Shown here one piece after another: positions 1 through 30,689 of a stretch of 30,689 nt of DNA. A model generated the notes under the pieces. The model saw only the letters and a program-made list of their open reading frames with translations. It made no database searches and had not been told where the DNA came from. Origin of the DNA: an uncultured Methanosarcinales archaeon (GTDB taxonomy: Archaea > Nanobdellota > Nanobdellia > Woesearchaeales > GW2011-AR4); the NCBI GenBank assembly GCA_964622655.1, contig CAZUSQ010000001.1, positions 5,427 through 36,115 on the forward strand, given 5' to 3'. How positions within the stretch are numbered: the first letter of the stretch is position 1; the number at the start of each line of letters is the position of its first letter. The translations under genes were made by a program, and so were the position numbers.

Positions 1-1
1 A

Positions 2-535
2 AGTATCGATTACCTAAAAGAAAAATATCCTAATTTCAATTTTTTGAATGCAGATATTTCAAAAAAGATTTTATTAAATAAGAAATATGACATTATTTGC
101 GCTTTTGGAGTATTATTTCACATAACATCAGATATAAAATTTGAAAATGCAATTAAAAATATTAAAAAATTTTCAAAAAAAGGAAGTATTATTCTAATAC
201 ATGATAATTTTCTTGAAAAATATCAGCGTCCAATCGGTAATCATTGTTATTTTAGGACTTATCGAAAATATAAAAGAATTTTGGAAAAAAATAATATAAA
301 AATCATAAAATTAGTGTCTATTCTTTATTTTTTGAATCCACCTTTTGACATTAACAATAATATTGTAAGAAAAATTGGGCTATTTTTGTGGAATATATTA
401 ATGTCTGCATTTGCAAAAAATGAGTTCACAGGAAATATTATGGGAGGAATTCTATATTATGTTGATAAAATGCTAGTAAAATTCACAAAAAATAGCATTT
501 CATTGGAGATGCTAGTTTGTAAAAGAGAGGAATGA
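2..535 (+). CDS. Class I SAM-dependent methyltransferase, 5'-truncated by the window edge
   Basis: The frame is open from base 2 (SIDYLKEKYPNFNFLNADIS...), so the true start lies upstream. Post-motif-I elements ADIS, YDIICAFGVLFHI and GSIILIHD fit a Methyltransf_11/25-like fold. Confidence 0.75.
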   Translation, partial: SIDYLKEKYPNFNFLNADISKKILLNKKYDIICAFGVLFHITSDIKFENAIKNIKKFSKKGSIILIHDNFLEKYQRPIGNHCYFRTYRKYKRILEKNNIKIIKLVSILYFLNPPFDINNNIVRKIGLFLWNILMSAFAKNEFTGNIMGGILYYVDKMLVKFTKNSISLEMLVCKREE

Positions 536-539
536 TTTT

Positions 540-1799
540 ATGGATATTTCATCATCTTGCAAAAGATCGAATCATGATTTTTGTAGATGTAGTGCAGGTT
601 TCTGTGAGTGCAAATGCCATAATAAAAATAAACGTAACATAAAAAAATCTATTTGTATAATCTCATACATTTATCCAAGAAAAAATAGATTTAAACGACA
701 TTATAGAGGGATTTTTGTTCATCTGCAAGCATCTGAACTTTCAAAATACTATAAAGTTGATGTATTAACTACTGGTTACAATAGAATGAAAAAAGAGGAA
801 AGATTAGATAATGTAAATATTCATAGATTATTATTAAAAGATGATATAGATATTAAACGTTATGGTTTAATATTTGCATTAAAAATTCTTAAAAAATTAT
901 ATAAGTCAAATTTTGATATTATCCATCAACATTTTGCAGGAATATCAACTATTTTTATTGGATTGTACTGTAAACTTTTCAAGAAACCATTTATTTTAAC
1001 GTCACATGGTACAGATTGGGAATTACCCAAAAAGAATATTTTTAAGAATTTTTTGATAAAATTGGCTTTATTTTTTCCAGATAAAATAATATGTGTTAGC
1101 GAAGCTGTCAAGAGTTATCTAAGTTATAATACAAACCTAACAAAATTGATTGTAATATACAACGGAATAAATATCACACAACCTTCGATTCCTTCACAAG
1201 GATTTAAAAGAAAATTAGGTTTGAACAATAAAAAAATAATTCTTTCTGTTGGCATCCACAAAAAAAAGGGCATAGATGTTATAATCAAGGCGATTCCAAA
1301 ATTAGTAAAAAAATTTCCTGATTTAATTTATATAATAATTGGAGATAATGAAGAGAAAAATAATTTAGAAAAATTAACTAAAGAATTAAGTTTACAAAAA
1401 TATGTTCGTTTTGAAGGTATTAAGCAATTTAAGGAATTGTCTAATTATTATAATATTTGCGATGTGTTTGTATTAATGAGCAGAACACTAATGGAAAATG
1501 GAGAGATAACTGCTATTGAAAGTTTTGGTATTTCTTACATTGAAGCTTCTTATTTTGGTAAACCAGTGATTGGAGGTATTAGTGGCGGAACATCTGAAAT
1601 TATTAAGTATGGGAAAAATGGGTTTTTAGTCAAAAATGAGAAAGAACTAATTGAAAAATTAGAATTGCTCTTAAAAAATAAAAAATTAAGAGAAAAATTC
1701 GGAAAGTATGGCAGAAAATGGGTCATAGATAATTTTTTATTATCAGATAAAGTAAAAGAAATATCACATATTTATGAGCAAGAAATGCTAAAATATTAG
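540..1799 (+). CDS. GT4 (GT-B) glycosyltransferase with a Cys/His-rich N-terminal extension
   Basis: TSHGTD, VSEAV, VIYNGI, KGID, and ESFGISYIEASYFGKPVIG (E-x7-E motif). Starts 4 nt after the upstream stop. Confidence 0.9.
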   Translation: MDISSSCKRSNHDFCRCSAGFCECKCHNKNKRNIKKSICIISYIYPRKNRFKRHYRGIFVHLQASELSKYYKVDVLTTGYNRMKKEERLDNVNIHRLLLKDDIDIKRYGLIFALKILKKLYKSNFDIIHQHFAGISTIFIGLYCKLFKKPFILTSHGTDWELPKKNIFKNFLIKLALFFPDKIICVSEAVKSYLSYNTNLTKLIVIYNGINITQPSIPSQGFKRKLGLNNKKIILSVGIHKKKGIDVIIKAIPKLVKKFPDLIYIIIGDNEEKNNLEKLTKELSLQKYVRFEGIKQFKELSNYYNICDVFVLMSRTLMENGEITAIESFGISYIEASYFGKPVIGGISGGTSEIIKYGKNGFLVKNEKELIEKLELLLKNKKLREKFGKYGRKWVIDNFLLSDKVKEISHIYEQEMLKY

Positions 1800-1815
1800 A
1801 AATGTCTTGAGATTT

Positions 1816-3867
1816 CTATACGATCTTTAAAATTATAGCGCCTTGGTTCTGAAAGACAGGCTGGAACAGCCCGGAGGATGAATAATCCTTTAGCTTTTCA
1901 TTGGAAGCATTTGCCCCGAATTTTCTCACAGTCTGTCCGTCAATGATAACAAAGGAGTAACCCGTTCTTTTTAGCCAATTATAGTTCTCTTCAGCAGTCT
2001 GATTAAATCCATTTTTTTGGTAATTTCTTACCTCATCACACCAATGGCAAGTACTCATATCCATGCCTATAACTGCACCATTATTTACAAAAGTAAATAA
2101 TTTTGAGTTTTTGGGGAGATTATCTTTAATCCAGACATAGCTATTCACCTCATCAAAAGATGTCCAAAAAGCTCCAGGCGGCCAAATTGCTGTATTTACA
2201 GCTATTTTTTGTTGAGTAGATGTAAAGAAAATTCCAATCAGTACAACAACTAAGGTTATTGCTTTACTAATGCCGATTTTTTTAAGGTTGTCCATCAAAA
2301 ACCACATCCCCTCACTTACTAATATGGAAAGTGGTATAACAAACAACATCCAGGCTCTGAATGGTGAGAGTCTGTAAGGATAGATTACGGCATTTACAGC
2401 ATAAAATGTAAATAACAACAATGTTAAGGATATTATAACCCATCTGTAATCTTCAACAATAATTCTTGATAAATAAAATGTTATTGATATCAAAATTAAT
2501 ATCGAAAAGAAAATATATGGTAAAGTAAGCTTCATGTGTTGCTTTAGCATTTTAACTTGTTCAATGTTTCTAGTATCAAATTTATTTGAATTCAAAAAGA
2601 GAAATAGTCCTGTAAGCAATAAAATTATTGAAATAATTTCAGCAAGAGTAATTATATAAAATTTGATATTTGATTTTTCTTTTATTTTAAATGAAATTTT
2701 AAAAAGGTAATGATAAATTGGCACAAGAGATACTATAAGCAAAATTGAAAGTATAAATCCTATTCCAATTGGATTGTTTATCATGTTTACTTCTTTAGCC
2801 CAAACAAAGTCATTCAAATTATATATTCTATCAGCAGTTCCATAAATGCTAAGAACTTCTTTTGTGCCTACCTCAATCCCCAAACCTACTAAAGTCTTAA
2901 TAAAGCCGTATTTCAGAAACATTGGTATCCACCATAATATAAACGACAATAACACACCTACAATTCCTGCCAATGCTTCGTAAAACAAAAGTTTTCGTTG
3001 CAGAATCATTTTAGTTACTAAATATAAAATGAAAAAAAATCCGAAATAAGCGCTATGAGAAGGAGATGAAGTAAGTGTAACCATAATACAAGGTGCTGCT
3101 ACAAAAGCCCATTTTTTGTCGTATTTTATTCTTTCTGCACAATAGAACGATACAAAATACAATGGAACTGTTAAAGCCAATGACCAAATAAAATGACTTA
3201 AATAAGCTGGAACTGATGCCAAAGCAAATGTAGAAAACAATGCCTTATTTCTATTCCCTGTGAATTCTTTTACAAAAAAATAAAAGAAGATAATGCTCAA
3301 AGATATTATTAATGTGTTAAAAAATTTTAAAGTCCAGTAAATTGAGTTATTTGTCTGATGCAGGATACCAAAAAGCATGTCATAGGCTGGCGGATACGGA
3401 TCTAAATAGTGAAAACTGACAGAAGTTGTTTTAAAGACTGTTTTTTCAACTGAGATGTACTTCACACTCAGTGCATGGCTCCAAGAGTCATCATCCTCCA
3501 AAAATGGATATATAAAAGCTCCTTTGTGGTATATGTAGAAAGTAGCCGAGAATAGGAGCAGCATTACTAGTATGTTTATATTGGATTTTGAAATACTTAT
3601 TCTTGGTTTTTTATTAATTATATTTTTATAATTCTTAACGAAGTAAAATATAAGCAACAAAATAGATAAAAATAAAAAAATTCGCCAATCTAGAGGTATG
3701 CGCAGTAAGTTAAAAACAAAACCCAAAAAAATAAAAATTCCTAACCCTACGCCTATTCTCATTAAATTTTTTTCTATGCTGTTTTCAGATTCTTTCACAA
3801 ATCTACATACACCAAAGCCAAAACTCCAAGTGTACAAAAAGAATAAAATTATAGACAAAAATTCCAT
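1816..3867 (-). CDS. Polytopic membrane protein, putative GT-C fold glycosyltransferase (683 aa)
   Basis: Many hydrophobic segments, acidic EDDD motif in an early loop, DPYPPAY motif, soluble C-terminal domain. Lies downstream of a polyprenol-phosphate glycosyltransferase on the same strand. Confidence 0.6.
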   Translation of the reverse strand: MEFLSIILFFLYTWSFGFGVCRFVKESENSIEKNLMRIGVGLGIFIFLGFVFNLLRIPLDWRIFLFLSILLLIFYFVKNYKNIINKKPRISISKSNINILVMLLLFSATFYIYHKGAFIYPFLEDDDSWSHALSVKYISVEKTVFKTTSVSFHYLDPYPPAYDMLFGILHQTNNSIYWTLKFFNTLIISLSIIFFYFFVKEFTGNRNKALFSTFALASVPAYLSHFIWSLALTVPLYFVSFYCAERIKYDKKWAFVAAPCIMVTLTSSPSHSAYFGFFFILYLVTKMILQRKLLFYEALAGIVGVLLSFILWWIPMFLKYGFIKTLVGLGIEVGTKEVLSIYGTADRIYNLNDFVWAKEVNMINNPIGIGFILSILLIVSLVPIYHYLFKISFKIKEKSNIKFYIITLAEIISIILLLTGLFLFLNSNKFDTRNIEQVKMLKQHMKLTLPYIFFSILILISITFYLSRIIVEDYRWVIISLTLLLFTFYAVNAVIYPYRLSPFRAWMLFVIPLSILVSEGMWFLMDNLKKIGISKAITLVVVLIGIFFTSTQQKIAVNTAIWPPGAFWTSFDEVNSYVWIKDNLPKNSKLFTFVNNGAVIGMDMSTCHWCDEVRNYQKNGFNQTAEENYNWLKRTGYSFVIIDGQTVRKFGANASNEKLKDYSSSGLFQPVFQNQGAIILKIV

Positions 3868-3890
3868 ATTAACTTTTAAATACAGTAGTT

Positions 3891-3900
3891 AATTTAAATA
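3891..3900 (-). promoter_or_regulatory. Archaeal TATA box for the 683-aa membrane protein gene
   Basis: TTTAAA on the minus strand 26-31 bp upstream of the ATG at 3867, consistent with a leaderless transcript. Confidence 0.5.
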
Positions 3901-3951
3901 ATTTATTATTTTTATAATTTAGTAAAATATACAGAAGATAAAAATAATGTA

Positions 3952-4662
3952 TTATTTTTCCATTCTTAATTTGATGATTTCCTTTCCACATAGGTAGCCA
4001 TTGTGAAGAAATTTGATAAAATCTTCATCAGTTTTTGAAATTCCTTTTTTACGATCTGTAAATGTGTAACCAACCTCTTTAAACCTAAAACCTTTTTTTA
4101 GCGACTCATATGTGAAGCGTATGCAATATTCGGCATAACCTATTTGCATTAATTTAACATCATTAAGAACATTCATTTTTACAGCATAAAAACCAGAGGT
4201 TACATCTTTAACTTTTAGATTCAAGATAATATTTGCGAGAATATTTATCATTCTGCTGGACACTACACGAATAAATGACCTATTGTCTCTGCCTTCGCTA
4301 ACATATCGAGAGGCGACAACAACATCATATCGTGGAATGTACTGAACCAATTTTGGAATAATCTGTGGTGGATGTGAGAGGTCACAATCCAGCCACACAA
4401 CAATATTGCCTTTTGCCATTTTCACTCCAGCCCATATTGCTGAAGGCAATCCCATTTCATTTACCCTCTTGAATAAATGCAGAGACTTATAATGCTTTTG
4501 AAGGCTTTTTACTATCTTCCATGTGCCATCTGGACTATTATCATCAACAACTATCACCTCAAACAGCTCTTTACCACAGCTAGAGTATATTTGCTTAATT
4601 AACTCCTCAATATTTTCTTTTTCATTGAAAGTAGGTAAAATGATAGATACTTTGCGTTTCAT
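3952..4662 (-). CDS. Dolichol/polyprenol-phosphate glycosyltransferase (DPM1-like GT2)
   Basis: VSIILPTFNEKENI, VVDDNSPDGT, WLDCDLSHPP, VVASRY, KDVTSGF, F.DRKKGISK. This is the typical DPM synthase signature set. Confidence 0.9.
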   Translation of the reverse strand: MKRKVSIILPTFNEKENIEELIKQIYSSCGKELFEVIVVDDNSPDGTWKIVKSLQKHYKSLHLFKRVNEMGLPSAIWAGVKMAKGNIVVWLDCDLSHPPQIIPKLVQYIPRYDVVVASRYVSEGRDNRSFIRVVSSRMINILANIILNLKVKDVTSGFYAVKMNVLNDVKLMQIGYAEYCIRFTYESLKKGFRFKEVGYTFTDRKKGISKTDEDFIKFLHNGYLCGKEIIKLRMEK

Positions 4663-4820
4663 TTCATTAAATTACTGCATTAATTCTAATTGCTTTTTAA
4701 TTTGTTGGTTGATATTTTAACTTATTTTAAATCTTTTTACTAGTGTCTCTTCAATAGCAGAATATTTATAAACTGAATTGTAGTCCAAAAATGTGTAGAT
4801 ACTGAAAAAGGGTTTTTGAG

Positions 4821-5204
4821 ATGAAGACAATCATTAAAAAAACAGTTAAGCCTGTATTTGAGGATGAGCGTGGTGCAATTTTTGACCTTGTGGACAAGGG
4901 GACAATAAAGCATATTGGTATGCTTACTTCCAAGCCTGGTAGCATCAGAGGAAGCCACTACCACAAAAAAGCAAAGCAAACTACATACATTGTATCTGGA
5001 AAAATTGAATTGACGCTTAAAGATGCTTCGAGAAATGACTCTAAGTCTAAGAGAATCATAATGAAAGCAGGCGACATTGTTACTATTCCTTCTATGGTAA
5101 GCCATTCAGTAAAAGCTATAGAGAAGACAACACTCCTTGTATTTACCGATAAGCAAAGAGGTAATGGTGGATATGAAAAAGACACACATCGGATAGACAT
5201 GTAA
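4821..5204 (+). CDS. Cupin-fold nucleotide-sugar epimerase/isomerase (RmlC-, FdtA- or WxcM-like)
   Basis: FEDERG, GSIRGSHYHKK, and GDIVTIPSMVSHSV cupin motifs; heads a sugar-biosynthesis operon. Confidence 0.75.
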   Translation: MKTIIKKTVKPVFEDERGAIFDLVDKGTIKHIGMLTSKPGSIRGSHYHKKAKQTTYIVSGKIELTLKDASRNDSKSKRIIMKAGDIVTIPSMVSHSVKAIEKTTLLVFTDKQRGNGGYEKDTHRIDM

Positions 5205-5214
5205 GTTTAATAAA

Positions 5215-6312
5215 ATGATACCTGTCTATGAGCCAGTTTTAAAAGGTAATGAAAAGAAATATGTTATGGATTGCTTGAAATCAAACTGGATATCTTCTTT
5301 TGGCAAATACAACTACAAATTTGAAGAGGCTTTTGCATCTTATTGCGGAGTCAAGTATGGTGTTGCCGTGACAAGCGGCACAAGCGCTTTGCATTTGGCT
5401 GCTGCGACATTGAAGATTGGGAAAGGAGATGAGGTTATTATCCCAGACTTTACCATGATTGCGCCTGCTTTGGCTATTGCCTACCAAGGAGCTAAGCCTA
5501 TTTTTGTGGACGCTGAGCCAAAGACTTGGACAATAAATCCAAAAAAAATTGAAGAAAAAATAACAAAAAGAACTAAAGCGATACTACCTGTCCATATATA
5601 TGGTCATCCATGTGACATGGATCCAATTTTGAGAATAGCAAGGAGGTATGACTTATATGTAATAGAGGATGCAGCAGAAGCTCATGGAGCCCTTTACAAG
5701 GGGAAGAAAGCTGGCAGCTTTGGACAGATTAATGCATTTAGCTTTTATACTAACAAAGTTGTAACTACAGGCGAAGGCGGCATGATTGTTACAAATGACA
5801 AAAAGCTGTATGAGCGCGCACAGTGGCTAAGGAATTTCTGCATGGACCCTGAAAGAAGATATTTTCACAGAGAGATAGGATTCAAGTACGCAATGACAAA
5901 CATACAGGCTGCTATAGGCTTGGCGCAGTTGGAATATATAGAAGATACAATTAAGAGAAAAAGAGAAATTGCAAAGGAATACAATGAATTATTAGAAAAA
6001 ATACCATGTATCACTCTTCCATACGAAGCAGAAAACGTAAGAAATGTATATTGGATGTATGGTATTTTAATTGAGGATAATTTTGGCGTTTCTAGGGACA
6101 AGGTAAAGGAATTACTTTTCAAGAGGGGTATTGATACAAGATTTTTCTTCACAGGAATGCACAAGCAGCCTCCTTTCAAAACTATAGGCAATTTTCCGGT
6201 TAGCGAGGCGCTCGAGCGAAAGGGGTTGTATTTGCCATGTAGCATTAACATTACCAAAAAGGATTTGAAATTTGTAGCACAATCCTTAGAGGATATATAC
6301 AGAAAGCATTGA
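5215..6312 (+). CDS. DegT/DnrJ/EryC1/StrS PLP aminotransferase, perosamine-synthase-like
   Basis: MIPVYEP...WISS N-terminus, TSGTSALHLA, IEDAAEAHGA, FSFYTNKVVTTGEGG (PLP lysine). Confidence 0.9.
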   Translation: MIPVYEPVLKGNEKKYVMDCLKSNWISSFGKYNYKFEEAFASYCGVKYGVAVTSGTSALHLAAATLKIGKGDEVIIPDFTMIAPALAIAYQGAKPIFVDAEPKTWTINPKKIEEKITKRTKAILPVHIYGHPCDMDPILRIARRYDLYVIEDAAEAHGALYKGKKAGSFGQINAFSFYTNKVVTTGEGGMIVTNDKKLYERAQWLRNFCMDPERRYFHREIGFKYAMTNIQAAIGLAQLEYIEDTIKRKREIAKEYNELLEKIPCITLPYEAENVRNVYWMYGILIEDNFGVSRDKVKELLFKRGIDTRFFFTGMHKQPPFKTIGNFPVSEALERKGLYLPCSINITKKDLKFVAQSLEDIYRKH

Positions 6313-6355
6313 ATTACTACTCAAAGCTTTTTTTAATCAAAAAATAGCTTACAAA

Positions 6356-7093
6356 ATGGAAATCAAAGAATATAAAAAGATGTATGAGCTAGAAGAGTCG
6401 CATTGGTGGTTTATCAGCAAAAGAAAGCTGATTTTTTCATTTTTAAAGAAGTACTATAATAACTATAATAAAGATAGGAGGGTACTGGACATAGGCTGTG
6501 GAACTGGTATCATATTGAGTGATTTCGGCAAATATGGAACAGCATACGGCATAGATTCATCTGAATATGCAATTAAATTCTGCAAACTGAGAGGACTTAA
6601 AAACGTGAAAAAAGGCTTTGCAAACTCTTTACCATTCAGATCAAATTATTTTGATATTATTGGATGTTTTGATGTGCTTTACCACAAAAATATTAAAGAC
6701 GACTTGAAAGTGCTTAAAGAGCTAGCAAGAGTCTGCAAGAAAGATGGGAGAATTTTCATTACTGATTCGGCATGCAAGCTTCTTTTAGGCAGGCATGACT
6801 TTGCATCTCATGCAAGAACAAGATATGGTACTAATGAGATAAAAGATAAACTGGAGTCAGCTGGCTTTGAGATTGAGAAATTAAGTTACTATAATTTTTT
6901 TCTTTTTCCTTTTGTGCTCCTGATAAGGAAATTAAGCTTGGTTTTCAATTGGAATCGTAAGACGGACATAAAAAAGGAAAATTTTTTAGTTAATGAGATT
7001 CTGAAATTTATAATGTCAATAGAAAGGATTTTAATTAAGTTTGTAGATTTTCCAGTTGGCGTGTCTTTATTTTGCATTGCTAGGAAGGTTTAG
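6356..7093 (+). CDS. Class I SAM-dependent methyltransferase
   Basis: E..HWWF N-terminus, VLDIGCGTG motif I, GID, LPF, FDII...DVLYH. Confidence 0.88.
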   Translation: MEIKEYKKMYELEESHWWFISKRKLIFSFLKKYYNNYNKDRRVLDIGCGTGIILSDFGKYGTAYGIDSSEYAIKFCKLRGLKNVKKGFANSLPFRSNYFDIIGCFDVLYHKNIKDDLKVLKELARVCKKDGRIFITDSACKLLLGRHDFASHARTRYGTNEIKDKLESAGFEIEKLSYYNFFLFPFVLLIRKLSLVFNWNRKTDIKKENFLVNEILKFIMSIERILIKFVDFPVGVSLFCIARKV

Positions 7094-7096
7094 AAC

Positions 7097-8344
7097 ATGA
7101 CTAGAAAAGAAATATGGAAACTAGAAGAGTGCCGCATGTGCAAAAGCAAAAACCTTGAGAAATTCTTAGATTTGGGTTTTACACCACTAGCTGATGGATT
7201 TTTGAGAAAATATCAGTTAAACGAACCAGAGCCTCACTTTCCTTTAGATGTTTGCATATGCCACAAATGTGGTTTGGTCCAGCTTGGTGATGTGGTTTCA
7301 CCAGAGGTGCTTTACAGGAAAAATTACCCATATGAATCTTCTACAACAAGAACTGGAAGGGAACATTTTATAAAAATGAGCAAAGATATTTGCACCAGAT
7401 TTAAGCTTTCCAAGAATTCGTTTGTAGTTGACATTGGCAGTAATGTTGGGGTTTTATTATCGGGCTTTAAGAGTCAGGGTATGAAGGTGTTAGGCGTAGA
7501 TCCTGCTACAAACATGGCTGAAATTGCAAATAAGAACGGCATAGAAACTTGGGCTAAATACTTTAACACAAAAGTTGCTAAAAGAATAAGACAAAGCAAG
7601 GGATTAGCAGACATTGTAACAGGCACAAACGTCTTCGCACATATTGACAATGTTTATGATATTGTCAAAGCTGTTGATGCTATATTAAAAGAGGATGGGA
7701 TATTTATTATTGAAGTGCCCTATCTTGTTGACCTTCTTGACAATCTGGAATACGACACAATCTACCATGAGCACTTGAGCTACATATCTGTTAGGCCACT
7801 CGTAGCATTTTTCAAAAACTTAGACATGGATGTGTTTGATGTTGAAAGAGTGAATATTCATGGTGGCTCCATTAGGGTTTTTATTTGCAGAAAAAACAAG
7901 CAAAAAATTTTTCCCAATGTGAAAAGACTTTTAAGCCTTGAAAAAATAAAGAAAATCCATTCAATTGCAAGACTAAGAAAATTTGCAATGGATGTGAGAG
8001 AACAGAAAAAAAGGCTTCTTCATCTTCTTGTTAAATTGAAGAAAAGAGGCAAGCGCATTGTTGGTGTAAGTGCTCCGGCAAAAGGGAATACTTTGCTTAA
8101 TTATTGCAAAATAGATGCTGATATTCTAGATTACTTAACAGAGAAGGCTAAAATTAAGTTTGGGCTTTATTCGCCAGGGATGCACATACCTGTAGTGCCA
8201 GATAGTACTCTGCTGGAAGACAAACCAGGTTATGCACTTCTGCTTGCGTGGAATTTTGCTGATGAAATCATTAAAAACCTAAAAGAATTTAGAAAAAATG
8301 GGGGAAAATTTATTATACCCATACCACATCCAAAAATTGTATAA
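7097..8344 (+). CDS. NDP-hexose C-methyltransferase (TylC3/EryBIII/TcaB9/NovU-type)
   Basis: N-terminal Zn site CRMC...CHKC, DIGSNVG, NVFAH, YDTIYHEHLSY, HGGSIR, APAKGNTLL, LLAWNF and GGKFIIPIP. This is the full family architecture. Confidence 0.92.
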   Translation: MTRKEIWKLEECRMCKSKNLEKFLDLGFTPLADGFLRKYQLNEPEPHFPLDVCICHKCGLVQLGDVVSPEVLYRKNYPYESSTTRTGREHFIKMSKDICTRFKLSKNSFVVDIGSNVGVLLSGFKSQGMKVLGVDPATNMAEIANKNGIETWAKYFNTKVAKRIRQSKGLADIVTGTNVFAHIDNVYDIVKAVDAILKEDGIFIIEVPYLVDLLDNLEYDTIYHEHLSYISVRPLVAFFKNLDMDVFDVERVNIHGGSIRVFICRKNKQKIFPNVKRLLSLEKIKKIHSIARLRKFAMDVREQKKRLLHLLVKLKKRGKRIVGVSAPAKGNTLLNYCKIDADILDYLTEKAKIKFGLYSPGMHIPVVPDSTLLEDKPGYALLLAWNFADEIIKNLKEFRKNGGKFIIPIPHPKIV

Positions 8345-8368
8345 ACCTAATAGAACATAGCATAAATA

Positions 8369-8398
8369 TTTATATACTTTGCTAAGCCGTTGAGGAGG
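8369..8398 (+). promoter_or_regulatory. TATA box (TTTATATA, 8369-8376) and Shine-Dalgarno (GAGGAGG, 8392-8398) before the dehydratase gene
   Basis: TATA-like element 31-38 bp before the ATG at 8407 and a strong SD 8 nt before it. Confidence 0.5.
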
Positions 8399-8406
8399 GA
8401 CATTTA

Positions 8407-9411
8407 ATGAATTTTCAAGACAAAAATGTATTAGTAGCAGGTGGTGCAGGCTTTATAGGCTCTGCGCTAGTAAGAGAACTGCTTAAGGAAAAAGCTAATA
8501 TCATTGTTTTTGATAATTTCTCTAGCGGAGATATGGTAAACTTAACTGAAATTAAGAACCAAATCAAAATCATTAATGGCGATATCAGGGATAATGATCT
8601 TCACAAAATTTTTAAAAAAAACAGCATTGATTACTTATTTAATCTTGCTGCTTTCCCTTACATCCCTGACTGCTATGAAAGACCTAGGGAATTTTTTGAC
8701 GTAGATGCAGGCGGAGTTCTTAACGTAATGCTTGCTTCAAAAGAAGCCGGCATAAAAAGAATACTGCAATATTCAACATCCGAAGTTTATGGGACTTCCC
8801 AGTATGTTCCTATTGACGAAAATCATCCGACTTTTCCACTTTCTACTTATGCCGTAAGCAAGCTTGCTGCTGACAGGTTATGTTTTACCCTGCACCATGA
8901 GCAGAAAATACCGGTAGTTATACTTAGACAATTTAATGTCTATGGACCACGGCTAACCCAACCATATGTGGTTCCTGAAATGATAACACAGCTATCAAAA
9001 GGGAATAAAATTAGGCTAGGCAATATAAATGCACGCAGAGACATTACATATGTTACTGATTCTGCAACCGGAGCAATAGAACTTATGAAACGCGAGGAAG
9101 CTGTTGGTGAGGTATTTAATATGGGCTCAGGCCAGGATTGGAGTGTAAAAGAACTAGCGAAATTGATTGGTTCATTAATGGGGCACAAATCGATAGAAAT
9201 AGAAATTGACAAAGACAGGCTGAGGCCTCTTGATGTTGAAAGATTACAGGCTGACTACTCTAAAATGCGTAAACTCACTGGTTGGAAACCAAAAGTTGAG
9301 CTAAAGGAAGGGTTGAAAAAGACTATTGAGTGGTTTAAGGCAAATGGCAGCCAGTGGATCTGGGAAAAGAAGTTTATAGAAGAGGATAAGATGTGGAAAA
9401 AAAATAAATAG
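8407..9411 (+). CDS. Extended SDR NDP-sugar 4,6-dehydratase/epimerase, LegB-like
   Basis: [21 protein letters not shown] (YxxxK), FNVYGPR, RLRP..VERL.AD, GWKP. The overall pattern resembles LegB-type dehydratases. Confidence 0.85.
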   Translation: MNFQDKNVLVAGGAGFIGSALVRELLKEKANIIVFDNFSSGDMVNLTEIKNQIKIINGDIRDNDLHKIFKKNSIDYLFNLAAFPYIPDCYERPREFFDVDAGGVLNVMLASKEAGIKRILQYSTSEVYGTSQYVPIDENHPTFPLSTYAVSKLAADRLCFTLHHEQKIPVVILRQFNVYGPRLTQPYVVPEMITQLSKGNKIRLGNINARRDITYVTDSATGAIELMKREEAVGEVFNMGSGQDWSVKELAKLIGSLMGHKSIEIEIDKDRLRPLDVERLQADYSKMRKLTGWKPKVELKEGLKKTIEWFKANGSQWIWEKKFIEEDKMWKKNK

Positions 9412-9469
9412 TTTTATATAAAATCAGATTTATTTTCTATAGTCAACAAATATCGAGTAGCTCGAAAAA

Positions 9470-9718
9470 ATGAATGCAGAACATTGTCAAGTATTATGTC
9501 AGAATTGCGGGAATCATACTTGTTTTCGGAAGCCTAATCATATGCTTGAAGCACATATGTGTTTTGGATGTGATAGGGCCAAAGTTGATGGCATTAAATA
9601 TTTTAGACAAGAACTGCTTAAAAAGATTGATGGAGAAATACATAAATTACCTCAAAATCCTGAAAATGATTTATATATTGAAGGTTTGCAAAAAGCAAAA
9701 GAATTGATTGAGAATTGA
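9470..9718 (+). CDS. Small Cys-rich hypothetical protein (82 aa), probably metal-binding
   Basis: Six Cys in the first 34 aa (CxxxCxxC...C...CxxC) followed by a charged helical tail. ATG start; occupies an otherwise intergenic gap. Confidence 0.6.
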   Translation: MNAEHCQVLCQNCGNHTCFRKPNHMLEAHMCFGCDRAKVDGIKYFRQELLKKIDGEIHKLPQNPENDLYIEGLQKAKELIEN

Positions 9719-9978
9719 GAGGCAAAAGAACTAAATTTTTGGCTAAAATTGGTGAGTATAGGATTGGTATTATTTACAGTTATTGAGATAATAAAAATTT
9801 ATTTTCAGCATCAAACAATTCGCACCACATTATTTATCAAACGTTAATGCACCAGAACCAATTTTCTCATATGTTTTTACAAAAGAGAATTTAGATATTT
9901 TCAAGAAAATATTTAAAAAGCCAAAAATAGAGGGAAGACAATAATTATAGTTTTTTATATCTAATGCATCAAATTATT

Positions 9979-12246
9979 TTATGTCGTTGACAAAAATTTG
10001 GAAATTTTTGGAGTGTGTCGTTCTTTATTCTTTAATGCCATCATACTTTTTTTAAATAGTAGCATGTATCCTTTCCAGCTCGTAATTATGTTTAGGGGGA
10101 TGATGCATTCCCAAGTGCAATGGCATTTATTATCCCAGATCCATTTTTGAAGATTTCTGGATTCAGATTTAGCCAGTATTTTATTTACATCATAATCGTA
10201 GTCCCTTACATTGCCTAAATTTTTATGGAGTACTTCGCAGGGATAAATATCTCCTTCTTCACTTATTACCACAGACTTTTTTATTGCCTGACAGGGAACT
10301 ACACTTTTGTGTTCTTCCTCTACTTTTATCACTACATCCTTTGCTGCAGATACAAGGAAGTCTTTCAATCTTGAAGAGGGGTACGGATGCCTTTCATTTT
10401 TAATTTTATTAGAGAATTCTTTATACTTTTCCAGAATGCCGCCTTTTCCCAGTGTATCTTTGGGTCTGCCTCTTAAATAAGAGATATCATGTTTTACGCC
10501 CAGCTTATTTTTCACAAAATCATTTAGGGCTAGTATATCATTCTTATTGTGATCCATAATTGTAGTGCCGAGTGTAATATCAAAGTTAGGCCTGTCCATA
10601 AACTCTTTTAGAGCCTCTACAGATTCTATAACATTGTCGTAACTCTGATTTGATACCCTGATGTTATTGTGCGTTTCCTTAAATCCGTCCAAAGATATTA
10701 AAACACTAAAGGCCATATTTGGACAAGAGTCAAGTATATCTTCTGTAATCTGTTTTAGTCTTTTTGGGTTAAGCCCATTTGAATGAAAGCCCATTATTTT
10801 AACATCATTATTATGGTAAAATGTCTTGACTATTTCAACAATATCGTTCCTTATGGTTGGCTCTCCACCTGTCATTGTAAGATAATATATTTTATCCAAA
10901 TTTTTTGAAACTTTTTGTATTTCTTCAAGTGTTAATTCTTTGTTTGGCTTATTCAGATTTTCCATATAAAAACAATGTTTACATTTAAGATTACATTTTG
11001 AAGTAACAAACAAATCAACATAAGGCAACCTTGATGTGAATATCCTTGTTGAATAAATCATAGTATTTAATAGGTCATTAAACTGCGATGTTATTAACTT
11101 TGAAAACCCAAAAATAATGCCTAGACCCATTGAAGTATGCAAAACCATTGATGCGAAAATAGTCGGAAAGAAACTCAATATTCCTGCCCTCTTCGCCATC
11201 CAAAATAAAAATTTTAAATTGGATATGACATAAAGAGCAGAGAGCGAGACTGGAACTACAAAAAACCTAGAGGATAGCAATAAAGGCAGTGTAACCAGAA
11301 TTGATAAAGAAAGGATGGACATCGTGCATTCAAAAAGTGTGCCTGTTCCGCCTGTTGCTTCAAAGCTTTTTTTCTTCAGAAATAGCGGGACATATGTGGC
11401 GGTTCTGTGAAATAGTTTGATTGCCCTGTTTTTCAGTGGTTTGGGAACATGGTCGCATAAAATGTCAGGAGCGATATAATTTTTATAACCATGCCGGATA
11501 ATTTCATATCCAGTATCATATTCTTCCACGCCAGCACCTTTGTATTTAGTGTTAAAACCTCCAACTTCTTCAAATACTTTCTTTTCTATCAAGCCGCATT
11601 CGGAATTAAATGCGGAATAATTATCTACAAATTTCACGCCCTTTTTCCATTTATAGTCATAGCATATCTTCAATGTGCAGAAATTGTCAGAAAATTTCGG
11701 GGAAAAGCATTTTCCAGATTCAACAGCGCCTACAACCTTGATATCTTGGCCAGATTCGTAAACTTCTAGCATTTTTGAGAATGTGTTTTTGTAGACCATC
11801 AAATCGGAATCTACAAAAACGAGAAGGTCTGCTTTTGCATGCTTAGCGCCTACATTTCTTGCATTCGCAACCCCTCTATTGCGCTTTAGCTCTATTACCC
11901 TACACTCGTACTTCTTTAGCTTTTCAAGCGTTGAATCAGTAGAACAGTCATCAACAACTATAATCTCAAAATCCTTAAAATAAGAATTAAAAACCGCATC
12001 CAGACATTTCTCGATAGTGTTTTCACGATTATAGGTGGGTATTATTACTGATAGCTTCGGCTTTAATTCTTGGGTTTCGATTATGGTTTCCTTTATTGCC
12101 GACAGTTTTGGTTTTTCTTCTGGAAACTCATGAGTTCCGTCTGTCTCCAACAGTTTCACTCTTTCTTCATGAGACTCTTGGGTCTCGTTTATTACTAATA
12201 GTTTCAGTTTCCCTTCCGGAGACTCTTTTTTGGTTTCGTTTGTCAT
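9979..12246 (-). CDS. Fusion: repeat N-terminus + GT2 glycosyltransferase + transmembrane segment + radical SAM with Twitch/SPASM-like C-terminus
   Basis: GT2: SVIIPTYNR, VVDDCSTD, RNVGA, FVDSD. Hydrophobic linker. Radical SAM: CNLKCKHC, TGGEP, SLDG. C-terminal C-x15-GDIYPC...CHCTWEC. Confidence 0.88.
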   Translation of the reverse strand: MTNETKKESPEGKLKLLVINETQESHEERVKLLETDGTHEFPEEKPKLSAIKETIIETQELKPKLSVIIPTYNRENTIEKCLDAVFNSYFKDFEIIVVDDCSTDSTLEKLKKYECRVIELKRNRGVANARNVGAKHAKADLLVFVDSDLMVYKNTFSKMLEVYESGQDIKVVGAVESGKCFSPKFSDNFCTLKICYDYKWKKGVKFVDNYSAFNSECGLIEKKVFEEVGGFNTKYKGAGVEEYDTGYEIIRHGYKNYIAPDILCDHVPKPLKNRAIKLFHRTATYVPLFLKKKSFEATGGTGTLFECTMSILSLSILVTLPLLLSSRFFVVPVSLSALYVISNLKFLFWMAKRAGILSFFPTIFASMVLHTSMGLGIIFGFSKLITSQFNDLLNTMIYSTRIFTSRLPYVDLFVTSKCNLKCKHCFYMENLNKPNKELTLEEIQKVSKNLDKIYYLTMTGGEPTIRNDIVEIVKTFYHNNDVKIMGFHSNGLNPKRLKQITEDILDSCPNMAFSVLISLDGFKETHNNIRVSNQSYDNVIESVEALKEFMDRPNFDITLGTTIMDHNKNDILALNDFVKNKLGVKHDISYLRGRPKDTLGKGGILEKYKEFSNKIKNERHPYPSSRLKDFLVSAAKDVVIKVEEEHKSVVPCQAIKKSVVISEEGDIYPCEVLHKNLGNVRDYDYDVNKILAKSESRNLQKWIWDNKCHCTWECIIPLNIITSWKGYMLLFKKSMMALKNKERHTPKISKFLSTT
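12051..12246 (-). repeat. Four degenerate ~16-codon tandem repeats encoding the N-terminus of the GT2-radical SAM fusion
   Basis: ETKKESPEGKLKLL / ETQESHEERVKLL / GTHEFPEEKPKLS / ETIIETQELKPKLS. DNA similarity is visible, e.g. gagactctt..ggt.tcgttt occurs twice. Confidence 0.6.
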
Positions 12247-12656
12247 AAAAATTTAGGCAGGATTTCGAGTATTTATGCTTGGGAGGAATGCCAAATCCTC
12301 TTTTTACTACAATTTTATCTAAAGTGTCTTCTTTATATTTGTATATATTCTCTGAATAATTTGAATATCTCTTGTGGAATTAAACACAATAATATGCCTT
12401 CTCTCCGTTTAAAATAAAGTCAAAGCCTACAATACCCTAGTATTTTGATTTACATTTAAAAACATTTCGATTATTCTAATACCTATGCAACTGAGAACTA
12501 TATTGTGGTTTTGCTTCAAATAAAAATTCTGAGCTTACGAGACTTAAAAACTCAAAATTTACGTTGTTACTTGATATCTAATAATTCAATAAGTTTTATA
12601 TACCGATTTATTCTCCATACATTTGATAAAAAATAATACATTTAATCTAAAGTAAA

Positions 12657-12794
12657 ATGAGATGTAATTTCTGCAAACAACTGATGGAAAAGATAGAACA
12701 TAACGATCCCAAAATTGATACGTATAAATGTAACTATTGTCATTACTTGATAGATATTTCGGTTAAAGACCGGCAAGCCACAGAAGATAACTAA
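12657..12794 (+). CDS. 45-aa zinc-ribbon microprotein (CxxC-x18-CxxC), not in the supplied ORF track
   Basis: My translation: MRCNFCKQLMEKIEHNDPKIDTYKCNYCHYLIDISVKDRQATEDN*. ATG 12657, TAA 12792-12794; sits in a 590-bp gap. Confidence 0.7.
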   Translation: MRCNFCKQLMEKIEHNDPKIDTYKCNYCHYLIDISVKDRQATEDN

Positions 12795-12836
12795 GAAAGT
12801 ATTAATAGCAACAAATAAAAAGAAGTGGTATTAGAA

Positions 12837-14570
12837 TCATTCTATATTATAAACAAATATAGAATAACCAATTTTCTCTATAGGCTCGTATTTTTTAAGC
12901 CAATTATAACATGTTCTATTGAGCAGATGCGCGTTTTGAAGGTTGGTTATGCTGATTGCTATCAAGCCCTTTCTCTTAGAACAGTCTTCAGATACATTAG
13001 GTGGTGAAATAACAACAGATGTATAGTTATTTTGCCATGGCTGGAAGTAAGGGGAAGGCAAGTATTCATAAGAAATGCCGTAGTATCTAGGGTCTATAGA
13101 GCCCCAGTAGCTTAATTTGATTTTATCAATTTTATTTTTTTCCATGAATTTTTTTAGCCCAAATAAGTCCTGGCCTTGGTCTATATTTGAGCCGACTACT
13201 ATCTTGTATGCATTATTTGGCCCTCCGCCCAAGATGTTTATATAAGAAAGATAATATGGGGCAATTAAAATTGTGGAAACTGCATAGGAAATAAGTAAGA
13301 TGGGTATTGCTGCATTGAATATATTTTTTCCTTTTATATTGGCTGGAGCATTAACTATGTTGCTTGCTAAGACTGAAAGAAAGGGGTATATTGTCAATAT
13401 ATGGTTTATACCAGATGTTTTGCTTGTAATAGAGAATATTATAAATATAAAAATTATTGGAAGTATAAGAGACGCATTTGTTATAAAATCCTTTTTTGGC
13501 AATTTTTTATGCAAAAATAAAAGTAAGATAAGCATCAATAAAAATGAAAAATTCGTTTTTATGATGAAGGTAAGGATGCCATAATACCACACTTGATTGT
13601 CGACAATTTCTCCAAGCATAAAACCAGTTTTGTCTTGTGTTGATGCGTAAAAGATGTGCCCAATCATACCTACATAAGTGGACGCTGGCAATGGAACCTT
13701 ATCATATATAAAGAGCAAATAATCCGAAATGATTGGTATTTTGCTTAGTTCCTCTCTTGCTTTTTCCGAATAATACACTGGAACTAGACTGCCTTTAATT
13801 GTTCCAAACTGGAACATATGGAATGCCCATATTAAAACAAAACCGATAATGAATATAACTAAAAGATTTTTGACTAGAGTTTTTGATTTTAGATTACTCT
13901 CCTTTTCGTACACAGCTATAGCTCCAATAACTATAAACAAAGGATATAACATTATTGCAGTTATTTTTGAAAGCTGGGCAAGGCCAAAAAAAATGCCAGC
14001 CAATAAAAGATTCTTCTTAGACGGTTTCTTGATGAGGCGCCAGAAATAATAGGTGGCTATAAAAATCATCATAGCGACAGTAAAGTCTGCAACTGCTAAA
14101 CTAGAATAACCTATAATCGCTGGATTAAACGAATAAAGAAGTAAGGCAACAATGCCACTTTTTTTGCCATAAAGTTCAGTTGCCCACTTAAGTATAAAAA
14201 AGGCAAGTATAACCGAGAGCAAAACAAATGGTATTCTTGATATGAATAAAATAAATTTAGGATCATAGCTGGATTCAAATAAAACTTCTTTTCCGATTTC
14301 CCAAGCCTTGTCATTCTGCCATATTTTCTCATCGAATTTTAAGGGTATCAATGGTATGCTATTTATGTAGTAAGACAGGGGTGGATGGTCTGATGCCACC
14401 ATACGCCTTATATTGCCTGTGCTGAAAATTGCTTTTCCTTCCCCAATAAAAAATAATTCGTCCCATACGGTAGAATTGTGTAGTGCACTCCACACGCCCT
14501 GCACAATAATAGAAAAAAGAAGCAAAGTAATAATAATTAGTTGTGATTTTGAATATTTTACAGATGTCAT
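12837..14570 (-). CDS. GT-C glycosyltransferase, ArnT/PMT-like (GT83/GT39-like)
   Basis: VWDE acidic motif after TM1, DHPPL, multiple TMs, LAQLSK, C-terminal soluble domain. Confidence 0.85.
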   Translation of the reverse strand: MTSVKYSKSQLIIITLLLFSIIVQGVWSALHNSTVWDELFFIGEGKAIFSTGNIRRMVASDHPPLSYYINSIPLIPLKFDEKIWQNDKAWEIGKEVLFESSYDPKFILFISRIPFVLLSVILAFFILKWATELYGKKSGIVALLLYSFNPAIIGYSSLAVADFTVAMMIFIATYYFWRLIKKPSKKNLLLAGIFFGLAQLSKITAIMLYPLFIVIGAIAVYEKESNLKSKTLVKNLLVIFIIGFVLIWAFHMFQFGTIKGSLVPVYYSEKAREELSKIPIISDYLLFIYDKVPLPASTYVGMIGHIFYASTQDKTGFMLGEIVDNQVWYYGILTFIIKTNFSFLLMLILLLFLHKKLPKKDFITNASLILPIIFIFIIFSITSKTSGINHILTIYPFLSVLASNIVNAPANIKGKNIFNAAIPILLISYAVSTILIAPYYLSYINILGGGPNNAYKIVVGSNIDQGQDLFGLKKFMEKNKIDKIKLSYWGSIDPRYYGISYEYLPSPYFQPWQNNYTSVVISPPNVSEDCSKRKGLIAISITNLQNAHLLNRTCYNWLKKYEPIEKIGYSIFVYNIE

Positions 14571-14600
14571 TTTAATTCTAATAGATTTAGAAAATCAGTA

Positions 14601-14616
14601 ATATATTTAAATATAT
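14601..14616. promoter_or_regulatory. Palindromic TATA element ATATATTTAAATATAT in a divergent promoter
   Basis: Perfect 16-bp palindrome in the 63-bp gap between divergent ATGs at 14570 and 14634. Confidence 0.65.
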
Positions 14617-14633
14617 CACTATTAGCCAGAAAT

Positions 14634-15515
14634 ATGAAAATTGTTGTAACTATTCCGGCATTTAACGAAGAAAAAAGCATTAGAGAGGTTATAACTAATG
14701 TTAAGAAAGTAATGACATCAAATAAATATAACTATAAAATTCTAGTAATTGATGATGGCAGCAAAGATAGGACAGCAGAGATTGCAAAAAAATCTGGTGC
14801 TATTGTTTACTCTCATCCAAAAAACTATGGATTAGCTGATACATTCAAAACAGAGGTATCAAAATCACTTGAGCTTAAACCAGATGTTATAGTTCATATA
14901 GATGCAGACTCTCAATATAAACCAAAAGACATACCAAAATTGATAGAAGAAATCAAAAAAGGCTATGACCTTGTATTAGGGAGCAGATTTAAAGGAAAAA
15001 TAGAAGAAATGCAATTAATTAAAAGGCTTGGTAATATAGCCTTTTCAAAAGTAGTATCCCAAATAACAGGTTTACAAATATCAGATGCCCAAACTGGTTT
15101 CAGGGCTTTTACAAAAGAGGTTGCTAAAAGTATACCGATAACATCAAATCACACATACACTCAAGAGCAGATTATTAGGGCTATGAAGCAAAGATTAAAG
15201 ATAAAAGAGGTCCCAATTTACTTTGCAAAAAGACATGGAACAAGTAGATTAATAACAAATACTTTTGGATATGCCATTAAGGCTTGGATTAACATAATAA
15301 GAATTTATAGAGACTACGAGCCATTAAAATTTTTTGGGATTCTTGGAACTCTTATTTTTGGTTTGGGTTTTTTTATTGGACTTTATCTGATATATCTACA
15401 TTTTACAACCGGTATTGTTGGGCATTTTGCTTTGATAATGCTTGATATCTTAATCCTAAGCATTGGATTGCAAATTATAATATTTGGATTTCTTGCTGAT
15501 ATGAACAGAAAATAA
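14634..15515 (+). CDS. Polyprenol-phosphate glycosyltransferase-like GT2 with two C-terminal TMs
   Basis: IPAFNEEKSI, IDDGSKDRT, HIDADSQY, VLGSRF, DAQTGFRAF, then a C-terminal hydrophobic hairpin. Confidence 0.88.
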   Translation: MKIVVTIPAFNEEKSIREVITNVKKVMTSNKYNYKILVIDDGSKDRTAEIAKKSGAIVYSHPKNYGLADTFKTEVSKSLELKPDVIVHIDADSQYKPKDIPKLIEEIKKGYDLVLGSRFKGKIEEMQLIKRLGNIAFSKVVSQITGLQISDAQTGFRAFTKEVAKSIPITSNHTYTQEQIIRAMKQRLKIKEVPIYFAKRHGTSRLITNTFGYAIKAWINIIRIYRDYEPLKFFGILGTLIFGLGFFIGLYLIYLHFTTGIVGHFALIMLDILILSIGLQIIIFGFLADMNRK

Positions 15516-15516
15516 A

Positions 15517-16296
15517 ATGATTAAGCATAGTGGTGTTATTTTTAATGAAAAAACAAAAAAGTTTAGCATAGATTGGAAAGAGACACACAGTTACATATTA
15601 GCAACATTGCAATTAAACTCTGTTTTGAATGCAAGCAAATATGCAAAAGGAAAGCTTCTTGATGTGGGTTGTGGTGAGAAGCCTTTTTTATATGTTTTTA
15701 AGGATAAAATTAAAAAATATGTTGGGATTGATGTCCCATCAACCTCACATCTAAACAAAGAAATTGATGTCTTTTCTTCTGGGACACAAATAGCATTCAA
15801 AAATGGAAGTTTTGACACAATAATAACCACAAGTGTTCTTGAGCATGTCAAAGAGCCTCAAAAAATGTTTTATGAGATGTACAGGGTACTTAAAAAGAAT
15901 TCTTATTTAATTATAACAACCCCGTGTCAGTATGGACTGCATGAGCAGCCTTATGATTTTTTTAGATACACAAAATATAGTTTAAGGCTTATGGCCGAAA
16001 ATAGCGGCTTTAAAGTTGTCTACATAAAGCCTGTTGGAGGTATGTTGTCAATAATAAGCCAGCTTATTGCTAAATATATATCAATTTTTTTATATGTGTT
16101 ATTAGAGAGAATTAAGGGAAATAAAATAGATGCAAAAGCAGGTTTTAAAAAGATAAAGAAAAATAGCATAATACAATTTATTTCTTTTGTGCCGCAAAAG
16201 CTATTTTTAATATTATATAACTTAGGGTTAAAAAAAATAGATGATTTGTCAGCAGAGGTCGATCCTTGCATATACATAATGGTTGCTAAAAAATGA
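15517..16296 (+). CDS. Class I SAM-dependent methyltransferase
   Basis: LLDVGCGEKPF, YVGID, FDTII..SVLEHV, LH EQPYDFFRYT. Confidence 0.88.
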   Translation: MIKHSGVIFNEKTKKFSIDWKETHSYILATLQLNSVLNASKYAKGKLLDVGCGEKPFLYVFKDKIKKYVGIDVPSTSHLNKEIDVFSSGTQIAFKNGSFDTIITTSVLEHVKEPQKMFYEMYRVLKKNSYLIITTPCQYGLHEQPYDFFRYTKYSLRLMAENSGFKVVYIKPVGGMLSIISQLIAKYISIFLYVLLERIKGNKIDAKAGFKKIKKNSIIQFISFVPQKLFLILYNLGLKKIDDLSAEVDPCIYIMVAKK

Positions 16297-16424
16297 AGTC
16301 TAATTTACATGTTAGGATACTACAATAACAATAAAACAAAAAATACATTACCGAATGTTGTATATAGCATTTTTAAAATATTTTTTTGATATTGATTCTT
16401 AGGAGATAGTTGTCAATACATATC

Positions 16425-16434
16425 TTTTTAAATA
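16425..16434 (+). promoter_or_regulatory. TATA box TTTTTAAATA for the WbpB/D/E-like operon
   Basis: Lies 21-30 bp before the ATG at 16455, supporting that start over the ORF-track start at 16410. Confidence 0.55.
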
Positions 16435-16454
16435 GAATATTCCTACCTTGCAAC

Positions 16455-17489
16455 ATGAAATTTGGTATTATTGGGTGTGGTTATTGGGGACCAAATTTAA
16501 TAAGAAACTTTAACAGCATTGCAGGAGCAGAGGTGGTTTATTGTGCAGATATAGACGAGAATAGGCTAAGCCATATTAAAAGTATATATCCAAAAATGTT
16601 AGTTACAAAGGATTACAATGAAATACTCGATAAAAAAGAGGTGGATGCTATAATAATTGCTACTCCTGTAGAAACTCATTATAAAATTGCTAAAGACGCC
16701 TTAAATGCAGATAAGCATGTTTTAGTTGAAAAGCCTATTACAAACAATTCTGAAGATGCAATTGGACTTATAAAAATAGCGGAAAAAAACAACAAAGTTT
16801 TGATGGTTGATCATACATTTGAATATAGTGCTCCTGTAAGAAAAATAAAAGAGATGATAAAAAACAATGAGTTAGGTAAAATATTCACAATTGACATGAT
16901 AAGGGTTAATTTAGGCTTATTCCAAAAAAAGGTCAATGTCATCTGGGATTTGGCACCGCATGATATTTCAATGTTACTTTACTATCTTGATGAAATGCCA
17001 TTGACTGTAAGGGCGTTTGGTGAGTCCTATATCAGAGAAGGTATTGAAGATGATGCGCATTTGAGTTTGACATTTAGAAATAAAATAATGGCCAATATGC
17101 ATGTGTCGTGGCTTGATCCTTGTAAAATTAGAAGAACGACAATTGTAGGCAATAAAAAGATGCTAGTTTTTGATGACACTTTACAAGAAGAAAAAATAAG
17201 AATATATGACAAAGGGGTTACAATAGAAAAAAACAGCATACCAAAACAACCTTATTACGATACTTATGAGGAATGGGTTTTGACTTACAGGTCAGGAGAT
17301 ATTCATATGCCAAAGATAGAAAATAAAGAGCCATTAAATGTTATGGCAGGACATTTTGTGAATTGCATAAAGAGCAACAAAAAGCCTTTAACAGATGGTT
17401 ATTCTGGATTAAGGATTGTAAAAGTTATTGAGGCTGCGCAAAAATCATTAAAAGATAACGGCAATAAAGTTATTATAAAAAATGATTAG
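16455..17489 (+). CDS. Gfo/Idh/MocA oxidoreductase, WbpB/WlbA-like nucleotide-sugar 3-dehydrogenase
   Basis: GIIGCGYWG, IATP..TH, HVLVEKP, WDLAPHD, VSWL.P.K.R. Start moved to the ATG at 16455. Confidence 0.85.
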   Translation: MKFGIIGCGYWGPNLIRNFNSIAGAEVVYCADIDENRLSHIKSIYPKMLVTKDYNEILDKKEVDAIIIATPVETHYKIAKDALNADKHVLVEKPITNNSEDAIGLIKIAEKNNKVLMVDHTFEYSAPVRKIKEMIKNNELGKIFTIDMIRVNLGLFQKKVNVIWDLAPHDISMLLYYLDEMPLTVRAFGESYIREGIEDDAHLSLTFRNKIMANMHVSWLDPCKIRRTTIVGNKKMLVFDDTLQEEKIRIYDKGVTIEKNSIPKQPYYDTYEEWVLTYRSGDIHMPKIENKEPLNVMAGHFVNCIKSNKKPLTDGYSGLRIVKVIEAAQKSLKDNGNKVIIKND

Positions 17490-17952
17490 TAAAGATGTTA
17501 AACTCGGCGATAACGTAAAGATATACCATAAAGAATTGGTTAATTTGTATGGTTGTGAAATAGGCAATAATACAAAAATAGCCTCTTTTGTTGAAATTCA
17601 AAAAAATGTTAGAATTGGCAAAAATTGCAAAATAGAAGCGTTTGCCTTTATACCTGAAGGCGTCAAAATTGAAGACGAAGTTTTTATTGGACCACATGCG
17701 TGCTTTACAAATGACAAGTTGCCTAGAGCCACTAACAAAGATGGAAGTGTTAAAACAGAAAAAGACTGGAAAATAATAAAAACATTAGTAAAGAAAAGAG
17801 CAAGCATAGGGGCTAATGCAACTATTATATGTGGAATAACAATAGGAAAAAATTCAATAATAGGTGCAGGTTCTGTTGTAACAAAGGATGTTCCACCTGA
17901 TTCTATTGTTGTAGGGAGTCCTGCTAAGATTATTGGCAAAGTAAAAGATTGA
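17482..17952 (+). CDS. Hexapeptide-repeat N-acetyltransferase, WbpD/WlbB-like
   Basis: Left-handed beta-helix repeats, FTND..PRA, ASIGANATI, GAGSVVTKDVP, GSPAK. Confidence 0.9.
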   Translation: MISKDVKLGDNVKIYHKELVNLYGCEIGNNTKIASFVEIQKNVRIGKNCKIEAFAFIPEGVKIEDEVFIGPHACFTNDKLPRATNKDGSVKTEKDWKIIKTLVKKRASIGANATIICGITIGKNSIIGAGSVVTKDVPPDSIVVGSPAKIIGKVKD

Positions 17953-17956
17953 TAAA

Positions 17957-19051
17957 ATGATAAAATTTGTTGATTTGAAGGCACAATACAATTCAATAAA
18001 GGACGAGATAGATAATGCGGTTCACGAAGTCGTAGGATCCACAACTTTTATTTTAGGAGAACATCTAAGGAATTTTGAAAAGGAATTTGCGGATTTCTGC
18101 AATGCGAAATATGCAGTTGGATTAAATTCAGGGACATCTGCTCTTCACCTTGCATTGTTAGCTAAGGGTATTAAAGAAGGTGATGAGGTAATAACAACTC
18201 CAAATACATTCATAGCAACATGTGAAGCAATATCCTACACAGGAGCTACTCCAAAGCTAGTTGACATAGATACTGAAACATGCAATATGGATCCAAAAAA
18301 GCTTGAAAATGCAATAACTCCAAAGACAAAAGCTGTTATTCCTGTGCATCTCTACGGTCAGCCAGCTGATATGAAACAGATAATGGAAATAGCCAAAAAG
18401 CATAATATAACTGTTATTGAAGATGCATGCCAAGCCCATGGTGCAGAACATTACAGAAAAAAAGTCCCTATATCAGAGATAGGTTGCTTTAGTTTCTATC
18501 CACCAAAGAACCTTGGTGCATATGGAGAAGGTGGTTCTATTGTGACAAACGAGAAGGAAGTTAACGAGATTGTAAGAATGTATAGAGATCATGGACAGAT
18601 AAGAAGGCATGTCCATAAATACATAGGTTACAACTACAGATTTGATGAAATTCAAGCTGCTATTTTAAGAGTTAAATTAAATCATCTCAATAGATGGATA
18701 GAAATGAGAAGAAAAAATGCTAAAATTTATGATGAAATGTTGAAAGATTGTGATGCGGCAATTCCTATAGAAAAAGATTATAACAAGCATGTTTATCATT
18801 TATACGTAATAAGAGTAAAAAACAGGCAAAAATTAATTGAGCATTTAAGTTCAAACAATATCCAAACAGGAATACATTACCCAACTCCAATACATCTTCA
18901 GGAAGCCTACTCACATCTTAACTATAAAAAGGGGAGTTTTCCAATTGCTGAGCAATATGCTAATGAAATTTTATCACTCCCTATGTACCCTGAACTTAAA
19001 GAAGAAGAGATAAGTCTAGTTGCAAAATCTATAAAGAAATTCTTAAAATGA
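17957..19051 (+). CDS. DegT-family PLP aminotransferase, WbpE/WlbC-like
   Basis: FVDLKAQY, NSGTSAL, PVHLYGQ, IEDACQAHGA, SFYPPKNLGAYGEGG, HYP.PIH.Q. Confidence 0.92.
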   Translation: MIKFVDLKAQYNSIKDEIDNAVHEVVGSTTFILGEHLRNFEKEFADFCNAKYAVGLNSGTSALHLALLAKGIKEGDEVITTPNTFIATCEAISYTGATPKLVDIDTETCNMDPKKLENAITPKTKAVIPVHLYGQPADMKQIMEIAKKHNITVIEDACQAHGAEHYRKKVPISEIGCFSFYPPKNLGAYGEGGSIVTNEKEVNEIVRMYRDHGQIRRHVHKYIGYNYRFDEIQAAILRVKLNHLNRWIEMRRKNAKIYDEMLKDCDAAIPIEKDYNKHVYHLYVIRVKNRQKLIEHLSSNNIQTGIHYPTPIHLQEAYSHLNYKKGSFPIAEQYANEILSLPMYPELKEEEISLVAKSIKKFLK

Positions 19052-19812
19052 AATACTTTCACTATCTTTTGGCAGCTTCTATAAGAAGATTGAGAAAAAA
19101 ATATGCAAAAACAAAATTTTTAGACTATCACAAGAATACACTTAAACTAGATGAACCGACAATGATTTTTAGTCATGACATAGACGAAGGCTATGAACCA
19201 AATATTGATAATATCATAGATTTGGAAAAAAAATATGGAATTAAATCTACAATGTTTCTTCTTGCAATGTCACATCCTTCAAAAAAATGGATAAATGCCC
19301 ATTCTAAATGGGATTTTCAATACCATGCAAACTTCATAGGCAATAGTTTAAGCAAAGTAATTGAGGAAAAAAGGCTCATAGACAATTTAATAGGGAAAAA
19401 AACAGAAATTATGAGAGCTCACCAATACCACTTGCCCGATTTAAGGCTAGTTAAGGATTATTTTAAAGCAGACTCGAGCTATGACAATTGGACAAAATTA
19501 AGCATGTTTAAACCATTTCTTACAACTTTAGGCATGATTGAGTTTCCACATCTTCCAGAAATAGAATTTATCAATTTATACAAAAACAAAGGGGATAATA
19601 TAAAAAAGATTTACAAAGATATTATTGAGATAGGAAGAAAAACTAATGGACTTATAATTGTTCTTACACACCCAACCACCTTTAAGAAATGGGGCAAACA
19701 AATACAAGAATTTTTCATTACACAAGATGGGTTTGAAGTAAAAACTATGCAGCAGGTTATGAATGCATTGAGAAGAAAATATAAAATTAACTATGAGCCT
19801 AGGTTTTTATAA
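19048..19812 (+). CDS. Polysaccharide deacetylase-like (NodB/CE4-type) protein
   Basis: SHDID metal motif, STMF, later His residues (YH, RAH), DSS and LTHP. ATGA overlap with the aminotransferase stop. Confidence 0.6.
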   Translation: MKYFHYLLAASIRRLRKKYAKTKFLDYHKNTLKLDEPTMIFSHDIDEGYEPNIDNIIDLEKKYGIKSTMFLLAMSHPSKKWINAHSKWDFQYHANFIGNSLSKVIEEKRLIDNLIGKKTEIMRAHQYHLPDLRLVKDYFKADSSYDNWTKLSMFKPFLTTLGMIEFPHLPEIEFINLYKNKGDNIKKIYKDIIEIGRKTNGLIIVLTHPTTFKKWGKQIQEFFITQDGFEVKTMQQVMNALRRKYKINYEPRFL

Positions 19813-20969
19813 ATATTATTAAACACTTTCATTATTTTTTCTCTTATAATTTTGTTTCTAAATCCGTACCTGTCTAAAAACTTCATCCCATTTTCAGAAA
19901 GTTTTTTCCTAAGATTTTTATCTTTTAATAGTTTGGCAATAGATTCACCCAGTAATTCCGGATTCTTTTTTTCAACAAGATAACCATCTTTTTTGTGAAT
20001 AAAAAATTTTTCTGTCATTCCAGCCTTTGTTATGATGCATGGTACTTTTGAAAGCATTGCTTCCAATATTGTTGTACTAAAGCAATTTTCGATAGCGCTG
20101 CATGCCACAAAAATGTCAGATATTGCGAGAAATTTGTCAACATTTGGTGTTGGGCCTGGCATGATAATATATTTTTCAATGCCAAATTTTTTGATTTGAT
20201 CTTCAATTTCTTTCTTTAAATGACCATCCCCAATTATTACAAATTTAACATTTTTTTTAGATTTAATTGCATAAGGCACAGAATTAACAAAAGTTAGTGG
20301 ATCTTTTAACTCTTCAAATCTTCCTATAAAAGTTACAACAAACTCATTTTTTATTTTAATTTCTTTTTTTATTGATTTTATATTATGTTTTCGTAGAAAT
20401 TTTTCTTCATCCAGAAAATTCTTTATATCAACAACATTAGTTACATTCATTTTCTTTATCTCTTCTATTATATCGTAATGCGCTGATGTTACTGCATCCA
20501 TTCTCTTAAGAACAAATTTATTCAGCCATTTGGGCAAGCCCCTTAAGCCGCCTCCGTGTTCTGTTAATACTATAGGTTTTTTATAAAGAATCTTTATTGG
20601 TAATGCCACTAATCCTGACAAAACCCAGTGGGCATTTATTAAATCACATTTCCTTGCTATTTTTAATGATTTCAAAAAGAATGCTAATGTGAAAAAGGGT
20701 GCTTGTATTTTTGCTAAAAGTTCTTGCTTAAAGCTTTCCTTCATCCCTCCACTGTATGTAAGTCTTTGCAAATTTTTTGGATAGAAATAATTAAAGCGAT
20801 ATATTTTAATATTGTCTCTTATCTCAAAATTTTTTGTATTTGCACTTCCTGAAGTGATAACACTAACATCTTCAGTTCTTGCCAATTCCCTTGACCATGA
20901 GTGCATAAATGGCACCCAGTAATCTTCTTTTGTTCTAGGATATGATGTACATAATATGCATATTTTCAT
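19791..20969 (-). CDS. GT4 (GT-B) glycosyltransferase
   Basis: ICILCTSYPR, INAHWVL..G, LTEHG, FIGRFEELKD, and ENCFSTTILEAMLSKVPCI. Confidence 0.9.
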   Translation of the reverse strand: MKICILCTSYPRTKEDYWVPFMHSWSRELARTEDVSVITSGSANTKNFEIRDNIKIYRFNYFYPKNLQRLTYSGGMKESFKQELLAKIQAPFFTLAFFLKSLKIARKCDLINAHWVLSGLVALPIKILYKKPIVLTEHGGGLRGLPKWLNKFVLKRMDAVTSAHYDIIEEIKKMNVTNVVDIKNFLDEEKFLRKHNIKSIKKEIKIKNEFVVTFIGRFEELKDPLTFVNSVPYAIKSKKNVKFVIIGDGHLKKEIEDQIKKFGIEKYIIMPGPTPNVDKFLAISDIFVACSAIENCFSTTILEAMLSKVPCIITKAGMTEKFFIHKKDGYLVEKKNPELLGESIAKLLKDKNLRKKLSENGMKFLDRYGFRNKIIREKIMKVFNNIYKNLGS

Positions 20970-21049
20970 ATTATTCTTTATTGAGGGTATATTTGCTATT
21001 CTTAAGCATTGCGCAAGCAGATTTATTAAATATTAAAAAATTCATAATA

Positions 21050-21059
21050 TTTTTAAATA
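21050..21059 (+). promoter_or_regulatory. TATA box TTTTTAAATA for the rfbF-rfbG operon
   Basis: Lies 21-30 bp before the ATG at 21080. Confidence 0.55.
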
Positions 21060-21079
21060 GCCGAACTTCCTTAAAAATT

Positions 21080-21775
21080 ATGCAGGTTGTTGTTTTGTGC
21101 GGGGGTAAAGGTACAAGGCTTAATGAGTATACTGAACAGATACCAAAGCCTTTGATAGAAGTAGGTGGTAAGCCTGTACTGTCGCATATAATGGATTTGT
21201 ACGGGTATTATGGACATAAGGATTTTATTCTATGCTTAGGTTATAAAGGAGAAAAAATTAAAGAATTTTTTGAGAATGAAGACTCGTACAATATAAGGTT
21301 TGTTAATACAGGAATTGACTCGAATAAGGCTGAAAGAATAATGAAAATAAAAAATCATATTAATAATGACAATTTTTTTGTTACCTATGGTGATGACTTA
21401 AGCAATGTTGATCTTGATGCTCTTTTGGAATTTCATCACAAAAATAAAAAAATAGTGACTTTGACTGCTGTAGAACTAATATCACCATTTGGAATAATGG
21501 AAATAAACAAAAAATGTGAAGTAACAAGATTCAAAGAAAAGCCAAAACTCAATCATCTAATGAATGGCGGCTTTTATGTCTTCAACCAAAAAATTTTTGA
21601 CTATATTAAAAAAGGCTACGACCTTGAAAAAGAGACTTTCGAAGAACTAGCCAAGAAAAAAATGATAGCTGCCTTCTATCATAAAGGATTCTGGAAATCG
21701 ATGAATACTTTGAAGGATGTTGTAGAACTTAATGATATGTTTGCCAACGGCAAAATGCCTTGGACAGGAAAATGA
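21080..21775 (+). CDS. rfbF: Glucose-1-phosphate cytidylyltransferase
   Basis: LCGGKGTRL.E.T...PKP, LCLGYKG, TYGD, FKEKP, NGGF, FWKSMNTLKD. True start is MQVVVL at 21080. Confidence 0.82.
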   Translation: MQVVVLCGGKGTRLNEYTEQIPKPLIEVGGKPVLSHIMDLYGYYGHKDFILCLGYKGEKIKEFFENEDSYNIRFVNTGIDSNKAERIMKIKNHINNDNFFVTYGDDLSNVDLDALLEFHHKNKKIVTLTAVELISPFGIMEINKKCEVTRFKEKPKLNHLMNGGFYVFNQKIFDYIKKGYDLEKETFEELAKKKMIAAFYHKGFWKSMNTLKDVVELNDMFANGKMPWTGK

Positions 21776-22740
21776 ACTGGAAAGATTTACCTGTGCTAGT
21801 CACAGGAGCTGATGGGTTTATTGGAAGCTGGGTAGCCAAAGAACTAATTGGAAAAGGAGCGAATGTATTTACTATTGTTAGGGATATCAAAAAATACAAT
21901 AATATTGATGTATTTGGCTTAAGGGAAAAAATTAACATTATACATGGCGACTTAATCAATTTTGATGTTTGCAACAGGATTATGGAAGAATACGAGATTA
22001 GTATGTGTTTTCATTTAGCTGCCCAAGCAATTGTAGGCACTGCAAATTTGTCTCCATTATCTACTTTTGAATCTAACATTAAAGGTACTTGGAATATCCT
22101 AGAAGCTGCAAGGCTTAGTAAATTTATAAAAGGTATTGTTGTTGCGTCTAGCGACAAAGCCTATGGTGTACAGAAAAAGTTGCCTTATACAGAAGAGTCC
22201 CCTCTGAGTGGGCTTTATCCATATGACTCATCAAAAGCTTGTGCTGATATTTTAGCAAGATCGTATTTCAAAACTTATGGATTGCCAGTTTCGGTAACTA
22301 GGAATGCCAATACTTATGGTGGAGCCGACCTTAATTTCAGCAGACTAGTACCAGACACAATACGCTCTGTTTTGTATAACAAACAGTTAATTATAAGAAG
22401 TGACGGCACTCCAGAAAGGGATTATATGTACATTAAAGACTCTGTTAATGCTTATTTAGTTCTAGCCGCAAATTTAAATAGGAAGAACGTAAAAGGAGAG
22501 GCATTTAATTTTGGGACTGGTAAGCCAATTAGTGTTTTGAATCTATATAACAAAATCATAAAGTTTATGAGTAAAGATAATATAAAGCCTAAAGTGTTAG
22601 GAGAAGCAAAACATGAAATTGATAGACAATACCTATCCATAAATAAAGCAAAAAAAGTTCTTAAATGGCAACCAATATATAGCTTAGATAAAGGGTTGAA
22701 AGAGACCATAGCATGGTATAAAATCTTTTTTAAAAAATAA
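21772..22740 (+). CDS. rfbG: CDP-glucose 4,6-dehydratase
   Basis: TGADGFIGSW, HLAAQAIV, SSDKAY (SDK motif), YDSSK, RNANTYGG.D.N..RLVPD. ATGA overlap with rfbF. Confidence 0.78.
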   Translation: MNWKDLPVLVTGADGFIGSWVAKELIGKGANVFTIVRDIKKYNNIDVFGLREKINIIHGDLINFDVCNRIMEEYEISMCFHLAAQAIVGTANLSPLSTFESNIKGTWNILEAARLSKFIKGIVVASSDKAYGVQKKLPYTEESPLSGLYPYDSSKACADILARSYFKTYGLPVSVTRNANTYGGADLNFSRLVPDTIRSVLYNKQLIIRSDGTPERDYMYIKDSVNAYLVLAANLNRKNVKGEAFNFGTGKPISVLNLYNKIIKFMSKDNIKPKVLGEAKHEIDRQYLSINKAKKVLKWQPIYSLDKGLKETIAWYKIFFKK

Positions 22741-22741
22741 T

Positions 22742-23848
22742 ATGAAAATTCTGGTTTTGATGAAGAGATTTGGTACAAATAAAGATTTAGTTATGCAAAA
22801 TTTTGGTAGGCAAATAAGATTATTTGAGCAGCTTAAAGAATTTGGGCATGATATCGATTTTCTTTGCTTGGACTATAAAAAGTTTGAATCAAAAAAAATT
22901 AAAAAAAATAATATTAATTATTATGTTGAGCCATTTAGTTTAAGTAAATTTAATGCATATTTTAAAAAATTAAACTTGCTTTTAAACAAAAAAAAATATG
23001 ATATTCTAGTTGCTTCAACGAGTCCTATTTTGGGTATTATAGGCTATTTTTACTCAAGAAAACATAAAATCAAATTGCTATATGACTTGCAAGATAGCTT
23101 TAATGTTTACACTGAATATAAGGTGCCATTGGTAAGCATAATTGATAAATACATAACTAAAAGAGCTGATATTGTCATTTGTGTGAGTGAAACTTTAAAA
23201 AAAAGAATTAAAAAATTTAGAAAAAAGCCAACTTATGTAATACAAAATGGAATTGAAAAAAAATTATTCAAACCGCTGGACAAAATAAAATGTAGAAAAA
23301 AATTGAGATTGCCTCTAGATGCAAAGATGATTGTTTATATAGGACATATCACAAAATTAAAAGGTTTTGATATTCTCCTAGCTGCTTTTGATAAAGTAAA
23401 GAATGTTTATCCAAATTCCTACTTGCTTGTAAGCGGACAAATTGATAGAGATATAAGCATAAAGCATAAGAATGTGTTGTTTGAAGCTTTGCCAAAAAGG
23501 GATCAAGTTGTAGTAGCAATAAATGCAAGTGATGTTGCTGTTATCCCGGATCCGAAAAATGATTTCACAGAGTACTCTTTTCCCTATAAGTTAGTTGAGT
23601 ATATGGCATGTAAAGTTCCTATTGTGGCATCAAGCATAGGCGATAAGTCATTATTATTAAAAAAATATGACAACAGCCTATGCAAACCAGATGATGCAAT
23701 TGATTTAAGTAAAAAGATTATGTCTAAATTAATAAGCCCAAAAAAAGCTGATTACAGCAAAATATTAAAAAAGCTTACATGGGAGTATTTGGCAATAAAA
23801 TTAAACAAATTGATTATAAAATATGGGAACAGCAAGAAGGATAACTAG
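22742..23848 (+). CDS. GT4 (GT-B) glycosyltransferase
   Basis: CVSETL, VIQNGI, YIGHI..LKG, FPYKLVEYMACKVPIVAS. Confidence 0.85.
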   Translation: MKILVLMKRFGTNKDLVMQNFGRQIRLFEQLKEFGHDIDFLCLDYKKFESKKIKKNNINYYVEPFSLSKFNAYFKKLNLLLNKKKYDILVASTSPILGIIGYFYSRKHKIKLLYDLQDSFNVYTEYKVPLVSIIDKYITKRADIVICVSETLKKRIKKFRKKPTYVIQNGIEKKLFKPLDKIKCRKKLRLPLDAKMIVYIGHITKLKGFDILLAAFDKVKNVYPNSYLLVSGQIDRDISIKHKNVLFEALPKRDQVVVAINASDVAVIPDPKNDFTEYSFPYKLVEYMACKVPIVASSIGDKSLLLKKYDNSLCKPDDAIDLSKKIMSKLISPKKADYSKILKKLTWEYLAIKLNKLIIKYGNSKKDN

Positions 23849-25241
23849 CAATTTTTTGAGTTTAACTGCATCTGAAGTGATTTCAAAAATTATACAACTC
23901 CTTATTTTTATTTATATAGCTAGGATATTTGGAAAATCTGAGTTTGGAAAATTTGGATTTGCACTGGCATTCTCATTTATAGTTATTATAATTGCTGACT
24001 TTGGATTTAATACTTTATTAGTGCGAGAGATTAGTAGAAATAAAAAGGAAGTTGAGAAATATATTTCAAATGTATTGACAATCAAAATTTTTCTTTCAGG
24101 ATTGACATTCGTTGCTACATTTCTTTATCTTAATTTAGTAAATTATACAAAAGATATTAAAATAATAACCTATTTAATGGTTTTATTCGCTGTGCTACAA
24201 TCTTTTACAGATCTATTTTATTCTGTTTTTAGAGCATTTGAGAGGATGTATTATGATTCTACAATAAAAGTTTTGCGTATGGTTGTATTATCAGCCCTTA
24301 TATTTATTTCTATAGTTTATAATGCAAATCTTATTATTGTGACATTGATGTTTTCAATTACTGAGGTGTTTGTGCTCGTTATTTCTTTAATACTTTATAT
24401 TAAAAATTTTGCAAATATCTCAATAAGATTCAACATAGAATTTATAAGGCATATTATTAGAAAATCCATATTTTTTTGTCTGTCGCTTATTTTTGCTTCA
24501 CTTCTTTACATTGGCATAGTACTATTACAAAACTTCAAAGGTTCTGACGAAGTTGGAGTTTATACAGCAGCCTTTAATCTACTTTTTGGTATTGTGTATA
24601 TTCCTTTAATGTTCTCCAATGCCGTTTTTCCTGTTTTTTCTAGATACTTTATTACAGATAAGTCTTTACTTAAATTTGTATACAGAAAATCATTCCAGTA
24701 CATGTTGATACTGGGTCTTCCAATTTCTTTGGGGATTTTTACTTATGCTAGAAATATAATACTCTTATTGTACGAGTCCAATTATGTAGCTTCAATAACC
24801 CCGCTTAAAATACTCAGTTGGATGGTTGTATTGAGATTTATAAATATCACATCTGGAACAGTACTATCAGCGATAGATAAGCAGGGCTCAAGGGTTTTCA
24901 GTCAAGGCACAGTAGCTACAATATACGTAATATTGAACATATTGCTCATACCAAAATTTGGATTTATAGGGCTATCTATAGCTACGATAATTTCTGAAAT
25001 TTTATTTCTTGTAATGTATTCCTATTTTATAATAAAACATAGCTTCAAGATAAACTTTATAGAATCTTCTATTAAACCAATTATAGCATCTATTTTAATG
25101 ACTTTGATAATAATTAATATCTCAGACTTATTTCTGGGATTTATAGTAGGTGCTATATCTTATGCTGTTATTTTGTTCACAATAAAAGCTTTTAACAAAG
25201 AAGATAAAGAATTACTAATGAAAGTTATAAGAAATGACTAG
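23823..25241 (+). CDS. wzx: Wzx/MATE-like oligosaccharide flippase
   Basis: About 12-14 TMs, YIARIFG..EFG.F, ADFGF..LLVREIS, EVGVYTAA, LLIPKFGFIG.SIAT. Confidence 0.9.
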   Translation: MGTARRITSNFLSLTASEVISKIIQLLIFIYIARIFGKSEFGKFGFALAFSFIVIIIADFGFNTLLVREISRNKKEVEKYISNVLTIKIFLSGLTFVATFLYLNLVNYTKDIKIITYLMVLFAVLQSFTDLFYSVFRAFERMYYDSTIKVLRMVVLSALIFISIVYNANLIIVTLMFSITEVFVLVISLILYIKNFANISIRFNIEFIRHIIRKSIFFCLSLIFASLLYIGIVLLQNFKGSDEVGVYTAAFNLLFGIVYIPLMFSNAVFPVFSRYFITDKSLLKFVYRKSFQYMLILGLPISLGIFTYARNIILLLYESNYVASITPLKILSWMVVLRFINITSGTVLSAIDKQGSRVFSQGTVATIYVILNILLIPKFGFIGLSIATIISEILFLVMYSYFIIKHSFKINFIESSIKPIIASILMTLIIINISDLFLGFIVGAISYAVILFTIKAFNKEDKELLMKVIRND

Positions 25242-25272
25242 CAAAAATTAAAGCATGCAGTTTAGTAAATAA

Positions 25273-25280
25273 TTTATATT
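25273..25280 (+). promoter_or_regulatory. TATA box TTTATATT for the CDP-alcohol phosphotransferase gene
   Basis: Lies 22-29 bp before the ATG at 25302. Confidence 0.45.
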
Positions 25281-25301
25281 ATAACCTTATAGCATCGAAA
25301 A

Positions 25302-26120
25302 ATGGTCGAGTCTATTAAAGAATTGTGGAAAATATGTTATGAGCGCCAGTATGTTTACAGGGCTTGGTATAATAAATATGTCAGCAAAGTTTCTATTTAT
25401 GTGACTTGGTTGCTTTTGCACACGCCAGTAACTCCTAATCAAGTCACTATTTTTGAATTTTTCTTAGTGATTTTGGGTTCTATATTTTTGTTTTTAGGAA
25501 AAATTGAGTATATATTTATTGGAATGTTAATTATTCAATTTACTAATTTACTTGATTGTGTTGATGGTGGAATTGCCAGATATAGGAAAAAATCAAGCCT
25601 TGTTGGATTGCATTTAGAGGAGGTGTACCATCATCTGGTCTCTCATCTTATATTTTTCCCTCTGGCTTTTGGAATATTTTTGCAGACAGGCTGGAAATCG
25701 GTGTTAATATTTGGCTTTATATGCTCTATATTCTCGAAGTCAATAATAATGCCAACAATGTTCTCTTCCATAATTATGAGCAGATTAAGCGATAACACAC
25801 CAAAGCATCTAAAACAGAACTCTAAAAGAAGTTCAAATAAGATTAATTTACAAGGCAGCGATATTGGTAAAAAATTGAGTGATATGTATGACAGATTTAA
25901 ATATCTGTGGGCTGTGCCGACAAATGTCAATTTGACGATAATTTCTATAATAGAATTGATAAATAAGAATTATAGCTTTGTGCAAAATTATGCTTTATTT
26001 TATTGGTTTTTGGTAATATACAGCATTGCAGTTATCCTGATGCAAGTTATATCATTCGTTGTTCAGTATAGGGGAAGGGCTGCAGAAAATTACTATAGGC
26101 GCCTTTTTACCAATAAATAG
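25302..26120 (+). CDS. CDP-alcohol phosphatidyltransferase family protein with a variant motif
   Basis: TPVTPNQVT and DCVDGGIAR..KSS..GLHLEEVYH (DxxDGxxAR...G motif), multiple TMs. Confidence 0.85.
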   Translation: MVESIKELWKICYERQYVYRAWYNKYVSKVSIYVTWLLLHTPVTPNQVTIFEFFLVILGSIFLFLGKIEYIFIGMLIIQFTNLLDCVDGGIARYRKKSSLVGLHLEEVYHHLVSHLIFFPLAFGIFLQTGWKSVLIFGFICSIFSKSIIMPTMFSSIIMSRLSDNTPKHLKQNSKRSSNKINLQGSDIGKKLSDMYDRFKYLWAVPTNVNLTIISIIELINKNYSFVQNYALFYWFLVIYSIAVILMQVISFVVQYRGRAAENYYRRLFTNK

Positions 26121-26337
26121 TTGTTGAATGCCTTATCAGTCAGAACACAACAAATGTGAAAGTCTCTTGAGAATTTGCAAATTTCAATGACTGTAGATGA
26201 CCGTAATGAAATAAATCTGCTACTATAGGGCTATAAACCACCCTACTTATTGGTTGCTTCCTATTCATTTGAAATGGCTGATATTAGGGTGATTTATAAA
26301 ATTTATGTCGATTAAAGGCATGAGTTTCAATTATTTC

Positions 26338-27246
26338 TCAACCACTCAATAGTTTTTTGATACCTTCACCTAACTCAACTTTAGGGTTCCATTTCAGTTC
26401 TTTCTTTGCTTTTGTTATATTAGGACATCTTACATGTGGATCGTCTGTAGGCAATGGTTTAAATACAATTTTGCTTTTACTTTTTGTTATTTTCTTTATT
26501 AATTCAGCTAATTCAAGTATCGTGTGTTCTTCTGGATTACCTAGATTTACTGGCTCATTTATTTTTGATATCATCAGTTTGTATACACCTTCTATCAAAT
26601 CACTTATATAGCAAAAGCTTCTTGTTTGTTTGCCATTTCCATAAACAGTTATAGACTTGTTTTTTGATGCCTGATTTATGAAGTTAGGAACTGCTCTTCC
26701 ATCGTCTTTTCTCATTCTTGGTCCATATGTGTTAAAAATTCTTACAATTTTTGTATCTATTTTATGAATTCTGTGATAAGCCATTGTTAGTGCTTCTGCA
26801 AAACGCTTAGCTTCATCATAACAGCCTCTTAAGCCAATTGGATTTACATTTCCAAAATAGCTCTCTGGCTGTGGATTGACTAATGGGTCACCGTAAACTT
26901 CAGATGTAGAAGCAAGCATGTATTTTGCCTTTTTTGCAAGGGCTAAACCAAGTGTGTTATGAGTTCCTAGACTTCCTACTTTAAGTGTCTGTATAGGTCT
27001 TTTTTGATAGTCTACAGGGCTTGCTGGGCTTGCAAAATGCAAAACAAAGTCCAATTTTTCATTTATGACAATATGTTCACTCACATTGTGATTGATATAT
27101 GTGAAATTCTTATTGTTTCTCAAATGCTCTATATTTTTTAAGTTGCCTGTTATAAGATTGTCCATGGCAATTACTTTATCTAAAAGAAATTCACATAAAT
27201 GGCTACCTATAAAGCCAGCTCCTCCTGTTACCAAAATTGTCTTCAT
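26338..27246 (-). CDS. uxs: UDP-glucuronate decarboxylase (UDP-xylose synthase)
   Basis: [67 protein letters not shown]. Confidence 0.9.
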
Positions 27247-27977
27247 TTTTGTTTGTAATATTTGTTTGCCTTTTCAAGTTGTTCAAGACTTCCAATATCA
27301 TACCATTTTTTATCTGTCACATAAGAGTGTACTTTATCCCTTTTGTGAAGCCATTCAATAAATTTTCCTGCTTTATCGGTGTTGTTGCCTTGAGCAATGT
27401 ATTTTTTAATTAATTCAAGTGTCTTTTTAGTGAACAAGTAAATACCAGTTGAAGCCAAAGTCGATTTTGGAGCAATCGGTTTTTCCTCAAAATTTACGAC
27501 AATATTATTTTCGACTTCAACAACTCCATAATGCCTTGCCAATTCAAAATCCTCTACATCATGAAGTACAATAACATTTGATTTTCTTTTTTTGAAGAAG
27601 TTGACAACATCTGCCAAAGATAACTCAAAGAGATTGTCACCTGCAATAATGATGATGTCATTATCAAGGTTTTTTAGATTTATGGTATAATATATATCTC
27701 CTAAAGCTCCTAGTCTGTCTTGATTACTTTTAGTGCCATCATTTATTATTTCTATGGGTTTTTCTGCATCAAATTCATTTAGCCATTTTTTAAAATTATT
27801 CTTAAATTTATCATTTGTCACAACATAGATTTTATTAATCAATGCTATTTCTTCTAATTTTTTAATTATGTATTCTATTATGGGCTTTCCAGCTACATTA
27901 AGCAATGATTTAGGTGTATTTTCTGTTAGAGGATAAAGCCTAGTTGCATAGCCTGCTGCAAGTATTATTGCATCCAT
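27243..27977 (-). CDS. Sugar-1-phosphate nucleotidyltransferase (NTP_transferase)
   Basis: Intact [24 protein letters not shown] and WYDIG motifs. Confidence 0.9.
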
Positions 27978-29279
27978 CTAAACTACCTCTTTTCTTCCAA
28001 TGCTTAGGTAAGTAAAACCTTCTCTTTTAACTTCATCTTGATTGTAGATATTTCTTCCATCAATTATTAAAGCGTGTCTCATTAAAGATTTTATCCTTTT
28101 TAAATCCAATTCTTTAAATTCATTCCATTCTGTTATTATAACTAAAGCATCTGCATATTTTGCGACTTCATATGGTGTATTGCAATAAATCACATTTTTT
28201 AGAATTTGTTTTGCTTTCTCCATTGCTTGTGGATCATAAGCCTTTATTTTTGCTCCTTCTTTTTGCAATTCTGTTATTATATCAATTGATGGCGCAAACC
28301 TCATATCGTCTGTATTTGGCTTAAATGCTAAGCCTAAAATGCCGATTGTTTTATTTTTGACAATCCCTAGTGCTTTTTCTATCTTTTTTATGAAATGTTT
28401 TCTTTGGTGGTAATTTATTTCCTGCACAGTGCTGAGTAATTTAAAATCATAGCCTAGCTTTTCTGATATTCTTATAAAAGCTTCTGCATCTTTTGGAAAA
28501 CAAAAGCCGCCATAGCCTATGCCAGCATTTAGAAAAGCTCTTCCAATGCGCTTATCGTACCCTATTCCATCTGCTACCTTTTCAACATCTGCGCCAGCTA
28601 ATTCACAAATATTTGCTATTGCATTTATAAAGGAAATTTTTGTTGCTAAGAAAGAGTTTGATGCGTGCTTTATAATTTCTGCACTTTTTATATCTGTAAA
28701 TATTATTGGCGCTTTTAATGGTTCATATAGTTTTTGTATTATTTGCTTTGCTTTCTTGCTCTCACATCCTACTACTATTCTATCTGGATGCATAAAATCA
28801 TTTACAGCGCTCCCCTCTCTCAAAAACTCAGGGTTGCTTACAATATCAAAGTCAACCTTATGAGTGTTGTATGCTCTTATTATTTTAGCAACTTTTTCGC
28901 CAGTTTCTACTGGCACAGTGCTCTTCTCTACTATTAGCTTATAGGAGTCCATTACCTCTGCAATTGTCCTTGCTACATTTTCTACGTAGCTTAAATCAGC
29001 TTCTCCATTACTCTTTGGAGGGGTCCCAACGCAGATAAATATTATTTCAGACTCTTTTATTACTTTTTTCAAATCTGTTGTAAAGTTTAGTCTGCCATGT
29101 TTCTTATTTCTTATAACTAACTCTTCCAATTCAGGCTCGTATATTGGAATAATATTATTGTTAAGTTTTTTTATTTTTTCTTCATCGATGTCAACACATG
29201 TAACATCATTTCCGAGCTCTGCAAAGCACGTTCCTGTAACTAAACCGACATAGCCAGCTCCTGCAATTGCTATCCTCAT
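27978..29279 (-). CDS. ugd: UDP-glucose 6-dehydrogenase
   Basis: GAGYVGL, ICVGTP, VEKSTVPV, SNPEFLREG, KHASNSFLATKISF, GYGGFCFPKD, GLAFKPNTDDMR. Likely start MRIAIAG at 29279. Confidence 0.92.
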   Translation of the reverse strand: MRIAIAGAGYVGLVTGTCFAELGNDVTCVDIDEEKIKKLNNNIIPIYEPELEELVIRNKKHGRLNFTTDLKKVIKESEIIFICVGTPPKSNGEADLSYVENVARTIAEVMDSYKLIVEKSTVPVETGEKVAKIIRAYNTHKVDFDIVSNPEFLREGSAVNDFMHPDRIVVGCESKKAKQIIQKLYEPLKAPIIFTDIKSAEIIKHASNSFLATKISFINAIANICELAGADVEKVADGIGYDKRIGRAFLNAGIGYGGFCFPKDAEAFIRISEKLGYDFKLLSTVQEINYHQRKHFIKKIEKALGIVKNKTIGILGLAFKPNTDDMRFAPSIDIITELQKEGAKIKAYDPQAMEKAKQILKNVIYCNTPYEVAKYADALVIITEWNEFKELDLKRIKSLMRHALIIDGRNIYNQDEVKREGFTYLSIGRKEVV

Positions 29280-29299
29280 AGCCTTTGAAAACAGAAACT

Positions 29300-29309
29300 T
29301 ATTTAAATA
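29300..29309. promoter_or_regulatory. Palindromic TATA element TATTTAAATA shared by divergent ugd and RHH genes
   Basis: Perfect palindrome, 21-30 bp from the ugd ATG and 32-41 bp from the RHH-gene ATG. Confidence 0.6.
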
Positions 29310-29310
29310 T

Positions 29311-29342
29311 CTTACCATTATCCTACTTTATACTACCAATAT
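29311..29342 (+). repeat. Three phased direct repeats, candidate RHH operator
   Basis: cttaccattat / cctactttat / actaccaatat, consensus TACYWWTAT-like, period 10-11 bp. Confidence 0.45.
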
Positions 29343-30135
29343 GAAAGAAAAGATTTCGATAACTATAAACAAAAAAACTTTGCAAGACATAGATTCAATT
29401 ATAGATAATATCTATATAAGGAATAGAAGTCAAGCAATAGAGCATCTTGTCAAAAATGCTTTAGGAGAGAATAAAACTGCTGTAATTCTGCTTGGTGGGA
29501 ATGAAGAGCATTTGAAAATTTCGAAATGGGTTTACAGGCCAACTGCAAAAATAAAGAATAATGCTGTCATTGAATTAGCCTTAAAAAAACTGAGGGAGAA
29601 TAATTTTAAAACAATATTTATTGTTGCAAGGCACAACCTATTGACAAAATTGTTTGAAATGCTGAAAGATGGCGCAAATTATGGAGTGAAGATAAATTAT
29701 ATCGAGGAAAAATCGTCAAATGGCACCGCAGATTCTTTAAGGCTATTGAAAGGAAGGGTTAATGCCAATTTTTTAGTTGTTTATGGTGATATAATTTTCA
29801 GCAAAATAAATATCGAAGAACTTTGGAACGACCATATAAAGCAAAATGCTGTTGCAACAATAATGCTTACAACATCTCCAAAACCTAGCGAAAAAGGAAC
29901 TGTAAAAGTTGAAGGTAATAAAGTGCTGACTTTTACTCAAAAACCAAAAAAGTTTGATATTTATCTTGTCTTTTCTCCTATTTTTGTTACAGAGCCGCAA
30001 ATTTTTGAGTATTCTGGCGCTAGCTTGGAATTTAAGGTATTTCCAGAATTAGCAGAGAAAGGTTTGCTTAATGGACATTTAAGCAGTGAGAAAGAAATTC
30101 ATATCCATACTAAAAAAGATTTAGAGAAAATTTAA
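29341..30135 (+). CDS. Ribbon-helix-helix (CopG/NikR-like) domain fused to a degenerate nucleotidyltransferase domain; putative transcription regulator
   Basis: KISITINKKTLQDID...RNRSQAIEHLV (RHH), followed by TAVILLGG...GTADSL...FLVVYGD...TQKP...SLEFKVFP. Confidence 0.8.
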   Translation: MKEKISITINKKTLQDIDSIIDNIYIRNRSQAIEHLVKNALGENKTAVILLGGNEEHLKISKWVYRPTAKIKNNAVIELALKKLRENNFKTIFIVARHNLLTKLFEMLKDGANYGVKINYIEEKSSNGTADSLRLLKGRVNANFLVVYGDIIFSKINIEELWNDHIKQNAVATIMLTTSPKPSEKGTVKVEGNKVLTFTQKPKKFDIYLVFSPIFVTEPQIFEYSGASLEFKVFPELAEKGLLNGHLSSEKEIHIHTKKDLEKI

Positions 30136-30281
30136 GGTGGACAGCTTTTCCAGGCTCCCGCACTTAAGTGCAGTACGACTGGAAACGGAGGCTTGCTTGA
30201 CTTCCGTGTACCCGCTAAAATGCATATGCACTTTACTTTCGGGATGGGAACGGGTAGAACCAAGCCCCTATGGCCGTCCTT
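30134..30281 (-). rRNA. rrf: 5S rRNA, archaeal type, with a 29-nt insertion in loop C
   Basis: Helix I GGACGGC/GCUGUCC, helix II GGGGCUUG/CAAGCCUC, CCCGUUCCCAUCCCGAA...CACGGAAGUCAAG, helix V UUUCCAG/CUGGAAA, helix IV GCAC-UUAA-GUGC. 148 nt, or 119 nt without the insertion; ends uncertain by a few nt. Confidence 0.95.
30209..30237 (-). other. Putative bulge-helix-bulge intron in 5S rRNA
   Basis: Sense: CCCG-AA|A-GUAAAGUGC-AUAU-GCAUUUUAG-CGGG-UA|C-ACGG. Central 4-bp helix CCCG/CGGG, two 3-nt bulges, internal 8-bp hairpin. Confidence 0.75.
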
Positions 30282-30302
30282 AGAGATGGTATGCTTAAGC
30301 AA

Positions 30303-30310
30303 TTTAAAAA
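30303..30310 (-). promoter_or_regulatory. TATA box TTTTTAAA of the 5S rRNA gene
   Basis: Lies 22-29 bp upstream of the predicted 5S 5' end. Confidence 0.6.
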
Positions 30311-30403
30311 GGTTACTGAAATTTGAGTTTTTCGTGGAATTTTATATAAGAAAATAATTAAAAAGTTCATAAAACGTTTGTTATATTCACTTTTTGATTT
30401 GCT

Positions 30404-30434
30404 AAGTATTCTGCATTTAGCAGAAATACTTTTT
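30404..30434 (+). terminator. Hairpin followed by a T-run; terminator-like, role uncertain
   Basis: aagtatt-ctgc ATTTA gcag-a-aatactt then ttt (11-bp stem with one bulge). No obvious plus-strand transcript ends here. Confidence 0.25.
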
Positions 30435-30689
30435 GTCGACTATAATTCTAAAATTTATAAAAAGAAGTTTACAATAAAAATTCCGCTCTGCTACAGATAT
30501 CCCAAAAATTCTTTACGGTGACCCTTTCGTATAATCCCTTCAATGTGAACTGAAAGTTTAATGATTACGCTTCGCACTCAAATTTTTGCCAACGCTAATT
30601 TAAGGGGGCGAGAAAACTAAAAAATTTTTATAACTTCTCAGCAGCCTTGAACATTAAAATAATCTCAAGAATAACTAGAGGAATAAATA

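Follow-up and report, generated by a model that had tools for sequence, protein, structure and literature searches.

A GT2 glycosyltransferase joined to a Twitch-like radical SAM domain in an archaeal glycan cluster: a candidate enzyme for the tailoring of lipid-linked sugars

What is the function of a gene that joins a GT2 glycosyltransferase, a membrane segment and a radical SAM enzyme in one reading frame? The question is raised by a locus of a small groundwater archaeon, and all coordinates given here are positions within the window, i.e. the whole analysed stretch of DNA of 30,689 nucleotides. This window is a 30-kb glycan cluster with GT4 and GT2 transferases, sugar aminotransferases, dehydratases, methyltransferases and a Wzx flippase. 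The gene, its homologues and its neighbours are analysed below, together with the alternative functions that they suggest.

Architecture and authenticity of the fused gene

The open reading frame (ORF) is divided as follows, with the basis of each assignment in parentheses.

9979..12246, minus strand: whole ORF of 755 amino acids, a fusion of GT2, membrane segment and Twitch radical SAM parts, named P0001 (single uninterrupted ORF, Pfam, AF2)
12070..12246, minus strand: E/K-rich N-terminal extension, residues 1-59, predicted to be disordered (pLDDT <50 for residues 1-59)
11437..12060, minus strand: GT2 catalytic domain of GT-A fold, residues 63-270 (Pfam PF00535, PF10111, PF13641)
11371..11436, minus strand: putative amphipathic interface helix, residues 271-292, with conserved R281 (DSSP helix; alternating hydrophobic and K/R profile)
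11092..11337, minus strand: membrane segment, residues 304-385 (AF2 model with hydrophobicity and charge profile)
11032..11091, minus strand: fusion junction and linker helix, residues 386-405 (split point in the closest split relative; contigs without indels across it)
10312..11025, minus strand: radical SAM core, residues 408-645 (Pfam PF04055; invariant columns; VIA-align)
10012..10311, minus strand: Twitch-type auxiliary-cluster domain, residues 646-745 (Pfam SPASM, family alignment, profile alignment)

The AF2 model of the 755-residue fusion has a mean pLDDT of 87.5 and a pTM of 0.79, the pLDDT of the radical SAM part being 94.2. The N-terminal extension is missing from homologues, which start at about residue 60-65, and a tandem repeat scan of this tail found just a weak 12-nt, two-copy match, which is no real repeat. 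Both catalytic parts are recognized by Pfam, Glycos_transf_2 (PF00535) covering residues 66-177 with 121.6 bits (cut-off 23.3) and Radical_SAM (PF04055) residues 414-574 with 65.4 bits (cut-off 29.5), while other related GT2 models extend as far as residue 270. The first-pass annotation, which had read GT2, membrane and radical SAM/Twitch parts in this one ORF, is thereby borne out, as are its motifs, all of which are found in the translation. These comprise the VVDD motif (D99-D100, nt 11947-11952) and the DSD motif (D146-D148, nt 11803-11811) of the GT2 part, the CxxxCxxC motif, whose placement at about 10972-10995 agrees exactly with C418, C422 and C425 (nt 10995-10972), the GGEP motif (residues 460-463, nt 10858-10869), and the Twitch motifs CQA (C652), GDIYPC (C670) and CHCTWEC (C708, C710 and C714). 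Across 53 fused homologues of 22-47% identity, C418, C422, C425, G460-G461-E462, C652, C670, E671, C708, C710, D146, G125 and R130 are invariant, and D100 and D148 nearly so; because of this invariance, the GT2 and radical SAM motifs are not due to chance.

Homologues occur in fused and in split form. Among the best 150 matches of an exhaustive search, the fused form accounts for about 62 clusters and the radical SAM half by itself for about 63, stand-alone GT2 proteins with membrane helices being present as well; in P0003 and P0004 (47% identity) and in about 60 further clusters, the fusion point is identical. Two neighbouring genes encode the halves in a Hydrothermarchaeota archaeon, Pseudomonadota, Nitrospiraceae, Clostridia and Pyrinomonadaceae, and likewise in close relatives from the window's own order. 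The closest split relative has the end of its GT2 gene at residue 388 and the start of its radical SAM gene at about residue 389, the two overlapping by ATGA exactly at the fusion point. The possibility raised earlier, that orthologues are always separate genes, thus holds in part, the halves being often separate but adjacent, and fails on the fused clusters. In the radical SAM tree, fused and split forms interleave, with at least 19 changes forced by well-supported branches; the halves therefore appear to work as one functional unit that has passed through repeated fusion and fission. Folding of the GT2-membrane half and the radical SAM half as two chains gave a score of 0.00, below the mark, which counts neither way. 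A set of 80 loci was found from a 10-sequence alignment with patterns in the GT2 N-terminus and so consists mostly of unrelated GT2 genes, the pair being present in only L018-L021 and L024.

The ATGA overlap in the closest genome relatives also means that a one-base error would fuse the two genes, and an artefact of assembly or sequencing, or a recent inactivating read-through, has to be considered. Logan contigs from four groundwater runs of one study match the fusion gene at 99% or more with zero indels, two of them (10952-12049 and 10608-11111) crossing the junction of membrane segment and radical SAM part. These runs may be the assembly's own samples and therefore represent a second assembly rather than independent samples; the contigs were nevertheless built independently. 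With the fusion point shared by P0003, P0004 and some 60 further clusters and all catalytic residues intact, an artefact is hardly credible, and the fusion is one real gene. A sigma-70 promoter scan, which is inapplicable to an archaeon, gave chance-level results.

The radical SAM core and its auxiliary-cluster domain

The C-terminal part matches Pfam SPASM over residues 652-710 with 23.4 bits (cut-off 21.5). Four cysteines (C652, C670, C708, C710) and one glutamate (E671) of this domain are invariant, and C714 is present in most members. The seven-cysteine SPASM motif CX9-15GX4C...CX2CX5CX3C...C is absent, only C652-x12-G-x4-C670 and C708-x-C710-x3-C714 being found. The four invariant cysteines are spaced like those of BtrN, and the family profile aligns to CteB, BtrN and anSME. 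Judged from these alignments, the radical SAM half is Twitch-like with a single predicted auxiliary cluster, and its auxiliary-cluster domain appears to be laid out as in oxidising Twitch and SPASM enzymes. In the profile alignment, C670-E671 falls on C276-D277 of anSME, where Asp277 is reportedly the proposed general base of dehydrogenation.

Similarity to individual enzymes is spread widely. VIA-align Z-scores are 24.6 for SkfB, 22.4 for BlsE (second best), 19.6 for anSME, 16.9 for DesII and 15.1 for BtrN, which ranks below SkfB, BlsE, SuiB, anSME and MoaA. With the family profile, BtrN matches the Twitch part only (E 5.8e-5) and stands under peptide, heme and MoaA enzymes; in profile alignment, matches of BtrN, anSME or BlsE type to the Twitch part are marginal (E 0.07-0.1), and a single-sequence PDB search with this part gave a chance match only, so that the family profile is required. 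The domain is about equally like peptide maturases (SkfB, SuiB, CteB), heme enzymes (AhbD, NirJ), lipid enzymes (GDGT-MAS, Gms) and MoaA, and the type of reaction is therefore assigned from a single aligned acidic residue and from cluster ligation. BtrN and anSME are Twitch/SPASM radical SAM dehydrogenases and BlsE is a Twitch radical SAM sugar decarboxylase. They share with the fusion the succession of a radical SAM core and a cysteine-rich auxiliary-cluster domain, but are soluble enzymes acting on an aminocyclitol (BtrN), protein Ser/Cys (anSME) and a nucleoside sugar (BlsE), whereas the fifth cysteine and the CxC spacing are specific to the family of the fusion. The precedent drawn from BtrN and NeoN in the first-pass annotation is accordingly better taken as an analogy than as kinship.

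Three alternative functions have to be weighed. The first is peptide or protein chemistry, in which the radical SAM part cross-links or epimerises a peptide, as in sactipeptides or ranthipeptides, that the GT2 part glycosylates, as in glycocins or mycofactocin. It is suggested by the peptide maturases SkfB, SuiB and CteB, which match the radical SAM part best in sequence and fold, by MftF among the structural matches of the GT2-membrane module, by a 42-aa ORF preceding the fusion in locus L008, and by PqqD and ScmC-like genes 4 kb from the pair in L115. Mycofactocin synthesis likewise employs a membrane GT2 (MftF) and a SPASM-type radical SAM enzyme (MftC) in one pathway, but the substrate of MftC, which is assisted by MftB, is the MftA peptide, and no mftA, B, D or E gene was found in the window. 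NCBIfam scores lie far under the cut-offs, at 73.6 bits for MftF on the fusion (cut-off 280) and 69.7 bits for MftC on a stand-alone homologue (cut-off 265). Furthermore, Pfam and AF2 show no RRE or PqqD-like peptide-recognition domain in the fusion, the membrane segment running straight into the radical SAM core, no conserved precursor-peptide gene was seen across the loci, and the neighbourhoods are glycan clusters. A peptide substrate is thus very unlikely.

The second alternative concerns lipid head groups: the GT2 part would glycosylate archaeol or a diether or tetraether lipid, and the radical SAM part would remodel the ring, for instance by contracting it to give a cyclitol or a head group like calditol. 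There is precedent in HpnI/HpnK/HpnJ (hopanoid cyclitol ether) and Cds (calditol synthase), where the sugar added by a GT2 to a membrane lipid undergoes ring contraction by a radical SAM enzyme (PMC13459092). In addition, homologues show Glyco_transf_21 matches, of ceramide-glucosyltransferase type, and the radical SAM part has GDGT-MAS and Gms among its closest matches. However, HpnJ is defined by a B12-binding domain, for which Pfam gave no match in the fusion, whose family has a Twitch domain instead; HpnJ (TIGR03471) is not among its NCBIfam matches, and the HpnJ, HpnH and PTO1314 models score at background level for the family. HpnI/HpnK/HpnJ and Cds, the latter compared by description, belong to lipid synthesis, whereas the fusion is accompanied by flippases, GT-C transferases and NDP-sugar enzymes, not by lipid-synthesis genes, and the family is present also in bacteria with ordinary lipids. 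We regard head-group chemistry as improbable. B12 radical SAM enzymes do recur as neighbours of the family; in other loci they score 133-152 bits with the HpnJ model against a cut-off of 577.6.

In the third alternative, the steps would take place in the opposite order and on a soluble substrate. The radical SAM part would act first on a nucleotide sugar, by chemistry like that of DesII or BtrN giving an unstable keto or deoxy sugar nucleotide, and the fused GT2 would transfer the labile product at once. The sugar radical SAM enzymes closest in fold (BlsE, DesII and BtrN, with the Z-scores given above) do act on soluble nucleoside- or aminocyclitol-linked sugars, and fusion with tight gene coupling fits the channelling of a labile donor. 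While nothing sets this order of steps apart from the favoured one, membrane tethering and the pairing with a membrane GT2 in all split forms are explained more simply by a membrane-bound substrate, which leaves a soluble one with little likelihood.

The glycosyltransferase half and its genomic context

With the AF2 model, Foldseek retrieves PcManGT, TarP, CvHAS and WrtF (E 1e-12 to 1e-14), which identifies a GT-A fold. For the module of GT2 and membrane helices (residues 59-388), AglE, Methanococcus voltae AglC, AglG, ExoA and RfbN are matched with a TM-score by hit of 0.69-0.76. ArnC, DPM1 and GtrB are not found among the best 30 Swiss-Prot structural matches of this module, and DPMS, ArnC and GtrB match the GT-A core at lower rank. 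Swiss-Prot contains many ArnC entries. Among NCBIfam families, the GT2 part scores best with EpsD, TuaG, MftF and AglG types, and none of the polyprenyl-phosphate sugar synthase models (DPMS, GtrB, ArnC, AglJ) is within the best 25; the AglG model, whose cut-off is 440 bits, reaches 55-71 bits in related proteins. In its modelled structure, the GT2 part thus resembles AglE, AglG, AglC and ExoA, which extend glycans linked to dolichol or undecaprenol, rather than ArnC/AglJ-type synthases, a likeness of fold class and architecture only at 15-19% identity. AglG, AglE and AglI of Haloferax volcanii, AglC of M. voltae, ExoA and RfbN share with it the GT-A fold, the DxD motif and C-terminal membrane helices, and AglG/AglE-type enzymes likewise lie in surface-glycan clusters beside an AglJ-type synthase, but none of them is known to carry or to pair with a radical SAM domain.

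The catalytic domain is followed by the candidate interface helix, in which position 281 is K or R in 87% of sequences, and by three hydrophobic helices (304-324, 328-354 and 356-385), in line with the three to four first proposed. The first two appear to form a transmembrane (TM) hairpin (307-324 and 328-350), which is followed by a K/R loop (352-354) and by the third helix (356-382), on which a polar stripe is seen. K/R-rich stretches border this third helix on both ends, the loop between TM1 and TM2 is K/R-poor, and the stand-alone radical SAM partners have neither signal peptide nor TM helix. From this K/R pattern and from the stand-alone partners, the GT2 and radical SAM domains are probably both cytoplasmic, on the same membrane side, although three hydrophobic helices could formally allow a radical SAM domain outside the cell.

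Three genes of the window bear on the acceptor and on the fate of the product.

12837..14570, minus strand: GT-C membrane glycosyltransferase of PMT_2 type, 577 amino acids (Pfam PF13231, 52.5 bits), a recurrent partner of the family
14634..15515, plus strand: AglJ/ArnC-type polyprenyl-phosphate sugar synthase, a GT2 of 293 amino acids (NCBIfam AglJ 153.6, Dol-P hexose transferase 127 and ArnC 88.9 bits)
23823..25241, plus strand: Wzx-type flippase of the same glycan cluster (Pfam Polysacc_synt, 125.9 bits)

The synthase gene is divergent from the GT-C gene. The GT-C gene and the fusion are not co-transcribed, being separated by 590 bp that include an opposite-strand mini-ORF. GT-C genes (PMT_2 or DUF6541) adjoin the family in at least 8 of 21 loci, GT-C-type neighbours occurring elsewhere in L009, L018, L019, L024, L108, L110 and L115, while in about half of the loci no GT-C gene is within reach. 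ArnC/AglJ-type synthases are present in seven loci (the window and six others), flippases directly adjoin the fusion in L012 and L017, and GlmU and GlmS adjoin the GT2/radical SAM pair in a Nitrospiraceae locus.

PMT_2-type GT-C enzymes use polyprenyl-phosphate monosaccharide donors, as established for ArnT, PMTs and Emb/Aft enzymes. Their being the most recurrent neighbour, together with the C-terminal membrane helices of the GT2 part, which are typical of synthases of such donors, raises the possibility of a function like that of ArnC and ArnD, in which the GT2 would charge polyprenyl phosphate with one sugar and the radical SAM part would convert the lipid-linked monosaccharide into the donor of the neighbouring GT-C, for example as an oxygen-independent counterpart of the epimerisation by DprE1/DprE2. 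The context is comparable to that of ArnC/ArnD/ArnT, GtrA/GtrB/GtrC and PpgS/PgfS with GT-C, an ArnC/AglJ-type synthase being likewise paired with a PMT_2-type GT-C, and in the Arn pathway, modification of the lipid-linked sugar precedes flipping and takes place in the cytoplasm, as is proposed here. Such three-component systems, however, are not known to include a second membrane GT2 or a radical SAM enzyme, and Arn tailoring is a hydrolytic deformylation, unlike the proposed radical step. A dedicated synthase already stands beside the GT-C gene in the window and recurs in the six other loci, and the NCBIfam ranking and the absence of ArnC, DPM1 and GtrB from the best structural matches, despite the many ArnC entries, also speak against this role, which seems unlikely.

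Proposed function and its meaning

The favoured reading, which we hold with about as much confidence as doubt, is that the fusion adds a sugar to a lipid-linked glycan and then tailors it by radical chemistry. The coupling of glycosyl transfer to radical tailoring of a lipid-linked or surface glycan, suggested in the first-pass annotation, remains the best reading of the context, i.e. of the 30-kb glycan cluster, the fold shared with AglE, AglG, AglC and ExoA, and the GT-C, ArnC/AglJ and flippase neighbours. The data show the architecture, the intact motifs and their conservation, the repeated joining and separation of the halves, and the gene neighbourhood, from which we infer the lipid-linked nature of the substrate, the order of the two steps and the type of reaction.

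In detail, the fusion would be a bifunctional, membrane-anchored enzyme of cell-surface glycan assembly. Its cytoplasmic GT2, presumably an inverting, DxD- and metal-dependent glycosyltransferase, would take a sugar from a nucleotide sugar and transfer it, like AglG, AglE, AglC and ExoA, to a polyprenyl (dolichyl)-phosphate-linked sugar or short glycan in the inner leaflet. The TM hairpin and the in-plane helix would anchor the protein and keep its Twitch radical SAM domain, like the GT2, in the cytoplasm at the membrane. There, SAM would be cleaved at the CxxxCxxC cluster and a hydrogen atom abstracted from the lipid-linked sugar, and a fully Cys-ligated auxiliary cluster with the invariant Glu671 would complete the tailoring, most likely by two-electron oxidation, which would give a keto sugar, or by epimerisation by way of such a sugar. 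The lipid-linked product could then be flipped and passed on by the GT-C transferase that accompanies the family.

In Pfam, NCBIfam, the PDB and the literature, no curated or characterised family covering the fusion was found, and only generic names are attached to the family in NCBIfam, cluster names and the ESM Atlas. The literature likewise returned nothing relevant on GT2-radical SAM fusions or on radical SAM enzymes acting on lipid-linked or undecaprenyl sugars. Taken as a whole, these features may describe a first radical SAM family acting on polyprenyl-phosphate-linked sugars at the membrane surface, with an oxygen-free route to keto, epimerised, deoxy or ring-rearranged sugars after lipid loading that is coupled to the glycosyltransferase building its substrate and feeds a GT-C; this joint reading is a tentative one and falls short of an even chance.

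To our knowledge, all well-studied tailoring of surface-glycan sugars takes place on nucleotide sugars or is carried out by enzymes, ArnD and DprE1/E2 among them, that work by hydrolysis or redox chemistry. If the joint reading is true, lipid-linked intermediates would themselves be substrates of radical chemistry, a new class of reaction in glycan biosynthesis, which would explain why radical SAM genes stand in rows in the glycan clusters of uncultured anaerobes. As a clear natural Rosetta-stone case, the repeated fusion and fission can serve to annotate the stand-alone radical SAM proteins of about 360 amino acids that now have generic names, and the split pairs in Clostridia and Pseudomonadota MAGs may be expressed more easily than the fused archaeal protein. 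In many uncultured archaea and bacteria both parts are found again, either fused or as neighbours, and this recurrence points to an unstudied, oxygen-free tailoring of cell-surface sugars; many uncultured anaerobes (DPANN archaea, CPR and other bacteria) would then have surface glycans with sugars that are not predicted by the known nucleotide-sugar pathways.

The fusion gene and its homologues

The fusion was read in the first-pass annotation as a single uninterrupted open reading frame, and this was borne out; all of the motifs listed there were likewise found in the translation. By profile score, motifs and fold, the protein belongs to GT2 and to the radical SAM superfamily.

Features of the fusion
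9979-12246 (-), fusion gene, 755 aa (protein P0001)
residues 66-177, GT2 domain (Pfam 121.6 bits, cut-off 23.3), with further related GT2 models reaching residue 270
D99-D100 (VVDD) and D146-D148 (DSD), GT2 motifs
residues 414-574, radical SAM core (Pfam 65.4 bits, cut-off 29.5)
C418-x3-C422-x2-C425 (nt 10995-10972), CxxxCxxC site, exactly as annotated
residues 460-463, GGEP
residues 652-710, SPASM-type domain (Pfam 23.4 bits, cut-off 21.5)
C652 (CQA), C670 (GDIYPC) and C708/C710/C714 (CHCTWEC), auxiliary-cluster cysteines

The AlphaFold2 model, built from 53 homologues, is confident (mean pLDDT 87.5, pTM 0.79) and comprises a GT-A domain and a radical SAM barrel, between which lie an amphipathic helix (271-292) and three hydrophobic helices (304-324; 330-354; 356-404, extending into the linker), with disorder limited to residues 1-59 and 744-755. 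The first 59 residues (nt 12070-12246 (-)) form an E/K-rich tail that is predicted to be disordered and is missing from the homologues; residues 30 and 33 are in-frame GTG and TTG codons, where translation might start instead.

An assembly artefact is a very unlikely rival explanation of the fusion, and two sets of results bear on this. Contigs from four groundwater metagenome runs match at ≥99% with no indel, two of them crossing the boundary from the membrane segment to the radical SAM domain. These contigs were assembled independently, from runs that belong to one study and may be the source samples, and are therefore counted as a second assembly and not as independent samples. In addition, a word-based search returned seven full-length fused homologues (34-47% identity), and an exhaustive HMMER search of 1.8 billion representatives returned many more. 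When the best 150 HMMER matches were sorted by form, they included about 62 fused proteins (558-785 aa), about 63 stand-alone radical SAM proteins (~360 aa) and stand-alone GT2+TM proteins (P0129 and P0207). Invariant in 53 fused homologues (22-47% identity) are C418, C422, C425, G460-G461-E462, C652, C670, E671, C708, C710, D146, G125 and R130.

Fused and split forms of the family

The first-pass annotation had considered that orthologues might always be separate genes. They are often separate and adjacent but not always so, as the fused proteins among the best matches attest. Split adjacent pairs occur in Candidatus Pyrohabitans jungbluthii (Hydrothermarchaeota) and in Pseudomonadota, Nitrospiraceae, Clostridia and Pyrinomonadaceae MAGs. 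Within the window's order, a radical SAM homologue (E ≤ 1e-40) was present in 7 of 150 other genomes sampled, the fused form being found in none of these seven; at least three of them (G042, G075 and G004) have a GT2+TM gene directly upstream of the radical SAM gene. In G042, the closest same-order relative with a split pair (45% identity), the GT2 gene stops at the equivalent of residue 388 and the radical SAM gene begins at about residue 389, the two overlapping in ATGA. Judged from this overlap, a single-base change would yield a fusion of the window's type.

In a maximum-likelihood phylogeny built from 140 radical SAM domains, fused forms are scattered among stand-alone ones throughout, with at least 19 changes between the fused and split states forced by well-supported branches alone and 35 by parsimony. 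The window protein clusters with three fused homologues (P0002, P0003 and P0004), adjoined by split forms (P0133, P0138 and the G042 pair). That the adjacent genes have fused and separated repeatedly is strong evidence that the two halves act as one unit.

Kinship and topology of the two modules

PDB structures matched by the GT2+TM module are those of PcManGT, TarP and hyaluronan synthase. Among Swiss-Prot models, its matches are AglE, M. voltae AglC, AglG, ExoA and RfbN (TM-score by hit 0.69-0.76, residues 59-388), together with PgaC/IcaA, NodC and MftF. These are membrane-anchored GT2s that extend lipid-linked glycans or make polymers. A less likely, rival reading takes the GT2 itself for a polyprenyl-phosphate sugar synthase. 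ArnC, DPM1 and GtrB are absent from the best 30 Swiss-Prot structural matches of the module, although they do match the GT-A core of the fusion further down the ranking.

Regarding topology, the family average shows K/R-rich stretches ahead of TM1 (291-293), in the loop from TM2 to helix 3 (352-354) and following helix 3 (383-406), and a K/R-poor TM1-TM2 loop (325-327); helix 3 bears a polar stripe (positions 361, 366, 369 and 370). The stand-alone radical SAM partners have a short amphipathic N-terminal stretch, and no signal peptide or TM helix was found in them. The K/R distribution and the nature of these partners fit a TM hairpin followed by an in-plane or re-entrant helix 3, with both catalytic domains predicted to be cytoplasmic.

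The seven-Cys SPASM motif is absent from the C-terminal domain. Four of its cysteines are invariant and a fifth is common, arranged as C-x12-G-x4-C ... C-x-C-x3-C, and CteB, BtrN and anSME align with this stretch in the family profile; as far as the Cys pattern can tell, the layout is of the Twitch type, with a single, fully Cys-ligated auxiliary cluster. Two [4Fe-4S] clusters are thus expected in the protein as a whole. In the profile alignment, the invariant C670-E671 falls on C276-D277 of anSME, whose Asp277 is the proposed general base of anSME oxidation. Modelled alone (pLDDT 94.2) and aligned to ~48,000 PDB representatives, the radical SAM part matches SkfB best (Z 24.6), as well as BlsE (22.4), SuiB (21.5), anSME (19.6), MoaA (19.3), DesII (16.9), GDGT-MAS (16.2) and BtrN (15.1). 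Its Swiss-Prot model matches are AhbD, Gms, AhbC, AlbA, SkfB and NirJ, and no NCBIfam equivalog scored near its cut-off. Because the matches are mixed and no equivalog comes close, the domain is assigned to the SPASM/Twitch group in its broad sense and has no specific functional relative. Peptide chemistry is an unlikely rival reading of its function. Locus L115 has, some 4 kb away from the closest split pair (14824-15910), a ScmC-like gene and a PqqD (peptide-recognition) gene, then further radical SAM genes, and these may form a separate peptide-modification cluster.

Gene neighbourhood and proposed mechanism

The window is a 30-kb glycan cluster, which contains, apart from the fusion:

GT4 and GT2 transferases
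two DegT aminotransferases
a sugar C-methyltransferase and other methyltransferases
4,6-dehydratase-type enzymes and nucleotidyltransferases
16410-19051 (+), Gfo/Idh/MocA oxidoreductase, hexapeptide acetyltransferase and DegT aminotransferase in a row
a Wzx flippase
25302-26120, CDP-alcohol phosphatidyltransferase
12837-14570 (-), PMT_2-type GT-C protein, directly upstream of the fusion on the same strand

The trio at 16410-19051 is a gene set typical of 2,3-diacetamido-2,3-dideoxy sugar synthesis (WbpB/WbpD/WbpE-like). A GT2 of 293 aa, divergent from the GT-C gene, matches AglJ (153.6 bits), Dol-P-hexose transferase and ArnC most strongly. Between the GT-C gene and the fusion is a 590-bp spacer, inside which an opposite-strand 45-aa ORF (12657-12794 (+)) with CxxC...CxxC spacing (MRCNFCKQ...CNYCHY) probably encodes a zinc-ribbon mini-protein. 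An 82-aa Cys/His-rich ORF (9470-9718 (+); CQVLCQNCGNHTC...CFGC), with no assigned family, lies tail to tail with the fusion gene at the latter's 3' end. A 683-aa protein (1816-3867 (-)) has no Pfam or NCBIfam match; weakly similar by BLAST (E 4e-4) to the PMT_2 protein encoded in locus L009, it may be a second, divergent GT-C-like membrane protein.

Recurrent neighbours in 21 non-redundant loci carrying the family, window included
Clear GT-C-type membrane protein (PMT_2 or DUF6541): window, L009, L018, L019, L024, L108, L110, L115
Weak GT-C-type membrane protein: L010, L021, L109
ArnC/AglJ-type synthase: window, L009, L010, L021, L109, L111, L114
B12-binding radical SAM enzyme: L009, L012, L111, L112, L115, L117
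Wzx-type flippase: L010, and directly adjoining the family member in L012 and L017

In the Nitrospiraceae locus, GlmU and GlmS come after the split pair. DUF6541 membrane proteins adjoin the pair in same-order genomes (L108:2702-4537 and L110:10100-11692) where other loci have PMT_2, which suggests that DUF6541 is a GT-C-like transferase. Radical SAM genes are unusually numerous in two clusters around fused homologues (L117:1-17250 and L010:1-12080), L117 having at least nine (B12-binding and MiaB-like included), together with an arylsulfotransferase. Beside another fused homologue (L009:1-6068) are phosphonate-type genes (a PEP mutase-cytidylyltransferase fusion, a TPP-dependent decarboxylase and an Fe-alcohol dehydrogenase), a B12 radical SAM enzyme nearest to P-methyltransferase models and, as in the window, a CDP-alcohol phosphatidyltransferase.

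In the favoured mechanism, an AglJ/ArnC-type enzyme would load a sugar on polyprenyl or dolichyl phosphate (step 1), and the GT2 domain of the fusion would add a further sugar to this lipid-linked acceptor at the cytoplasmic face (step 2). The tethered Twitch radical SAM domain would then take a hydrogen atom from the lipid-linked sugar, with oxidation or epimerisation completed with the help of Glu671 and of the auxiliary cluster, which, fully ligated, would serve as the electron outlet (step 3), and the product would be flipped and used by the GT-C transferase (step 4). Whether step 2 precedes step 3, what serves as the acceptor and which reaction type is involved are all points that we infer; a rival order has the radical chemistry occur on a nucleotide sugar, before transfer. 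Another rival is the remodelling of a lipid head group in the manner of HpnI/HpnJ or Cds (PMC13459092). For the four-step chain as a whole, we consider the chances of its being right or wrong to be evenly balanced, and we are more confident of the narrower claim that the fusion is a bifunctional glycan-assembly enzyme.

No curated model, solved structure or paper was found on the fused architecture or the split pair. The parts are of known kinds; what was not previously known is that they are obligately paired, and new too would be the radical chemistry that this implies for glycan intermediates bound to the membrane.

Follow-up and report, generated by a model that had tools for sequence, protein, structure and literature searches.

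A NikR-like ribbon-helix-helix head on a degenerate nucleotidyltransferase fold: a candidate nucleotide-sugar-sensing regulator of a ugd operon in a Woesearchaeota-type archaeon

The gene at positions 29341..30135 (+ strand) of the window, which is the whole stretch of 30,689 nucleotides that was analyzed, appears in the open reading frame list with 264 amino acids plus stop. Our main reading, to which we give a probability of roughly 60%, is that its product is a nucleotide-sugar-sensing one-component transcription regulator, in which a ribbon-helix-helix (RHH) head is followed by a body with the nucleotidyltransferase (NTase) fold. Judged from sequence comparison, the protein is very probably a DNA-binding regulator of the adjacent ugd-NTase-uxs operon, and sensing of a small molecule through the dead pocket of the body appears rather probable. 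That an end product of the pathway acts as the co-repressor is a tentative proposal, which we rate somewhat below even odds. We infer DNA binding, the identity of the ligand and the sign of regulation from the sequences. As a candidate, the protein is well supported, and it would stand for a type of archaeal regulator of which we found no description.

A NikR-like RHH domain was assigned to residues 1-46 (29341..29478, + strand), based on a family profile and on the helices of a structure model. When the single sequence was compared with the PDB, residues 3-46 matched Pyrococcus horikoshii NikR (2bj1) with an E-value of 0.0057. The NCBIfam NikR models matched the same residues at about 7e-4, far under their cut-offs, and Pfam RHH_8 matched the N-terminus at 0.011, both again with the single sequence. 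With a profile built from 52 N-terminal sequences of the RHH-NTase family, Escherichia coli NikR (1q5v) was detected in the PDB at 1.2e-9 and 2bj1 at 6.4e-7; an RHH antitoxin (8u12) and CopG were found at 2e-4 and 0.004, respectively. In the AlphaFold2 model, which was calculated from a 77-sequence alignment (pLDDT 93.5 and pTM 0.85 overall), the head consists of an extended segment (3-9) and two helices (11-19 and 29-41), with pLDDT of 80-89. The beta-strand presents K4, S6 and T8, and N28-R29-S30 opens helix 2. R29, S30 and E34 are nearly invariant among 120 representatives of the wider family (full-length members, 50%-identity clusters). The original prediction had placed an RHH domain at the N-terminus, and this is borne out by the NikR profile matches over residues 3-46 and by the beta-alpha-alpha topology of the model. 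From these alignments, the head is assigned to the RHH superfamily, with NikR as its nearest member. Identity with NikR proper was rejected, since the C-terminal 218 residues form an NTase fold and not the ACT-like nickel-site domain. A homodimer prediction with two full-length copies gave a score of 0.29, against a mark of 0.42, and was counted neither for nor against a dimer.

The rest of the protein, residues 47-264 (29479..30132, + strand), is the NTase-fold domain and the presumed ligand sensor, assigned from PF00483 and Foldseek. Pfam NTP_transferase (PF00483) matched residues 47-225 with an E-value of 1.6e-21 and 77.5 bits, the cut-off being 21.2. The top structural match of the body in Foldseek was the RmlA-type structure 4ecm (E 4.7e-19). 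RmlA-type thymidylyltransferases, GDP-mannose pyrophosphorylases and human GMPPA and GMPPB were found with E-values from 1e-16 to 5e-19 and a TM-score of about 0.75. Thus, the NTP_transferase fold that had been read from the letters is seen both in the Pfam match and in the RmlA-type structural neighbors of the AlphaFold2 model.

The catalytic motifs of this fold were compared with those of RmlA (3hl3) and of the intact NTase encoded in the adjacent operon. At 29494..29514 (+ strand), a degenerate G-loop, G52-G53-N-E-E-H-L, replaces G-x-G-T-R-L. The claimed loss of GYATRL was correct, since AAGYATRL of the neighbor aligns with LGGNEEHL. For the P-K motif, which had been said to become RP, the loss stands and the reading does not: P-K of the neighbor aligns with Y65-R66, so that Lys is replaced by Arg. 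The changes of EEKP to TQKP and of WYDIG to EIHIH (residues 252-256) were both found again in the alignment. In the former, the Glu of E-K-P corresponds to Q200, and K201 is kept. GTA (128-130) and YGD (148-150) are kept by alignment, as had been stated. Furthermore, the second metal-binding Asp is replaced by H254 and the sugar-contacting Gly by P213, two pocket differences that count against the preferred reading, and two acidic residues lie within the phosphate-binding loop. From its sequence, the protein is not expected to be an active PF00483 enzyme, because the signature loop and P-K are absent (GGNEEHL...YR).

We then considered which of these positions are kept among orthologs, using 37 sequences (the protein itself and 36 from fetched loci, with 47-90% identity). 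The GG of the loop is invariant, and the four residues that follow are free to vary. The position of the catalytic Arg is occupied by H, R, K, Y, N, S, D, Q, A, M or G. E122, G128, D150, Q200, K201, F211 and S212 are invariant; E122 aligns with the base-reading Gln of RmlA. H254 and H256 are conserved in at least 80% of the orthologs. Across the 120 representatives, D150 and G128 are nearly invariant, and the loop is canonical (GxG[TS][RK]) in 7, partial in 13, and degenerate or deleted in 100. From this conservation in the orthologs and representatives, we conclude that selection acts on the head and on part of the pocket but not on the catalytic loop. The enzyme domain appears to be inactive, its catalytic loop being lost and the positions of the loop unconstrained, in agreement with the dead enzyme domain of the original prediction. 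BLASTP of the protein against the intact neighboring NTase gave no significant pairwise match; therefore, the sensor is not a recent copy of the neighbor.

A body with a dead enzyme fold need not be a sensor. The protein could be a DNA-binding regulator whose body senses no small molecule and serves only to space the RHH dimers, as an oligomerization scaffold, or to dock a protein partner such as the active NTase. RmlA-type folds commonly oligomerize, and the G-loop, free to vary in the orthologs, is missing altogether from many family members, as would suit a scaffold. A docking surface has a precedent in GMPPA, which works via a protein-protein complex (PMC11228364). Against a scaffold, the pocket positions for base, metal and phosphate (E122, G128, D150, Q200 and K201) do not vary among the 37 orthologs, and the family-wide conservation of D150 and G128 would be unneeded in a pure scaffold. 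We regard this alternative as unlikely, and sensing through the pocket remains the preferred reading of the body.

The regulator gene is divergent from three genes that would form its target operon. The first gene of the presumed operon is ugd, for UDP-glucose 6-dehydrogenase (27978..29279, - strand), assigned from Pfam and NCBIfam. Its product contains the N, central and C domains of UDPG_MGDP_dh, matches the NCBIfam TuaD-like model with 616 bits and passes the NDP-sugar dehydrogenase subfamily model. The second (27243..27977, - strand) encodes the intact sugar-1-phosphate NTase, with the motifs AAGYATRL...PK...EEKP...WYDIG and a full-length PF00483 match (E 1.5e-40); Arch_glmU, rmlA_long and AglF are its top NCBIfam matches. 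The third is uxs (26338..27246, - strand), for UDP-glucuronate decarboxylase (UDP-xylose synthase), which matches the human UXS1 structures 4gll and 2b69 at 1e-97. Together, the three enzymes give the route Glc-1-P to UDP-Glc to UDP-GlcA to UDP-Xyl. The source genome is of the Woesearchaeota type, 1.2 Mb in size and 75% complete, and among the sequencing runs checked, the locus was present only in those of groundwater DNA.

The divergence of the two genes across a gap of 61 bp, as originally described, holds with the ugd start at 29279 (MRIAIAG). A longer ugd start at 29318 was rejected, because its ATG is gone in six relatives though the surrounding DNA is conserved. Of 16 same-genus loci, 15 show this gene arrangement. 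It is present in other genera too, where the ugd-like gene is ~40% identical, and the check for synteny with ugd that had been proposed was positive in dozens of genera. In same-genus comparisons, identity is higher for the regulator (79-90%) than for ugd (74-83%), for the NTase (67-83%) or for uxs (77-83%). Orthologs at 79-90% identity were found in 18 of 24 same-genus genomes, and across the order the identity is 47-71%.

In the gap, a palindromic TATA box, TATTTAAATA, was located at 29300..29309 (no strand assigned) from the sequence and its spacing to the ugd start. The TATA center is 25.5 nt from the ugd ATG (29279), and most of 46 aligned loci have the same spacing. In archaeal promoters, the TATA box is centered near -26. 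Given this geometry, the distance fits a leaderless ugd mRNA.

Next to the TATA box, conservation and an information profile of 46 instances point to a putative operator at 29309..29336 (no strand assigned), which consists of three direct heptamer boxes: box A (29309-29315, ATCTTAC), box B (29320-29326, ATCCTAC) and box C (29330-29336, ATACTAC). On the ugd strand, the boxes read GTARGAT. Their spacing of 11 and 10 bp places them on one helix face. For a symmetric oligomer, an operator of three direct repeats is unusual, which weighs against the preferred explanation. By aligning the regions upstream of the orthologs, a 36-bp element (29302-29337) was found, which has 0-3 mismatches in 15 loci of the genus and 3-5 in two other genera. 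It occurs once in its own genome, even with up to 9 mismatches allowed.

The element belongs to the ugd side of the gap. In five loci, insertions of 200-450 bp lie between the two genes (L013, L021, L024, L025 and L027), and the element remains beside ugd. The idea that the site is mainly the promoter element of the regulator itself was rejected, since the site stays with ugd where the genes are separated, and since the unlinked regulator genes of two genomes (G051 and G105) have no upstream copy of it. Many of the more distantly related genera have a further TATA-like box, TTTATATA, which is placed after box C and oriented toward the regulator gene; there, the boxes lie between two back-to-back core promoters. 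No such second box was visible in the genus of the present genome. Here, the regulator gene is probably transcribed from the palindromic TATA as well, with the boxes between that TATA and the start site.

To follow the site and the regulator across the order, we took one draw of 401 genomes and searched them for the site (a 26-bp core with 3 or fewer mismatches), for the ortholog (E of 1e-60 or below) and for ugd. The core was detected in 81 of the 401 genomes (58 of 257 genera), nearly always as a single copy, and a control with the reversed pattern gave a single match in the 401 genomes. The ortholog was detected in 85. Both were present in 76 genomes, only the site in 5, only the gene in 9, and neither in 311; related genomes are not independent, so that these counts overstate the support and are given without a P value. 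Broken down by family, the counts for the site and for the ortholog parallel each other. Genes like ugd were found in 227 of the 401 genomes, and about 140 genomes carry ugd without the site or the regulator. These results show that the near-invariant box array beside the ugd TATA box co-occurs with the regulator gene genome by genome.

The exceptions were inspected individually. Among the genomes with only the site, two (G087 and G405) carry it at a ugd gene right at the end of a contig, and one (G366) has 2 mismatches. Two others (G042 and G175), with 3 mismatches and neither ugd nor regulator nearby, were set aside as probable chance matches. Among the genomes with only the gene, three (G404, G151 and G154) have a site with 4-5 mismatches in the expected intergenic place, and three outliers, 40-44% identical, have a site that has diverged further. 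Four genomes (G051, G105, G202 and G024) have the regulator on another contig, and the site remains at ugd. Three close relatives (G297, G168 and G099), whose ugd genes are 71-76% identical, lack the site in front of ugd. In a genome of the same genus (G003; 92% complete, ugd 78%), a TATA box is present at the right distance, but the boxes are missing, and no ortholog was found. One further genome of the genus (G014; 91% complete) does not fit the pattern: the site is present at ugd and the ortholog was not found.

A second line of evidence comes from paralogs. Genomes of the genus have two or three RHH-NTase paralogs each, which form groups with different strand residues and different boxes.

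Group B: The strand residues are R-T-T, and two ATCATAC boxes, 10 bp apart, lie upstream of the genes between two TATA boxes. In the profile alignment, R-T-T are the residues of E. coli NikR at equal positions (Arg3, Thr5 and Thr7), which we take to be the DNA-contacting residues in the 2HZV structure. The box ATCATAC contains the half-site TCATAC of the NikR operator, GTATGA-N16-TCATAC (PMC7055735).

Group C: The strand residues are K-A-S, and a palindrome, AGTATGA-N5-TCATACT, is accompanied by phased TAATAC, CTACTAC and ATCATAC boxes. This group includes the second copy in the present genome, on contig C2, in which the G-loop is deleted. The copy faces genes for a SIS isomerase and a PfkB kinase near a heptosyltransferase gene, which suggests a link to a heptose pathway.

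Present group: The strand residues are K-S-T with the box ATCYTAC, which differs from that of group B at the fourth position. Thus, the boxes covary with the beta-strand residues across the three paralog groups. This covariation, together with the pairing of NikR residues and NikR half-site in group B, is what is expected of a true regulator-operator relationship. Furthermore, the three pairs suggest a simple recognition code, in which R-T-T, K-S-T and K-A-S correspond to the fourth box position.

The evidence from the boxes bears on a further alternative, namely that the protein does not bind them. In that case, the element would serve ugd as a core promoter or initiator, or be bound by another factor, and the N-terminus would be only a dimerization handle. 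The 36-bp element does include the TATA box, and the exceptional genome G014 has the element, with no ortholog found. However, the roughly 140 genomes with ugd and without the element speak against a general ugd promoter function, and G003 keeps its TATA box and loses only the boxes, in the same genome where the ortholog is not found either. In addition, the boxes are similar to NikR half-sites and vary together with the strand residues among the three paralog groups. We consider this alternative very unlikely.

The least probable reading is that of a bifunctional repressor and active enzyme of the BirA, NadR or PutA type, which would make an NDP-sugar with a non-canonical loop: the retained D150 and K201 and the 7 of 120 representatives with canonical loop and PK behind the same RHH head speak for it, but the ortholog group does not conserve the Arg position, His stands in place of the second metal-binding Asp, the phosphate-binding loop contains two acidic residues, and the gene of an intact enzyme lies at a distance of 1.4 kb.

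For the preferred reading, a nucleotide-sugar-sensing regulator of the ugd operon, we propose the following mechanism. The NikR-like RHH heads would pair, and each dimer would read one phased ATCYTAC box; the boxes would run from the TATA edge of the ugd promoter to the start codon of the regulator itself. Box A would take the BRE position of the ugd promoter, on the flank of the TATA box that is read by TFB, so that its occupancy would shut off the operon. In the direction of the regulator gene, boxes A-C would lie downstream of the same TATA box, and their occupancy would silence the regulator too. Archaeal regulators that bind on the BRE and TATA box or just downstream generally repress. 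For this reason, repression of both genes is favored, and activation of ugd by upstream binding is considered less likely.

The NTase body, with its loop lost and the pocket residues kept, would serve as the sensor. The pocket would fit an NDP-sugar better than an NTP, since an acidic and unconstrained loop stands at the place of the triphosphate. Our preferred guess for the co-repressor is UDP-GlcA or UDP-Xyl, two UDP-sugars of the controlled pathway. Product-dependent repression is proposed by analogy with NikR and nickel and with MetJ and SAM, both of which follow the RHH co-repressor logic, and with GMPPA. The last is a non-catalytic NTase-fold paralogue, which binds GDP-mannose and restrains GMPPB (PMC11228364). 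In a more elaborate version, the dead body would bind UDP-xylose or UDP-GlcA and also dock onto the active NTase of the operon, as GMPPA does with GMPPB, and the RHH head would shut the promoter; the protein would be one of a large DPANN family of pathway-specific regulators with a simple code from strand residues to box. We hold this version to be unlikely. If such dual feedback is true, enzyme inhibition and transcription control would be exerted via a single sensor.

DPANN archaea have tiny genomes with very few recognizable regulators. The present analysis offers a concrete candidate for a regulator-operator pair, consisting of a protein of 264 residues and a site of 28 bp. The recognition code, if it holds, could serve the prediction of regulons in uncultured organisms. 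An enzyme fold has been recycled as a presumed sensor, and as members with intact and dead loops occur in one family, the path from enzyme to regulator may be traceable. Named family members come from Woesearchaeota, Nanoarchaeota, Micrarchaeota and Diapherotrites. In public records, they are called "hypothetical protein", "NDP-sugar pyrophosphorylase family protein", "NTP transferase domain-containing protein" and, once, "AglF"; enzyme or hypothetical labels on such genes distort metabolic reconstructions. The original prediction knew of no characterized regulator with this architecture, and a full-text literature search (open-access papers and bioRxiv) likewise gave no description of one.

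Among known systems, the PF00483 enzymes RmlA, GalU/AglF and MurU have the same fold and motif order as the body, and their GTA, GD and KP motifs are kept here. In contrast to them, the present protein is without G-x-G-T-R and the second metal-binding Asp, and has an extra RHH domain. In PutA (an RHH with proline-utilization enzymes), BirA and NadR (with an adenylyl- or nucleotidyl-transferring enzyme), the DNA-binding head is joined to an enzyme that belongs to the regulated pathway. The enzyme parts of these proteins are active, whereas here the catalytic loop is lost and unconstrained; the members of the wider family with intact loops may work like PutA, BirA and NadR.

GMPPA, the paralogue of GMPPB (7d72), has the same fold (Foldseek E about 1e-16) and is likewise an inactive sugar nucleotidyltransferase, which binds the NDP-sugar of its pathway and feeds back on the supply (PMC11228364). 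However, GMPPA is eukaryotic, acts by binding the active enzyme, and is without a DNA-binding domain. NikR (E. coli, 1q5v and 2hzv; P. horikoshii, 2bj1) likewise combines an RHH head with a C-terminal ligand-binding body. The body of NikR is an ACT-like domain for tetramerization and metal binding, whereas that of the present protein is an NTase fold. The NikR half-site, GTATGA/TCATAC, is one base off the present boxes and identical to those of group B. The half-sites of NikR are inverted and two turns apart, whereas here three direct repeats follow one another at one turn. The protein would be a variant within the known RHH one-component regulators and would not represent a new principle.

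The ORF finder's long form of ugd, the UDP-glucose 6-dehydrogenase gene, starts at 29318 (MVRYLNKF...). This start was rejected because it lies within conserved regulatory DNA and its start codon is not conserved (window 29280-29318). If an automatic annotation places the ugd start at 29318, the promoter would be hidden. Between ugd and the regulator gene, inserts of 200-450 bp, GC-rich and hairpin-forming, were observed in five loci of related genomes (L013, L021, L024, L025, and L027).

On the other side of the regulator gene, its stop codon is directly adjoined by a 5S rRNA gene on the (-) strand (window 30136-30281), and the two genes are convergent. The 5S rRNA gene is 146 nt long, compared with the 120 positions of the model. 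In several relatives, a 5′ fragment of 5S rRNA (60-68 nt) adjoins the regulator gene, and a full 5S copy is located approximately 1 kb beyond.

A second copy of the boxes and TATA, with one mismatch, was detected in one genome (L061:1500-1681, G385:C11), far from ugd. It is flanked on one side by a gene resembling GatD and on the other by one for a class II tRNA synthetase of the Asp/Asn/Lys type. The locus also possesses a 43-codon ORF with a CxxC...CxxC pattern. Since the ATG of this ORF is at a leaderless distance from the TATA, the ORF may be an additional member of the regulon.

In-frame inserts of approximately 450 and 320 aa are found in ugd and uxs (the UDP-glucuronate decarboxylase gene) of two related species (L013:2195-4891 and L021:9101-11041). 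The ugd insert is located at the catalytic GGFC/FPKD motif, and its HN end is followed by C. The uxs insert begins with C after GVRG, and its GN end is also followed by C. These inserts look like inteins.

The genome of the window possesses a second RHH-NTase paralog on contig C2 (G000:C2:22983-23720, corresponding to L031:5998-6744), which shows 31% identity and in which the G-loop is deleted. Genes for a SIS isomerase and a PfkB kinase are oriented divergently to this paralog, and a GT9 heptosyltransferase gene is found nearby. The region upstream of the paralog contains phased TAC boxes together with the palindrome AGTATGA-N5-TCATACT.

A third group of RHH-NTase paralogs, with approximately 35% identity, comprises the loci L084-L093; it was not found in the genome of the window, which is itself 75% complete. 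The gene divergent from the third-group paralog begins with MDRNLALEF/DF.... Two ATCATAC boxes flanked by two TATA boxes are present in this group, and the RHH β-strand carries the residues R-T-T, as in NikR.

Follow-up and report, generated by a model that had tools for sequence, protein, structure and literature searches.

The window, as we call the whole 30.7-kb stretch of DNA analyzed here, belongs to a small Woesearchaeota archaeon from groundwater and contains a 5S rRNA gene interrupted by 29 nt, and from the comparison of DNA sequences we consider it very likely that this insert represents an intron of the bulge-helix-bulge (BHB) type that is spliced out of the transcript. The proposal was originally made in a sequence-only reading of the window. 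It has since gained support from the geometry of the insert, from predicted cut sites that coincide with alignment-derived boundaries in 42 insertions, from conservation and covariation of the motif at four sites in 35 genes, from the finding of only one 5S gene in the genome, and from the presence of the endonuclease EndA. That the RNA is cleaved, that the exons are ligated and that the insert is missing from ribosomal 5S rRNA are steps that we infer.

The interrupted 5S rRNA gene and its predicted fold

The one RNA gene that Rfam detects in the window encodes 5S rRNA and lies on the minus strand. Its match to RF00001 (54 bits, E 8e-09) spans the full model from 1 to 120 with an insertion of ~30 nt in loop C. 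The gene and its surroundings are divided as follows.

30136..30281, minus strand: 5S rRNA gene including the insert, 146 nt (Rfam RF00001)
30238..30281, minus strand: 5' exon, RNA nt 1-44 (cmscan alignment and deletion scan against uninterrupted 5S genes)
30209..30237, minus strand: proposed intron, 29 nt, RNA nt 45-73 (best-scoring single deletion, at 43 or 44, length 29)
30136..30208, minus strand: 3' exon, RNA nt 74-146, beginning with CACGG of the helix III 3' strand (alignments)
30301..30310, minus strand: TATA-like box TTTTTAAATT, ~25 nt upstream of the 5S start (read from the sequence)

The 5' exon supplies the 5' strands of helices I, II and III and then loop C through ..CCCGAA, so that the insert interrupts the conserved loop C motif CCGAA|C. 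Along the minus-strand RNA the order is ..CCCAUCCCGAA, the 29 nt, and then CACGGAAGUC... Excision one nucleotide further upstream is equivalent, as the boundary slides by one A and the product is unchanged. The sequence-only reading had located a 29-nt interruption between CCCGAA and CACGG at 30209-30237, and this holds on the minus strand. It had also expected a 5S rRNA of ~119 nt after excision, a figure that needs correction as the insert-free product measures 117 nt. This product and the uninterrupted 5S of the relative G009 agree at 106 of 117 positions, with no gap at the junction. The TATA-like box is a plausible promoter and the T-runs found downstream of the 5S 3' end a plausible terminator; the position of the former suggests that the 5S gene forms its own transcription unit.

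An artefact of assembly, or a dead 5S copy whose working counterpart was left unassembled, would also present itself as an interrupted gene. The genome of the window is a metagenome-assembled genome (MAG) of 1.2 Mb in 218 contigs (75% complete), Logan contigs are fragmented around the gene, and exon depth in these contigs is far above that of the flanks because the exons are common to many community members. However, Logan contigs from three groundwater DNA runs bridge exon and insert (the runs listed for the locus are all groundwater DNA metagenomes, with no RNA run among them), so the insert is not an assembly artefact, a concern that the earlier reading had raised itself. Near-identical inserts are present in independent assemblies and in JGI contigs. 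The exons are fully conserved and near-complete relatives hold the interrupted copy alone. An intact second 5S had been named as an observation that would speak against an intron; the 75%-complete genome gave a single 5S match. Artefact and dead copy alike strike us as scarcely credible. A 36-nt word across the spliced junction has no match in the JGI contigs, a result that weighs neither for nor against splicing. A group I or group II intron was also considered and rejected, as a ribozyme core needs far more than 29 nt and Rfam reports the 5S alone in the window.

The minimum free energy (MFE) fold of the 146-nt RNA (-58.1 kcal/mol, z = -4.4 versus shuffles) retains the 5S rRNA helices I, II, IV and V and contains the elements listed here.

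30240..30243, minus strand: H 5' strand, the CCCG that the exon contributes from loop C and that the MFE fold pairs with CGGG
30237..30239, minus strand: 5' bulge AAA, unpaired in the MFE fold, with the predicted cut between 30238 and 30237, following the second A
30215..30236, minus strand: intron hairpin h', a G.G mismatch followed by 8 bp UAAAGUGC/GCAUUUUA and the loop AUAU (MFE fold)
30211..30214, minus strand: H 3' strand, intron CGGG (MFE fold and alignment-boundary geometry)
30208..30210, minus strand: 3' bulge UAC, unpaired in the MFE fold, with the predicted cut after UA (between 30209 and 30208)

Each structural element that had been proposed earlier is reproduced in this fold, namely the 4 bp between CCCG and CGGG, the bulges AAA and UAC, and the 8-bp insert hairpin with its AUAU loop and the G.G mismatch beside one bulge, here the 5' one. 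The strands follow one another as in archaeal pre-tRNA (H exon strand, 5'-site bulge, intron hairpin, H intron strand, 3'-site bulge). On the 5' side the unpaired run reads AAAG opposite a single G, which amounts to the AAA bulge plus the G.G mismatch; on the 3' side UAC faces six unpaired loop C nucleotides and is not a clean bulge. The outer exon-exon helix h is weak (U-A, A.C mismatch, C-G, C-G). Given this weak outer helix and the six unpaired nucleotides opposite UAC, the modeled motif is best called relaxed (HBh'-like) and not canonical hBHBh'. The 3' end of the insert, GCGGGUA (30208-30214), can alternatively pair over 7 positions with UACCCGU of the helix III 5' strand (30249-30256, both on the minus strand) because CCCG is present in helix III as well as in loop C; the MFE fold favors the loop C pairing.

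We propose that in the primary transcript CCCG of loop C forms a helix with CGGG, located close to the insert's 3' end, that a 3-nt bulge follows each H strand (AAA on one, UAC on the other), and that the interior of the insert folds as a hairpin. The genome's own alpha-type EndA would then cut after the second nucleotide of each bulge, and an RtcB-type ligase would join ..CCCGAA to CACGG.. and circularize the 29-mer. The product would be a 117-nt 5S rRNA with loop C and helix III free to fold normally.

Insertions at four sites in related 5S genes

Our Rfam searches took in 43 species of the genus, along with 150 genomes from the order and 150 from the phylum. Most 5S genes in these searches measure 112-118 nt and a minority 134-215 nt; within the genus, seven species have an uninterrupted 5S (115-117 nt) and about 21 carry inserts. 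One 5S gene was found per genome examined, including the near-complete G036, G001 and G020, in which the sole copy is interrupted. The inserts fall at four sites within 13 nt of the 5S, given here in E. coli numbering with their 4-bp helices (exon/intron).

Site C, 40/41: follows ..CCCAU; helix UCCC/GGGG or GGGA, and UCUC/GAGA
Site A (this window), 46/47: follows ..CCGAA; helix CCCG/CGGG, and CUCG/CGAG
Site B', 51/52: follows ..CAG; helix ACCC/GGGU, and ACAC/GUGU
Site B, 52/53: follows ..CGGA; helix CUCG/CGAG, and CACG/CGUG

Both C and B are occupied in seven genes. In the genus, order and phylum searches site A was found only within this genus, whereas C and B inserts extend to further families of the order and to further orders of the class.

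Insertion boundaries were defined as the deletion that best aligned each gene to uninterrupted 5S genes, with no use of structure; in G237 the automatic deletion failed and two inserts were placed by eye. Exon positions -6..-3 were then compared with insert positions -6..-3, the register needed for a BHB cut after the second bulge nucleotide. Across 42 insertions in 35 5S genes of the class, all four pairs are present in 40 and three of four in the other two, and the 3-nt bulge spacing is constant in 42/42. Among insertions of relatives, 33 of 34 pair 4/4 in the BHB register compared with ~3% (about 0.03 per insertion) for shuffled introns. Other registers pair 4/4 in 0-3% of these 34, except for 18% at shift +1, which is due to GGGG runs. 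Cuts after the second bulge nucleotide always give a consensus 5S of 112-119 nt in the 42 insertions, and in the window the EndA cut sites that had been predicted to remove the 29 nt match the boundaries drawn from alignment alone. Insert length ranges from 21 to 74 nt and the hairpin varies in sequence and length, with the 4-bp helix and the 3-nt bulges fixed. A looser BHB scan, accepting any 4/4 helix with 3 bp of h', returned ~20 matches per 5S and was replaced by the alignment-boundary test.

Compensatory changes in the 4-bp helix occur at all four sites. At site A, the exon CUCG is accompanied by the intron CGAG in relative G064 and in one JGI contig; the 5' bulge is AA|A in 8/8 site-A genes, and the 3' bulge in relatives reads UA|C, UU|C, UC|C or UG|C. 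When JGI metagenome contigs were searched with N at both covarying site-A positions, all seven matches were complementary (six C/G and one U/A). These contigs probably belong to species already represented among the genomes above and are thus counted as independent assemblies, not as independent lineages. An Rfam survey of related genomes had been suggested in the sequence-only reading as a check, and it has turned up both further loop C inserts and covariation of CCCG with CGGG. At site B the exon letter covaries additionally with the helix III 5' strand. The site-B 4-bp helix itself uses the helix III 3' strand, so that the insert competes with an essential helix of mature 5S rRNA and its pairing makes sense only as a transient structure. 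The outer helix h at sites B and C consists of a mismatch and 2 bp. Because helix III competes, the 4-bp helix is missing from many MFE folds (it is present in only 16 of 34, all eight site-A cases having 3 or 4 pairs), and its presence in MFE folds was given no weight for or against the intron reading.

These data also bear on whether the insert could be a retained expansion segment, that is, an extra hairpin extending from loop C on the central protuberance, comparable to those of Halococcus morrhuae or Thermoanaerobacter. Positions 52-53 and loop C positions 34-37 are the least obstructed (PMC7812874, PMC7530397), site B is the helix III bulge (position 52-53) where Thermoanaerobacter has a retained expansion segment (PMC7812874), and the EndA of the window's genome carries none of the known broad-specificity loops. 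However, known retained segments have no complementarity to the core and all but one spare conserved motifs (PMC7812874), whereas the insert studied here splits CCGAAC and pairs over 4 nt with the core, in one constant register and with bulges of 3 nt, an arrangement seen at four sites with compensatory changes. A solvent-exposed hairpin gives no reason for a rule of 4 bp and 3 nt, and at site B the pairing would unwind helix III. A retained segment is recognized by self-folding, no core pairing and intact motifs, a description that does not fit the insert. Retention therefore appears improbable to us, and we favor a spliced intron.

The longest 5S gene, 215 nt in G008 (contig C13:14437-14651), holds a 74-nt insert at site C and a 26-nt insert at site B. 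It was missed by the Rfam genus search and recovered only by BLAST with an uninterrupted 5S, and several doubly interrupted 5S genes score under the Rfam gathering threshold. In G026 (contig C36:28527 onward) a 5S with inserts at sites C and B ends after ~position 78 and continues directly into an ORF starting MKISVIGVGYVG.., which we read as a putative dehydrogenase-like N-terminus; the junction would be either a rearrangement or a chimeric assembly.

Splicing enzymes, tRNA introns and LAGLIDADG genes

The genome of the window encodes an EndA with PF01974 and PF02778 on contig C84, where the ORF is truncated by the contig end; full-length EndA in relatives measures ~200 aa. Close relatives of the gene lie on Candidatus Woesearchaeota or Nanoarchaeota contigs, mostly from groundwater. 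The protein is collinear with M. jannaschii EndA (1A79), with no inserted loop and with the catalytic Tyr, His and Lys aligned, and among solved structures the N. equitans alpha subunit is closest to it. Five good genomes from the order yielded no second EndA subunit, even at E values as permissive as 10. Since each of these genomes holds only one EndA gene, the enzyme would be, as far as sequence can tell, an alpha4-type homotetramer. According to the published rule, alpha4 enzymes cut only strict motifs, and relaxed ones are cleaved only by (alpha-beta)2 and epsilon2 enzymes that carry inserted loops (PMC5829648). DPANN alpha4 enzymes go together with disrupted tRNA genes (PMC5829648). If the inserts are spliced, a minimal alpha-type EndA must process relaxed motifs, contrary to current specificity rules. 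In an EndA protein tree, built to see whether intron states follow clades, only 4 of 27 branches are supported and intron states do not cluster; its 163 aa are too short for a species tree. The EndA, RHH/NTP-transferase and 5S genes are neighbors within 1.6 kb in G036 (contig C1:149900-152600). EndA lies ~2 kb from the 5S in G024 and on a different short contig, at its end, in the genome of the window (G000).

ARAGORN reports 10 tRNA genes in the genome of the window, 8 of them with introns, and three anticodon-loop mini-introns of these tRNAs share the H/bulge geometry. In the Rfam alignment the D loop of tRNA-Glu is enlarged by ~36 nt and the anticodon loop by ~20. Across contigs C26, C34, C45, C92 and C115 of the 1.2-Mb MAG (G000), 8-10 tRNA genes are detectable, mostly interrupted and 84-156 nt in length, with tRNA-Val(CAC) at 156 nt; probably many of its tRNA genes are interrupted too heavily for standard finders to recognize. 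An attempt to resolve multi-intron tRNAs by enumerating BHB excisions and passing the products to ARAGORN accepted too many products and was dropped, and the tRNA intron evidence is limited to the Rfam alignments and the three clean anticodon-loop introns. The 16S and 23S genes were not found in the MAG.

The ligase bears on a further possibility, that EndA cuts and the exons stay unjoined, giving a two-piece 5S (44 + 73 nt) held by helices I-III, as in rRNAs fragmented at bacterial intervening sequences. RtcB was found neither in the window's own genome nor in G020 (99% complete), and the three helices would still hold the pieces. Set against this, RtcB is present in four of five genus relatives with an interrupted 5S, the intron-rich tRNA genes require a ligase anyway, and the genome of the window is only 75% complete. 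A two-piece 5S thus seems to us very improbable, more so than a retained segment. The points that count against a spliced intron are the weak outer helix, the G.G mismatch, the single loopless EndA, the failure to see RtcB in the own genome and the overlap of site B with the Thermoanaerobacter segment.

Five genomes with site-B inserts (G024, G004, G013, G016 and G021) have a 225-aa LAGLIDADG homing-endonuclease ORF in antisense directly after the full 5S (Pfam PF14528, E 3e-15; 69-77% identity between genomes). About 190 nt beyond this ORF lies a relic of the 5S 3' half only (positions ~49/58-115), which abuts a homologue of the window ORF 29341-30135, as the window's single 5S does. In G024 (contig C21:31400-33600) the features of this region are at 166-308, 313-990, 1181-1247 and 1249-2049. 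The arrangement looks like the result of an insertion near site B, by an element that brought along a 5S 3' half of its own and an endonuclease gene. A 5S 3' half only is also seen in G030 (contig C41, ~14074-14141) and in G065, where BLAST with E up to 10 detected no 5' half. Ahead of the G030 3' half stand a TATA-like UUUAUAAAA and the sequence ..AAUCGAG, which is similar to the site-B helix on its intron strand; this partial 5S may represent a relic, a gene left unassembled or a 5S gene that is split.

These observations can be joined in a single speculative scheme, to which we give a small but not negligible chance. Throughout the class Nanoarchaeia the 5S would be a hot spot of tRNA-type introns (four sites in 13 nt) that are removed by a loopless minimal alpha4 endonuclease. 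The introns would persist by breaking the target of a LAGLIDADG endonuclease, the gene of which would have inserted in the 5S of part of the genus with duplication of the 3' half. If this scheme were true, it would describe an arms race within the smallest rRNA.

Comparison with known introns and 5S insertions

BHB introns are known from archaeal tRNA, from 16S and 23S rRNA and from a few mRNAs. Full-text literature searches found no described 5S rRNA intron, in agreement with the statement of the earlier reading that it knew of no described case. Queries that linked 5S rRNA to introns, BHB motifs, DPANN or Nanoarchaeota returned only 16S/23S processing at flanking BHB motifs, permuted 23S, and reviews without 5S introns. 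The kind of intron proposed here is itself known, and its host RNA would be the first of its type, as a BHB intron in 5S rRNA is without described precedent.

If the inserts are spliced, 5S maturation in these archaea relies on the tRNA-splicing machinery; in M. maripaludis the 5S is processed at A/U-rich motifs and not at a BHB. Interrupted 5S genes receive too low a score from standard rRNA finders or escape them. A recent preprint (10.64898/2026.05.13.725050, 2026) lists a few complete Nanobdellota genomes without detectable 5S, and interrupted genes may account for such cases.

Pre-tRNA BHB introns, including the non-canonical HBh' form (Marck and Grosjean nomenclature; PMC5829648), have the same 4-bp helix between exon and intron 3' end, the same two 3-nt bulges, the same cut after the second bulge nucleotide, and an h' hairpin, in ~20-75 nt with no ORF. 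Their pairing of the anticodon region with the intron is matched by the layout of the 5S insert. They differ in that the host is a tRNA and the outer helix is the anticodon stem, whereas in the 5S there are <=2-3 weak pairs of loop C/helix III. The 16S/23S BHB introns of Thermoproteales and Desulfurococcales and the EndA-cut processing stems of pre-16S/23S (PMC7714728, PMC10515664) provide examples of rRNA as an EndA substrate, as proposed here, and these introns likewise lie in conserved, functionally important rRNA segments. In contrast to the present case, their hosts are large rRNAs and many of them carry LAGLIDADG homing-endonuclease ORFs.

Retained 5S expansion segments, such as the 108-nt segment of Halococcus morrhuae and that in helix III of Thermoanaerobacter, share a position with the inserts, as site B is position 52-53 in the numbering of Stepanov and Fox (2021, PMC7812874). 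The sole catalogue of prokaryotic 5S insertions regards these insertions as retained expansion segments. Among archaea, Stepanov and Fox report 5S insertions from Halobacteriales alone, and they state that they could not rule out excision in unverified cases (PMC7812874). Retained segments have been shown in mature 5S rRNA and fold alone with no complementarity to the core, whereas the inserts described here pair with the core in BHB geometry.
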